Positions 1 to 64,000 of a stretch of DNA of 64,000 nt are shown here, piece by piece (the stretch's first letter is position 1; each line of letters opens with the position of its first letter). The notes under the pieces were generated by a model, which worked only from the letters and a program-made list of their open reading frames with translations, was not told the DNA's origin and did no database searches. The DNA lies in NCBI GenBank assembly GCA_965287045.1, contig OZ336886.1, positions 29,202,001-29,266,000 on the forward strand, in the 5' to 3' direction. The position numbers and the translations under genes are program-made. The stretch is from Carcharhinus amblyrhynchos (Eukaryota).

Positions 1-319
1 ATTTTTTTTAACATGAGCTACATTTTTTATTTGCAAATTTTGTAAAGGACCAATTTACAACAATACAGCTCTACTACTTGATAGTTCAGAACTTTCAAAT
101 ATCTACAAACTACACCCAAATGTGAAAGCTGGTCAAATACATTCAATTGCATATTTCATTCCACCTTTCCTTATTCCAAAGAAGTTGGCAAATGTAATTG
201 TACACAAATAACAGGACCCATTGGGAAGGACACAGAAAAAACGCAAGTTCTAAAGACTTGCTTCCAATTAGAAATACACCATTTAATTACAAAACACAGG
301 AAATTACACAGTGAGTGGT

Positions 320-690
320 TTGGCCAGTGACAAGGGCCTGACATTTGGGGATGACAGGCACTGAAATCTGACCACTTCAACATAAAGCTACTTATCACCA
401 GAGGTTGTCTGGAAGGCTGACAATCTGATGGCACTGTCAGCTCAATTCATAATTAATATATATTTATCAAATTAATTACTGAAAAATTTGTGCCGCTGCT
501 TGCCATAAAAACAGTGGCTAAATTCATTGACTGTTGGCTCTGCTTACTCCTAATAACTGTGCTGTCAGTTTAATGAGTACGGTGAGTGGGCCCTGTTTGA
601 GTTGCATGACAGACAAATTGCTCTGCTATACAGAATGATACAGGTAAGTTAAGAGAAGAAAAGAAATATGTCATTGTCTGGTGACAGCCA
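320..690. promoter_or_regulatory. Candidate enhancer / conserved non-coding element with a TALE (Meis/Prep/TGIF) motif cluster
   Basis: TGACA/TGTCA at 328, 339, 352, 418, 435, 563, 607, 669 and 682, five of them full TGACAG/CTGTCA hexamers. Interleaved TAAT/ATTA homeodomain cores (e.g. 449-478). Largely free of recognisable TE. Confidence 0.45.
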
Positions 691-827
691 CAATCGTGCC
701 CTTGTCTTGGAAATTTTAGTATCAATTCTGAAATACATGAAAGAGTGGATGAGGAATGTTTGTAGAAATCTTTCAAATACTTTCTGGGTTTCTGACCAAA
801 GGTATATTTTCAAATGTCTATCCTTAC

Positions 828-958
828 TGTTTCTTTCGAAGGATTAAAATGGCTTTCATTGTCCCAGATGACAACGACAAATGCATTTCAATATATTTTA
901 CAAGATGGTATATAAGTTGTAGTGATGCTTCAACCAGCTTCATGGGACTATCAATGAT
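828..958 (-). CDS. Candidate internal coding exon of an unidentified minus-strand gene (IIDSPMKLVEASLQLIYHLVKYIEMHLSLSSGTMKAILILRKK, phase 0 to 2)
   Basis: Minus-strand acceptor ttttcacttttaatgttacag and donor CA|gtaagg. The exon is 131 nt with only one of three frames open, and the peptide looks helical and protein-like. Protein not recognised. Confidence 0.45.
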
Positions 959-2680
959 CTGTAACATTAAAAGTGAAAATGTTCTAACTATTGTCACAAT
1001 ACACAGAAGATTAATACAGTGACTTGATGCGCTACAAAGTCTTCAGATAGGTAGCTAAGATCAACCACCAGTGAACTCTCTGATCTTAGGGAGAGTTATC
1101 TGTGGAAGCAACAAGAAGAACTAGATTAGCTTTCATATACAAGGGAAGAGAGTAGACAGGAAAAATGAACCACAATTGATGCGGTCATCTCACATCTAGT
1201 TGCAGAACAACATTAGCAAAACATGGAAGCAATCCCTGTGTACCCTCCCTATTTATGCCCATGAAACTTTATTTGCATGCACGGAAAAGAGCACAAAATA
1301 AATTATCTCCTGGCCAAATATAAATTCAGGAAAGCTATGCAAATATATTTCTGTACCCGTGGCAATATTTTTTTCTTAGTGTCTGCTTCATTCAGTAGCA
1401 ACATTCTTACCTCTGAAATGAGAGTTTGCTGTTGGATTTTTGATATAAATTGTGAGGCATTATCTGACATCAACACCTCTTCCCAACCCGTAAATTGCAA
1501 ACTAACTTCTCAAAACCTCAACAGCTTTGACACTTACGGTATTTGGCACAGACTCAACATTTATCAACCTAGCTACCAATCTAAACAGAGTATTCTTTCC
1601 TTTCTACTTCAAAAAAATCAACATGCGCTCATTTCCAGTTTTCTGTGTTTGACCAGAGAATGAAAAGAACCGTGGTTGGATATTTTCTCATTCTAAGATA
1701 TACTTTATTACATTTCACCAACTCTTCAATATCATTGTCTACCTTTGGAAATCAAAAATAGTTTCTTGTACTGCTTTCATATGGACTATTCTGTATGCTC
1801 ATGATGAAGTTTCTCTAACAATCTCTCTCTAAACCTTGGTGGAAAAATGACAGTCAAACCCTACAGGAGGCAGTCTTGACCAACATTCAGATCATTTCTG
1901 TCTGGGAAATTCTCATACAATTTCTCATCATCACACTCTTTAGGCCATCCTTTCGTAACATTATTGAGTACTTTGCTGAGCACCATATCCTTGTGCTTTT
2001 CTTCACTGATTTATCTGGTAGAGACTGGCATGTTTTTTGTATATGTTAAATAATTCATGCATAACTTAATGGCTAGAAATGAATCAGTTTTCACGGGAAA
2101 TCTGGAAAGAATGCTCACATTTGCATGATCTGAGGACTTAACATTTTTCATATTGTACTGCTGGGCCATCAAAACCAACACCCAACCTCTTAATCTTTAC
2201 TGCCACTAGAGATGGTCCTCCCTCAGTGGGATTTTCCTAATTGCTTGATCCTATTCCTAGATCTTATGGTCATTTTGTCACATGTAATTGCTAACACCTC
2301 TTTCTCAACTTGTAAATAATTTTCATCTAATTAATGTTAAAATATGTTGTAAGCTACAGATTTCGCCACGCATTCCTAATTGACATCCCTTCACAAGCAT
2401 CATCTTCATTTCCTCTTGCCGGCAAAAGCATAAGTACCATTTTATGCTATGAAATTTTAATCATCTTTCTTTGTACCTATCCATGTAAGCTCCAAATATA
2501 CTTTCTGTTTTTGTCAAATTTTTGCCTTTAAAATATATACCAGCATTTTGTGACCCATAACCTCACCCAACAGTAACACTTATTGGGAAACATTTGACAC
2601 ATTATTTATGATTTGTTTCTCCATTGAAAGGAATTAGTCAAAACTTTCATTGTCCATCAGAATTATTAAAAAGAAACAAA

Positions 2681-2969
2681 GGCAGCATGATGGCACAGTG
2701 GTTAACACTGATGTCTCACAGTGCCAGGGACCCAGGTTCAATTCCTGGCTTGGGTCACTGTCTGTGTGGAGTCTGCATGTTCTCCCCATGTCTGTATACC
2801 CAGGGTTTCCTCTGGGTGCTCCAGTTTCCTTTCACAGTCCGAAAGACGTGCTGGTTAGGTGCGCTGATCCGAACAGGCACTGGAATATGACAAGAACAGG
2901 AATTTCACAGTAACTTCATTGCAATGTAAGGAAAGCCTTACTTGTGACTGATAAATAAACTTTAACTTT
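2681..2969 (+). mobile_element. tRNA-derived V-SINE with a non-HE1 (Rex1-like) tail
   Basis: A box tggcacagtgg, B box ggttcaattcc, V-domain (ctgtgtggagtctgcatgttctcccc...gggtttcctctgggtgctccagtttcc), and tail ending tacttgtgactgataaataaactttaacttt. Confidence 0.9.
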
Positions 2970-3352
2970 CATGCAGTTTTTTTTTACCTAATCTGAAATT
3001 GAGCATTTATAAATATTTACCGATCTATAAATTTCCCTCGACATCAATGAATATAAGTGACTTCAAAATGTTTGGAGCAATGAAGCTTTGTAAGTTTGAA
3101 GGAACGTGCCAGGATAAACACAGATCAACCTTCGCAGCAGATAATAAATACATTGCACGTTACATAATATAACATGACATTAAAACAACATATAATCCAA
3201 TTTACCACGAGCAATTCAGGGGAGGACATCTGGTTTTACATCATAGACGCACAAGTTATAATTTCAATTTATTTTACAACTAAAGCATAATTAAGACATT
3301 ATCTAATTACTTTATGTGAGCCCTTGCTGTACATAGTTATGGCATTTCTGAA

Positions 3353-3470
3353 ACAGAAAAGCACTGGAAAATCTCAGCAAGTCTGACAGCAACTGTGGAG
3401 ACAGAATAGAGCCAATGTTTTGAGTTTGAATGACCCTTCATCGGAGCATCCGTGGTATTTTGCTTTTATA
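3353..3470 (-). mobile_element. Short Penelope-like (PLE) terminal fragment with a 16-bp target-site duplication
   Basis: ttatggcatttctgaa is directly repeated at 3337-3352 and 3471-3486. The interior resembles shark PLE termini and carries a degenerate hammerhead core on the minus strand. Confidence 0.65.
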
Positions 3471-4079
3471 TTATGGCATTTCTGAACATACAGCAGCAAC
3501 TATGGGGGGAGTTTTACATGACCAAAGTGGCATTGCCTTGATCCTGCAGAAACAAATCTGACATGATGATATCAGGTTACAATTGCAATAATGTGGTAGG
3601 TGGTCGGGCTCTGAAATCAGTAGCCCATCCACCATTTTACAGTTAGTACTTAAACCCTAATTAAGGTACTAAACAGCCAACTGACTGCCTTAAAACATTG
3701 CCATGCTGTAATAAAGTGGATGCATGGGAATTATGACCAGTGGAAATCATGTTTTTTGTTCAGTGATTGATGAGAAAGTGAATATAAGAGTGGAGAGTCT
3801 ATGTCTGACTTTAGTGGGAGAGGCTCTAAAAGTTAATTATTTGGAAAAATGTTGCTGTGCAATAAACTTCTGATCAGATCCAGGGCTTTTCCTTATGGGA
3901 GGGTCCAAAAAGTTGGTGCTGTGGTCATCTTTGAGCACTGCACCATTTGTTGTGTGAAATGGTGCCCCCTCATCGGTATTCTGTGGGAGGCACCTCCTCC
4001 ACTGAGGAAGAGCAGAGGAGGAGATGGTGAACCATGAAGCCAACTGGGCATGGTGATATGAGTTGCATGAAGGCAGTGG

Positions 4080-4950
4080 CAGGGAACCCACAGACATAGC
4101 AGATGAAGGCTGAACCCTGCTAACCGGATTTACAGAATCTGAATATCATACCTGCAGATAATGAAGCAGCAGTGTCGCCAGAGACTTCGCCTTTTAGAAG
4201 AAACTATCACATCCCTATGTGACATACTGGAGACTAAGATAGCCTTCAATTTTGTGAGTGGCCACCTGATGCTTGTGACCTTAAAAATGACAGTTGCCTT
4301 AAACATCTTTGCCTTCAGCTTACTCCACTTGTGGAGACTTCATTGCATTCATCCAGCCTGCAAGACATCCATGTATAAAGATCTTCACTGATGCCATATT
4401 TGGATATGCACATCCACATCTTTCCTTTTACAACAGACACCAATAGTCAAGTGGAAGAGTCAGAGGCGATATATCCATGGCTGGTTTCCCAAGGGTACAA
4501 GAGGTCAGTGAATGTACCCATTTAGTTATCATTGCACTGGCAGAGAAGATTGGGGCTTTCATCAACTACAAGGGACATCACTACATAAGTGTGCAGATTA
4601 TGAGTGAACAAATAAAAGAATCATACATGTGTATGCAAACCATCATGGATATATCCTCAGACACTCTCAGGGATGTTTATAGGGCAGGATGCTTTGGATG
4701 AATGATTATTCAGAGACAAAGGCTAACCCCTGAAGAAATAGCTGATGACTACAGTACAGAGTACAAGGTAGAGCCTGAGCATCATTACAATAAAAGCCAT
4801 GCAGTGACTAGGACAATCACTGAGCAGACCACTGCTTTGCTCAAGGTGACGTACTGATGCCTTGATAGATCAGGTGGATTGCTCCAGTATGCAACAGCTA
4901 GAATCTCCCTCGTGACCATAATCTGTTGCATACTGCATTATTGGTTCTCT
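4080..4950 (+). pseudogene. PIF/Harbinger (HARBI1-like) DDE transposase relic within an element spanning about 3500-5590
   Basis: Frameshifted motifs QQCRQRLRL, LKMTVALNIFA, AGFPRVQ..ECTH, FINYKGHHYISVQ, DKG*PLKK*LMT and TRTITEQT..LK..CLDRSGGLLQY match the Harbinger transposase consensus. Confidence 0.85.
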
Positions 4951-5594
4951 AGAGAGGAGAAAACCTATCGGGGAGGAATTTAGGGGGTAGGCTAGACCTC
5001 CAATGAGAAAGAAGAATATAAGCTACAGCATGCAACTGTTGAAACCAATCCCAGGGAGGGTTTGGATGCCTGTGACACACAAGAAGCTCTGATCATCATA
5101 AAATTCCATTAGCTGAGTTTCTTCAACTTAATATCACCTTCATGGTCATCAGCACCTTTTCTGCTATACTCATAACATGGATACCAGTATTGAGTATCGG
5201 CAATGTTACTTAGCCAAAAAACATCAGTCAGAAGGATGAACATAATCACATAAGAGCATCAAACAAATCTATATTCATACATTCACGCAGACATAATGAA
5301 GTAATTGGAAAATGACAATTATTTATATACACAACTCATATCAATGTCCAAATCTTACAAATAAAAAGACTTGACTAATGTTTTCTTGATTGTTTTCTGG
5401 GTGCTGCAGCGTAGTCCTTCCTTCTCATTGCCAGTTAGGGTGGAAACAAGCTGCTGACAGTTATGCCTTCTTCCCAGGGAAGATTTGGGTCCTCTGGTTG
5501 ACGAAGGATGGGCTGACCCTGGCATAGTGGGAGTCTATTGTGGACTGACATGTGGCTCACCAGTCACCATGACAGTCAGGGACGTCTCTCTTCA

Positions 5595-6050
5595 AAGACA
5601 GTTCTGCCAATTATAGAACAATCTGGTGAACCTTTGTTGCCCCCCTCTCAGGCAATAATATCCTTCCTGAGGTAAGGGGACAAAAACCACACACAGTACT
5701 CTAAGTACTTGCAGCCTAACCCAGATTCTCTGAAGCAAGGCCTCATTACTCTTGTACTCAAATCGTTTTGCAATGAAGATTAACATTCCATTAGCCTTCC
5801 TAATAGCTTGCTGCACCTGCATGTCAGCCTTTAGTAACTTGTGGACGAGGACACCCACGTCTCTTTGTATATCTGCCCTTTTTAATTTCTTACCATTTCT
5901 ACCAAATTAGATTACCTCATTTTTTTCACATTATATTCTATCTGCCATGTTCTTACCCACGCATTAAATCCTTAAGTCTTTCTAAATCTTCCAGTAGCCG
6001 CTTTACATCTTTCTCACAACACACATTCCCGTCTGTCTTTGTGACTACAG
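5595..6050 (-). mobile_element. CR1 LINE ORF2 (RT C-terminal) fragment
   Basis: ORF 5592-5858 GVLVHKLLKADMQVQQAIRKANGMLIFIAKRFEYKS is typical CR1 ORF2. Confidence 0.85.
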
Positions 6051-6742
6051 TTTAGTCTATTCCTAAGGTTCAAGAATCTAGCAACTGATGATAAGGTTAA
6101 TAAAATACATAAAAGCAAAAGTGAAGTAGATAATTGAATAAAATGATTGAATACTTATTAGAACACATTAAGGATGGCAGGACAGTTGATATGTCACATT
6201 TGCAGCATGTGGCAGCTCCTGGATGTCAGTTTGATCCAGGTGGAGAGGGTTAAAAATCACATAAGCTGAAAGCTGCTAGACTCAGTCCACATAGGGAAAG
6301 CTATGAGAAAACAACATACCTTGATTAAAGCAGACCCAGGTAAGCGTAAAGGACCATAAAATTCCTAGTTACAAGGGAGTACTCAGTCTTATAGCATACA
6401 TACAAGACTGCCATTGAATTATGTGCAGCTGCAGCTTCTAGTGTCTGTTCTAAATGGAGACATTGGCTCAGGGGAGTTGATATACAACTGGTTAAAAAGA
6501 TAACTTCATAATTGTGCAGAAAGAAATACGTACTTGGTGATATAATTAGGTAGATGTGCACAAGTTGTAATTAGACAACTATACCTCATGTTTTACATGA
6601 TGTTGAGTGGATATCGAGATAATATTTATGCGAATGTACATCTTTGATTGGTATATGTTTATTTTTTATAAACGGATCTTAACTATAAATGTCTGTATAA
6701 TTCTGGATAGGGGCTCTCCCTGGTGAATCACTGGGGCTAGCC

Positions 6743-7005
6743 TGTAATAAGTCTTCAGAGGCATAAGTCCCTTCAACAAAATCCCTTTATTTACAATTCC
6801 AACAGTAGTACAAGAGTGCTATCAGTCAGCAGTCTACCTTCGGGGGTGCCAAAGGGACTGACTCTCCCGGTTAAATATAAGGAAAAGACTTCCTGATTGG
6901 CCCATGAATTGACTCCTTAGTCAGGGAACTCATATCCTGGACTCCTTAATCAGGGAGTTCATATTCCAATAGGCCAACCTCAATGGCCTAATTGAAGTCA
7001 TTACA
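6743..7005 (-). mobile_element. Solo LTR (263 bp)
   Basis: Inverted termini TGTAAT...ATTACA, minus-strand AATAAA, and partly matching 5-bp flanks (tagcc / cagca). Confidence 0.65.
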
Positions 7006-7099
7006 CAGCACATATTACAGTTCTGAAACTCTAAGAAGCTTTATCTGGTTTTCTCAAGAGTGAGAATGAAGTACACTCTTGGCGAATAGCTGTTTCTTT

Positions 7100-7925
7100 T
7101 TCTCCCTAACACAGGACAATTGTTAGAAGATCAAGCAGCTTCAGCTCAGAGTTTATGAGCTGAAGACTGAACTGTGATGCATCAGAGAAGGGGAATGTAC
7201 CTGGATTTTTTGTACCAGGAGACAGTCACACCTCTGAGGACAGGGTCTTCTGCTTTGGTCAGTGGTCAGGGAGAGGAGAGTGTGAGTAAGGCAGGCAAGG
7301 AGACTGAGAAGTCAGGAGCAGAGGAGCCTTAGCTTTTACAATGTCCAGCAGATTTGGATAAAGTTGGGGCTGAACGCTGAAAGAGTGAACTAGTACAGGA
7401 AGCCGTTCAAGTTGAGGGAGCAAAATGAAATGTAGTGGTAATAGCAGATAAAACTGTCAGAGGGATTGATACTGATCTCTGCAGCAAAGAGCATGAGTTG
7501 TGATGTCCATGATGCCTGCCCAGAGCTAGGTTTGGAGTACTTACTCTGGGCTGGAGAGGAACTTGCAATAGAAAGGGAAGATTCAGTTGTCATGGTCCCT
7601 GTAGGTATCAATGACATAAGCAGGACAAAGAATGAGGTTCTGCATAGTCAGTATGAGGTGCTTGGCACCAAATTAAGAAGCAGAGTTTCAAAAAGTCATT
7701 ATTTCGGAATTATTAGCTGAGCCAAATGCAAATTGACATTAGGCAAATCTAATTAGAGAGGCAAATGCATGGCTCAAAGACTGATGTGGGGCAAGAGGGC
7801 TCTGGTTCATGAGGCACTGGCACTAGTACTGGGGAAATTGAGACTTTTACCATTGGGATCATTAACACCCAAATCATGCTGGGGCATAGCTAGGGAAGTA
7901 GAGAGGATTTTAAACTAAATAGTGG
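7100..7925 (+). mobile_element. Old CR1 LINE ORF1 (SGNH esterase domain) relic; 5' remnant at about 6180-6320
   Basis: VVMVPVGINDISRTKNEVLHSQYEVLGTKLRSRVSK resembles the CR1 ORF1 esterase block (VVVHIGTNDIG...). Ends at the typical ttaaactaa ORF1 stop region. Confidence 0.8.
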
Positions 7926-7928
7926 GGA

Positions 7929-8574
7929 CCTTCATAGCGAGGGGGATTGAATATAAAAGTAGGGAGGTCTTGCTGCAGCTGTATAGGGCATTGGTGAGGC
8001 CGCAGCTGGAGTACTGTGTGCAGTTTTGGGCGCCGCACCTGCGCAAGGATATTTTGGCCCTGGAGGGAGTGCAGAGGAGGTTTACTAGGCTGATACCGGA
8101 GTTGAGGGGATTGAGCTATGAGGAGAGGCTGAATAAACTAGGCTTGTACTCGTTAGAGTTTAGAAGAATGAGGGGAGATCTCATTGAGACGTATAAGATG
8201 ATGAATGGGATGGATAGGATAGAGGTGGAGAGACTCTTCCCGCTCAAAAAAGACAGTAGGACTAGGGGGCACAGCCTCAAGATAAAGGGGAGGCAGTTTA
8301 GAACGGAGTTGAGGAGGAACTTCTTCACTCAAAGGGTGGTGAATCTCTGGAATTCTCTGCCCGTTGAAGTGGTGGAGGCTGCCTCGCTAAATATTTTTAA
8401 GAAGCGGGTTGATGGGTTCTTGATAAGAGAGGGGATTAAGGGTTATGGGGAGAGGGCGGGAAAGTGGAACTGAGCCACAACAGATCAGCCATGATCTTAT
8501 TGAATGGCGGGGCAGGCTCGAAGGGCCAGATGGCCTACTCCTGCTCCTATTTCTTATGTTCTTATGTTCTTATG
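7929..8574 (+). mobile_element. Young 5'-truncated CR1 (HER1-like) LINE with an open ORF2 C-terminus, nested in an older CR1
   Basis: Uninterrupted ORF 7922-8473 (LYRALVRPQLEYCVQFWAPHLRKDILALEGVQRRFTRLIP...FFTQRVVNLWNSLP), retained CpGs, CR1 3'UTR and a (ttcttatg)n tail. Confidence 0.95.
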
Positions 8575-9415
8575 ACTCGGGATCAAGTTTGGGAAGATGT
8601 AAAAATGAAAGAGCAGAGACAAGCAAAAGAGAAAGGTATTGTTGCGGGAAAAGAAAAACAGACCATGGCAGGGAGAGATAGAGAGCACAAATCTAACAGT
8701 AAATCCAAGGATAAGACTAGAGATTATAAAGAGAATAACACTAAAAGCTCTGTATTTGAATGCATGTTGTATCTGAAACAAAACAGACAAACTGAGAATG
8801 AACATCGAAATAAATAAGTGTGATTTGGTAGCCATTATGGAGACACGACTGCGGGAGGAAATGCACTGGGATGTGAATATTGATGGCTACAGGATGTTTA
8901 GGAAGGGCAGGAAATGAAGAAAGGTGGAAGGGGATCCTGTTAGTTAATGATGACATTAGCTCAATAGAGAATGATGACCTAAGTTCAGGAAGCCAGGATG
9001 TGGAAATGGTTTGGGTAAAGATGGGAAATAGTTAAAGAAGTCACTTACAGAAACTAGAAGCAGGAGCAGGCCATTCGGCCTTTTGAGCCTGCTCTGCCAT
9101 TTATTTTGTTCATGACTGATCATTGAATTCAATATCCTGATCCCTCCTTCTCCCCATATCCCTTAATCCCTTTAGCTCCAAGAGCTATATCTAATTTCTT
9201 CTTGAAATCATACAACATTTTAGCCTCAACTACATCCTGTGGTAGTGAATTCCATATGTTCACCACCCTCTGGGTGAAGAAATTTATCCTTACCTGAGTT
9301 CTAAAACGTTTACCCTTTATAGGCGGGAGCTATGCACAGGTCCCCAAACAGTAATCATACAGCAGCATGGAGCAAAATGGTAGGAATAATTGGAGCTGGT
9401 CAGAATGGTGATAAA
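8575..9415 (+). mobile_element. Continuation of the old CR1 (ORF2 AP-endonuclease start), interrupted at about 9048-9320
   Basis: aaagctctgtatttgaatgca (LYLNA), gatttggtagccattatggagac (DLVAIMET), and cacaggtccccaaacagt (YRPPNS-like). Confidence 0.75.
9048..9320 (-). mobile_element. CR1 3' end fragment
   Basis: agaaactagaagcaggagcaggccattcggcc is the reverse complement of a CR1 3'UTR, followed by an RVVN.WNSLP-coding region. Same subfamily as 26930-27395. Confidence 0.85.
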
Positions 9416-9818
9416 TGTAGGAGATATAGGCCAGGAAAGTCAAGACTGCATGGGGGTGGCAGGAGGTGTAATCCTGGAGGAGAGGAAAGGAAAAAATTTG
9501 TTCCAGCTAGGGGAAAGTGAGGGGGGTGGCAATAAAATGAAGCAGGGCATGGGGCCCCACTAACTGTAAATCCACACTGTACTCAATTCAATATTTGAGA
9601 AGAGCTGGTTCTCTTTTCATCTCTTATCTATCATTGAGGCTATCACTGGTGTAAAACTCATAGATATGAACTGCACCTTCCCAACTTCACAAGAGTGAGA
9701 GAACAGTGGAACATGATTCACTACTCACATCCTGTGGAAGAATCAATTCAGAATCCTTTAGTACAGGAATTGCAGGAACAGAAGTCTAATATACGGTGCT
9801 TCATTGACATGACATAAA

Positions 9819-9953
9819 GGGCTGGATTCCTGACCTTGTTCACTGCTGGGATTCTCTAGTCCTACTGCTGGGAGTGGAGATTTGGCTGAACGCCAAATTC
9901 TCTGTTCTTGCTGGCAGCAGCAGTGGGGCGTGAACTGCCAGAGAATTCCAGCC
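9819..9953. mobile_element. Short Harbinger-type MITE
   Basis: Inverted termini gggctggattc ... gaattccagcc with A/T-rich flanks. Confidence 0.65.
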
Positions 9954-11045
9954 AATACCTACAAGGTTGAAAATAAAAAATATACTTTTCCCAATTTTTC
10001 ACATAATTAAAATATATTTTATTATCTTCAAAAATGAAGTTGTGCTCTATCTACTGTTTGTACATTTAGGAAGCAGAAATGACACAATAATGATTGTTAG
10101 AAACTCTATATCACAATTATTTTTGAATTAGAAATGTTAGAAATATTTGAAAATGGAAAATTATCAACATAGATGTTGATATTTAGCCATTCCTATGGAT
10201 AGTGTTGCAGCTGAAACAAGAAATTTTAGCTCCTGCTGACACATTCTGTGAGCTTTTGTCTGTTTTCGTTGAGAGAAAGAGGGACGTGCAACACAGTAGT
10301 AGTTTTCATCCTTTCGTCATTGAGCAATAACACCCAGAGTGAACCATACTTATATTCTTCCCAGAATAAACAGGCAGAAGACTTACACAAGAAAAAATAG
10401 CAAAATAAAAAAATCTAATTTTTCACATAAACTCTGCTGACAAATTTTGCAAACAAAAGATGTCCATCTGGGGAGTAAAGAGTTTTCACCTTGTCCTATG
10501 GAGCCTCAATAATCAGAGAGTACCAGAACCTGTGTAACCATAAGGTAAAAGTGATGGGTAAAAATACTTATTTTTTTGAATATTTTGTTGAGTTTGCTAT
10601 TAATTAAAAATTCAGAACTGAAGTTACTGATTAGAATAGGGCTTTTTATCAGTCGCTGAGTGTGGGTGGTGTTTGTGCAGAAGCTGGAAGTGGGAGTGGG
10701 AATACAATTTGATGCTGAGCTCAAACACTGCAGCCTGAGTCAGTCAGGCTGGCACCACAGTGAACAACCAATAATTCAATGTGCTAATCATCACTGACTT
10801 GATGATGAGAAAAACTTCTCTACTGCAGTGCTACACTACGTGAAGATGGAGAGAGGATGACATCATTTCGGATCATGTAAGTAACTGACGGGGAAGTTGA
10901 TGAGGAAGGAGAGAAGAACAAACAGATAAAAATAGCTGCACATTAATAAATCCAGAAAATGCCTCAAGTGAACAAAACATGCATTACTTAAATAACCAAG
11001 AACAACAGGCTTGGAGAAAGCTTGAACAAAGTTATTTAGAATCAT

Positions 11046-11830
11046 AGGGCTGAATATTGGTGGATTGAGGTTTCACCAGAATTTCAAATGCCAAAAAACT
11101 GGACCAGTAACTGATTCCCACCCACTTTTAGCTTTACCGCAGATTAGAGAGGACAACCAGTTCTCTCACAGGAAGGATTTTGCTCACTTAACTATTACAG
11201 TGAGGCTGTTGCCTGAGTAGTCATTCTATTTTTAATTACATGTGGACAGGTTTACCAAGCCCAAGGAGCAGCTTAAAGGTGGGAAAGGCTAAATACCCAT
11301 TGTGTTTAGAGCACTGCTTGTGGGTCAGGAAGAGCAAGATTACTTCCTCCAGACTCAATATTCTATCCAATAAACCACCTCACCCCCAATGTCCTGTTCA
11401 ATCCCCAAATCTGACTGCTCCCACCCACTTCAGCAAAATCAGGACCCCCAAGACCACCATACGACCCTCCATTGTGATTGGGATTGTCAATCACTACTGG
11501 CCACTCCAAGTAATTGGGAACATCAGCCCTGCAATTTGGACCATCTCTCATGATTCAGGAACCTCCAGGCATTCAGAAAGCCATGTCCTGCAATCGGGGC
11601 TTTTGCCTCACAATCTGGATTCCCCTCAACAACCCCCAAAAATCTTCCTCAATCCACCTGGTTTCATAGACTTCAGCCCTGCATAGGTTTATCATCCAAA
11701 TCTGACTGTCAGTGAAGATAAATTTAAACCAGCCTACAGTTAAATTCTATGGGACATGTGGGAAACCCTTTCTTCTGAGATTCCCAACCTCACGAAAGCA
11801 CTTCCCCCCACTGCTTGCAAAGAACTCACT
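11046..11830. mobile_element. Non-autonomous Harbinger-like element (degraded)
   Basis: Starts with the gggctgaat TIR-like motif shared with other copies in the window. C-rich interior. Right end uncertain. Confidence 0.45.
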
Positions 11831-12311
11831 TCCAATCTACAACCATGCCATGGAATCGGATTGTTCACAAGGAGGCCTCTCAGCCCATGTGTGCCTGTGT
11901 GTTCCTAATTGTATCAATACGTTTTATAAAATGGTGGGAAAATGATATTACTGCTATGATACACATTTTTCAGCATTTCTTCCATTTACTTTCAGATGTG
12001 TACAAATTTACGATACCAGATTTATTGTCGATTTTGGTGACCCTGACAGGGTGGTGCTGTGGTATCCCCTAACCACAGCTATCCTTCTTAAGATGCTCCT
12101 ACAATGGTGACAAGTAGGGAATTCCAGGATATTGACAAAATAATGATTCGGTAACTGCAATAAAAGAGTAATTTTCACTTCTGGCAGAGAATGTAACCAA
12201 ATCAACTGCCCTTTATTCACCAATTCCATTTATTTACTTTTAATTGATGAATTCCTACTTGTTTAGTTATGATTTGTTGCTCTTTCATGAATAAGAACAT
12301 TGAGGCAATTA

Positions 12312-12560
12312 GTTTTAATGTTTAATGTCACGTTACTTTACATTAACACTGCAATGAAGTTAATGTGAAAATCCCCTAGTCGCCATACTCCGGTGTGTCT
12401 GTTCAGGAACACTGGGGGAGAATTTAGTGTGGCCAATGCCCCTAACCAGCATGTCTTTCAGACTGCGGAAGGAAACTAGAGCACATGGAGGAAACCCACA
12501 CAGATGTGGGGAGAATGTGCAGATTCCCCACAGACAGTGACCCAAGCCTGGGTTGAATTC
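12312..12560 (-). mobile_element. V-SINE (Rex1-like tail type), head truncated at the B box
   Basis: Reverse complement of the V-domain and of the same tail type as 2681-2969. Confidence 0.85.
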
Positions 12561-12801
12561 AGCCTCAGGTGACAGTCTGTGTAGAATTTGCACATTCTCC
12601 CCATGTCTGCAGGGGTTTCCTCTGGATGCTTTGGTTTCTTCCCACAGTCGAAAGATGTGTAGGTTAGTTAATTGTCCATGGTAAATTGCCCCTTAGTGTG
12701 TTAGCCCTGTGTTACATGATAAGGCCTGGGTAAGATTGTTGTCAATACAGACTTGATGGATGAATGGCCTTCATCTGTAATCTAGGGATTCTATGATTCT
12801 A
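12551..12801 (+). mobile_element. HE1-type V-SINE, head truncated at the B box
   Basis: V-domain followed by a CR1-type tail ending gggattctatgattcta. Confidence 0.85.
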
Positions 12802-14605
12802 CTAAGCTCATGATGCCAATGCCAGCTCCCAAGGGCAGTACTTCCTAGTGAGGGGTGGAAGTTAGATAATTTAGCCCACTTCAGTATATGATGTCTGTGG
12901 GGTAAAGGTGGCTTTCAGTCAACTTTTTTTCTGGGAAGTGGGGGAATGGGGTGAGAAATCTGCCCCCTGTAAAATGCAGCCCAAGATATGCACTTGAGTA
13001 GATATCCTGTCACCAAACTATAGAAACTATAAATCAACTAATGCTTTGGGGGCAAGCATTACTTTTTACAATGTTTGGCTTTCCGGATGTTTCTGCATTA
13101 AGAAATTCCAGAAGAAGGCATTGTTTCATCGTTTGTTAGCAAGTTAAACCAAATTCTTGAAGACGTAAATACAGCTAAGAAGATGGCAGCTAAGCACAAT
13201 TGGACTAGATTAAAGATTTATCCTATTTTTATAAATTGATGTAAATTAATCAACCAAGAACCGAATATACCAGTTCTAACATAAAAATCTGAACCAGAAT
13301 CTTGATGCAAAGTTACAGGCTCATTGTAAGCAGTTTACATTACTCAGAATGAGCCAGGAAAACGTGAAGAGGAGAGTTAATCAGGTGCAATATTACATGC
13401 TGTATATCTCCGGACTATAGCAGTCAGTGTTCAGAACACTTGGCAGGCGTTGTGTTTGTGGATAAATTATTGAAATATATCATTTCATTGGATTGAGTTC
13501 CCTGTCAAGCAGCTTCCAGACAGAAATCTCTGAAACATGATCAAGTTATTATGCATAATTTTGAGAATCAGAGCAAACTTTTTACTGATTGTTATGACTG
13601 GTGTAACCTCATGCCTCATTCTCTATATGCAGTGATAGTTTCACTAATGGGTTGCTCTTGACTGCATTATAGAGGAATGATGGCCCAAGGGTTTATTGGA
13701 TGAATAGAGATTCTGTCAGTTCAAGAGAAAGGGTGCAAAAGATGACAATGACATACCATGCTACGGAGTTGTCAAGTCTAGTGTGTGCTATAATGAAGTA
13801 CTTTCTAATGTCATGGGCCTGAATAAACAACATCAATACCATGAAAAATGTAGTATACAGATTCACCCTGAATATAACTCAGTTTTTCAGGAAGTTTCAA
13901 GCTGGTTGTTTTTCATCTTATAGTCTGTAAATGGCAGTAATGATTACTATAATAGTAAATTACATACAACAGGTTTTGCATCAGATATATTGAATAATTA
14001 ACTTCTTTCTATGGTCAAACTCAAACAGTTTCCAAAACTTGTAGCCCCAAATCTGTTTATTTGTTTGTCCTTTATTGTACAAACTAAGTTCTGGTGCCTT
14101 AGTGTTCTTTTTCTTTTAGCTGAGAAAGGAAATAGATCACAAAATCTTAGAAACCATAAAAGCTATAGAAAGCTGCTGAAAAATAGATTGGCCTGCTTAT
14201 GAAAATTAACTCATCTAACGAGGCTTTTAAAGAACTGACAGAAAACACTGCATGCTTAACTGATATAATGTTGATATATGAGGTGGTTTCCTTTTCAACT
14301 CATTACCATAGCATTTTGAAGCCAAAATACTTACCGGTAAGTGTAATGTTATTCAAATATTGATTTATAGAGGTCATGGCTGCAAAAGCATAAGGTCCAT
14401 ATAAGGAAAACTTTTAACGGTTACTATTCAACAGTCTAAAAGTTCTACCAAAATAATTTGCATGGAACTATCATAACTTATGGGACATGTGCAAGGACTG
14501 TTATAGAAAGTATCAGCAATCAAATTGTGCACTTATCACAGCATAAGCTGTCAATCCTAGGGAATGTTAATCAACATCAGAATCAAGCACTCCCAGGCCA
14601 GGTTT

Positions 14606-15045
14606 AAGAAAGAATTGCATTTGTATAGTTCCTCTTACCACCACAGAACATCCCAAAGTGCATCACAGCCAATGAAGTACTTTGGAAGTGTGGTCACTAT
14701 TGTAAAGTAGGAAACACAGCTGCCAATTTATGCACAGCAAACTCCCACAAACAGTAATGTGATGATGACCAAGTAATCTGTTGTAGTGATGCTGATTTAG
14801 GGATAAATATTGTCCAGAACACTGCAGATAACTCCCCTGTTCCTTTTCTAAATAGTGTCACGGGATCTTTTATGTCCATCTGACAGACTAAAAGGGACCT
14901 TCTCACTGAAAGATGGCATTCACAATAGTGTTGCATAGTCTCAGTACTGCAGTGGAACGTAAGCTTGATTTTTGTGCTTAAGTCCTGGAGTGGAACTTGA
15001 ACCCACAACTTTTTGACTCATAAAAGTATTATCAACTGATCCCTG
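14606..15045 (-). mobile_element. DeuSINE (SacSINE1/AmnSINE1-related), near full length
   Basis: Minus strand reads a tRNA-like B box (gtgggttcaagttccactccag), a Deu-domain (cactgcagtactgag...aaaagatcccgtgacactattt...caatatttatccct...ctgtttgtgggagtttgctgtgcataaattggcagctg) and an L2-type tail (tacaaatgcaattctttctt). Confidence 0.85.
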
Positions 15046-16249
15046 ACTGGCAAAATGTATAACAGAATTAGGTTTCCTCTGGCCCAGTAATATTTTTGAC
15101 TCCAAAAACAGCTATAAGGTGGTATTTCTATTTTTGACATCAGCCATCCTTGTGGTTTAAGAAATGTATTCACCTGTGTAATCCAGTTCAGCCCCCTCCC
15201 CCCTCAATTGTTATTGGGTTCAGTTCCAAATTTAAGGCATTTGTGAAGCCAAAAATACTTCCGAAATGTCTGCTTCATTACCACAATTGTATCAGTGGGA
15301 AGACAGATTTATTCTCACCTTTATACTGGAAAGGATGAAATTCAGAGACCCCTATCAGCCAAGGAACACTGCCAGAAAAAACAGGTGCATCATCGAACAA
15401 GAGAAAAGAAAGGTATGCTTGATGATGAGATTACCAGGTATAATATTACCAGGAGCTCCAAACATACACATACAATATTATGCAGCGCCTACCATCACAA
15501 ATGACATTTGCTTGGATGTCACCCACCACTTACGTTGACAGCACAGAGCTAATAACACGACATAGAAAATGGCACTATATAGGTGCAAAATTATGTTTTT
15601 AAATGGTAGTCACCCATTCCTTTGCAGAAAAACCGACAGCCAACAGTTAACATCTAAGCAGAGAGGAATGGTGGGGAGATAGGGATTTTGGTTGCCTCAT
15701 GGATGCCCAAAGTCCACTTAATGTAATTTCCAAGTGGACAAACAGCATGTCCACTGGTATTTAAATATGTTACAGATGCTGTTCCAAGTGTAAAATGTTT
15801 TCTGAAATGTGCATGATCACTTCCAGTGTGGATTGTGCTGGATGCCATTTTAATGAGGGTGTGAGTGTTGGATATATGCAGAGTGGGCAGATTGTGACTT
15901 CAGTCAATGAGTAACGCTGCTTTGATGCCAGAAATGCCATTTTGAACCTTAACACTCGAGCTGATGTCCACTCTTTAACATGCGCAAGTGAACTTGTATT
16001 CAACAGCAGTAAAGTGCCACTAAAGGGATTATCAAATAAACTTCAGATTATTTATCAGTTGATTTCTACTACCTGGAGCTGAATTTACAGAACTGCTGTG
16101 AGTTTCCTAGTGATTTTTAAAGCTGATGAAGGGTGCGGGGTTGTACATGCTGAAGGCCTTGGTTCTCATGTCAAGAGTTTGGCTCAGATCATTATAGCTA
16201 CCAATCCTCTTGGCCTCCTGTATCACAACTGGGAAATAAAGCAGGAGTA

Positions 16250-16562
16250 ATCATAGAATCATAGAATCCTACAGTGCAGAAGGAGGCCATTTGGCCCATC
16301 GATTCTGTACCGACCACAATCCACCCAGGTCTTATCCCATAACCCCGTGCATTTATTCTAGCTAGTGCCCTTGACACTAAGGGGCAATTTACCATGGCCG
16401 ATCAACCTAACCCTGCGCATCTTTGGACTGTGGGAGGAAACCCATGCAGAGATGGGAAGAATGTGCAAACTCCACACATACAGTGATCTGAGGCCGGAAT
16501 TGAACCCGGGTCCTTGGTGCTGTGAGGCAGCAGTGCTAACCACTGTGCCACTGTGCCACCCA
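16250..16562 (-). mobile_element. Full-length HE1-type V-SINE
   Basis: Minus strand has A box gtggcacagtggttagc, B box gggttcaattcc, the V-domain, and a (gattctat)n tail. Confidence 0.92.
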
Positions 16563-16689
16563 TAAATCCAGAAGAGGAGGAACTGCTCAAGGATGAAGGA
16601 GGGTGGAAGGGTTTCAGTTGTGGGGGAAGGAGGGTTCTAAGCAAAATGTTCAATCAGCAATTTTCTTACGTTAATCTCAGTGACGGATA

Positions 16690-17450
16690 GTGTATACAAC
16701 ATCTCCATTTATCAAAGGATGTGCTAAATATTCCATGCGCATTTTGCAGTCTCAGAGCACAGTGCAGATGGCATTGTCGATGGTTATGATGGTGACCTTG
16801 GTCTTTAACTTCTTTGCATTGGGATCTTTTCAGGTTTAAGTAGTGACATCTCTAACACCTCAAAGTTTGCCTTCTACAGTTGTATAAGAGAGGTCACAAC
16901 AGTTTGTGTGCCAGGACTGGGGATCTGGTCAGAGAGAAGCAGATGAAGCAAGTGAATGCCTTTGCAAGAGTAATAGGTCACCAATTGTGCCAGATCCAAT
17001 TGACTGCACATATGCTTATGGGTGTCCCATAAAAGTGCAGAGATATTCTGCAACCAAAAAAGTTCTTCTCCTGGTGTATGCAGTTGATGTGTGGTCATGC
17101 TCAGCATATTCTGTTGGTGAATGCCTAATATCCTGGCAACTGTTATGATGTCTTTAATCTGCATCAGTCGATTCTACTATCAGCAGCAAGGACACCATGT
17201 ATAATCAGAGGGTGGGTGTTGCATGACAAGAGCTATCTGCTGGCCAATAGGCTTATGATGCAAGCGTGCAACCAAGCACATGTGAACAGCATGCATATAA
17301 CAAGAGACAATCTGTGACACAGTGTCATTGAGCAAATAACTGGGGTTCTTTAGAAACATTTCTGCTGCCTGAACTATGCTAGAGAAATCCTGCAATACTC
17401 AACAGAGCTTATGTCGTGATTTGTTGTGGTCTATTGTACTAAGAACAATT
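16690..17450 (+). pseudogene. Second PIF/Harbinger transposase relic
   Basis: Degenerate motifs VTLVFNFFALGSFQ, CIREVT, PIDCTYA, VNA*YPGNCYDVF, WVLHDKSYLL and VIEQITGVL. Confidence 0.75.
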
Positions 17451-17802
17451 TCACCATCTTGAGAGCACAGTCCTTACCACCAATTTTATGGCAAGTAGCT
17501 GAGCAAAACGGAAGATGCAACCAACACATGCCCTTTCCAAACAGGTTGTCTGTGATCAGTTTGTCTGACTACAATACAAGTGAACACAACCAAATTCCCA
17601 ATTCAACAACATCGGACTCTTCTACATGCTTCTGTTACTGACAATCACAGCATCCTTTTGGTCACAATGCTGAAACAGTGTAGAAATCCACTACGAATCA
17701 ACTATTCCAAACCAACTTTATAAAAAAATACACTATATATACGCTAGAATCAGAGGCCAATCTGACTCTGGAATGAAGTGTCTGCAATTTTATTCAGGAT
17801 AA

Positions 17803-17942
17803 TGGCCAGAATTCACCCCTCCCCCTGCCCCCCACAACTGCCCGCCACAGGAATAGGAGCAGGCAAGGGGCAGACTATGGGAAGGTTCATTGAACTTGGG
17901 GGGGATTTTACGGTTTTGGGATGAACGAGGTCATAAAATCCT
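17803..17942. mobile_element. Short Harbinger-type MITE
   Basis: ggccagaatt start and aaaatcc end. Similar in size and composition to 9819-9953. Confidence 0.45.
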
Positions 17943-18822
17943 AATAATTTCAGTCTGCTTTAACTTAAAAGTCATTATTGGCCTTATCTCTGGGTTTATA
18001 TTGTAAAACATTTAGTGCTGTTAAAAAACAAAACCTCTCTGCATCATTGTTACAGCTATACTATTCCCTGTTAATGGAGCTTGAAATTTGTACCACATTG
18101 AGACATCTATGCAGCTTTTCTTATTACCATCGGTTACCACATAAATACGACAGTATTGTAATATCTTAGGATTTTGACCTATGATAGCTTTGTTAAAATT
18201 ATAGTGAATTGCTGAGAAACTTATTTGATAACTGCATTTGATAACCGATGATGGGATCACTCTTTTTTTCTGGAAATTTGCAGAGGTCATAGCATTTCAA
18301 ATCTCTCATTTGCATTAATCTAATATTAAACCCAATTTGCATTTTTTATCTAGAGATAAAAATGCTTACAATGGTCATTATAAACATCTGTTATATAGCT
18401 TTATTGTGGAATGGGGCACAGGTAAGGAAGTAGTTGCTGACAGAGTTAATCAAGATAATAATATAAAAGAGCACAAGGTCACAAGACTAAACTGTTCGGG
18501 CTTAGGATATATTGCAGAAACCTAGGCAGCAGTTAACACAGTCACGGTTTGACAATATGTTTAACTGGAAAGTCAGTTCTACAATGAACACTATTGCATT
18601 ATTGAAATCAAATGCTTTCTTCAGGCAGCTTTTCATAAAAAGAAGTTTTAAACAGCAGGGCGGGTTTCACTGACATTCCATGATGCAAACAGGAAGAAGA
18701 GGGTAATTCTAAAAGGTAACACAATAAGATTCTGTAACAGTCACAGGAGTATCGGTTACTATAGGCTGATCTGTAGAGCTGAGGGGCTTAAGGTGAGGCT
18801 TACTGCCTATTTACTCGGTGTC

Positions 18823-18865
18823 ATGCAGAGGAGATTCCAATCACTGCAGGCCCTATTTAATCCAG
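18823..18865 (+). CDS. Candidate coding part of an alternative first exon (MQRRFQSLQALFNP, phase 1)
   Basis: ATG with G at -3 reads open to a strong CAG|gtaaga donor. The upstream region looks unique and carries a GC box (gggcggg) and an ETS core (acaggaag). Confidence 0.35.
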
Positions 18866-19891
18866 GTAAGAGTGTGCATTACTCAGATCAGTGAAAAAGG
18901 CAACAGACACTTTTTAAATAGGCTGTCACAGAAAAAAATACAAAGCTTTCAGACAGGGTTTTACTTTAGGGATCGCTTGAAAATTTCCTAATAATTGTCC
19001 TAAATTAACTACTAATCCTAATTATTAATTGGTATTAATGTGTTTTTGTTGACCAGAACTTTAAGCATATCTTTACAATCCAATTTAATCTAATCCAAGT
19101 TATTTTAAATCGACCTATACATTAAGATACTAAGACATTGATGTCAAGACAATGCTAACAAAATCTTTAAATCCTCAGCCACCAGCTCAATGGTTACTTG
19201 CAACACCAGAGCTGTAATCCCATCTCCTTATACTAAACCCAGACTTTTAACCTATAATTTAAACCTTGACCTTATTTCAGAAGTTTTAACACTCAATCTA
19301 CCTTGGATCTAACACCAAATTAGATCCAAAGATGTATTTTGTAACCCATCCAAGTAATGAGTTCACTGCATCATGGAAATGCTTTTCTATGAAAAAAAGC
19401 AAAAGTAGAAGAACAAGGAACAGAAGAAACAATCAGCACCAATCAAAACAACGTCAGCATAGCAGATACCACTTCTGGTAAAATTCTCATTCTTAAAAAT
19501 TTGCATAAATGCAATGGCTCAATGAACTCGGGTTTTCACAGATTTGTCAGGAACTGATGGATTTAAGATTTGAAATACAAGTATCTATTTAAGAAAAACC
19601 TGTGCACAGCCTGCAGATTTTTTTTCATCATTAGTTGTTCTGATGGAGCTAGGAAATAGCGAGTAGAGATGCCAGGGCCAGTGAAGCACAGCCATAGCAT
19701 GTAAGGGCTCTTTTTAGACCATACAATACCTGGTAGAAAGAATCACTATCAGGAGAGAAACTGTTAATGGTGAAGCCAGGGGCTAGAAAGCAACAGGAGA
19801 TGGAGGACACCCGTTCACAATGTGAATATTTAATGATTCCCCAATACTAATACTGAAGCAATAATGCATTGAGCATATAGTCACCAACTCG

Positions 19892-20580
19892 AGAGGTGAA
19901 GTTTTCAACTCCCTCTAATGGCAAGCCTGGAGGTGAGAAGGGTGTTTAATTAGGTGTGATGGTATCTTACCTGAACCATGATACCTTCCCACCTCTACCA
20001 GAATTAAGCTCTGGTAGCGAAGGTCTATGGTAGACTTCTCTGTCTCACCAACAATTCCTTAATGACCACTTAAGAGCCTCATCCCACCACTGCTGGCATT
20101 GACCCAGCCGTAGATGGGCCTGTTGCCATGTGGCGTTTATGGCAGCTGAAATTGTGCGGTCAGCTTGTCACCTTCTGCAGTGCCTGATTGAGAAACTGGA
20201 CATCAGGAAGGGGGAGACCCAAGAACTGCTGATCACCCCTTTCCCAATGAGCCCCACCCAACAAAGTTCACCCCCTCCCCCCATTACATATCTGTGGCCT
20301 GGATCATTCTTCAATCTTGAGACTTTTGTGCCTGTCCTTTTGGCAACATTGACAGCCTCCCAAGCAGTGCTGCTGAGCACAAGAGCTATCAGTCGACAAC
20401 TCTTAATAGGTAAGATTTCTGTTCCTAAAGGCTTGATTCCAGGGAAAGGCCCACCATTGGCCTTGCACTGCCTGATTGGCTTATGGTTCAGTAGGCCTTC
20501 TGGGAAAGAGAGGGCATGGATCTCTTTCCAGATCTCCACCCAGCAGTAAAGTCCCCAACACTGCAACAAGATCCTACCCT
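19892..20580. mobile_element. Non-autonomous Harbinger-like element (degraded)
   Basis: Ends in the TIR-like aagatcctaccc and shares subterminal cacttaa/taatt motifs with 61366-62081. Confidence 0.5.
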
Positions 20581-21774
20581 CGGCTTCTAGTTACAACTTT
20601 TTTTTTCAGAGCTATCATTGCTTTGGTGTTTACAACCAGAATTGGGACTTCAATCCAATATCAAGGCAGTGATGACAATATTGTATTCAGGAGCCAATAA
20701 ACAGTGAAACATGTGACCAAGCCACTGTAACTCCTGCCAATGCAAGATGGTCGCTCTGGGCATGCGTTTTTTGGCACACATGCATGGAATGCCAACAACC
20801 ATCATTCTTTTGTGATCAGTCTGCCAGTATACTCATGAGCATCTGTGAATAGTTCCTTCTTATTCCCTTTAGCACTGATCTTTTCAGGCCTAATGATAGT
20901 GCTCAGATGATGGCTTAGTGGATTGAAGTGCTACCCAGTAAACAAACAATGCCTGAATCTCAGCACAGCCTATGCATAGATTGCAAAAAATGATTGGCAA
21001 ACTTTAAAACTCATTTGTTGAACATTTGATAACAGTTATGAAACCCTTTTTCAATTCCTGCAGTAATTGAATCCCCAAAAGTTTATTTCAACGCAGTAGA
21101 ATCTATTCATTAGTGACTTCATTTCTCAACATTGGAATCCTGAATGAGTTTATGCAAGTATGATGGACATTAGCTTTAACAAAGTTTATTTAATAAGAAG
21201 ATAGCTAGCCAGGCAATTCTGCTAAGACTATTAGCTTTCTTTGTGTATGAGTGCTGCTAACTACAGTACCATGAATCTCAGTTCGCAGTTAGATACAAAT
21301 TTAAACAGTTCTGCGCAAAACTTGGATTGTGCAAAAAAGAAAATACTGCTGTGATTATTTAGTGATGCCGTTTTTAGTCCTGGCCACTCCAGTGTTCGCG
21401 TTAATGTAAGGGAGTACCAAAGCTGAATGCACATGCCTGATGTTAGCTGTAAACACAGCTGTAATCAGAAGGCAATGGTGAAGTTTAAAGGTGGAAAGCC
21501 AAAACAGCAAAGTGTGATGCCAGGAAGGTTTGAGTCTGGCAGCCAAAGAATGGACCTGAAGCTGGAGATGATAGAACAAAAAAACTACATAAACGACCTA
21601 GTGGGAAATTCAGTAATAGCAATCATCCAGTGAGTTAGAGGTGATTTGAGATTGCCAATCCATCAACACAAGGAGAGAATCAACAAACAGGATCCATAGA
21701 GATACAAAAAAAATTAAAAACTTTATTCTGCTGTGAAATGTAAGATAAAAAAACAGAAAATTGGATAACGATGC

Positions 21775-22097
21775 ATCATAGAATGCCTACATTGTAGAAG
21801 GAGGCCATTCAGCCCATTGAGCCTGCACCGACAACAATCCCAGTGGGACCCTATCCCTTCAACCCCATGTATTTACCGTTCTAATCTCCCTGACATCAAG
21901 GAGCAATGTAGCACATCCTAGCAACGTAACCTGCACAAGTTTAGTCTATGGGAGGAAAGCGGTGCACTTGGGGTAAACACCCACAGACGTGGAAAAAACG
22001 TGCAAACTCCACACAGACAGTCATCCAAGGCCAGAATTGAACCCGGGTCCCTGGCACTGTGAAGTGGCAATGCTAACTATTGTGTCACCATGCCGCC
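21775..22097 (-). mobile_element. HE1-type V-SINE (diverged)
   Basis: Same head, V-domain and tail layout as 16250-16562. Confidence 0.88.
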
Positions 22098-22118
22098 TAT
22101 CATGGATGCAGATGACTA

Positions 22119-25100
22119 AAATTATGGATGTACATATATTTTAGATCAGTGAATGTTTTGACTTGGGTTGGAGGTCTAGATAAGATTTCTTTAGGGTTTG
22201 CCTGTTACCCTAAGAATGCTATCATAGACTGTTATTTGTAATAACCATACTTATTTATTTTCAAATCTGTGTATGTGTATCAATATTCTACACAAGTTTA
22301 TACTTCTGCTTCCCACCAGCTCTGTCTCTTAGTCATGTGAGACAAGACTCATGTCTCACAGTACATTGGTAGTTACATCAGTATTAGATGCTCCTGATGT
22401 TAATTCTCTACATTTACCCCAAGTTTTATCCTAACTATCTACATACTGTTACTTCTACCTCCAAAGTCTCAGATTTTACAGGGTTAGTCTCTGTGATGGC
22501 TTGACAATCTCCCAGATCTGCTCCTGATTCCATTTTGAGGTTGAGGACAAACTGCACTCCCACATTGGACAATAGGAGTGTCTTTCACCTGGATGGTTGC
22601 AGAGTTTCTATTTATCCATATATTTCTTATTCTTCCTCTCCATCCAGATCTAAATAGCATTTTTAAGGTTCCATTGGTTTCCTTCCAACAATATAAAGGC
22701 TGTTTGGTTCCTTCTGATATTTCCCTGAACCATGTCAATTTTGTAAGATCTCGATTATGGAGCTATATTGATTACTATGTCTTCTTTCTGTAGATCTCAA
22801 ATCAACACTCTTTTCCTGGGCTTTAGCAGTCTCATGCTCAGTGTGTGAAGTTGAAATTATGAGTTTTACTTTCTCTTTGCTGCTCCTCACACTTCCTAAC
22901 TTGCCCATGATTGTCTGATGTGAATGTTAGGTTGCAGTGTTTTTTGTAGAGCTGGAAGTTGCGTTCGCAGCTGCCTTCCAATCAATAATTTGTGAATACC
23001 TGTTTTTTTCAGTGATGAGGTTCTGTGGTTCAGTAGGGCCAAGTTAATATCTCTGCTTTTTTTTAATCAATTCTTGATTGTACAAACTCCACTTTCTGAT
23101 TCCCCTTTTCTGAGGATATCTGGGTGAACCAGTCATGTGTGTAAAACCATATTGCTGGGCAAGGTTGTTGAACAGCTCATTAACAAACTGAGCTCTGTTG
23201 TCTGACATCGCAACATCGGGACACCATGTGTCATAAAGGTTTGACTTAGTAACGTAATGACTGCTTCCGCTTTAATGTGATGCAGTCCAAAATATCTGGA
23301 GACTTAGTCAATGATGATGATGGAAACTTTGCCTTTAAACTCAAATAAGGCATTTCCAGGCATTGCTATGGCCTGGAAGGAAACATGGAAAGTGCTAGTG
23401 GTTTGCTCTGCCATTGGTTATTCACTGCACATGAAAGGCAATTGATAATTAACTCTTCAACAAAGTGACTGATCCCTGATCACCAGACTGACTGCTGCAT
23501 TCTTGCTCAGCATTTTGATATTCGCAACTGACCTTGATGGATTTTCTTGAGAATGTCAATTTAAGTGTTTTAGGAATTAATAGTCTGTCATTAAAATAAG
23601 AAATCATCAATGATTGTGAGATGTTTTCTTTGTTCAAAGTATTGATGATGCAATGGGTTGTTAGAAGTAGACTCTCCCCCATCTATTCTAGCTATATATT
23701 TTTATGTTGATGCATTTGTCAACCTGCTGTTCTGTTTGCTTAGTTTCTTATAATCTCTTTTCAGTGGCTGGTATTGAATAAAGTATATGCTTCCACTTCT
23801 TCAATAAAATTTAAATCTTCAAGCTTGATTCCTTCCACTGGATAATGCAAACACTGTCATGTGGTACTTTCCTTGAATGTATGCAGTATCTCATAAGTCT
23901 CAAGAACTCTAGGCAGCATTTTTGCAACTTTCTTTAGGTTAAGAGTAGCCAAAGATTTACTGTCTATTTCAATTTTAGACCTTAATCCCATGACATAATT
24001 AGAGAAGTTCTCGTACGATTTGTAGCTACTGTTGCTTCTTTCTCATTGGCTGCATAACTCTTGTGTCCATGAGAGGCCTTGAGGCATGATAAACTAGCAT
24101 TCTTTGTCCATCTTTCTGAACTTGAAACAGCACTTTGTAGCTGATGTGTTCATTGCTATAATTGTTGGCAACCCTGGATAGTAATGTGTTAGAATTTCTA
24201 GTGAAATTCAGAGATTTTGGATCTTGATAAAATAATTTTGTTAGTCCACACTTCAGCACTACTGTTGACCTTGTCTCAACAGTTGGTTTAATAGCCCACT
24301 GAATATTGCTGAGTTTGGTAGGAATTTGCCTTTTTAATTGACCTTTCCAAAGAATTTTTGCAATTTTGTGATATTTTTAGACTGTGGGAACTTTCTACTG
24401 ACCTTGGTTTTCTGTGGCCCAGCTGCAGTTTTCAAAGTTTGCACAATGTGAGCTTGCACAACGTGACCTCAGATTTGTATCATAGGTTTTGCAAATTCAC
24501 ATTTGTTGTTTAATGTTAAATCTATTTCTTGTGGGATTTTGAGGACTGCTGTCACTTAGCAGTTGTGTTCTTCCCTCAATGAGCCATGTACAACAAGAGT
24601 GTCATCCAGACGGAATATTATTCCTTCCAGGGTCCGAAATATCATTCTTTGGAATATCTAAAGTGCAGAAGTCATTCTGATGGTAACCTGTTAAAACAAA
24701 AATGACCAAGCAAGGTGATGAATTAGTTAATAATCAGGACTCTTAGTCCAAAGGCAACTGCCAAAAACCATTGTTCACATCTAATTTTGTGAAGAGGATG
24801 CTTTTTGCTAATTTGTCTTACTTTCATCCACTGATGCAATTGAGTGGAACTTGTTCTCTACTGACTTGTTTAATTGAGTCAAGTCCACACAGTTTATAAT
24901 TGAACCACGAGACATTGGTACTATGACCATTCCAGAACACTACTTTGTCAGTATGGCTGCCAGAGAAATGATTCTCTTGACATGTGTTCAGTCTTGCCTA
25001 AGAGTGAGTAGGGATATTCCTCACTGAAAAGGGACATATGCCCTCAGATATACGGAATATTCAGTTTTCTTAAACCTGAAAATAGGGATGGAAATTCATT

Positions 25101-26794
25101 TCTGAATACTTCATCAATCAGTAATTTCATCAACCTTATAAATGAGCCTCAGATGCAAACATACTTTTCTGCTCAATAATGATGACTCCTAGTTCTTAAT
25201 CATCTATAGGTGTCCACAATTTCTTTATGCTTACATCTTGATCTTGTCAAGTGCTGGCCCATTACTTTTAGTGTTGTCCCTCCTGGACCTTGCAAATGGA
25301 TGCAAAATGGCTGTAATAAGATATTTTAAACCCATTTAACTTCATCAGATAACACTGAAACACGTGTGCCATTGTCTAGCTTAAATTCAGTGGAGTGACA
25401 AAGTCTAATTTAATGCTCCAATAATTATTTTCTGTTTCCATAATTGCTCTTAAGGAGGTTTTTTTTCTTGTGGCTGTTCTACTTTTTGGATTTGATTTGG
25501 TTTTGTTATTTTTTTTCCCCTATTAGCCAGAGGAATTTTGGAACTGCAGACTATTTTAAAATGCTCTAACTGCCCACAGCTGCTCCTGCTGGGGAATCTT
25601 CCTGCATCTGTGGGGTTTTCCTGCCACACTTATAGTATCTCAAAATGGTGTTACCTTGTCTTGCCTTTTCCCAATTTTGCAGGCTTTTGCTTCACTGCAC
25701 TCTTCTTTTTGTCTCACATGTTGAATGGCTTTCCCCATTGCTATCCAAGAGTCACCACTTTTCCCATGGACAACAGTTCTGTTTTGCTTCTTAAACTCAG
25801 TATATCACACTGTTTGTACTGTCTTTGTGGGAGTTAAATCTTCTCTCATCTGTAAAAGGTCTGAAAGCACTTTGTTCAACACCCTAACCAGTATACGGTC
25901 ATATATGAAGTAATCTCTGCAAATCAAATAGCTGCAATCTCTGCCAGTCTGAATGGGTCATTTATAAATGAGTCTAAGCATTCACCTGTTTTTTTTTGCC
26001 TCTTCTTACTAAATTTCATTTGCTCAATGATGAAATTTTCTTGAACACTGCAAAATGAATAGAATGCTGGAGGACTTCTTCATCTGAGCACAAAGCCTCA
26101 TTGATGCCTTGTCTTGCAATATCATCTGCTAATGGCTCCTACTCTATAAAGTACTGATCTGATCCCTCTTGTGCAAACCTGGTCCGTATCAGGAGAATCC
26201 TTGCTTCCAATTTCCCCAGTGTTGGGCCTGTTGTGAGCAGGTACAGATTGCCACTCCCAGATGGCAATGTCAATTTCATGCTTACCCTAAGCTCTAAATC
26301 TGTTGTTTCTTTAAAGATGTGGCTTTTAGATTGTGATCTGTATTCACTGGTGTCTGGACCCCAAACCAGTGTGTCTGCTGATATTCTGAGCTGAGCCTGT
26401 AAGCTTTTTTTTTCTCTTGCCCTTTTACTAAGGATTTCTAAGTCTTAGTGGTCTGCAGTCTTCTGTTTTTTGTTTGTCTGGGTCTTTATGCTCTGCACCA
26501 TGCTATGGTTGGTGTGTATGAAACTTTGACAGAAGCCACCACCTATTTTGCCTTGGATTTGGTGTCTAGAAAGCATTTCTTTACAGCCTGCCTGTTGCCC
26601 TAAGAACATGATCATAGACTGTTATTCGTAAAATACATTCTTGTTTATTCACAGATCTATGTACATTTCAGCACTTTGCACGAAGTTATACTTCTGCTCC
26701 ACACCAGATTTTTGTCTCATGTGACATATCATCAGAGTTACATCAGTGGTTATGTCAGTATCAGGTGTTTCTGGTGTTAATCCTTTACTCTACA
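22119..26794 (-). mobile_element. Decayed full-length Ty3/Gypsy LTR retrotransposon
   Basis: Related LTRs at about 22119-22412 and 26501-26794, both ending ctctaca on the plus strand. PBS-like TGGTGCAG follows the 5' LTR and a purine tract (ggggtaaa) precedes the 3' LTR. Internal minus-strand motifs run gag, protease FKLDNGT (about 25370), RT CVDLTQLNK / KLDVNNGFWQLPL / FRLDDTLV (24600-24900), then integrase YGFTHMTGSPRYPQ (about 23130). Confidence 0.88.
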
Positions 26795-26929
26795 GTAGAC
26801 ATGTGAAAAAATGACTGAGGGATATTTTGTGCAGATGACAAATAATGGACACCTCTGTTTTATTTCAGCAGTTCATCCTCACTTAAAAATACAAAATACA
26901 AAAAATACAAAAAAATTCTCCATCCCTAA

Positions 26930-27395
26930 AGGGAAACTCAAAGCAGGAGTAGGCCATTTGGCCCTTCGAGCCAGCTCCACCATTCATTATGATCGTGGCT
27001 GATCATCAAATTCAATATCCTGACCAACCCTTCCCCCATTTCCCTTGATCCCTTTAGCCCCAGGAGTTATATCTAATCTCTTGAAATCATACAATGGTTT
27101 GGCCTCAACTACTTTTTGTGGTAGTGAATTCCACACATTCACCACCCTCTGGATGAATAAATTTCTCTTCACCTCAATTTGAAAAGGTTTACCTCTTATC
27201 AAACTATGACCACTAGTTCTGAACTCCCCCACCATTCAGAACGTTCTTTCTGAATCTATCCTGTCTGACCCAATTATAACTTATAAAACTTATTACTCTA
27301 AGTTTCTATGAGATCACCTCTTACTCTTCTAAACTCCAATGAATATAATCCTAACTGACTTAATCTCTCCTCATATGGCAGACCTGACATCCCAG
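26930..27395 (-). mobile_element. CR1 3' fragment
   Basis: ORF 26987-27235 RTSGHSLIRGKPF...QRVVNVWNSLPQKVVEA plus 3'UTR. Confidence 0.88.
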
Positions 27396-27559
27396 GATAG
27401 CTTAACTGAAGCTATATTGTAGGCTCTTGATTTACCCAATTGAAAAATGTGAAATGTTCATTACTGGGCAAGGAATTATACAGGGACTTGAATTCCACAT
27501 TTAGGTAAAATCTCAGAATTCCTGAGTGCAACAACTTATCCAAAGTAACAATAAATATA

Positions 27560-28370
27560 ATCTATAAAGCAGCATGAAACATGTTTCAAGTTGCTTCACA
27601 GAGGCATAGGCAAATAAAAATTCATACTGAGCCAAAGAAGGAAATATTGAGAAGGGTGGCTAAAGTTGGATCAAAGATGTGGGTTTTTAAGAGAGTCTTA
27701 AAAGAGAAAAGAAAGGTTGAGAGTTTTAGCGAGACAATTCCAGAGCTTATGACTTAAATTTTTGATGACACGGCAATTAACAGTGGGACAAAGGAAATGA
27801 GAGATTCATGAGACCATAGTTGGAATTATGCTAAGTTCTCAGATAATTCCAAGGCTTGCAGTATATGGGAAAGGTGAGACCGTAAAGGGTTTGAACACAA
27901 AGATGAGAATTTCAAATTGGAAGTTTTAGAAATTGAGAGGCAAAATAAATCAGTGAGCACAGGTATGATGGGTGAACAGGATTTGCAATAGGTTAGGATA
28001 CGAACACCAGAGGTTTTGATTGACTGAAGCTTACTGGTGGCCAGTCAAAAGAACATTTGAGTTTGAATGTAAAAAAGGCATGGATGTGAATTTTGTCAGT
28101 AAATAGTCTGAGGCAGGTGTATAAATTAAGCAATGTTATCAAGCTGGAATTAGGTATTTTTGTAATGAAGAGGATATGGGAGTCTGAGTTGGCTTGGGTC
28201 ACACAGGACCGTGAGCAGCTGGTTGCAGACGAAGATAATGGTTGCAGAGGGAAATGGGTAAAGGTACAGAGATTGTGGTGAGTGCCAAAGGTGATGGCTT
28301 TGATATTTTCAACGTTTAACTCAAATAAATTGCACCTCATCCAAGTCTAGATATCAGACAAGCAGATTAA
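27560..28370 (-). mobile_element. Ancient L2-type LINE 3' fragment
   Basis: Purine-rich plus strand with L2-like 3' motifs (gcttcacag, ttttaagagagtcttaaa, aattccagagc). Confidence 0.6.
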
Positions 28371-28399
28371 TAACATAGACACAGTAGAGGGTGGGGCAA

Positions 28400-29495
28400 T
28401 TTTTTGAATGATAAGGTCAATGCTGTTGATGTGGTGGACATGGGCCTCCAAATGGCAACTGATGCAGTGCCGCACAACAGACTTGTGAGCACGGAATAAA
28501 AGAGACAATAGCAACAATGGTACAAACTTGGCTCAGAGACAGGAAACAGAGAGTAGTGATTAATGGATTTTTTTCCAGACTGGAGGAAGGCTGGTAGCGG
28601 AACATCCCAGGGATCAGTGTTGGGACTCTTACTTTTCTTCAGATAGATTAATGACCCAGTCATTGCTGTACAAGGCACAATTTCAAAATTTGCAGATAAT
28701 ACGAAACTTAGATTGCGAACTGTGAAGAGGGTGGTGTAGAAATTACGAAGGACATAGACAGTTTGGTAGCATGGGCAAGTAAGTGGCAGAAAAAGTTCAG
28801 TCTGGAAAAATATGAAATGATTTGTTTTGATGTGGAGAACATGAAGATACAACATAAAGGTTAAAAATCTCAAGGAGGTGGAGGAGCAAAGGGACTTGGG
28901 TGTATATACACGTAAGTTATTAAAAGTGGAAGAAAAGTTCAGAGAGTGGCAATTAAAGCATATAGTATCCCAAGGCTTTATTAATAGGGGCATACAGTAC
29001 AAGAGCAAGGAGAATTGTTGAACTTCTACAAGACACACAGCTGGAGTACTGTGTCCAGTTCTGGATGCCACATTTTTGAAAGTGGGTGAAGGTATTAATG
29101 TGCAGGAAAAAGAATCACAAGAATGGTTTCTGGGATGAGGAACTTCATTTATAGATGGAAGAATTTGGGACTATTCTCCTTGGAGAAGAGGCGGTTGAGA
29201 GGAAATTTCATAGGGGTATTCAATATAATGAGGCATCTGGACATACTAGAGAGGGTACAGATTTAAAGTAATTTGCAAATGAAACAAAAGTTTAGAATGC
29301 AATACCTGAGACTGTGGTAGAAGTAAGTTCAGTCGAGAAATTCAAAGGTGACTAGACCATTATCTGAAAAGGAAGAATGTGCAATGTTGTGGAGAGAAAG
29401 TGGGAGAATGGCAGTAGGTGAATTGCTTATTCAAAGAACCAATGCAGATGATGGGTGAAATAGCCTCTGCTGTGCTGCAATAATCCTGTGAATTT
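28400..29495 (+). mobile_element. Degraded CR1 RT-to-3' fragment
   Basis: AVDVVDMGLQMATDAVPHNRL, SGTSQGSVLGLLLF, SKFADNTKL and LEYCVQFW motifs plus 3'UTR. Confidence 0.88.
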
Positions 29496-31187
29496 GTGCT
29501 TCAGAAAACCATCCATGTTCTGAAAACAAACACTAGATTTGAAGGTCAAAATAGCCCCTAACCTCACTGTCTCTGTTATTTCAAGGTATGACAGACAACA
29601 CCAATGATGATAATCAATCTGTTACCACACGTATTTAAAACAAGTGAATTAGGCTTAGCTATAGACACCTCCCAATGTTCAAAGGCATCAATTGCTGCTG
29701 TAAATAGTCTGAGCTTCTTTGGAGCAGCACCCAACCTGCAAAAGCATACAAAATGGGTTGTTTCACATTCGCCGCCTGTATATTGGGTGGGCAGTATTGA
29801 CATGTTTAGGATTCCAATTAAATTTCACCCCCTTTTAGTTCATGGGAGTTGACTCACGCTGTACATCTACTTCTGGGATGTAACAATAATATTCCCTTGA
29901 GCCCTGAATTATAAATTTTTTTTCTTTGGCACATAATTATTTTTCAATCCCTCTGAAGGCAGACTGAGCAAGCAAGATGAGGCACAGTTTGATTTGAATT
30001 GTAAACTGCTTTTTTCCACAATATACAGACCAAGAGGTATGACCAGTACAATTATATTCACACAATAGTAAAAAAAAGATACTACTTGCACTTGTGTGGG
30101 TCTTTTTACTTAATTTAGCAGAATAATCCCTCTGCATTGGCCACAGGCAGACCTGATATCCTAGCAGTGTCGTCTCCCTTTTGCTGTTTTCTGGTTGAAA
30201 AGCCTCTCACTTTCATAGACTGCCAGAGATCAAAGGGTTTTTTCAGTGATATAATAATGAATCACATATTGATACATCTCTGGAAGGAGCAATTTTCAAT
30301 TAGTAAATTAACCACCTTTCCACCCATGTGAAAATACACATTGCACCATTGCAATATATTCTTCTTGCAATTTTTAAGCCTTGTTAAGTATTTCTTTTCA
30401 TGGTTATATTTCTGCTTTGAAGGGAAGGATAATAATGTTTACATACCCCACTGATTAGTGTACAGAGAGATTGAGATAATAACATTCTTTTGTAGTTCTT
30501 GCATTTGAACTAAATAAGCACATGTAAACCTGGAAATTATGTTGTGTATTATTATCACATAAATGTTTATTGTACTCACGCCAAACCTGTTTACTTGCTA
30601 TTTTATTGGCAATGTTAATCCAGGTAAAATCAGATCAGGCTGAAGTTTTATTAACAAATATATAGGAGTGATTCTCCCAACCCGCTGTGCTAACTTTTAG
30701 CGTGGCGGGCCACGAGAATCGCGCGGCGGCTGATTCGTGGGATTCACGCATGTGTTCCCGACGTGCGTGCATCTCCCAGTGCTGGACATCCGGTGCAAGT
30801 TGGGGCCACGCTGGAAACTCGCAAGAACAGCAGGTAAGACATTTTAATCTATTTTAAATATTATTTAAATGTGATTATTGGGCCCGGTACTGAATTCTCT
30901 GGGCCTGCTAGCATCTCCCACCAGTGGGGGTTCAGGCTAACTCCCCACTTTTGGGGAAGTAGCAGGAGACCCTGCTAGAGTGAAGGGGAGACAACTGAAG
31001 ACCCCCAAGGGTCAAGCAGTGGGGGGGTAAAGCCCCCAGGCATGGGCTCTCTGACAGTGCAAGCCTGTGGCATCTGGTATTGCCCAAGGGGCAAAGTGCC
31101 CATGCCTAGGGGCACCTTGGCACTGCCCACTGGGCATGGAGCAGTGCCAAAGGAGTGAGGCGTAGAGGACAGGACCAGCTGGGAGTT

Positions 31188-31309
31188 GGGCCTAGTGGGC
31201 AATCTGTGGGAGTGTGGGGTGGGGGTGTCCACTCTGCATTGGGAGCGATCGGGCCTAGCCGGCAATCTGTGGGGGTGTGGGGTGGGGGTGTCCACTCTGC
31301 ATTGGGAGT
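31188..31309 (+). repeat. 63-bp G-rich tandem duplication (two copies)
   Basis: gggcctag..ggcaatctgtggg.gtgtggggtgggggtgtccactctgcattgggag occurs at 31188 and 31251. Confidence 0.9.
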
Positions 31310-31786
31310 ACAAAGAACAAAGAACAACCCAGCACGGGAAACAGGCCCTTCGGCCCAACGAGCCCGCGCCGCCGCATCCTCCTACACCTATTCTACCCTG
31401 CGTGGCTACGAGTGGAACCCCTAACTTAGCCAGATTCAGGGGAGAATAGTGTCAATTTGGTAAACCAATCAGCCTAAGAGCACATCTTTGGGGTGTGGGA
31501 GGAAACCGGAGCGCCCGGAGGAAACCCACGCAACCACAGGGAGAATGCGCAAACTCCCACAGACACAGGCCCAAATCCATGTATCTGCACAGCTAGCAGT
31601 GCTAGTCACTGAGCTGTTGCGGCGCCCGTCTACCAGTCCAGGATCAAGCACACACACCGACACGAAGTACGAGGCCACTCCCGGAACCTCCAAGAGCAGC
31701 CCACGCACGACCCACCGTGTGCATGCCCCTCGTTTGACAACAAGGTGGACCTCCACCTGCAGAATAAAAAGACAAAAACGTTAACA
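31310..31786 (-). mobile_element. Composite CpG-rich V-SINE with a deleted B box and a ~160-bp 5' extension
   Basis: GAGT duplicated at 31306-31309 and 31787-31790. (ttctttg)n CR1-type tail, V-domain, and head gggcgccgcaacagctcagtgactagcactgc with no ggttcaa B box. Confidence 0.8.
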
Positions 31787-32619
31787 GAGTGATCAGAGCT
31801 GGAGGGAGGCCAGCGATTGGAGCAGGCCGAAAGAGGGGAGGGGTGATCTGCTGGGGTGATTTGCCTCCCGTGGGGGCAGGGGGGTGGGAGGGGAGCATAT
31901 TGTCACTGCTGAAGGGGCGGGGGGGATGGTGGCTGGAGATCGGAGTGCTCCAGAATGGTGGGCAAGGTTGGGGTTGTCTCGGGAATGCTTGCAGGGGCCA
32001 CAATTGGACCATGGGTGTGTTGGGAGGGGCAGCACTGTGGGTTCCTGGGCTGGCCGGTGATCGAGTTGACCAGCAAAGTGCAGGCTGACAGTTTGGGGCC
32101 ACTACGCATAGACAGCGGCCCGGAACTGTGAGACTCTGGTGCAAGTAGGCCCTGCCCCCCGAGCTTTTAATGATATGCCCAGTTGTAACCTCAGCAGTGC
32201 ACAGTGTGTGTGAGATTCTAGTGTGAACTCCCACTGAAAAAAACTACCATGATTTACACCAGTTTCCCTGTGAATTCAGCATTCTCCTAGAACTTTTTTG
32301 CGAGAATCACCCCCATATTTTCCAGGTTATAACGAATTAAGTTCACAACTAGTTGTAGTTATTAAATACAGTTCCAGAGGCAAAATCTTGAGGTTGGATT
32401 TTTTTTGAAAAGCAGAAATAAAAGAAAGAAAAAGATGTTTATAATAAAACACTATTGGGTGCATTGTGAATAGGAGACTGATGCTCCAAAATTGCACATC
32501 CTTTCTAGCAAAATTCAAATACGTCCATACTTGCCCACATTGACGTTATTCATCCATATAATGTTTGTTGGGGCCTTGTTTAAGGGCTACCAATGCCCTC
32601 CCCAAATGAAGTCACCAAT

Positions 32620-33590
32620 GCTAGAGGTGAGGTGAGAATGACTGCCCATGACACCAAGGCAACATTTGACCAAGTATGGTATCAAGGAACCATGGAAAAC
32701 CGCAGTCAATGGGGGTCACGGGTAAAATCCTTCACTGGTTGGATCATACCTGGCACAATGAAAGATGATTGCGGTGGTTGGAAGGCAATCATCTCAGTTC
32801 CAGGACATCACCACAGGAGTCCCTGAAGATTGTGTCCTAGGTTCAACCATCTCCAGCTGCTTCGTCAATAACCTTCCCTCCATAATAAGATCAGAAATGG
32901 GGATGTTCGCAGCTGACTGCACAATGTTTGGTGTCATTTGTGACTCCACAGATACGGAAACAGTCTATATCCAAATGCACAAGACCTGGACAATATCCAA
33001 GACAAATGCGCCAAGTAATGGCCATCTCCAAGAGAGAATCTAACCATTTCCTTTGACATTCAATGGTATTAGCATTGCTGAACTCCTCACCATCAACATT
33101 CTGGGGGTTACAATTGACCAGAAACTGAACTGGACTAACCATATAAATACTGTAGCTACAAGAGTAGGTCAGTGGCTAGAAATCCTGCAAAGAGCATCTC
33201 ACCTCCTGACTCCCCAAAGCTTGTCTACTATGTACAAGGCACAAGATGGGAGTATGATGGAATATTCCATCATAACTTTCCATTTGCCAAGATGAATGCA
33301 GCCCCAACAACACTGAAGAAGTTTGACAGATATCTGGGAACACCACCACCTGGAGGTTCCCCTCCAAGTCACTCACCATTCTGACATGGAATTATATTGC
33401 CGTTCCTTCACAGTCGCTGGATCAAAATCATGGACCACCCTTCCTTACAGCACTGTGGTGTACCGACACCTCAGGGACTGCAGTGGTTCAAGGATGCAGC
33501 TCACCATCACCTTCTGAATGGCGTCTAGGGGTGGGCAATAAATGCTTGCTTAACCAGTGACTCTCAAATCCCATAAATGAATAAAATAAT
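32620..33590 (+). mobile_element. CR1/L2-group LINE RT-to-3' fragment (family distinct from HER1)
   Basis: TAHDTKATFDQVWYQG, GVPEDCVLGSTI..FVNNLP, MFAADCT and ILGVTIDQKLNWTNHI motifs. Tail gggtgggcaataaatgc...aaatgaataaaa. Confidence 0.85.
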
Positions 33591-34289
33591 TAAATAAATT
33601 TAGTGGGAGCAAAGTTTATAATGAGTAACTCTTTAGTACACCCAGTGAAATAAGTCATACTACTACCCTCCTGATGGGCAGAGATGTGGCCCAATCAGGG
33701 GAAAACCACTTGGGATCATGAACTTGATTCTAAAATCACAAAGAAGGAATATGTAGTGTTTTTTTTAAATGCCCCTCACACACAAGGGTTTCGAGTGCAG
33801 GGATAGGTGGATGGAGTGTGGGGGAATGAGGGAGGTGGGAGTGGTTGGTGATAGGATAGGGTCTAACATTTCAATCCAACCACAAGGTAGGACAGTTTTC
33901 ATTGGTATCTCTGACAAATTCAGCAGGGAGTACCACAGATGTACTTTTCCACTCTGGAGACTCCTTCCACTGACCTTTAAACTTTGTGAGCTCAGGAGTA
34001 AAGTTCAGCAGTGAGTGAGGCCCTGCTTTAACTGCTGGGATTGAGGTTCCATGGTTTTTTAAGTCATTGTATGGCATTAACCGACCTCCTCAACCCTCAT
34101 TGTATAATGCATGAATCACTTCCTGGCTGACAAGCAGCAGCAACAATGACACACTGTGGTGGGAACTGTGGTGGACAGTGGAGGGGTGGACAATAGAGAA
34201 ATGGACAGCAGGGAGGGGAAAGGAGAGGGCAATAAATGAGGGATCAAAGTTGCAGGAGGCACTACCCACTTAACAGGGGATCCAGGTCT

Positions 34290-35250
34290 CAGCTTCCTTG
34301 AACTCTCTGAAGACCAGTGCTTCCTGAGGCTCACATTAACATGCCAAGTAAAAGCAGACATCTGCAGCCTTCCAGAAGAACTGCTTCCTGCTAGACCTGT
34401 TGGCTATGTGTTGCCTGTCAATGTGAAAATCACTGCTGCCTTAAATTTGTTTGCCACTAACCTCTTCAAGATGCAGTGAGGGTTTCCTGATCTGCTGCTC
34501 ATAAACCTATAAGGCAGGTGAATGATTGGTTATTTGCCTAGGAGTCAACAATACCAACTTCTTTTGAGATAACATAAGAACATAAGAACATAAGAAATAG
34601 GAGCAGGAGTAGGCCATCTGGCCCTTCGAGCCTGCCCCGCCATTCAATAAGATCATGGCTGATTTGTCGTGGCTCAGTTCCACTTTCCGGCCCTCTCCCC
34701 ATAACCCTTAATCCCCTCTCTTATCAAAAACCCATCAACCCGCTTCTTGAAAATATTTAGCGAGGCAGCCTCCACCACTTCAACGGGTAGAGAATTCCAG
34801 AGATTCACCACCCTTTGAGTGAAGAAGTTCCTCCTCAACTCCGTTCTAAAACGCCCCCCCTTTATCTTGAGGCTGTGCCCCCTAGTCCTACTGTCTTTTT
34901 TGAGCGGGAAGAGTCTCTCCACCTCTATCCTATCCATCCCATTCCTCATCTTATACGTCTCAATGAGATCTCCCCTCATTCTTCTAAACTCCAACGAGTA
35001 CAAGCCTAGTTTATTCAGCCTCTCCTCATAGCTCAACCCCCTCAACTCCGGTATCAGCCTAGTAAACCTCCTCTGCACTCCCTCCAAGGCCAAAATATCT
35101 TTGCGCAGGTGCGGCGCCCAAACAATAACAATAGCCAGAATGAGCAGGCACTCAAGAGTTACATCTGTGGTGAGATTCCCACAGATACAGAATGTCATTG
35201 ATTACACACACAACACAATCCAAAGACCATCAGATCAACCAGGAACTTTC
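34290..35250 (+). pseudogene. Third Harbinger transposase relic, split by a young CR1
   Basis: LELSEDQCFLRL and GYVLPVNVKITAALNLFAT lie before the insertion, and RFPQIQNVIDYTH lies after it. Confidence 0.75.
34571..35122 (-). mobile_element. Young 5'-truncated CR1 (HER1-like), sister of 7929-8574
   Basis: Open ORF2 C-terminus (WAPHLRKDILALEGVQRRF...GKWN*) and a (ttcttatg)n tail. About 14 differences from the 8-kb copy over about 545 bp by manual comparison. Confidence 0.95.
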
Positions 35251-36509
35251 ATCTAAATTGAGACACAACTCTTGACTGTGCTGAATAAATTGTGAAACCT
35301 CTCCCTGTCTTTCTACAAACTCCAATTCCCCCAAATGAATTCACCATTCAAATAATTGTGTTCACAGCTTGTCCGGTTGGTGTGCATCATGTTCACTGAC
35401 GTACAAAAACCTCTAGATAAAATGAAAAATAAATTGCAATGTTGTTGAAATCAGACAGTATGATGTACCAAACTTTTCCTGGATTTATGCCCAATATATA
35501 TCACAATACCCTGATGTGTAGGTGTGTAATTACATTTTCATAAAGGAAGACTTTGAAATGCTTATCCTACAGGTATAGTTTCATTTCTAGGCAAATGGAA
35601 TCTCTCCGACTTCTTTATGTTCAATTAAGTTTACAGATTTAGAGGAGCATGTTAAGATTCACATCACAAACAATGATCATATATAAAACAACTAATGCTT
35701 TAAAATAAATGGAGTGGGATTTTAATTCAACAGTAGTTCCATCTGGCGTTTCATTAAGAAACATTGTCCTGCCATGTAAAAATTCACTGAATACTAAACA
35801 AAGACTAGGGATTCTCTCCATCACAAACTATGACAGCTGGATGTTAAACTCCAATGTTTTGGCAGGATACAGCCTCTGTGTTTACCCAACTTCACATTTT
35901 AAACACCAATAAACGTATTATTTTGCTGAATGTTATAGTAAGTAAGTATAATAAGTAGAGTAATGTTGTTGTTCTACTTGTAATGTTTGTTATAGCGTGG
36001 CACACTTCTAAAATCTTAGACATAAATTGCAGTTTAAGTTAATCCATGGATAACATAACTCTCCATGCATAATGTCTGCTTTAGTTCATTTCTATATTCA
36101 GTTAACATTAGCAATGTAAAATTGTTTCAATCTGAGTACTGCATCTTAAGTCTTGAAGACAGAACTATAGTGGGCAGGATTAATTATATAAATATTGATA
36201 AATTCAGGATTGAGATTCAATCCTCAGCTTTGACTGATCATCGTATCATCAGCAAATTTGGAAATCTTCTATTCTGTTCCTTCCTCAGGGTCATTAATGC
36301 AAATAGTGAACAATTGCGGGCCAAGAACTGACCGCTGTGGTACTCCACCACTAGTTGCATCTTTCCACTCTGAAAAGGACCCATTAATTCCAACTCTCTG
36401 CTTTCTATGTGACATAATGTGGAGATGCCGGCTTTGGACTGGGGTAAACACAGTAAGAAGTCTCACAACATCAGGTTAAAGTCCAACAGGTTTATTTGGT
36501 AACAAATGC

Positions 36510-36544
36510 CACTAGCTTTTGGAGTGCTGCTCCTTCGTCAGGTG
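36510..36544 (-). ncRNA. Minimal hammerhead ribozyme core in PLE arm (GAAA box mutated to AAAA)
   Basis: Minus strand reads CAC-CTGACGA-aggagcagcactcc-AAAA-GCTA-GTG. Confidence 0.7.
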
Positions 36545-37163
36545 AGTGGGGAGTTCTGATCACAAACAGTGCATATAAAGGCACACTCAGTTTACAGAAT
36601 ACTGATTAGAATGCGAGTCTTTACAGCCAGTCAAGGCTTAAAGGTGCAGAGAATGTGAGTGGAGATAGCATTAAGCATAGATTAAAGAGATGTGTATTGT
36701 CTCCAGACAGGACAGTAAGTGAGATGTTGCAAGCCCAGGCAAGTCATAGGGGTTCAAATAGTGTGACATGAATCCAAGATCCCAGTTAAGGCCGTCCTCA
36801 TGTATGCGGAACTTGATCTTTGGGTAGATGTTCTCCAAGGCAGCCTTCACGGCACATGACAGTGCAGAGTCACTGAGCAGAGACTGATAGCCAAGTTCCA
36901 CACACGAGGACGGCCTCAACCGGGATCTTGGATTCATGTCACACTATTTGTAACCCCCATGACTTGCCTGGGCTTGCAACATCTCACTTACTGTCCTGTC
37001 TGGAGACAATACACATCTCTTTAATCTATGCTTAATGCTTTCTCCAATCGATTTGTCTGGACTTTTAAGACTTGACTACTTGTAAAGACTCGCATTCTAA
37101 TCAGCATTCTGTAAACAGAGTGTGTGCCTTTATATGCACTGTTTGTGATCAGAACTCCATACT

Positions 37164-37198
37164 CACCTGATGAAGGAGCAGTGTTCCAAAAGCTAGTG
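37164..37198 (+). ncRNA. Minimal hammerhead ribozyme core in PLE arm (GAAA box mutated to AAAA)
   Basis: Plus strand reads CAC-CTGATGA-aggagcagtgttcc-AAAA-GCTA-GTG. Confidence 0.7.
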
Positions 37199-37349
37199 GC
37201 AATTGTTGTCAAATAAACCTGTTGGACTTTAACCTGGTGTTGTGAGACTTCTTTCTAAGTGACAGTCAGTTTTCAATCCATGCTAACACACTTCCTCCAA
37301 TTTTACTGCACTTTTACTTTAGGCACCAGCCTTTTATGCAGCACCTTGT

Positions 37350-39660
37350 CAAGAAGGATGTAATCCAATTAGAAAGATTACAGAGAAGATTTCTGAGGAT
37401 TTTACCAGGGATGGACAATTTTAAGTAGGAGGAAAGATAGGGTAGAATAGAATGTTTCTTTGAGATAGAGAAGTTAAAGATATGCTTAATTGAGGTATAT
37501 AAAATTATAACAGGCCTAGATAGAATGGATGGGAACGGCTATTTCATGAGCAGAAAGATCTGTAGGGGCGTAGATTTAAAGGTGCCAGCATCAAGGATGT
37601 CACTGAACAGCTGCAGAGAACCCTTAGGTGGCAATGTGTACAGCCAGCAGTTGTGGTCCATATTGGTACCAATGATGTGGGTAGAAAGAAGGATGTGATT
37701 CTGCAGTCTGAATTTAGGGAACAAGGTAAATAGAGGATTAGCAAGCAGGAAAAGTAGTCATCTCCAGAATGCTGCCAGTTCTATGCTCAAGTGAGGATAG
37801 GAGGATAAGACAACTAAATATGTCCCTGGAAAGGTAGTGCAGGAGCAAGGACTTTAGATTCATGGGGCAGTGGGACTGGTTCTAGGGGAGATTGGACCTG
37901 TACAGGTTGAATGGGTTGCACCTGAACAGAACCAGGACAGGGTCCCTTGTGGAGCATTTTGATAGTGCTATTGTGGAGGGTTTAAACTAACTTGGCAGGC
38001 ATGTAGGAATCAAAAGATAATATTAGAGTGAATTACCATGTGAGGCAGCATATTTGAAGAGCTAGATAGCCAGAGTCTAAATTAAGGTTACTGTGCATGT
38101 ATGTGATTGCCTAGAGTGTAGTAAAAAGATTGGTGAGTTACAATTGCAGATTGTCTTGTAGGAATATGATGTTGTGGCCATAACAGAGAACTGGCTCAAA
38201 GAAGGGCCGGACTGGGCATTAAATATCCCTGGATATAAGGTGTTCAGGTAAGATAGGAAAGAAAGGAAAGGGGACATGGTGGTAGCAAGGAGACCATTGC
38301 AATGCTGGAGAAAGAGGATGCACCAGAGGGATTAAGCACATAATCTATTTAGGTACAGCTAAAGAACAATAAAGGTGCAATTACATTGTTTGGCAAAGTC
38401 TATTGCCCACCTATTAGTGAGAAGGATGTGTAGGAACAAAATTTATAATCAAATTACAGAAATGTGCAAAAATTATAGAGTACTTACAAGGGGGGGCTTT
38501 AATTTTCCAAATATAGAATGGGATATTACTGGTGTAAAGAGCAGAAAAAGGCCTACAATGTGTTCAAGAAAATTATCTTCAGCAGTATGTTTCCAATCCA
38601 ACTAGGAAGCAGACATTGCTAGACCTGGTTCTTAGAAACGAGGCGGACCAAGTAGGTCGTGTCAGTGGGGGAACATTTCGGGACAGTGATCATTGTATCA
38701 TATGTTCTAGGCAGACAATGGGAAAAGGTGGAGTAGGGCCAATAGGGACCAAAAAGGGGATTTATGCATGGAAGAAAAGGGCATGGCTGAGGTACTAAAT
38801 GAATATTTTGTAGCTGTCTTTACAAAAGAAGATGATGCTACCCAGGATGTGGTAAAAGATGAGGTAATCTAGATGCTAGCTGAGATATATCCAAGGGTAC
38901 TGAGGGAAATGAAATTGAAGAGTGCTGGTTATAATTTTTTAATTCTCTTTAGACTGTGGGGTGGTTCCAGAGGGCTGGAGAATTGCAAACATTACATCCT
39001 TGTTCAAAAAAGGGTGTAAAGATAAACCCAACAATTATATGCAAGTCAGTTTAAATTCAATGGTGGAGAAACATCTAGACCAATAATTTGGGACTAAATG
39101 GTCACTTGAATAATTAATTAAGGAAAGCCAGCATGGATTTCTTAAGCGACTATAATGTTTGACTAACCTGCTAGAGTTTTTTAGGAGTCAGCAGAGATAG
39201 GGTTGATAAGGACAATGCAGTGGTATACATGGACTTCCATGAACTTCAGTTATGAGGATGAATTGGAGAAAGTAAAACTGTTTTCCTTCGAGAAAAGAAT
39301 GTTGAGTGGAGATTTTGTAGAGGTATTCAAAATAATGAGGGATCGGGACAGAGTTAACAGGGAGAAACTGTTCCCACGAGTTTAAGAACAAGAGGGCACA
39401 GATTTAAAATAATTAGTAAAAGAAGCAAAAGCGATGTGAGGAAAAACATTTTTACACAGCAAGTAGTTAGAGTTTGGAATGCATTATCAGAGAGTGTTTA
39501 GGAGGCAGGTTCAATTTTGACATTCAAAAGGAAATTAGTGTTGTCTGAAAAGGAAGAATAGAGTTATGGGGAGAAGGTGGGAGAACGATATTGAATGAGT
39601 TATTCAATCGGATGGGTCAAATGGCATTCTTTCTGAGCCATAACAATTCAGTGATTCTGT
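37350..39660 (+). mobile_element. Internally deleted old CR1 (3' fragment, then ORF1 esterase, endonuclease, RT and 3'UTR)
   Basis: VVHIGTNDVGRKKD (37650), YDVVAITENWL (38160), GGFNFPNIEW, LDLVLRNE, SDHCII, WRIANITSLFKKG and SQHGFLK motifs, with a CR1 3'UTR at about 39600. Confidence 0.85.
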
Positions 39661-40010
39661 TTCTATTAATTATGTTACTCTCATCACTGTAACTTCACAC
39701 TAGTTTTAATTTACACAAAATGAAAACTTTGCTCTTTGTGTTAGAAATGTCACTTTGGCATTTAATATGACATTTTGTATTTCCACTACTTAAAATGTCC
39801 TAAAAAATATCAGGTGCTTGGTTCATTGGCAAGCATTTCTGTGTTGTAACATGCTATGACTATGAGACTGGAACTTTCATCACAGCTGTTCCCATTTTGC
39901 TTTTGGAACATCATAAATGCATCAAAAGCACCTTTCTAACCTTACTTACCCAGTGAGATATGGAGGGAATCTGATAATGCACTTTCAGGTAAAATCTATT
40001 ATGTAAAACT

Positions 40011-40900
40011 GGGCTGAATGTAAAACTTGTAGCCAATCCTGCTAAGTGGGTTATATTAATATGAGGACTTCTGCTATACCCTCCAGAATTGTGGCATCCT
40101 GGGGCGGGGAGAGTTGTGGGGGGGGTGCAGTTTGACTGACAGTCAAGCAGTCGAGCCACGTCCAACCGGGTAACAGATGTTTTTGTTTTCTAAAGGACTT
40201 TGGAAGGCAGTGCATCAGAAGGATGGATGTGTTGACTGGAAGTTGAGGAAGGTAATGTGACAAAACTTCCAGAAATACATTTAATTACAGCTCTAGTGAT
40301 ACTTCCGACAATGCAGCAGGAGAAGTTACGTGGGAATTCCCAGCCTAAAGACTAAATTTTGTTGAAGCAGCAGGGGCCCTGATGATAGGCCAGAAAGCCA
40401 GGAACAATGCTGCCTCAGCTGTTGGCAGGAGTAACCAGCAGCTAGACCCACCCAGCAGCTAATAAGCTGCTATCAGGGCTCCTAGAGTTTCCAAGAAATT
40501 AGATGGCCAGCAGCTTTTCAGTGCAAGTAGTGTTACTGGGATCGGTGACATTGCTGAGACTGCACCCAGCTGAGAGGATGCAGCAATGGACACCACCCTC
40601 AGAACAAGGTGAGTGGTTGTTGAGGCCATGGGCTCAGATCGTCGTGAAGGACAGGGACTGGTGTTGATGCAAGATTGGCTATTGCCAGCATGGGGGCCCT
40701 TCCATTGGCCCACATCTCCTGAGTCCATAGGATAGTTGCCAGTGTACACCTGGTAGTCTTTTCATAAGGCAGAGGGCCTTCCAACTGCTTGTAAAATGCC
40801 AAAGGTAGCAGGAAGAGGCCATGAGCTGACCATTTTAGTAAAACAATTGACCTGAAAGCAGGAGGAGGGCCCTATGTGTGCAATCTAATTTCCGGATTAA
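40011..40900. mobile_element. Non-autonomous Harbinger-like relic
   Basis: gggctgaat TIR-like start and GC-richer interior. Right end uncertain. Confidence 0.4.
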
Positions 40901-42046
40901 CAGAATTTCCTCCATGTTTCCAGAAATGCAAACCTCTCCAAACTTTTATGCCTTAGCCACAGCAGAATAACTAAGTTAAAATTGGGATTGAATGGGGGTT
41001 AATTTTTAGGGCTGGCACAATATGCACCCATACTTGACATGGAATATGTCACAAACTCCTGCCTATTATTTTGGTTTCCTTTTCAAAAATGGTCATAATT
41101 TGGTGTATTTACTTTTCTATCTAGAACTCTTTCATCCTGTGTTTAAAGCGAAATGGGTTTGCAGTGTTGAAACATCACCATTGCTAACCCTAACAATATA
41201 TAGGTGAAAGGTTAGCTCGACAATACGGGCAAACAAACCAGCTCCTATTACAAAGTGTGTCTCTACATTTTTCTTTAATTAAATCACCATGGACCTTTAT
41301 TTATCTCTTTCAACTTCAGTCAAAAATACCCAGCTAGAACTTCACAGATTCAAGCAAAGATACTTTTTTAAAGTTCTCTTACTTCCATACTAAGTGGCAG
41401 ACTACTCACAAGCATCTATTCAAGGTCTGTTGAAGGGAAAAAAAACAATGCTGCTGTGTCTTGCTGACTGATCACTAACAAATCTTTCATTCATCTCTAT
41501 TACATGCAGCTGAGCTGTTTCTGCTCTGGCCAGTGTTACAGAACTTTAATCAAACAAATGTACAAGCTACCTCAACTACTTAACTGCTGTGGTTGTTGCT
41601 CAGCGTAAGATAACTAAATGTAACAAAAGGCTAGAACTTTATCCTTCCCAGGACGAGTACATTTCCTTTCTGTTGTTCTCAACAAAGAGCAGGAGGCACA
41701 AATGGACTGCTATCTGTGTCACTGTGAAGTGGAGAGCAATTTGTTTCTATTAAACAGGAAGGTTTGATTTTTGATTTTTCTGGCTTTTCCAGTCTGCAAC
41801 CTGTGCCAATCATGGCTTTAATCTGAACTGCCCTTGACCGAAGTTGCCATGTCGAAGAAGAATTCTCCTTTTCTTGTTCAGGTAATTGTGAGAATGCAGG
41901 GGAAAACCCTGGGGTATTCGATTAAAAACACAATCCTGTGGTTCTCAGAAATGTACAAAGAATAAACTTGAATGCGACATTGAGTTCTGTCAGACTGCAC
42001 CTGCTGGTGATCCCTCTTCCTCTCCGGTTCACAGCAGGGTCACCGT

Positions 42047-42098
42047 ATGCTTGACTATACCCCAGTGGCAGATAGAGCTACTATGTTTTCAGCCTACA
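42047..42098 (+). CDS. Candidate coding part of an alternative first exon (MLDYTPVADRATMFSAY, phase 1)
   Basis: In-frame upstream stop, ATG at 42047 and a second ATG at 42083 with A at -3, and donor ACA|gtaaga. About 600 bp of unique upstream sequence carries E-box CAGCTG, RUNX-type TGTGGTT (twice) and ETS ACAGGAAG motifs. Confidence 0.35.
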
Positions 42099-44509
42099 GT
42101 AAGATTAGATCTGCACTGTTTGACCTGTCTGATTTATTTTTTGTCTATATGAAGAAATACAGAAGTCCGTGCCACAATAACTCTAATGATCCCAACAAAT
42201 AATCTCTCCAGCACCAATTTGTGGATAGATTTTGGTGAATGTTTACTTTGTGAAACAAAACATCAGTTGTAACGTAAAATTTTGCTACATTTGCATTCCT
42301 ATCTTTAATACTTGCATATGAATCCCGTAAGGTTCAATGCATGAAATTAAATAAATTGTACTTTATTTAGAAATAAGAAGAAATTGAACAAAAGGTCATT
42401 TGACCCATCAATCCATTCCTTCAACAAACCATCCTCAATTCACTCTATTATCAACTCAGATTATCTACAATCTACTCTGTCAGAGCCACCCACTTAATCT
42501 CCCAAGGGAAAGTTTTGTGTAAATAATCATAAATTCCCCAACATAATCAAGTAAAATCCTAGAATATTGACTCATCCTCTCATCTGCACCTTTGAGCTCC
42601 AGGTTCTGTTTCTATTCAAATGTTTATTTTTAAAGTGTTAACCAGCAGAATATCAGCTGTTTTAAGGGGCTTCACTTCTCATACCCACTTCTTTTGCTGA
42701 AACTAAAAGCTTTAATTAGTCTAATGCCGCTTAGGTTTTTTAATTACCTGCATCCTTTTCATTCTGTGACTCACAAAACCATTTTATTTCTACAACATCA
42801 ATGCCTTTTTCTGCTTCACCAAGGAAAATAAGCTTCTCCTCATAACATAGACACATCTCCGAAGCATCAGTATTCTCTCGGAAGATGAGAGGGCTAAATT
42901 TCAATGGCACTAAACAAACACAAAATGATCAATATGATGAAGTATAATGTGGGAAAAAAAGCAATGATTGGATACTAGCTTGGAATTCCCTTGTTTCATT
43001 TAAATAAAGTTCCTAAAAGAATTGATGTTCCACAATTTCTACTCCCTCTGTTGCCTTAAATTCTGTACATTTGTTACTAATTTTTGCCTTCCTTTTTGCT
43101 AATTTCAATGCAAACTGCTTTTGCTCTCTTCCCTTCTGATGTTATATCAATCCAATGTAATGCTGTTCCATAATTTCTTATCAATAATGCCAGTTCTCGG
43201 CAAGTTACATATTCTACACTTCCTCAGCTTCTCATGTTGTCATGCCAATCAAGTCAATATCATCACTTGTGCTGCTAATTTCAAAAGTTTATTCCTGATG
43301 CTCCTTACATTTGTGCAAAAATTTCAGGTTACCTTTTAGAAACCTTTCATTATCCATTTGCTCCTTTGGGCTGGATTAAGTGCAGCCTATTTTGTGGGAA
43401 CATAATGGCCAGGTCTATTTAATAATGGTAAAGACTCTGTGTTAGTCTTCTGATGGTGGCAAAACCATCCCCAATTAAATTGGAAGACAAAAGTGGCTGA
43501 TAAGCCCACCAAAAATTAGTGGTGGCTTTGGAACTAAATGGGGCCGGGCAGCTCTCCCTTCAGAAGGCTATACAGCAAAGCTTGTTGGGTTTGCCAGCGG
43601 TCTCCTTCAGGGAAGTGGGTTCCCGTCATCTTGTACCTGAGCAAGGGATGCAACATTAGGAAGAGGAGAAGGGAAATAATGAAAGGGAAACATCTGCCCT
43701 TATCACCAACATTCCCTGCGACACTTCTCCGGTGACTTTGTGATCTCCTTCCCGCCTTCATTCAACTTTAGTTTCTCCAATTGATTTTCCCTATCATTAA
43801 AAGTGTTAATGCAGCGCCTGATTTTAACACTTTGCTAATGAGTGGGTTCTGAACAAATTAAAATCTCACTCATGGTGGCAGAACGACATCACAGCATTAA
43901 AGTCATCTTATTTCAGCATTAGTGACCACCTCATGCCTGTTTGAGGTAAGAACTCTGAGTTCATAATTAGGAAGCAATTGGACAGCCACAAAAGTTTGCA
44001 GACTAATACTTTACTCTCAGATTGTCTCGCATTTTCTGGTGTGGGCTTACACTTTTGAATTAGTGGCAAGATCTTCCCCTGCTGCTATGGATTCCACGGC
44101 AAGCTAAGAGGGAGTGTAACTAAGTCATATACCCTAGATCGGCAGAGCGGTCCTCTTCTAGGGGGTCATCCTCTGCAGATGAGCACTGAGCTTCAGGAGG
44201 TTCTCACATGGAGCTGTGACGGAAGGGGGACACCTGCCTAGCCAGCCAGGTCAGCCGAATCAACTCTAGTGATCAGTGGGGTGACAGATGTTGCAGCCAG
44301 CTCAAAGCAGGAGTAATTTGCACTGTGGAGGGGTGGGTTTTTATGCAGATTGTGAGCTCTCAACATCAACAGTTATGCATGCATGTGTTCCACACTGAGT
44401 CTCATGGGGGGGCAGCCAGGAAAACAGGCGTCCCAATATAGTGCAGGGATGACATATTTAAAAAGTACACAAACGGCCCTTCATAAACAAGAAGAAAGAA
44501 TGAGTTAGG

Positions 44510-44732
44510 AAAGGCAACAAGCCCGGCTCCCTGCTTCAGCCATGCGTCCTTGGAACATCCTATGGAGACAATTCCAAAAAAGCAGGATATCCTCTTCCCC
44601 AGGGATGACCACAGATTAGCACTGCAGCCTGGGAGAACATAACCATGGCAGTCAGCAATGGTGGGTGTAGAGAAGGACCACACTGCAGTGCTGGCAAAGG
44701 GTCAATGATTTAACCCATACTTCTAGGGTAAG
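44510..44732 (+). pseudogene. Harbinger Myb/SANT-like (MSANTD-type) DNA-binding protein relic
   Basis: APCFSHASLEH...QDILFPRDD...AAWENI...RRTTLQCWQRVNDL followed by a gtaagt donor. Confidence 0.7.
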
Positions 44733-47381
44733 TAAAACTTTCTGAATGTGGCTGACTTGTGACTTGCTTCTAGCAGAGAAAGAGGTTTTTTTTACCTGTA
44801 AGGACAGGGGTGCTGGATGTTCTTCAACTGCAACCTTCATTGCACACACCAGCTTAGTAGAACTACAACACCAGACTAGCATCCAGAAACCAAAGTTGCA
44901 GTTGGTTTTTAACCCATTTTCATGTGTAATTCTGAGATTTGGAAAACACAAACATGTCTTTTGCTAAAAAAATTGGGTTCTTTCGTCTCATCACCTTTGC
45001 AGTCTGGGATATAGCTAACAGTAGATGGTTTCTGCTGAAATGGTAATCAATTTCTATTTTCTCCACAGCAAATTACAGTTCAGCTTTTGTATTGCATCTC
45101 TTCCTTTGAAGTGTCTCTGTCTCAAAAAAGGTATGACATTCCACGGTCTCTCTTGGGACTGAATATAATCCACATAGGAACTTTACAGGCTGTAACTGAA
45201 TTACGTTCTCAGGATTTGTATTTGCAGGTATTATTGGCTTGTAAAAACCCATGTCTTAGTTAAAAAGTAATTTGGCTTTTGTTTCCTGCCATACATTCAG
45301 CCCCCACCTGCCACTGAGTCCTGCTGATGACAGGAGGTGAAGATTCCACCCTAGGTTTCTCTGTCCTCAAAACAACGTCAATCTCAATTACTGAAAACTA
45401 TGGCTTCGTTGCCTATTAAATTCTCTTTCTCAACATCACGTCCATGCTATAACAAAGTTACACTCCATTCTTGCATAGTTCAATTTCTCCCCTTTTAACC
45501 ATTGTCTAAATATTATCACAACCTTTACTTCTTTAAGTATTGATGCTGCCTCAGCAGAGGATTATCCACTAAATCTTCACAAATGAAGTCTCATAACTCC
45601 ATGCTTTTTGTTCCAACTCCACCACTCTTCTTGTTAACCTTTCTAATTCCTATACTTATTAGAACTAAATCTCACCATAATGTTGCTTTTTTTCCAATTC
45701 TGTCCCTTTCAGTTCCCTTCCCTGTTTCATCCCTCATCTATTGGTTCTGTACTTACCACAGAATGTGAAGCACAACTTTCTTCTGAATTGATATGTTAAA
45801 CATGCAAAGTTTGTACTATGTACTTGTAACATAACACTCTTTTATGTTATGCAGACACACTGAACTTTCCCCACCTCAATTCCTAAACTTGTTCTTTGTA
45901 CATTATGATGAACAGTTGCATCACAATGCTTTGATCTTAAGATCTCGAAATGTGAATGACTCTCCAACAGGAGGGTTGGTAGCAGATTTCATAGACACCT
46001 ACCTCATACTCATTGTCTCACAGTTACAATACATTCTGTCATTGCTATTGTCAGATCCTCAAAACAAGGATGACGTCTGCCATACCTCATGATTTGTGTC
46101 CTCAGGTGGCTCAGCTAGCTAATCTTTGAGTCACAGATGTTTGAGCAGAGAGGAAAAAAATTGCACTGAGGAAGATGGTTTCTTGAGTTAGGGTTCAGCT
46201 CTCTTTTTTTCTGCTTTATTCAGCTTTCATCTCTTCTCTGCAGCAGAGTTTATGTGGTCAGCTTTCAGCTGAGTTGAGCTTGTTAGATGAGGCACAACGA
46301 CATAGGATGGTTAGCAGCAAGTTTGTCCCATGTATCAACATCAATTTGTCTTTTCTTCAAGGAGATCCTAACATCTGTGATGACATATAAATCCAGAAAG
46401 GTAGTCCATAAACCTTTGTTCTGACACTTAAAAAGCCATTATCTGTATGAAACAGACAACAAAGGCACATTAATGTGTGTACAAATAATTATTCCTTCAT
46501 GATACATTTATCACAAATTCACATAAACTGGTCAAATTGAAATTTCAATTCTGATTCAAGGAACATCACTATGAGATAATGGAATTCAATTTCCACTTGA
46601 AAGGAAAGGAAGATTCTGCATACTGAAGGTTAGAATGACTACAATACAACCAATACCAACTGCAAAGCAAAGCAGCGACCTCGAACCCAATAAATGTTGA
46701 AATTTGCATTTTGTCTTTAACTAATGTGATGAGATGGAATAAATAATAGTTACAGTTAATACATTAAAATTACCTTACAGCTTTTATGGAAGGCATTTTT
46801 GGAAGATGAGAGATTAGAATTACAATATTCCAAATTCTGGTGGGAGTTTCTTACAAATTGCCAAGAATCATTTCCATTGTTTCAATATTGAAATAATGAA
46901 ATGCAAAGCATGGTGTAATTTGAATTTTATACTTTTGAATTCATCCTCAGTGTTGTTTCCAACTAAAATAAAAACAACCATTTTAAAATTAGTTGCATCA
47001 CTTTAAACTTAATTTATTTAAATTAAAAAATTACATAAATTAGATGCCTGGTATTAATGTTTAAATACTGGCAATCATTATCAGGCCACAAATGTTATAT
47101 TTAATGCAACTTTCACCCCCTTTTTCCAGCCCCAAGATATTTCCTGGTTATCAAATTTTATGAATGGATAGAATTCAGTTTGGAAAATCTGCCCATTCTC
47201 TCTACAGACAACAGAGGATGATCTTGATATAACTTATTTTACAAACCAGGCTATTTAAATAATTTAACACAAAGTAAAGATTACTTATTACACCTAGATG
47301 GCACTGTTTCTTCTGAATGAACATCACTGAACATTATAGTTTTCCTGCATGTGCAACTATGTATTACACAGCTGAAACTAT

Positions 47382-48240
47382 GGACTGGATCTTCCAATGG
47401 CAACCAGACAATCCCCAGTGTTGCACGTGGAATCCTGAGGAAGTCCCGATGTGCACACATGTGGTATTTATCCAGGAGGTTAAAACTTCCTGTAGGCAGA
47501 ATTGCACTGCCTGGGCACAGAGCAATTCTGCCTATGTGCCTATGGTAGAGTAAACTATGCACCACATCATAGAAGTGTCCAATCCACAGACTCAACAGTA
47601 GGACCGGAAGAAACTTCTTGGCAAAGGGAATTTGGCTTTGTATCGATGATATGGACTTGACATCCTGTTCATCTTTTTCCCCCGCATAATTACAGGTGTA
47701 GCACAATGATTACTAGCTGTAATGGGAAAGCCTAAAAAGAAATCCTACCGCTCCCCGAAAATGTCCACCGTTCCTCACTGCACATACTGACAATCCCTAG
47801 CGCTGCAACAACATTCATTTCCCTTACCCTACAACCCAACAATTCTTACCCCTGACAACACTCATCCCCTCCACACCCACGACAATATTCGCACCGCCAC
47901 CGCCCCCCCCACCCCACCATGTTCACGGTCTCCCACACCTCCAACAAGGCTCATGCCCCAACATCCCCATGAACAATGTTCACCCATTCAAAATCTCCCC
48001 CTTCATCCCCTTTCCTAATAGTGCTCACTCCCTCATGAAAATTTTCAACCCTCTCATCCCCAACAGTGCTCAGCCCCACTCTCCCTTCCACTGCTATTTA
48101 CCAACCCCCATCCCGCCAGTCCTCCATGTGGATTCCTATGACTATACCTCTATCCTTGCTCCTGGATAGGAAATCCCAATTAGAAGACCAAAAAATGTTG
48201 AGGCTACCATTGCATTGCTGCTGATCAGAAGATCTGGGCC
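47382..48240. mobile_element. Non-autonomous Harbinger-like TIR element with a C-rich interior
   Basis: Termini ggactggatctt ... aagatctgggcc. Confidence 0.5.
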
Positions 48241-49619
48241 ATTGTGATTCCTGGCCATGAATGATTTTGAGAGCATTGAAAGTATAATTTATTTATGTTA
48301 TCTGAAGAACAAAAATAATTAACTTACATAACAATACAACAAAATTGGATTGAGAAAAAATTATGCCATATTTGTAGGAGTAAAAAAGTTGGATTTATTG
48401 AAGTAAAAAATGACAATGATGGCATCTTATTAATACCTTGGAAAAAAACTGCAGTACTTTTGCTGAAAACAATTTCCTCAGGAAATCTGAAAAGTGAGGA
48501 TCAGGAGGTTATTTAACTATGAGCCAATCATACCCTTGAGTGATGGAATGCAAAATGTAACCAAAGTCTCATGATCCACTGGCCCTGTTAGAAAGTGAAA
48601 ATGTGTTTCATTGGGGTTACATCTGTAGTAGAAGTTGACTATGTTATTATTCCAGAATGAATAACCTGCCAACACTCCTTGTCAACAACTTACAATTGTG
48701 TAACACTCCTCACTTTAAAATAAAGCCATTGGAAGTGGTAAAATACATGGAAAAGATTAAGTTTATCTAAGCTGAATAAAAGAAAGAAGGGAATAAGACA
48801 TCCACAGGGTCAAGAGAAAGATTTTCCAAACCTTTTGAAGGTAAGGAACAAAATAGTATGGCAAAATGACCTGGAGAATTCATTTTACAAAACAAGGGCT
48901 TAGGGTAATTTTCATTTCCATCATGTGGATTATAAAATAAATCATCACTCCGATGTCAAATGCACCTGATTTTTATTTCCACTTCATTTTGACCTGTTTA
49001 CCATCAGGTAGTGAAGGGAAAAAATGGATTAGCAGTTATTGAAATAATGGATCTGGTGCCAGAAGAAGGAAATGGAGTCTTAAATGGAATCCAACTTGAT
49101 AGGAGTCTGGTGTTAGTGGTGAAACGTACATTTTGAGAAAATCATTTAACTAAAGTGCAGCAATTTGAAACCAATTCACCTGGGTGTAAGTAAACAACAG
49201 AACACAGGGATGTGTGGACAAGGTAGGACATGACCACAGAGTTCTGAACTAACCAGACTTTTTGAAGGGCGAAAGAGGAGGCCAGTGTGGACAGTATTAC
49301 AGAATTCAATCTTCAAGATGATGAAGGCTAAGATTTCAATAGTGCAGCATGAAAAATAGGAGCACAAGCAAGCAATGGAGAGATGGAAGATCAACGCATT
49401 AGATGTGAGACAAAACTATAGTTAGGGTAGGACAGGTACTTCCAGACACAGTTCTGTTGAACTTCACAAATGTGAAGAGAGATAGTGAGACTGATGTCAC
49501 TTTTGGATCTCACCAAGAATTTACACCTCTGAAAAGACAACATGGTTGTCCTGTTCCAAAGCACCATGAAGGCAAAATCTGACGCCAGTGGATTCGCCCT
49601 GTTTGCATTTTGTCTGTTT

Positions 49620-50104
49620 TTTGATTTGATTTATTACTGTCACATGTATTAGTATGCAGTGAAAGTATTGTTTCTTGCATGTTGTACCGACAAAGCATAC
49701 TATTCATACAGAAGGAAAGGGGAGACTGCAGAATGTAGTGTTACAGTCATAGCTGAGGGAGAAGAGAAAGATCAACTTAGTGTGAGGCAGGTCCATTCAT
49801 CTGATGGTAGCAGGGAAGAACCTGTTCCTGAGTCAGTTGGTATATGACCTCAGACCTTTGTATCTTTTTCCCAATGGAAGAAGGTGGAAGAGGGTTTGTC
49901 CAGGCTGCGTGGGGTCTTAATTATGCTGGTTACTTTTCTGAGGTAGCAGGAAGTGTAAACAGAATAAATGGATGGAAGGCTGGTTTGCATGATGGACTGG
50001 GCTTCATTCATGACCCTTGTAGTTTCTTGTGGTCTTGGGCAGAGCAGGAGACATACCAAGTTGTGATACAACCAGAAAGAATGCTTTCTATGGTGCATCT
50101 GTGA
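49620..50104 (-). mobile_element. Rex1/Babar LINE 3' fragment
   Basis: Minus strand encodes TIESILSGCITTW..CSAQDHKKLQ..MNEAQSIMQTSLPSI. Tail tacatgtgacagtaataaat(caaat)n. Confidence 0.85.
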
Positions 50105-52509
50105 AAGGTTTTTGGGACTCAGTGAATTTCGTATTTGGAATCTAATTACCATTGCTTTCTACATTGCTGTCCTGTACCAATGAGCTAAACTATCGGATTG
50201 CCATTCCTTTCCAAAAGATTTGAAGATAGCAAATGTGTGGTTGCAATAGCACATGGCCACATCAACTATTCATTAGAAAAGAGAGTGATGTTCACTGATA
50301 CTAAATGTAAGCCATTTTCCTTCCTACTGCCTCCCCTCAAATACTTGTGAAGTATTAAAAAAGCTTGCCTACTATCTGGCCACAGCTCTCAATAATAATA
50401 CATGGTAAATCTTAGTGCCAATTTAACCAGAATATCCCAACAATAGATCCTTGGAAATTGGTAACTCTGACAATTAATTGCTAGCAATATAGGTTACATG
50501 AAAATTTTTGGAATAAAAACATTTGGTGCTCATTGGATGCAGGAACCAGGTGAGGATATTGCTGAAGAAAATCAATTCTATAGATCTGTCAATATTTCAT
50601 AAAGCAAGAATTTGTAAAATGGAAAATATATTGGGGTCAGTAACTCCCAAACCAGGGTCCACAAGGCTAGACAAACTCTAAAGCTATTGTAGGTCTGTTT
50701 GCACAGTGTCTATCACCTAAAGGTTCAGTTTGTCTCTTAGATCCTTAGGAATCACTTTGGAAAACACCTTTATGATGAATCGTTTCACTGGAGGAATTGT
50801 ATGGTGGTGGAATAACAAATGAGGCAATGAAGGTGGAAGTGAGTCAAACAGTATCTTAAAAGCACTGACCAAAGTTACTGAAGAGGGAGTTGGAGGTATC
50901 AATAACCAGATGAGTGCAACATCACAGTGGATTTCAATGAGCATTTGAAGACCTCCCAATAGCTCTGAGAAATTACTACACTTCTATGATTTGAGTTCAG
51001 CAAATAGACTTCAGTTTCTCAGAAAGGGGTTGCGGCAGCATTTCCACATCATCTCTTCAAAATCCCCAAATTGCATACTCTTGAACTTCAGGTGAAATGC
51101 ATTAAGTGCATAAATAAAAAGATCACCAAACTACTTTTTGAGGATGTATTACCAAACTTTAAGTGCATCATCCTGTAAGTGTAAAGGTTGTTGTGTAGTT
51201 ACTAAAAACTTGCAAAGAATCAATCTGGTAGGGTCTCAAAACAGGTAGAAAGAGTTAATGACACATCAATTAGGTTGAGTGAAAGGGCACCCTTTTAATC
51301 ATCCGTTCACTCCATGGACATCTGTGCTCAGCTGAATGTGATCTCGAGGTTCAACTATCCAATAAAACAACATGGCTCACATCCCAGTCAAAATCCATCA
51401 AGGTCTGGAGCTGACATTGAATCTGTGCAATTGGCCATCTGTTGCTGTCGGAGGCAGGGATTAAGGAAATGAGGGAGGGTAATGAATTCCTCCAAGAGGC
51501 ACAACTTCTGAATGGCAGCTAAATTCCAATTGCAAATCTCCATCCCCCTTGGTATATGGTCAGAGCTGACAAGGGCTTGTGTAGTGAGTCTACTGTGCCA
51601 AGGCAATGGTCTTTATATTGTGTCTTGAGGGTAATGAAGGCAAGCTGAATATTGTCAGAGGCAGCCTTCTCACAGATGGCTCTCATCACCCCATTCAATG
51701 AGGATTGTCTCCATGCACATTAACACTCATGTATGGATAGGGGAACACCCATCTCTGGTCCTCCAGGGTACAGGTGTCATGTCTGGACAGAGGCCAGGTA
51801 AAGGCTTAACACAGGCCTGCAGGCTTGGAGGTGGCGAGAAATCTGTTAAGGATATGCTCACCAAATGTATAACTTCAATACATTCCACTGAACTCCACTG
51901 AAGCATTGAAGATGCAGAATGCAAGCAATCCAACCTTGTTACTAGCTCTCATCAATAAGTAGAAGGAAGGCCCATCAGAAATTAGCACAGGGCCAGGAGG
52001 AGCAACAGCCTGAGTAGCAAGAGGGAGCAGAGCCTCAAAAAACTGCCAGCATCTTCACTTTCTAGCCAGCGTCTTCAAACAGGGTCCATCCATGAAACAG
52101 TGACCATTGGTCTGACAATGGGTGAATTCACAGGCGGAGCTCTTATCTAGAAATGAGCTAAAGGCAATGCTGAGAACGCCTTCACCTGTCACCAGATGTG
52201 GTTGCTCGTATCTACCAGCTTCTCCAGGATGAATCGTGGCTGCAAGGACTTGGAGGGCATTCCATGCCAGTGGCATCGAATGTCACTGCCACCTTGAATT
52301 TTTTTTTGCCAGATCCCCCAGTCGGTGACACACAAGTGCATACGGGAAGGCATTAATGCCCTGTTTATGGGAGTACACCAATTTGTACAATTCCACCTGG
52401 ATCCCAAAAGCCAGGCTGCCAAAATGCTGGGATTTTTAGCAGTCTCGGGTTTCCTGCAATTGACTGCATACATATGGTCTTGAAAGCAACTTGGCAGTAA
52501 TATATAGAA

Positions 52510-53090
52510 TCTGTTGAAGGATAAAGGAGCTGAATATTATTTAAATGGAAGATTGCAGAAAGTTCCAGACCAAAGGGTTTTGGGGACCTTCATGTATAAG
52601 TCACAAAAAGCCAGAGCTTGAAAATTGCAGCTATGAGAAAAGATTGGATAGGTTAGGATTGTTTTCCTGAGAATGGAGGAAACAAAGGGGCATCCTAATT
52701 GAGATGTGCAAAATTACAAGGGGCCAAGATGGGATAGATAAGAAAAACCTGTTTCCCAAAGCTGAGATGGCAGTTGCCAGAGGTCATAGATTTAAGGTGA
52801 TTGATAGATTAGAGCGGACATGAAAAATACTTTTCACCCAGAGGGTGATGGGCATCTGTAATTTACTGCCCAAATTGGTGGTTGAGGCTAGAACACTCAA
52901 TCATTTTAAAGCTATCTGGATCTGAATCTAGAATGCTATAACCTACTTCTGCTCCTACATCTACAGTCTATGGCTATCAGCCAGGTTCTGGAAAGTAGGA
53001 TTAGAGTGCGTATTTTCTTTTTCTTCTCTTTTTTGGCTGGCACAGACACAGTGGATTGAATGGACTCCTTCTGGGCCATAACACTTCTAT
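52510..53090 (+). mobile_element. Degraded CR1 3' fragment
   Basis: YEKRLDRLGLFS, RGHRFKV and FTQRVMGICNLLP motifs plus a 3'UTR-like end. Confidence 0.8.
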
Positions 53091-53349
53091 GGTGCCTGGT
53101 TCTACAGTTTGATTGTGATCCCAATGGTTGCATGAGTATTTCAGAACCACTCATACCTATCGTTGCTGCTGAGCCCTCCCCAGTAAGTGATTAAAAAGCC
53201 ATTTGTCCTGCAACTGATTTAAGATTGAGAGTTTAAAGTGGCTGACATGAATTCAGTGCTAATGTCTTATCTGCTGGTCATGTGTGACATCCCTGTGCAC
53301 TCAAACCCTGAGATTGCCTGATGCCCTCATGAGAGTACCAGTTTTCAAT

Positions 53350-53560
53350 GAGTAGATCATTCATTCTCTTCTAGCACTGCTGGCCAGTTCTGTCTTGAGC
53401 TCGATGGGCACTAACTGCCCCTGCAACCTCTTTCCATGCTCCCGTGCTCAGCTGGGAGTACTTTGTGCTGCCATCTCTTGGAAACAGCACCTTTGGCCTT
53501 TCCTGGAGCCTAGAGAAGAACCATGGGGCCAAAGGTTGCTTTCTTTTCTTGGACATGTTT
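53350..53560 (-). pseudogene. Harbinger Myb/SANT-like protein relic (downstream part probably at about 51350-52150)
   Basis: ORF 53371-53556 APWF..LQERPKVLFPRDG..AWKEVAGAVSA..RTGQQC*KRMNDL. Confidence 0.75.
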
Positions 53561-55502
53561 GCTCACACAGATACGGAACTCCTGGTTTGCAGTGAGTCTG
53601 CTCAGGTGGCCTCTAAATATTGTGCCAATACTTCCAAGAGACAATGATGGGGGTGACAACTTCCTGGCTGCCCCACCATGAGATTCACCAAACTATGCAC
53701 TGATTCACAGGCAATAAGCTGAACAGCGAAAGATAATGCATATTCAGCAATCCTGCCCAATGTATCAACATTTACATGATTCCCTCACAAAGAAAAGTTT
53801 GGAAAATCCTTTATAGTGTAAGCCATTTGTTGATGTCAACTAGGAATAAACTGTTGGTCAAAGACTGTTTATCACTTCTTGTTATGGTGCTTAACAATTA
53901 TGTACAATATTTATATTATTGATCGAAAGCTATTGAATCAAATAACCTTGTGTAATACGGCAAACTTTGTACTGTCAGGTATCAGAGCTTTCACTATAGC
54001 GTGCCTCATAAAATAAACCCATGTTAAATTATCACTGAACATTAGAGAGAGATATCTATGTTGGACTACTTACCTAACACAGAATGAGTCGACTATTGTA
54101 TTAATTTTTCTGTCAAAGAACACAGATATATGCAAGATGAAATGTTACAGCAAGAATAAAAGTATTTTATCTTTAATACTTTTCTCTAATCTTATTTTAA
54201 AGTATTCAAGATCATTTATAAATATTTTTGCAGATTATCTAGACAGTAATAGCAATAAGCACAGTTTTAAAATTGTAATGAGGAAGTTATTTGCAATTCC
54301 AATTGACCTATAACAAAAGAAATTTATTGGGAAAAGACAGAGCCCTTTTGTGGATTTACAATTTCAGTTGTCAGTTTGAAAATTGAACTCTATTTAAAGA
54401 TGACTTCAATCTCACATTCAAAATTAGACAAACAGCTTTTGGTCAACAAAGAGTTTCTGTTAGTATCTAGGTAGCATGTAGATGATGTTGAAAAGATTTC
54501 TACAAACTGTAATAAATTTACAGTTCAGGTGGCAGGTGTCATGGCAGGCAGAAGTGGAAAATATCACAAGAGCAAGAAAATCAGTTTTCCAACATTGCAA
54601 AACTATAGTCAAGCTTCCAAAGGTGGATCGCATTTCCTGCTGCGCAAAATTAGGAATGTATTTGGCATAAATCTTAATTTCATGAAAATTTATTTAAAAT
54701 GGTGCTTGCCAGAATCATTCCTCACACGAGATCAATAGTGCATGTCAGAGTACAATTAGGCTGAAGTGTTTCGCAGCAGTATATAAGCAATGTGTACTTC
54801 GTTCGATACTTTGAGGTTCATTCACCTATCTTGCATTGTACAGCGCTTGTGGCACCTTGCATTCAGTTCAAGACTTTGCTGCTAATGTCACTTTCAGAAG
54901 GGAGCAGAGGTTGGGTATGTGTGAATGACAGGCAAGGCTCTGCCTAACACACCAGTGGTAAGGCTTGGGTGGCTCTGAGTATGCTTTATGGTAAAGCGCA
55001 AAGGAACAGGGGTCAGTGGCCATAGGCATGACAAGGGGCCTCAATGACAAGGTCGGCACTGGAGAAGTGGATAGCAAAGAGTGAGGCAGATAGGACTGAC
55101 AGAACTGGAGTGGTATGGGGAAGGGGGAGCATCCACTGCCCTTAAATAGGGTGAGAGTCTTTAACAGAATGACATCCACAGCTAAGGGCCAGAATGGAAG
55201 GTGAGCAAACTGAAGAACCACTTCATTTTACATTGTTTAGCTTGTCTTTACTCTCCTGTCCCAGTCCAGGAAGGGAAATGGCATGGCAGTCCAGTTTCAG
55301 TTGTTGTCTGGAAGTGGACATGATATGTGGGTGTATGGGGAAAAGACAGTGTGAGGGCAATCAGGACTCTAATGGCAAGGTGGGGGGCGGAGGTTGTAAG
55401 GGTTCATATAGCACACTGTACCAGAGGCCTGAAGATAAGGAGAAACAAGGTGCACCACGTGGATCGCAATGAGATCGATGAATAGATAGGGAGGATTAGG
55501 AA

Positions 55503-56169
55503 TTGAAATTGAATTGATTTATTATTGTCACATGTATTGAGCTACAGTGAAAAGTACTGTTACTTGCAAGCTATACAAACAAAACATATCATTCGTAGAC
55601 AACATAGGGGAGAAGAAAAGGACAGGGTGCAGAGTATAATGTTGCAGTTACAGATAGGGTGGACAGAAAGATCAGCTTAATATGTGATAGGACTATTCAA
55701 AAGTCTGATGGCAGCAGGGAAGAAGTTGGTATGTGTTTTCAGACTTTTGTATCTTTTTCCTGGCAGAAGAAGATGGAAGAGAGAATGTCTGGCGTGCATG
55801 CGGTCCTTGATTATGCTGGCTGCTTCCCCAAGGTAGCGGGAAGTTTAGATAGAATCAATGGATGGGAGCTTGGTTTGCATGATGGACTGGGTTACGTTCA
55901 TGATTCTTTGTAGTTTCTTGCAATCTTGGTCAGAACAGAAACCATAAGCTGTGATGCATCCGGAAAGGATGCTTTCTATGGTGCATCTGTAAAAATTAGT
56001 GAGAGGCTTAATGGAAATGCCTAATTTCCTTAGCCTCCTGAGAAAGTGGAAGCTTTGGTAGGCTTTCTTCACTATAACATCGGTGTGGAGAGAACAGGAT
56101 AGGTTATTGGTGATCTGGACACCTAGAAACCTGAAGTTCTCAACCATTTCCACTTGATCACAGTTGACG
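55503..56169 (-). mobile_element. Rex1/Babar LINE 3' fragment
   Basis: VEMVENFRFLGVQITNNLS...FLRRLRKLG..LTNFYRCTIESILSGCITA, with the same tail as 49620-50104. Confidence 0.9.
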
Positions 56170-57530
56170 TAAGAACATAAGAACTTAAGATCATAAGAAA
56201 AGCATAAGAAATAGGAGCAGGAGTAGGCCATTTGGCCCTCGAGCCTGCTCTGCCATTCAATAAGATCGTGGCTGATCTTTTCATGGACTCAGTTTCACTT
56301 ACCATAACTTACTCACTTACTCAGTCCACTCACCATAACCCTTGATTCCTTTACAGTTCAAAAAATTTATCTCTCCTTGCCTTAAAAACATTCAATGAGG
56401 TAGCCTCAACTGCTTTAGTGGGCGGGGAATTCCACAGATTCACAGTCCTTTGGGTGAAGAAGTTCCCCTGAACTCAGTCCTAAATCTACTCCCCCCTTAT
56501 TTTGAGGCCATGCCCCCTAGTTCTACTTTTACCTGCCAGTGGAAACAACTTCCCTGTTTGCATCTTGTCTATTCCCTTCATAATCTTATATGTTTCTATA
56601 AGATAGCCCCTCATTCTTTTGAATTCCAAAGAGTATAGTCCCAGTTTACTCAGTCTCTCCTCATAGGTCAACCTTTACAACTCTGGAATCAACCTAGTGA
56701 ATCTCCTCTGCACCCCCTCCAGTGCTATATATCCTTTCTCATGTAAGGAGACCAAAACTGTACACAGTACTCCATGTGTGGCCTCACCAGCACGTTATAC
56801 AACTACAATATGATCTTCCTGTTTTTAAACTCCATCCCTCTAGCAATGAAGGACAATATTCTATTTGCCTTCTTAATTACTGCTGTACCTGCAAACCAAT
56901 TTTGTGATTCATGCACAAAGACACCCGGGTCCCTCTGCGTAGTGGCCTGTTGCAAATTTTACCATTTAAATAATAGTCCATTTTGCTGTTATTCCTACCG
57001 AAATGGATGACCCCACATTTACCAACATTGTGTTCTATCTGCCAGACCCTTGCCCACTCACTTAAACTATCTACATCCCTTTGCAGACTTTCAGTGTCCT
57101 CTGCACACTTTGTTCTACCATTTACCTTCGTGTCATCTGCGAACTTTGACACACTACCTTTTGTCCCCGATTCCAAATCATCTATGTAAATTGTAAATAA
57201 TTGCAGTTTCAATACTGATCCCTGAGACACACCACTAGTCACTGATCATTAACCAGAAAAACACCCATTTACCCCCACTCTTTGCTTTCTGTTTGTTAAC
57301 AAATCCTCTATCCATGCCAATACTTTACCCATAAAAAAAGCACCTTCATCTTACAGCCTTCGGTGTGACACCTTCTCAAATACCTTCTGGAAGTCCAGAT
57401 ACACCACATGCACAGGTTCCCCATTGTCCAACGTACACATAATGTCCGCAAACAATGCCACCAAATTAGTCAAACACAATCTGCCCTTCATGAACTCATG
57501 TTGTGTCTTCCCAATGGAACAATTTACATT
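56170..57530 (-). mobile_element. CR1 RT-to-3' fragment (older HER1-like)
   Basis: VVYLDFQKVFEKVSHRRL, TSGVSQGSVL..LFTIYIDDL, SKFADDTK and YEERLSKLGLYSLEF motifs, with a degenerate (ttcttatg)n tail. Confidence 0.92.
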
Positions 57531-57559
57531 GAGAAAGATTGAGGAAGCCAAAGCTACGA

Positions 57560-58197
57560 GGGAAGAGGCCATAGCCAGAGCCATATGAGGCAGATGTGCA
57601 CATGAGGCCCTCATACCGCCAGATTACAAAATGAGGATGATGGATAGTAATGAGTATCCTTTTGGACAAGTGCCCTCCATCATTTCATCTATCCACATTA
57701 CTCTGAGCATGGATATTTACATATGAGGCTCACATTGTCCTAATCCTTTGAAGAACAGTAAGACGTTAGGAGAAGATGTCCTTCCTGAAATGCTTCAAGT
57801 TGGAGTGGTGAAGTGATGGATGATGAGCCACTGGGGGGGGTTGAGGATGTCCTCCACAGAGTCCAGCAGGTGGCCCAGCAAGACATTACTAAATTTGGGG
57901 GCTGCCATCTTCTTCGGTCTCTGGGCAATCTTTTGCTTGGAGCAGTCCTATCTGCAGACATGAAGGAAGTGTGCTATCTTGCACTTTAAATATGGTGCCT
58001 GGAGAAAGGAAATGGTGAGGTCACACTTGGGCAGATGAATCAGGGGCTGACCACCAGTGTCCAGTGGGTTTCACATGGATGCAAATTTAATTAGCTCTAA
58101 AGATATGGTATGAATACACGGCACTGTAACCGATGGGAAAAATAGTGTGTTTCCCACCCAGCGCTGCACTTAGTGCACGGAATAGAAATTCGACCCT
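57560..58197 (-). mobile_element. Harbinger end with a Myb/SANT start relic
   Basis: Minus strand encodes AAPKFSNVLLGHLLDSVEDIL. TIR-like gaaattcgaccc ends at about 58197. Confidence 0.55.
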
Positions 58198-58249
58198 TAA
58201 TTCTTCTACAAGCAAAAACAACACAATTGGCCCAGTTCAATATTTCATA

Positions 58250-60270
58250 TGATGTTACATAGAATTACTTTTAAAAGTAAACAGCACAGAAACAGGCCAT
58301 CAACCAATTCATGCAAATGTGTACACTTTACTTGAACCTCCTCCCATTTTACTTCATTTAATTTTATAAACTGAAACCTCAATATCCTTCTCCCTCTTAT
58401 GTTTATCTTTTCCCCTTAAATCATCTGTACTTTTTATGTCAAATGATCCCTGTGGTGGATAGCTCCATATTCTCACCACACTTGGGATTAAAAAAAACTT
58501 CTTCCAAATTCCCTTTTGGTTTATATTGATGGTCTCTAGTTTTGCTGCTCCCCACACTGGAAACATTCTCTGTCAATAGGATGCACGTCGGATTGGGGAA
58601 GTCAAAACCTTAAGAAACATAGCCTTTCTTTGGTGAATGAATTTATTGACTTTGTTCAGTGTTAACATTCATGACATACACCCAATTTCCCAGCTATCCC
58701 CTATTTATAACCCATCACCTGTTTCCCTTAACAATATAATTGACATTAGCAAACCTTTATGAAGTAATTAATAAATCAATTACACTGCTTTGAGAGTATT
58801 TCAGAATTTTAAGGGACTCTATAAAGAGTCCCAACCTGTTCACCCTTTCCTGATAGTTAAAACCTTAGCATTCTAGTTTTATCCATGTAAATCATTTGGC
58901 ATCCAATCCAGTGTCGCTATTTCCCTTTTATTATATGGCAACCAGAACTGTACACTGTATTCCCTGTGTGATCTAACCAAGATTCAATACAAATTTAACA
59001 TAACCTCCCTACTTGTCAATGATATGCCTTAAAAAAGTGCTTGGTTTACATTTTTAATGCCCTTATTAACCACTATCACTTCTTTTAGTGATTTGTGGAT
59101 TTGCCCTTCCCATTTTTAAAAATTTTTCAAGCAATATGTAACCTCCTTTTTTTCTCTTACCAAAATCTAATAGCTCACATTTATCTATGTTGAAATTAAT
59201 TTGCCAATTATATACATATTCTGCAAGTTTATTTGTGTCTTCTTTTAATTTGATGCAATTATCTTCAATATTTATTATCTGACCCCATCCCAGTTAGAAT
59301 CTTCTGTAAATTTAGAAAATACGTTTTTGATCCCAAAATCTACATCGTCAATGCAAATAGCAAACAAAAGTGTTCCCAGCACTGATACTTCTGGGACACA
59401 ACTTCTCTAGGAAGACTAAGAAGGCAGACACAATGGGCCAATGGGTGTCTTTCTTTGCTGTAAAACTCTATGACCTTGCACCACTCTTAATTGCTACCAC
59501 TTACCTGCATTTTGTCCAGCAGTCAGCCAGCCATAAAATTCTATTACTTGTTCCTGACTCTATATGCTCTGATCTTATTCATTAGTCTATTATTTGGTAC
59601 CTTACTGAAGGACTTCTGGAAATAAATATATACTGCATTTTTACATTACCCTTCTCTCCATTCTCTTCTATGTCTTCTAACAATCCAATGAGGTTGGTCA
59701 AGCAAGACGCTACCTTTTGAAATCCATGCTAACTGTCCATTATTATATTTCTGGTTTCTAGATTTGTTTTATTTTATCATTTAGTAGGGATTCTTTTATC
59801 TTTCCTCCCAACAATGTTAAGCTGACTGGTTTATATTTTACCAAAGTATGTTTCATCTCTCATCTTAAATATAGGCATCACATTAGAAATCTACAAATCT
59901 TCTTGCACTACACTTTTTCTAACAAATTATTAAATATGTGTAATATACTGTCTCTGATATCTCTTTCCTGGATTCTTTCAAAACACATGGATGCAATCTG
60001 TCCCATCCAGGAAATTTATCCTCTTTGAGTTTGAGGATAACATACTTTGCGTAACATACATATAGTTAGAGTCTGACATACTTATTATGTTCTTTTTATT
60101 TTTGAATACAGTTATATCACTTCAGACTTAATTTTCTGATATCATGACCACTTGATCACGACACCAAAATAAAATAAATATTTAAGGTTTCTGCCATTTC
60201 ACAATTGCTGCCTGTGATTTTATCCTGTTTGCCCCATAGTACCCTATTCTCTTCCTTACTTTTCTTGTTG
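58250..60270 (-). mobile_element. Highly decayed CR1 ORF2 and 3'UTR
   Basis: Minus-strand QHGFQKVASCLTNLI, YSVQFWLPY and SVVRIW motifs, with a CR1 3'UTR at about 58280. Confidence 0.75.
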
Positions 60271-60519
60271 TCTGTGTCTGCATGTGCCAGTGACTATAGC
60301 CAAAAATACAATTATGCTTTAAATGAAATATTCTATGTTTAGTATTGAACAACTGAAGCAATAGATTTATACTGGATGCAAATAAAGCTTTCAATGTGAA
60401 TCACCATCAAAAATAGACACAACCAAAAAAGGGGAGCAGACCAATACAGAAAATAATAAAATAAAAGATAAAATTATAAAAGAGAGTATTAAACATTTTG
60501 TACTTTTGTATTGCTGCTC

Positions 60520-60722
60520 TGGGAGCAGGTTAGCTCAGTTAGCTGTATGGTTAGCATGTGGTTCAGAATAGTGCCAACAGTTTGGGTTCAATTTTTGCTT
60601 TGCTATAGGCTTAGTGCTGGCCCCATAGCTGATGTGGTGGGGTGCCCCTCAAGCTATATAATCAATTGCCTCTCACTAATAAAGAGAGATGCCAACAGTC
60701 CCTTGTGGACTGTAGCTAATTA
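60520..60722 (+). mobile_element. Ancient tRNA-derived SINE (non-V, non-Deu body)
   Basis: A box tagctcagttag and B box gggttcaatt followed by an unrelated short body. Confidence 0.55.
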
Positions 60723-61365
60723 CCTACCTACTGCCACATTGAATCTCCATCCCACCCTAACACGTTTAATGAAGTCAACAAAACAAAAATGTTGAGACCT
60801 GGTTAAATAATAATTAAGCAAAAATTCTTGCAAAATTCCATGCATGATATACTATAAACTTATTTTCCTCCAAATTTTGTCTAAAAGTAGGAATGTATAT
60901 CATATTAAAATTAAAAGCATTTATAGAAGACTCTAATGAAGCCAAGCTAACTTTGTTAAATTGTTTGACTATATTAATTAAACTAATATTATTACAAATC
61001 AAAACCCAAACTAAATTTCTGCTGCAAAAAAGCAAATATGCTTCTTTGCTATCCTGCTTTGAGGGTATATGCCAAATGGGAGATAAAGGATTATTAGAGT
61101 CTGTATAGGAAGACCAATAAATGATACTCTGGGGTAAGTACAAATGGCTCTATGATAAAGATATGAAATGATTACTTTGTATTTATCTTTAGTCATAAAA
61201 ATGATGCTACCCTGAAGAAAAACATTATGAGTTTACTCATAAAGGTGTTATGTTTTAAAGATCTTTGGTGTGACAGCTTTCTGTAATCTAACCTTTAACC
61301 ATCGCTGGGAGCACAGGGGCACTAAGTTAATACTAACAACATTAATCCTAACAACAGAAATATTG

Positions 61366-62081
61366 GGCAGAATCTTGTGCAAATGATGGGCATCTTGCAA
61401 GCTGGCTGGAGAACTGGCAAAAGACTGATGTTATCTCTTTTGGCGAAGGCCCTTTGATTCACAAGCCAATCAGAAAGTTGAGAGGCCATCAGAAGGCCTT
61501 TCCCTGGGATCAGACCCCAAAAGCAGAGGTCCTGCTAGCAGAGCTGCTGACCAACCAAAGGCTGGCGGCTCTTTTGCTGAAAAGCACCACCACTGAGTTG
61601 GTGTTTGGTTCTGGAATGACAGGCTTTGGAGGCAAAGGATAAAGGAGTGACCCTCGCACAGGTCAGAAATGGTGGGATGGGAGGGGTCATGGAGTAATGG
61701 GGTGTACAGGATTAGCAGCAAGGGTAAAGGTCCTGAGTAGCTTCTCCCCTTCCCAATATCAGGTCCTGCGCTTAGGTTACGGTGGAAATCTTATCCCCAG
61801 GAGATGACAAGCAGTCCATGCAGATTTACTTTTTATGAACGGAGTATGGCAACACACTCGCCTGCAGCTGGGTTTATACCAGCAGAGGTGGGATGGGGCC
61901 TTTAAGTGGTAATTAATTATCTATTTAAGGTCTTCAATTGGTGCCAGGGTGGGAAATCCAACCACATGTTTTCCCATCCGAGGCAGAGTGTTCACCCATC
62001 ATCTTTACCACCTGATTAAATGACCCCCCCCCCCCCCACCGCCTCCAAACATGCCACTAAAGAGGGCAGAAAATTCCACAC
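61366..62081. mobile_element. Non-autonomous Harbinger-like TIR element
   Basis: Termini gggcagaatctt ... aaaattccacac, with subterminal ttaagtgg/taatt motifs. Confidence 0.55.
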
Positions 62082-62727
62082 TAAATATTAAAATAGACTG
62101 ATAGATACAGTCTCAAAGTAAAGGATCTCGCAACAGATTGTACTGCTGGCCCAAGTGACATCCATCAATGGGTCTAAACGAGATGGAATATGTGCTTAGT
62201 GAGCAAGCTCCTGGCTCATAATCTTTAAGAACTCTCTAGTGTCAGAAACTACGCTCTCAGATTGGTGACATGATAAAACAGTTTCACTTTAAAGGGAAAA
62301 CAAAGAACAAGAAGGAAAATATAGATGAGTTTGATTTCATTTAAAACATGAAATTATACAGCACATTCTTTATGATCTGCTTATAAATGCCTCTGTTTAA
62401 TCCTTCAAACACTAGGCAATTTTAGTTATTCTGTCTCTATGTTTTACACATCAGTTGTACAAGATTAACTTTCAGAAGTATTTGATATTTGTACTAATTT
62501 TCTTATAAGAGTAGATTGTAGAAAAATAAAGCTAAGTAAGAGATTAAAATTGATTTAATGGCTTAAATAGTTTGAATAAAGAGTAAAAAGGAAGTTAAAC
62601 ACACAAGATAATGTTAATTCTTCAGCCTACACTCCAGCTGATCCAATGTGGTTGGTACAGGTCACCAACTGAATCCTAACAAAAACAAAACAAGAATATA
62701 GTGAAGCAGTGGGAGTGTGTGCTTTAC

Positions 62728-62793
62728 CTTTCTATTTTCATGTACTTTTTCTAAAGGTGTTTGATATTTTGCTTCAGTATCATTGCATACACG
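62728..62793 (-). CDS. Candidate 66-nt coding exon (RVCNDTEAKYQTPLEKVHENRK, phase 0-0)
   Basis: Acceptor ttttattttgcttacag and donor AAG|gtaaag, with only one frame open. Phase-compatible with 828-958. Confidence 0.25.
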
Positions 62794-64000
62794 CTGTAAG
62801 CAAAATAAAACTGGTTAGCCCAAGAAATCAGATCTTTTCTCTGAATTTGTTGGCAGTTTAAATCAGTTGCTTTGGATACACTGAAAGTGGTGTCTATCAT
62901 AGACAATTAAGTGGGCATTATGAACCAGTTAGTGTGATCAGACCAGGAGTTCCCAAGGGTGATTGCACTAAGGGGCATTTAATATGCACAGAAAGGAACT
63001 TATTTGTGCTTTAATGATGAAGACTCTGCTATAAATCAGTTTATCCTCGCTTATTAGGGATTCGCTGCTAATACACACGAAGGTCTTTGTTATATGTCTG
63101 TGGATCATTGATGGGTGGCTGATGAAGTTGCCTACAGGACAAATTGATGCCAGGTTGCATCTGACTTATCGGTACAATGCTGGGGAAAAAAGTAAATAAC
63201 AAAAATAAGTTGATGACATAAATTGTTTTTATGGAGTAAAATAAACATTAATTAAATAAAAAATCAAGAACCAGGCAATTGTGTCCAAGTTAACCTTGTG
63301 TCTGAATTATCCAGTTATTTCTTAAATGAAGCTGCCTGTGCTATGAAAGCCAGGAGAACATATTGTTTGGCTCTGTTCAGCTTTGAGATATATTTGAATG
63401 ACAATTTTACTGCTGAAATAGTACAGCTTTAAAGCACGTTGATTATGTTGTTTATGGGAGTGCTAATTAGTAAATGGACACATATGGTGCAATTCATTTA
63501 ACTAATAGCTGCCTTTGAGGTTTAACAAAATTGCCATTCTCTCCTTCTTTCAGTTCCCCACCTGGGATCCTGAATGGGTTGAAATACAGAGTAATTATTG
63601 GTAATCATCTCACATCATCAGTAACCGATTGCAAGGCTGTAATTAAATAATAAATGCTTCTGTGACTCGTGCCCTTTATGTGGCAGTGCCCTAGAGACAC
63701 AACTCTGCATAACAAAATAGCTGACTCCTAGCCAGTTCCCTCCAGCAATACTATCTTGCAGTCAGTCCGAGCGCCCACTTATCCTTCTCTAAAGTATAAA
63801 GCAAAATGCTCTTGTAACATTGCATTGTATGATGCTCTAAATCCTTTCTGCATGCTCTCTGCACTTATGTACAACAAGGCCATCCTCATCTTGACATAAT
63901 GTTGATCAAACTTGTTTTCAGCTTCAGACATTAGCTGCCCTCCATTACTTTTGCCAAGCGACAGGCTTTTGTTAGGAGGCAAGAGGGTTCATTAACAACC

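Follow-up and report, generated by a model that had tools for sequence, protein, structure and literature searches.

A V-SINE module in the 3' UTR of a CR1-type LINE from Carcharhinus amblyrhynchos and its likely retention by selection

The window, a stretch of 64,000 nucleotides from Carcharhinus amblyrhynchos (contig OZ336886.1), has a 477-bp insert at positions 31310-31786. The insert is flanked by a GAGT target-site duplication on the plus strand, with its left copy at 31306-31309 and its right copy at 31787-31790. It lies in an older GC-rich repeat (30657-32321), likely a non-autonomous DNA transposon, that is bounded by imperfect terminal inverted repeats, includes a tandemly duplicated 63-bp unit (31188-31309) and has relatives at 39 other places (71-81%). 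When the insert and one GAGT are excised, the second 63-bp repeat continues intact. Among the seven host relatives compared, three (L152, L154 and L157) span the site without the insert and the other four stop short of it. Since three relatives cross the site without it, the insert is not part of the host element. A preliminary description of this DNA had read the segment as a single insertion interrupting the second 63-bp repeat, and the duplication, the restored repeat and the three empty sites agree with it on both points. The observed/expected CpG ratio is 0.72 in the insert compared to 0.21 in the window. A Pfam search of the 136 window frames of at least 75 amino acids gave two matches, an RT fragment and PF09004 at 55848-56288, the latter of which we take to be typical of LINE ORF2 ends. 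No host gene or exon was recognised in the window by this search, which short exons would escape; therefore, the suggested role as an exon trap is unsupported at the window copy.

The insert reads on the minus strand in the order first proposed for it: a pyrimidine tract with an AG, a CpG-rich segment, a tRNA-like head, a V domain, a linker and a tail. As a whole (31310-31786, minus strand) it matches positions 4133-4610 of a natural copy of 4611 bp with 95.4% identity and corresponds to the 3' UTR of a 5'-truncated CR1-type LINE copy, from subfamily A of an element of about 4.6 kb. The pyrimidine tract and YAG/G acceptor-like motif occupy 31757-31778, with the AG at 31758-31757 as originally placed. 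The motif is 76 nt past the ORF2 stop in full copies and is present in six subfamilies. The CpG-rich pre-head segment (31628-31756) has a sense strand that is predicted to form a long hairpin or multi-stem RNA domain. This segment of about 130 bp had been called both CpG-rich and unique. The first term is correct, but a 21-mer from the segment has 1717 exact matches in the genome, corresponding to at least 1717 copies. The extension is thus neither single-copy nor, as the host relatives without the insert indicate, part of the host inverted-repeat element, which were two possibilities raised against the composite structure.

The tRNA-like SINE head (31567-31627, minus strand) is decayed. It has an A-box remnant, and in the alignment with free V-SINE copies it lacks the B-box stretch. 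A B-box motif is found in 0/80 and 0/26 embedded copies compared to 17/33 free V-SINE hits, and ARAGORN finds no tRNA, in line with the earlier reading of a head with an A-box-like motif and no B box. Rfam gives six weak matches, every one under the gathering score, and none at that level for the CpG-rich segment. The V domain (31461-31566, minus strand) had also been named correctly. It is 81% identical to the majority of the 33 free V-SINE hits and agrees with the published frog V-SINE Racla at 79/93 positions in an ungapped comparison by eye, using the available part of the PMC5804259 supplement. The fast-changing linker (31376-31460, minus strand) has a weak likeness to CR1-tailed free SINEs and none to L2-tailed ones. 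The CR1-type 3' tail (31310-31375, minus strand) ends in the TTCTTTG repeat that was expected. The tail may be the LINE's own or the SINE's: comparison with LINEs and with SINEs gives about equal scores (0.50 and 0.51) after the core, where each comparison set included one copy of the V-bearing family; by eye, the bases directly after the core agree with sister LINEs. Free V-SINEs are present in the window at 2750-2852, 12464-12659 and 16398-16482 and at many other loci, and several are arranged in head-to-head or tail-to-tail pairs. The tails of 51 free V-SINE hits include 19 that are CR1-like and 16 of another type, which is presumably L2-like. The HE1-like SINEs and CR1 content of the genome are suggestive of an elasmobranch.

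When the genome was searched with the extension, 1416 candidates came up at first look; 40 of them were scored and are 98-100% identical. The likeness extends further 5' in 28 of the 29 other best-matching loci, where it enters an RT reading frame; the added length ranges from at least 160 bp up to over 1.5 kb. Fourteen longer stretches contain elements of up to 4.6 kb with two ORFs. The ORF2 frames of L032 and L040 are open for 920 and 960 amino acids from stop to stop, and both have PF00078 (RVT_1) and PF03372 (Exo_endo_phos) above the cut-off. ORF1 is SGNH-like; in L037 it has a Lipase_GDSL_2 match (E 8.6e-06) below the cut-off and an OSK match above it. Another 40 loci, chosen independently through the V region, all match the LINE. 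Of these, 34 carry ORF2 sequence, two are near full length, and the remaining six are UTR-only with different starts.

A further set consists of the first 80 copies by position among the 100 matches listed on contig C1. All 80 are 3'-complete, 71 reach the ORF2 stop and 56 continue for at least 395 nt, with staggered 5' ends. The nine UTR-only copies each have a start of their own, at distances of 0 to -56 nt from the acceptor, and the truncations go on into ORF2 at a rate similar to that in the UTR. In two smaller sets (3/40 and 3/30 copies) the truncations hinted at a hot spot in the T-rich tract, which is not clear in the 80-copy set. The median distance from the family majority is 2.3% in this set and 2.6% for the window copy, in agreement with the young age proposed for the insert. 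The 5' end of the window copy is 46 nt short of ORF2 and 30 nt before the AG of a LINE 3' UTR of about 550 nt, and the copy includes no ORF2 sequence.

Since its relatives continue into ORF2, are 3'-complete and have staggered 5' ends, the insert is almost certainly a 5'-truncated copy of an autonomous CR1-type LINE that retains the 3' end, and an ordinary one. The features expected of a LINE are an ORF2 with endonuclease and RT, found here in the relatives, a common 3' end, staggered 5' ends and a short duplication. Of the features expected of a V-SINE, the V domain is present, but a head with A and B boxes and a separate 5' end as a short non-autonomous unit are absent. The CR1 label is drawn from the architecture, the tail and what we take to be CR1 ORF2 ends, and is probable on these grounds. 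CR1 elements are marked by a microsatellite 3' end without poly-A, here the TTCTTTG repeat; a poly-A tail within this group is described in PMC13343379, as far as its available text goes, as unique to Zenon.

Other features of the long copies were also recorded. L032, L038 and L043 have 5' inversions or rearranged pieces, and 5' inversions are mostly reported for L1 in human cells according to the available part of PMC4245944. The LINE 5' UTR (L036, L037, L059 and L071) has a TATA-like motif, ETS-like motifs and two donor-like GTGAGT sites, and in L037 a 5' unit of about 190 bp, resembling a promoter monomer, is partly duplicated. Another young CR1-type family, with the tail TTCTTATG, is repeatedly inserted in or beside V-bearing copies (L016, L082 and L067) and has a copy in the window at 34701-35078. 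Near-identical copies at steps of about 55-110 kb on contig C1 (L129-L132; G000:C1:3.26-4.41 Mb) suggest large tandem segmental duplications.

The V-bearing LINE has six subfamilies, A, B, C1, C2, E and F. Subfamily B was found via a diverged relative sharing the long UTR, C1, C2 and E via loose ends in public contigs, and F via a control search pattern. The copies of subfamily F (L250-L269) are near-identical to each other; their ORF2 end, which lies directly upstream in 17/20 loci, is only 70-72% identical to that of subfamily A. In many of them the pre-head domain is 12 nt shorter through the loss of one small hairpin. Recent activity seems to extend to at least two diverged V-bearing subfamilies. 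At the same loci there are other CR1-type families whose 3' UTRs are short and lack V; the tail motif is about 460-590 nt past the stop in the V-bearing LINE compared to about 30-85 nt in most sister families. A midpoint-rooted tree of 68 ORF2 ends, with subfamily F left out, places 44 of the 45 V-labelled rows in one clade of 47 rows with support of 99/99. The four label exceptions are another CR1 inside a subfamily A copy and three interrupted copies, of which L062 was assigned from split hits. Since there is one V-bearing clade at 99/99, a single capture is the simplest reading, and the V-SINE head and V were most likely captured by the LINE lineage once. In public contigs of organisms A, B and C each of the 30 bins of the ORF2 end and UTR is represented, with no spanning piece, and contigs of organism G cover the acceptor region. 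This is a weak sign that related species may carry the V-bearing LINE.

The majority sequences of the six subfamilies, made from 4-6 copies each, were compared in 15 pairs. Identities are 90-98% for V, 82-100% for the head remnant, 84-96% for the tail and 73-95% for the pre-head segment, compared to 52-89% for ORF2 third codon positions, 55-91% for the spacer after the stop and 40-89% for the linker. For subfamilies A and F, the V, head and tail are 92%, 82% and 96% identical, while ORF2 third positions, spacer and linker are 52%, 55% and 40% identical. The identity of V is greater than that of third positions in 15/15 pairs. The head, V and tail change slowly relative to synonymous sites and the neighbouring UTR. 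Folding of the head and V together is no more stable than that of shuffles (z -0.5 to -0.7, three copies). From these comparisons the captured SINE module is likely kept by selection and would aid the LINE's own RNA; a cis-acting function of the module is fairly probable. The explanation as a whole, a LINE 3' end with a SINE module kept by selection for the LINE RNA, is given a probability of about 0.72. V-less sister CR1 families spread in the same genome without the module, so it is not required for spread.

The pre-head segment of the window copy is predicted to form a long hairpin with a folding z of -3.57, and 0/200 shuffles are as stable. One copy from each of the six subfamilies gives z from -2.7 to -7.7 on the sense strand compared to -0.3 to -3.0 on the antisense strand, with two kinds of shuffle; G-U pairs favour one strand regardless. 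The structure has 40 predicted pairs, of which 16 vary among subfamilies. Ten of the 16 always pair and two change on both sides, compared to 2-5 always paired and 0-1 two-sided changes in slid controls; this covariation is modest, and the structure was predicted from the same rows used to score pairing. A 39-copy alignment agrees, where the two-sided changes are mostly in single copies and are inflated by the interrupted row L147.

The acceptor-like YAG/G is present in 32/32 copies of the six subfamilies with a pyrimidine fraction of 0.72-0.88, although for C1, C2 and E this conservation is circular since their search pattern demanded the AG. The search for A, B and F (18 copies) did not demand the AG, and the A and B rows were later located by an AG-containing motif. 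The AG is intact in 76/78 position-ordered copies of subfamily A, and the spacer before the motif varies in sequence and in length, about 50-145 nt. Foreign letters directly precede the acceptor in 5/1717 A copies compared to three at a control position, and on inspection four of the five are truncations at the site and one is a mutated long copy. Retrocopy searches of the genome found no spliced retrocopy and, in particular, no copy with a 5' UTR donor joined to the acceptor. In older subfamilies, none of the 12 inspected hits of 15 has the LINE 5' UTR upstream, with the subfamily A reference as the only one compared; the 15 hits are without a control since the control pattern matched subfamily F instead (762 matches). 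There is no GT-AG joint at the acceptor in public contigs of runs guessed to be RNA. In one X1 contig foreign letters end four bases before the exon start; truncation fits this as well as splicing, so the contig counts neither way. L056 was rejected as a spliced copy, as it is an internal deletion in which ORF2 is joined to the last acceptor bases by microhomology; a similar junction is present at G000:C11:87096091. In subfamily A the acceptor is followed by an open frame of 95 codons; by eye, a stop closes this frame in subfamily B, and it was rejected as a gene. To judge from the copies, the RNA that is copied keeps the acceptor region unspliced.

Two alternatives concern where the piece comes from. 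The preliminary description held that the copy probably did not arise from a Pol III promoter of its own and was mobilised by a CR1-type enzyme, and both statements are borne out: the B box is absent, and copies continue 5' into the LINE ORF2. It also placed the start of the element at the acceptor and proposed an upstream source, either an SVA-like family or a 5' transduction. There is an upstream source, but it is the LINE itself, as the 5' part is LINE ORF2 and ORF1. The genome-wide check laid out there did yield many near-identical copies with no B box and variable truncation, but the 4.6-kb LINE with two ORFs takes the place of a new SINE family. An SVA-like V-SINE family, non-autonomous and extended at its 5' end from a splice acceptor, would account for a window copy that has no coding sequence and begins shortly before the AG, and for the 9/80 copies that are likewise UTR-only. 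The nine different starts of those copies, the truncations that continue into ORF2 and the copies that reach 4.6 kb argue against it. With 28/29 loci extended 5' and 71/80 copies in ORF2, a start at the acceptor fails and the SVA-like or 5'-transduced family is ruled out; it is the least credible of the alternatives. The reverse direction, in which a LINE 3' UTR gave V-SINEs their body, is scarcely more probable. A LINE origin of SINE bodies has been proposed (PMC5786205, available part), but the embedded piece contains a decayed tRNA-type head, the sister CR1 families are without it, and V-SINEs range from cnidarians to frogs in the available parts of PMC5804259 and PMC4824008.

The other two alternatives concern why the piece is kept. 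The main rival to a selected module is a neutral passenger homogenised by recombination: the identity among subfamilies would reflect low mutability, or exchange between co-active subfamilies by recombination or template switching. It gains from the success of V-less CR1 families, from several subfamilies being young at the same time, from the lack of a folding signal in the head and V, and from the published hypothesis of recombination at conserved SINE domains (PMC5804259, available part). However, the spacer and linker, both neighbours of the module, are diverged in distant pairs, so exchange would need repeated confinement to about 170 nt. The head also keeps lineage-specific changes that free SINEs lack, so these are not the donors. 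The passenger is considered unlikely. The tract and YAG/G could instead be a working acceptor under selection, with LINE or host donors spliced onto a V-bearing last exon to give a regulatory non-coding RNA or an exon trap. The motif retained behind a variable spacer in all six subfamilies, the AG kept in nearly all position-ordered A copies and the donor-like GTGAGT sites in the LINE 5' UTR fit this. The circularity for C1, C2 and E, the near equality of foreign junctions and control with every junction a truncation or mutation, and the retrocopy and older-subfamily searches without a join or a 5' UTR go against it, and the T-rich tract may be kept for protein binding. A working acceptor is doubtful.

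LINE RNA is a Pol II transcript, and the ORF2 protein binds its 3' tail and copies it by target-primed reverse transcription that often stops early. For the selected module, an insertion or a template switch in a LINE ancestor would have placed the 5' portion of an HE1-like V-SINE after the stop codon and ahead of the tail. Without the B box, Pol III would no longer have made an internal transcript bearing the LINE tail; since such a transcript would compete for the LINE enzyme, the loss of the box may have been favoured. The head remnant, V and upstream hairpin might then act at the level of the RNA, on its stability, its export or the assembly of particles. An influence on RNA stability is one of the roles suggested for SINE central domains in the available part of PMC4824008.

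Several known systems share parts of this arrangement. CR1-clade LINEs with an esterase ORF1, such as HER1 of sharks and rays (PMC13343379, available part), likewise have an SGNH-like ORF1 and an endonuclease-RT ORF2, and available descriptions of HER1-type LINEs also include a short microsatellite tail, frequent 5' truncation and a short duplication. The zebrafish ZfL2-1 has 5-bp target-site duplications (PMC4245944, available part), and a table in the available part of PMC3747384 pairs the SINE HE1 with HER1. What sets the V-bearing UTR apart from HER1-type LINEs is its SINE head, V domain, hairpin domain and acceptor-like motif. In HE1-type V-SINEs of elasmobranchs and in frog Racla, as far as they are described in the available text, a tRNA-like head is likewise followed by the V domain; unlike them, the embedded piece has no B box or independent 5' end and rides in a protein-coding LINE RNA. 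MER6/MER6A, a mammalian Tc1/Mariner MITE with a V domain (PMC6887750, available part), is likewise a case of a V-SINE piece captured and spread by another element. As described there, MER6 is a dead non-autonomous DNA element with no RNA step, whereas the V-bearing carrier is an autonomous retrotransposon in which constraint is measurable across subfamilies. A motif search of the PMC6887750 supplement gave no match. RTE-1_DAn (tRNA-like) and Ingi-3_AC (a Ceph/RTE-like piece in the 5' UTR) have SINE-related sequence within an autonomous LINE (Kojima 2018, PMC5786205, available part). These are other clades and other pieces, and the available part of PMC5786205 reports no V domain in a LINE 3' UTR. 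The V-bearing LINE is similar to SVA in its composite structure and Pol II transcript but differs in encoding its own enzymes. SVA-type retroposons are composite, are copied from a Pol II transcript and are non-autonomous.

The window copy is an ordinary truncated insertion, and what may be new is the V-bearing LINE family. Such domains were stated in 2016 not to be found in LINEs (PMC5804259, available part), and there is no description of a V domain in a LINE 3' UTR in the literature searched; repeat libraries and closed supplements could hold one. Short copies like the window insert will be mis-annotated as SINEs. The conservation of SINE central domains such as V over hundreds of millions of years has been called a major enigma, and here V, with no Pol III promoter, is part of the 3' UTR of a LINE that is abundant and was recently active, and it changes more slowly than the synonymous sites of that LINE. 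Since an autonomous element suits a standard reporter assay, the role of V is directly testable by deletion. It is conceivable, at slightly less than even odds, that an autonomous CR1 lineage domesticated its parasite, with the SINE promoter switched off and V, the new hairpin domain and the splice acceptor forming a selected cis-acting RNA module. If true, a conserved SINE core would work on its carrier RNA regardless of the polymerase, and the LINE may splice onto the V-bearing module to yield a regulatory RNA.
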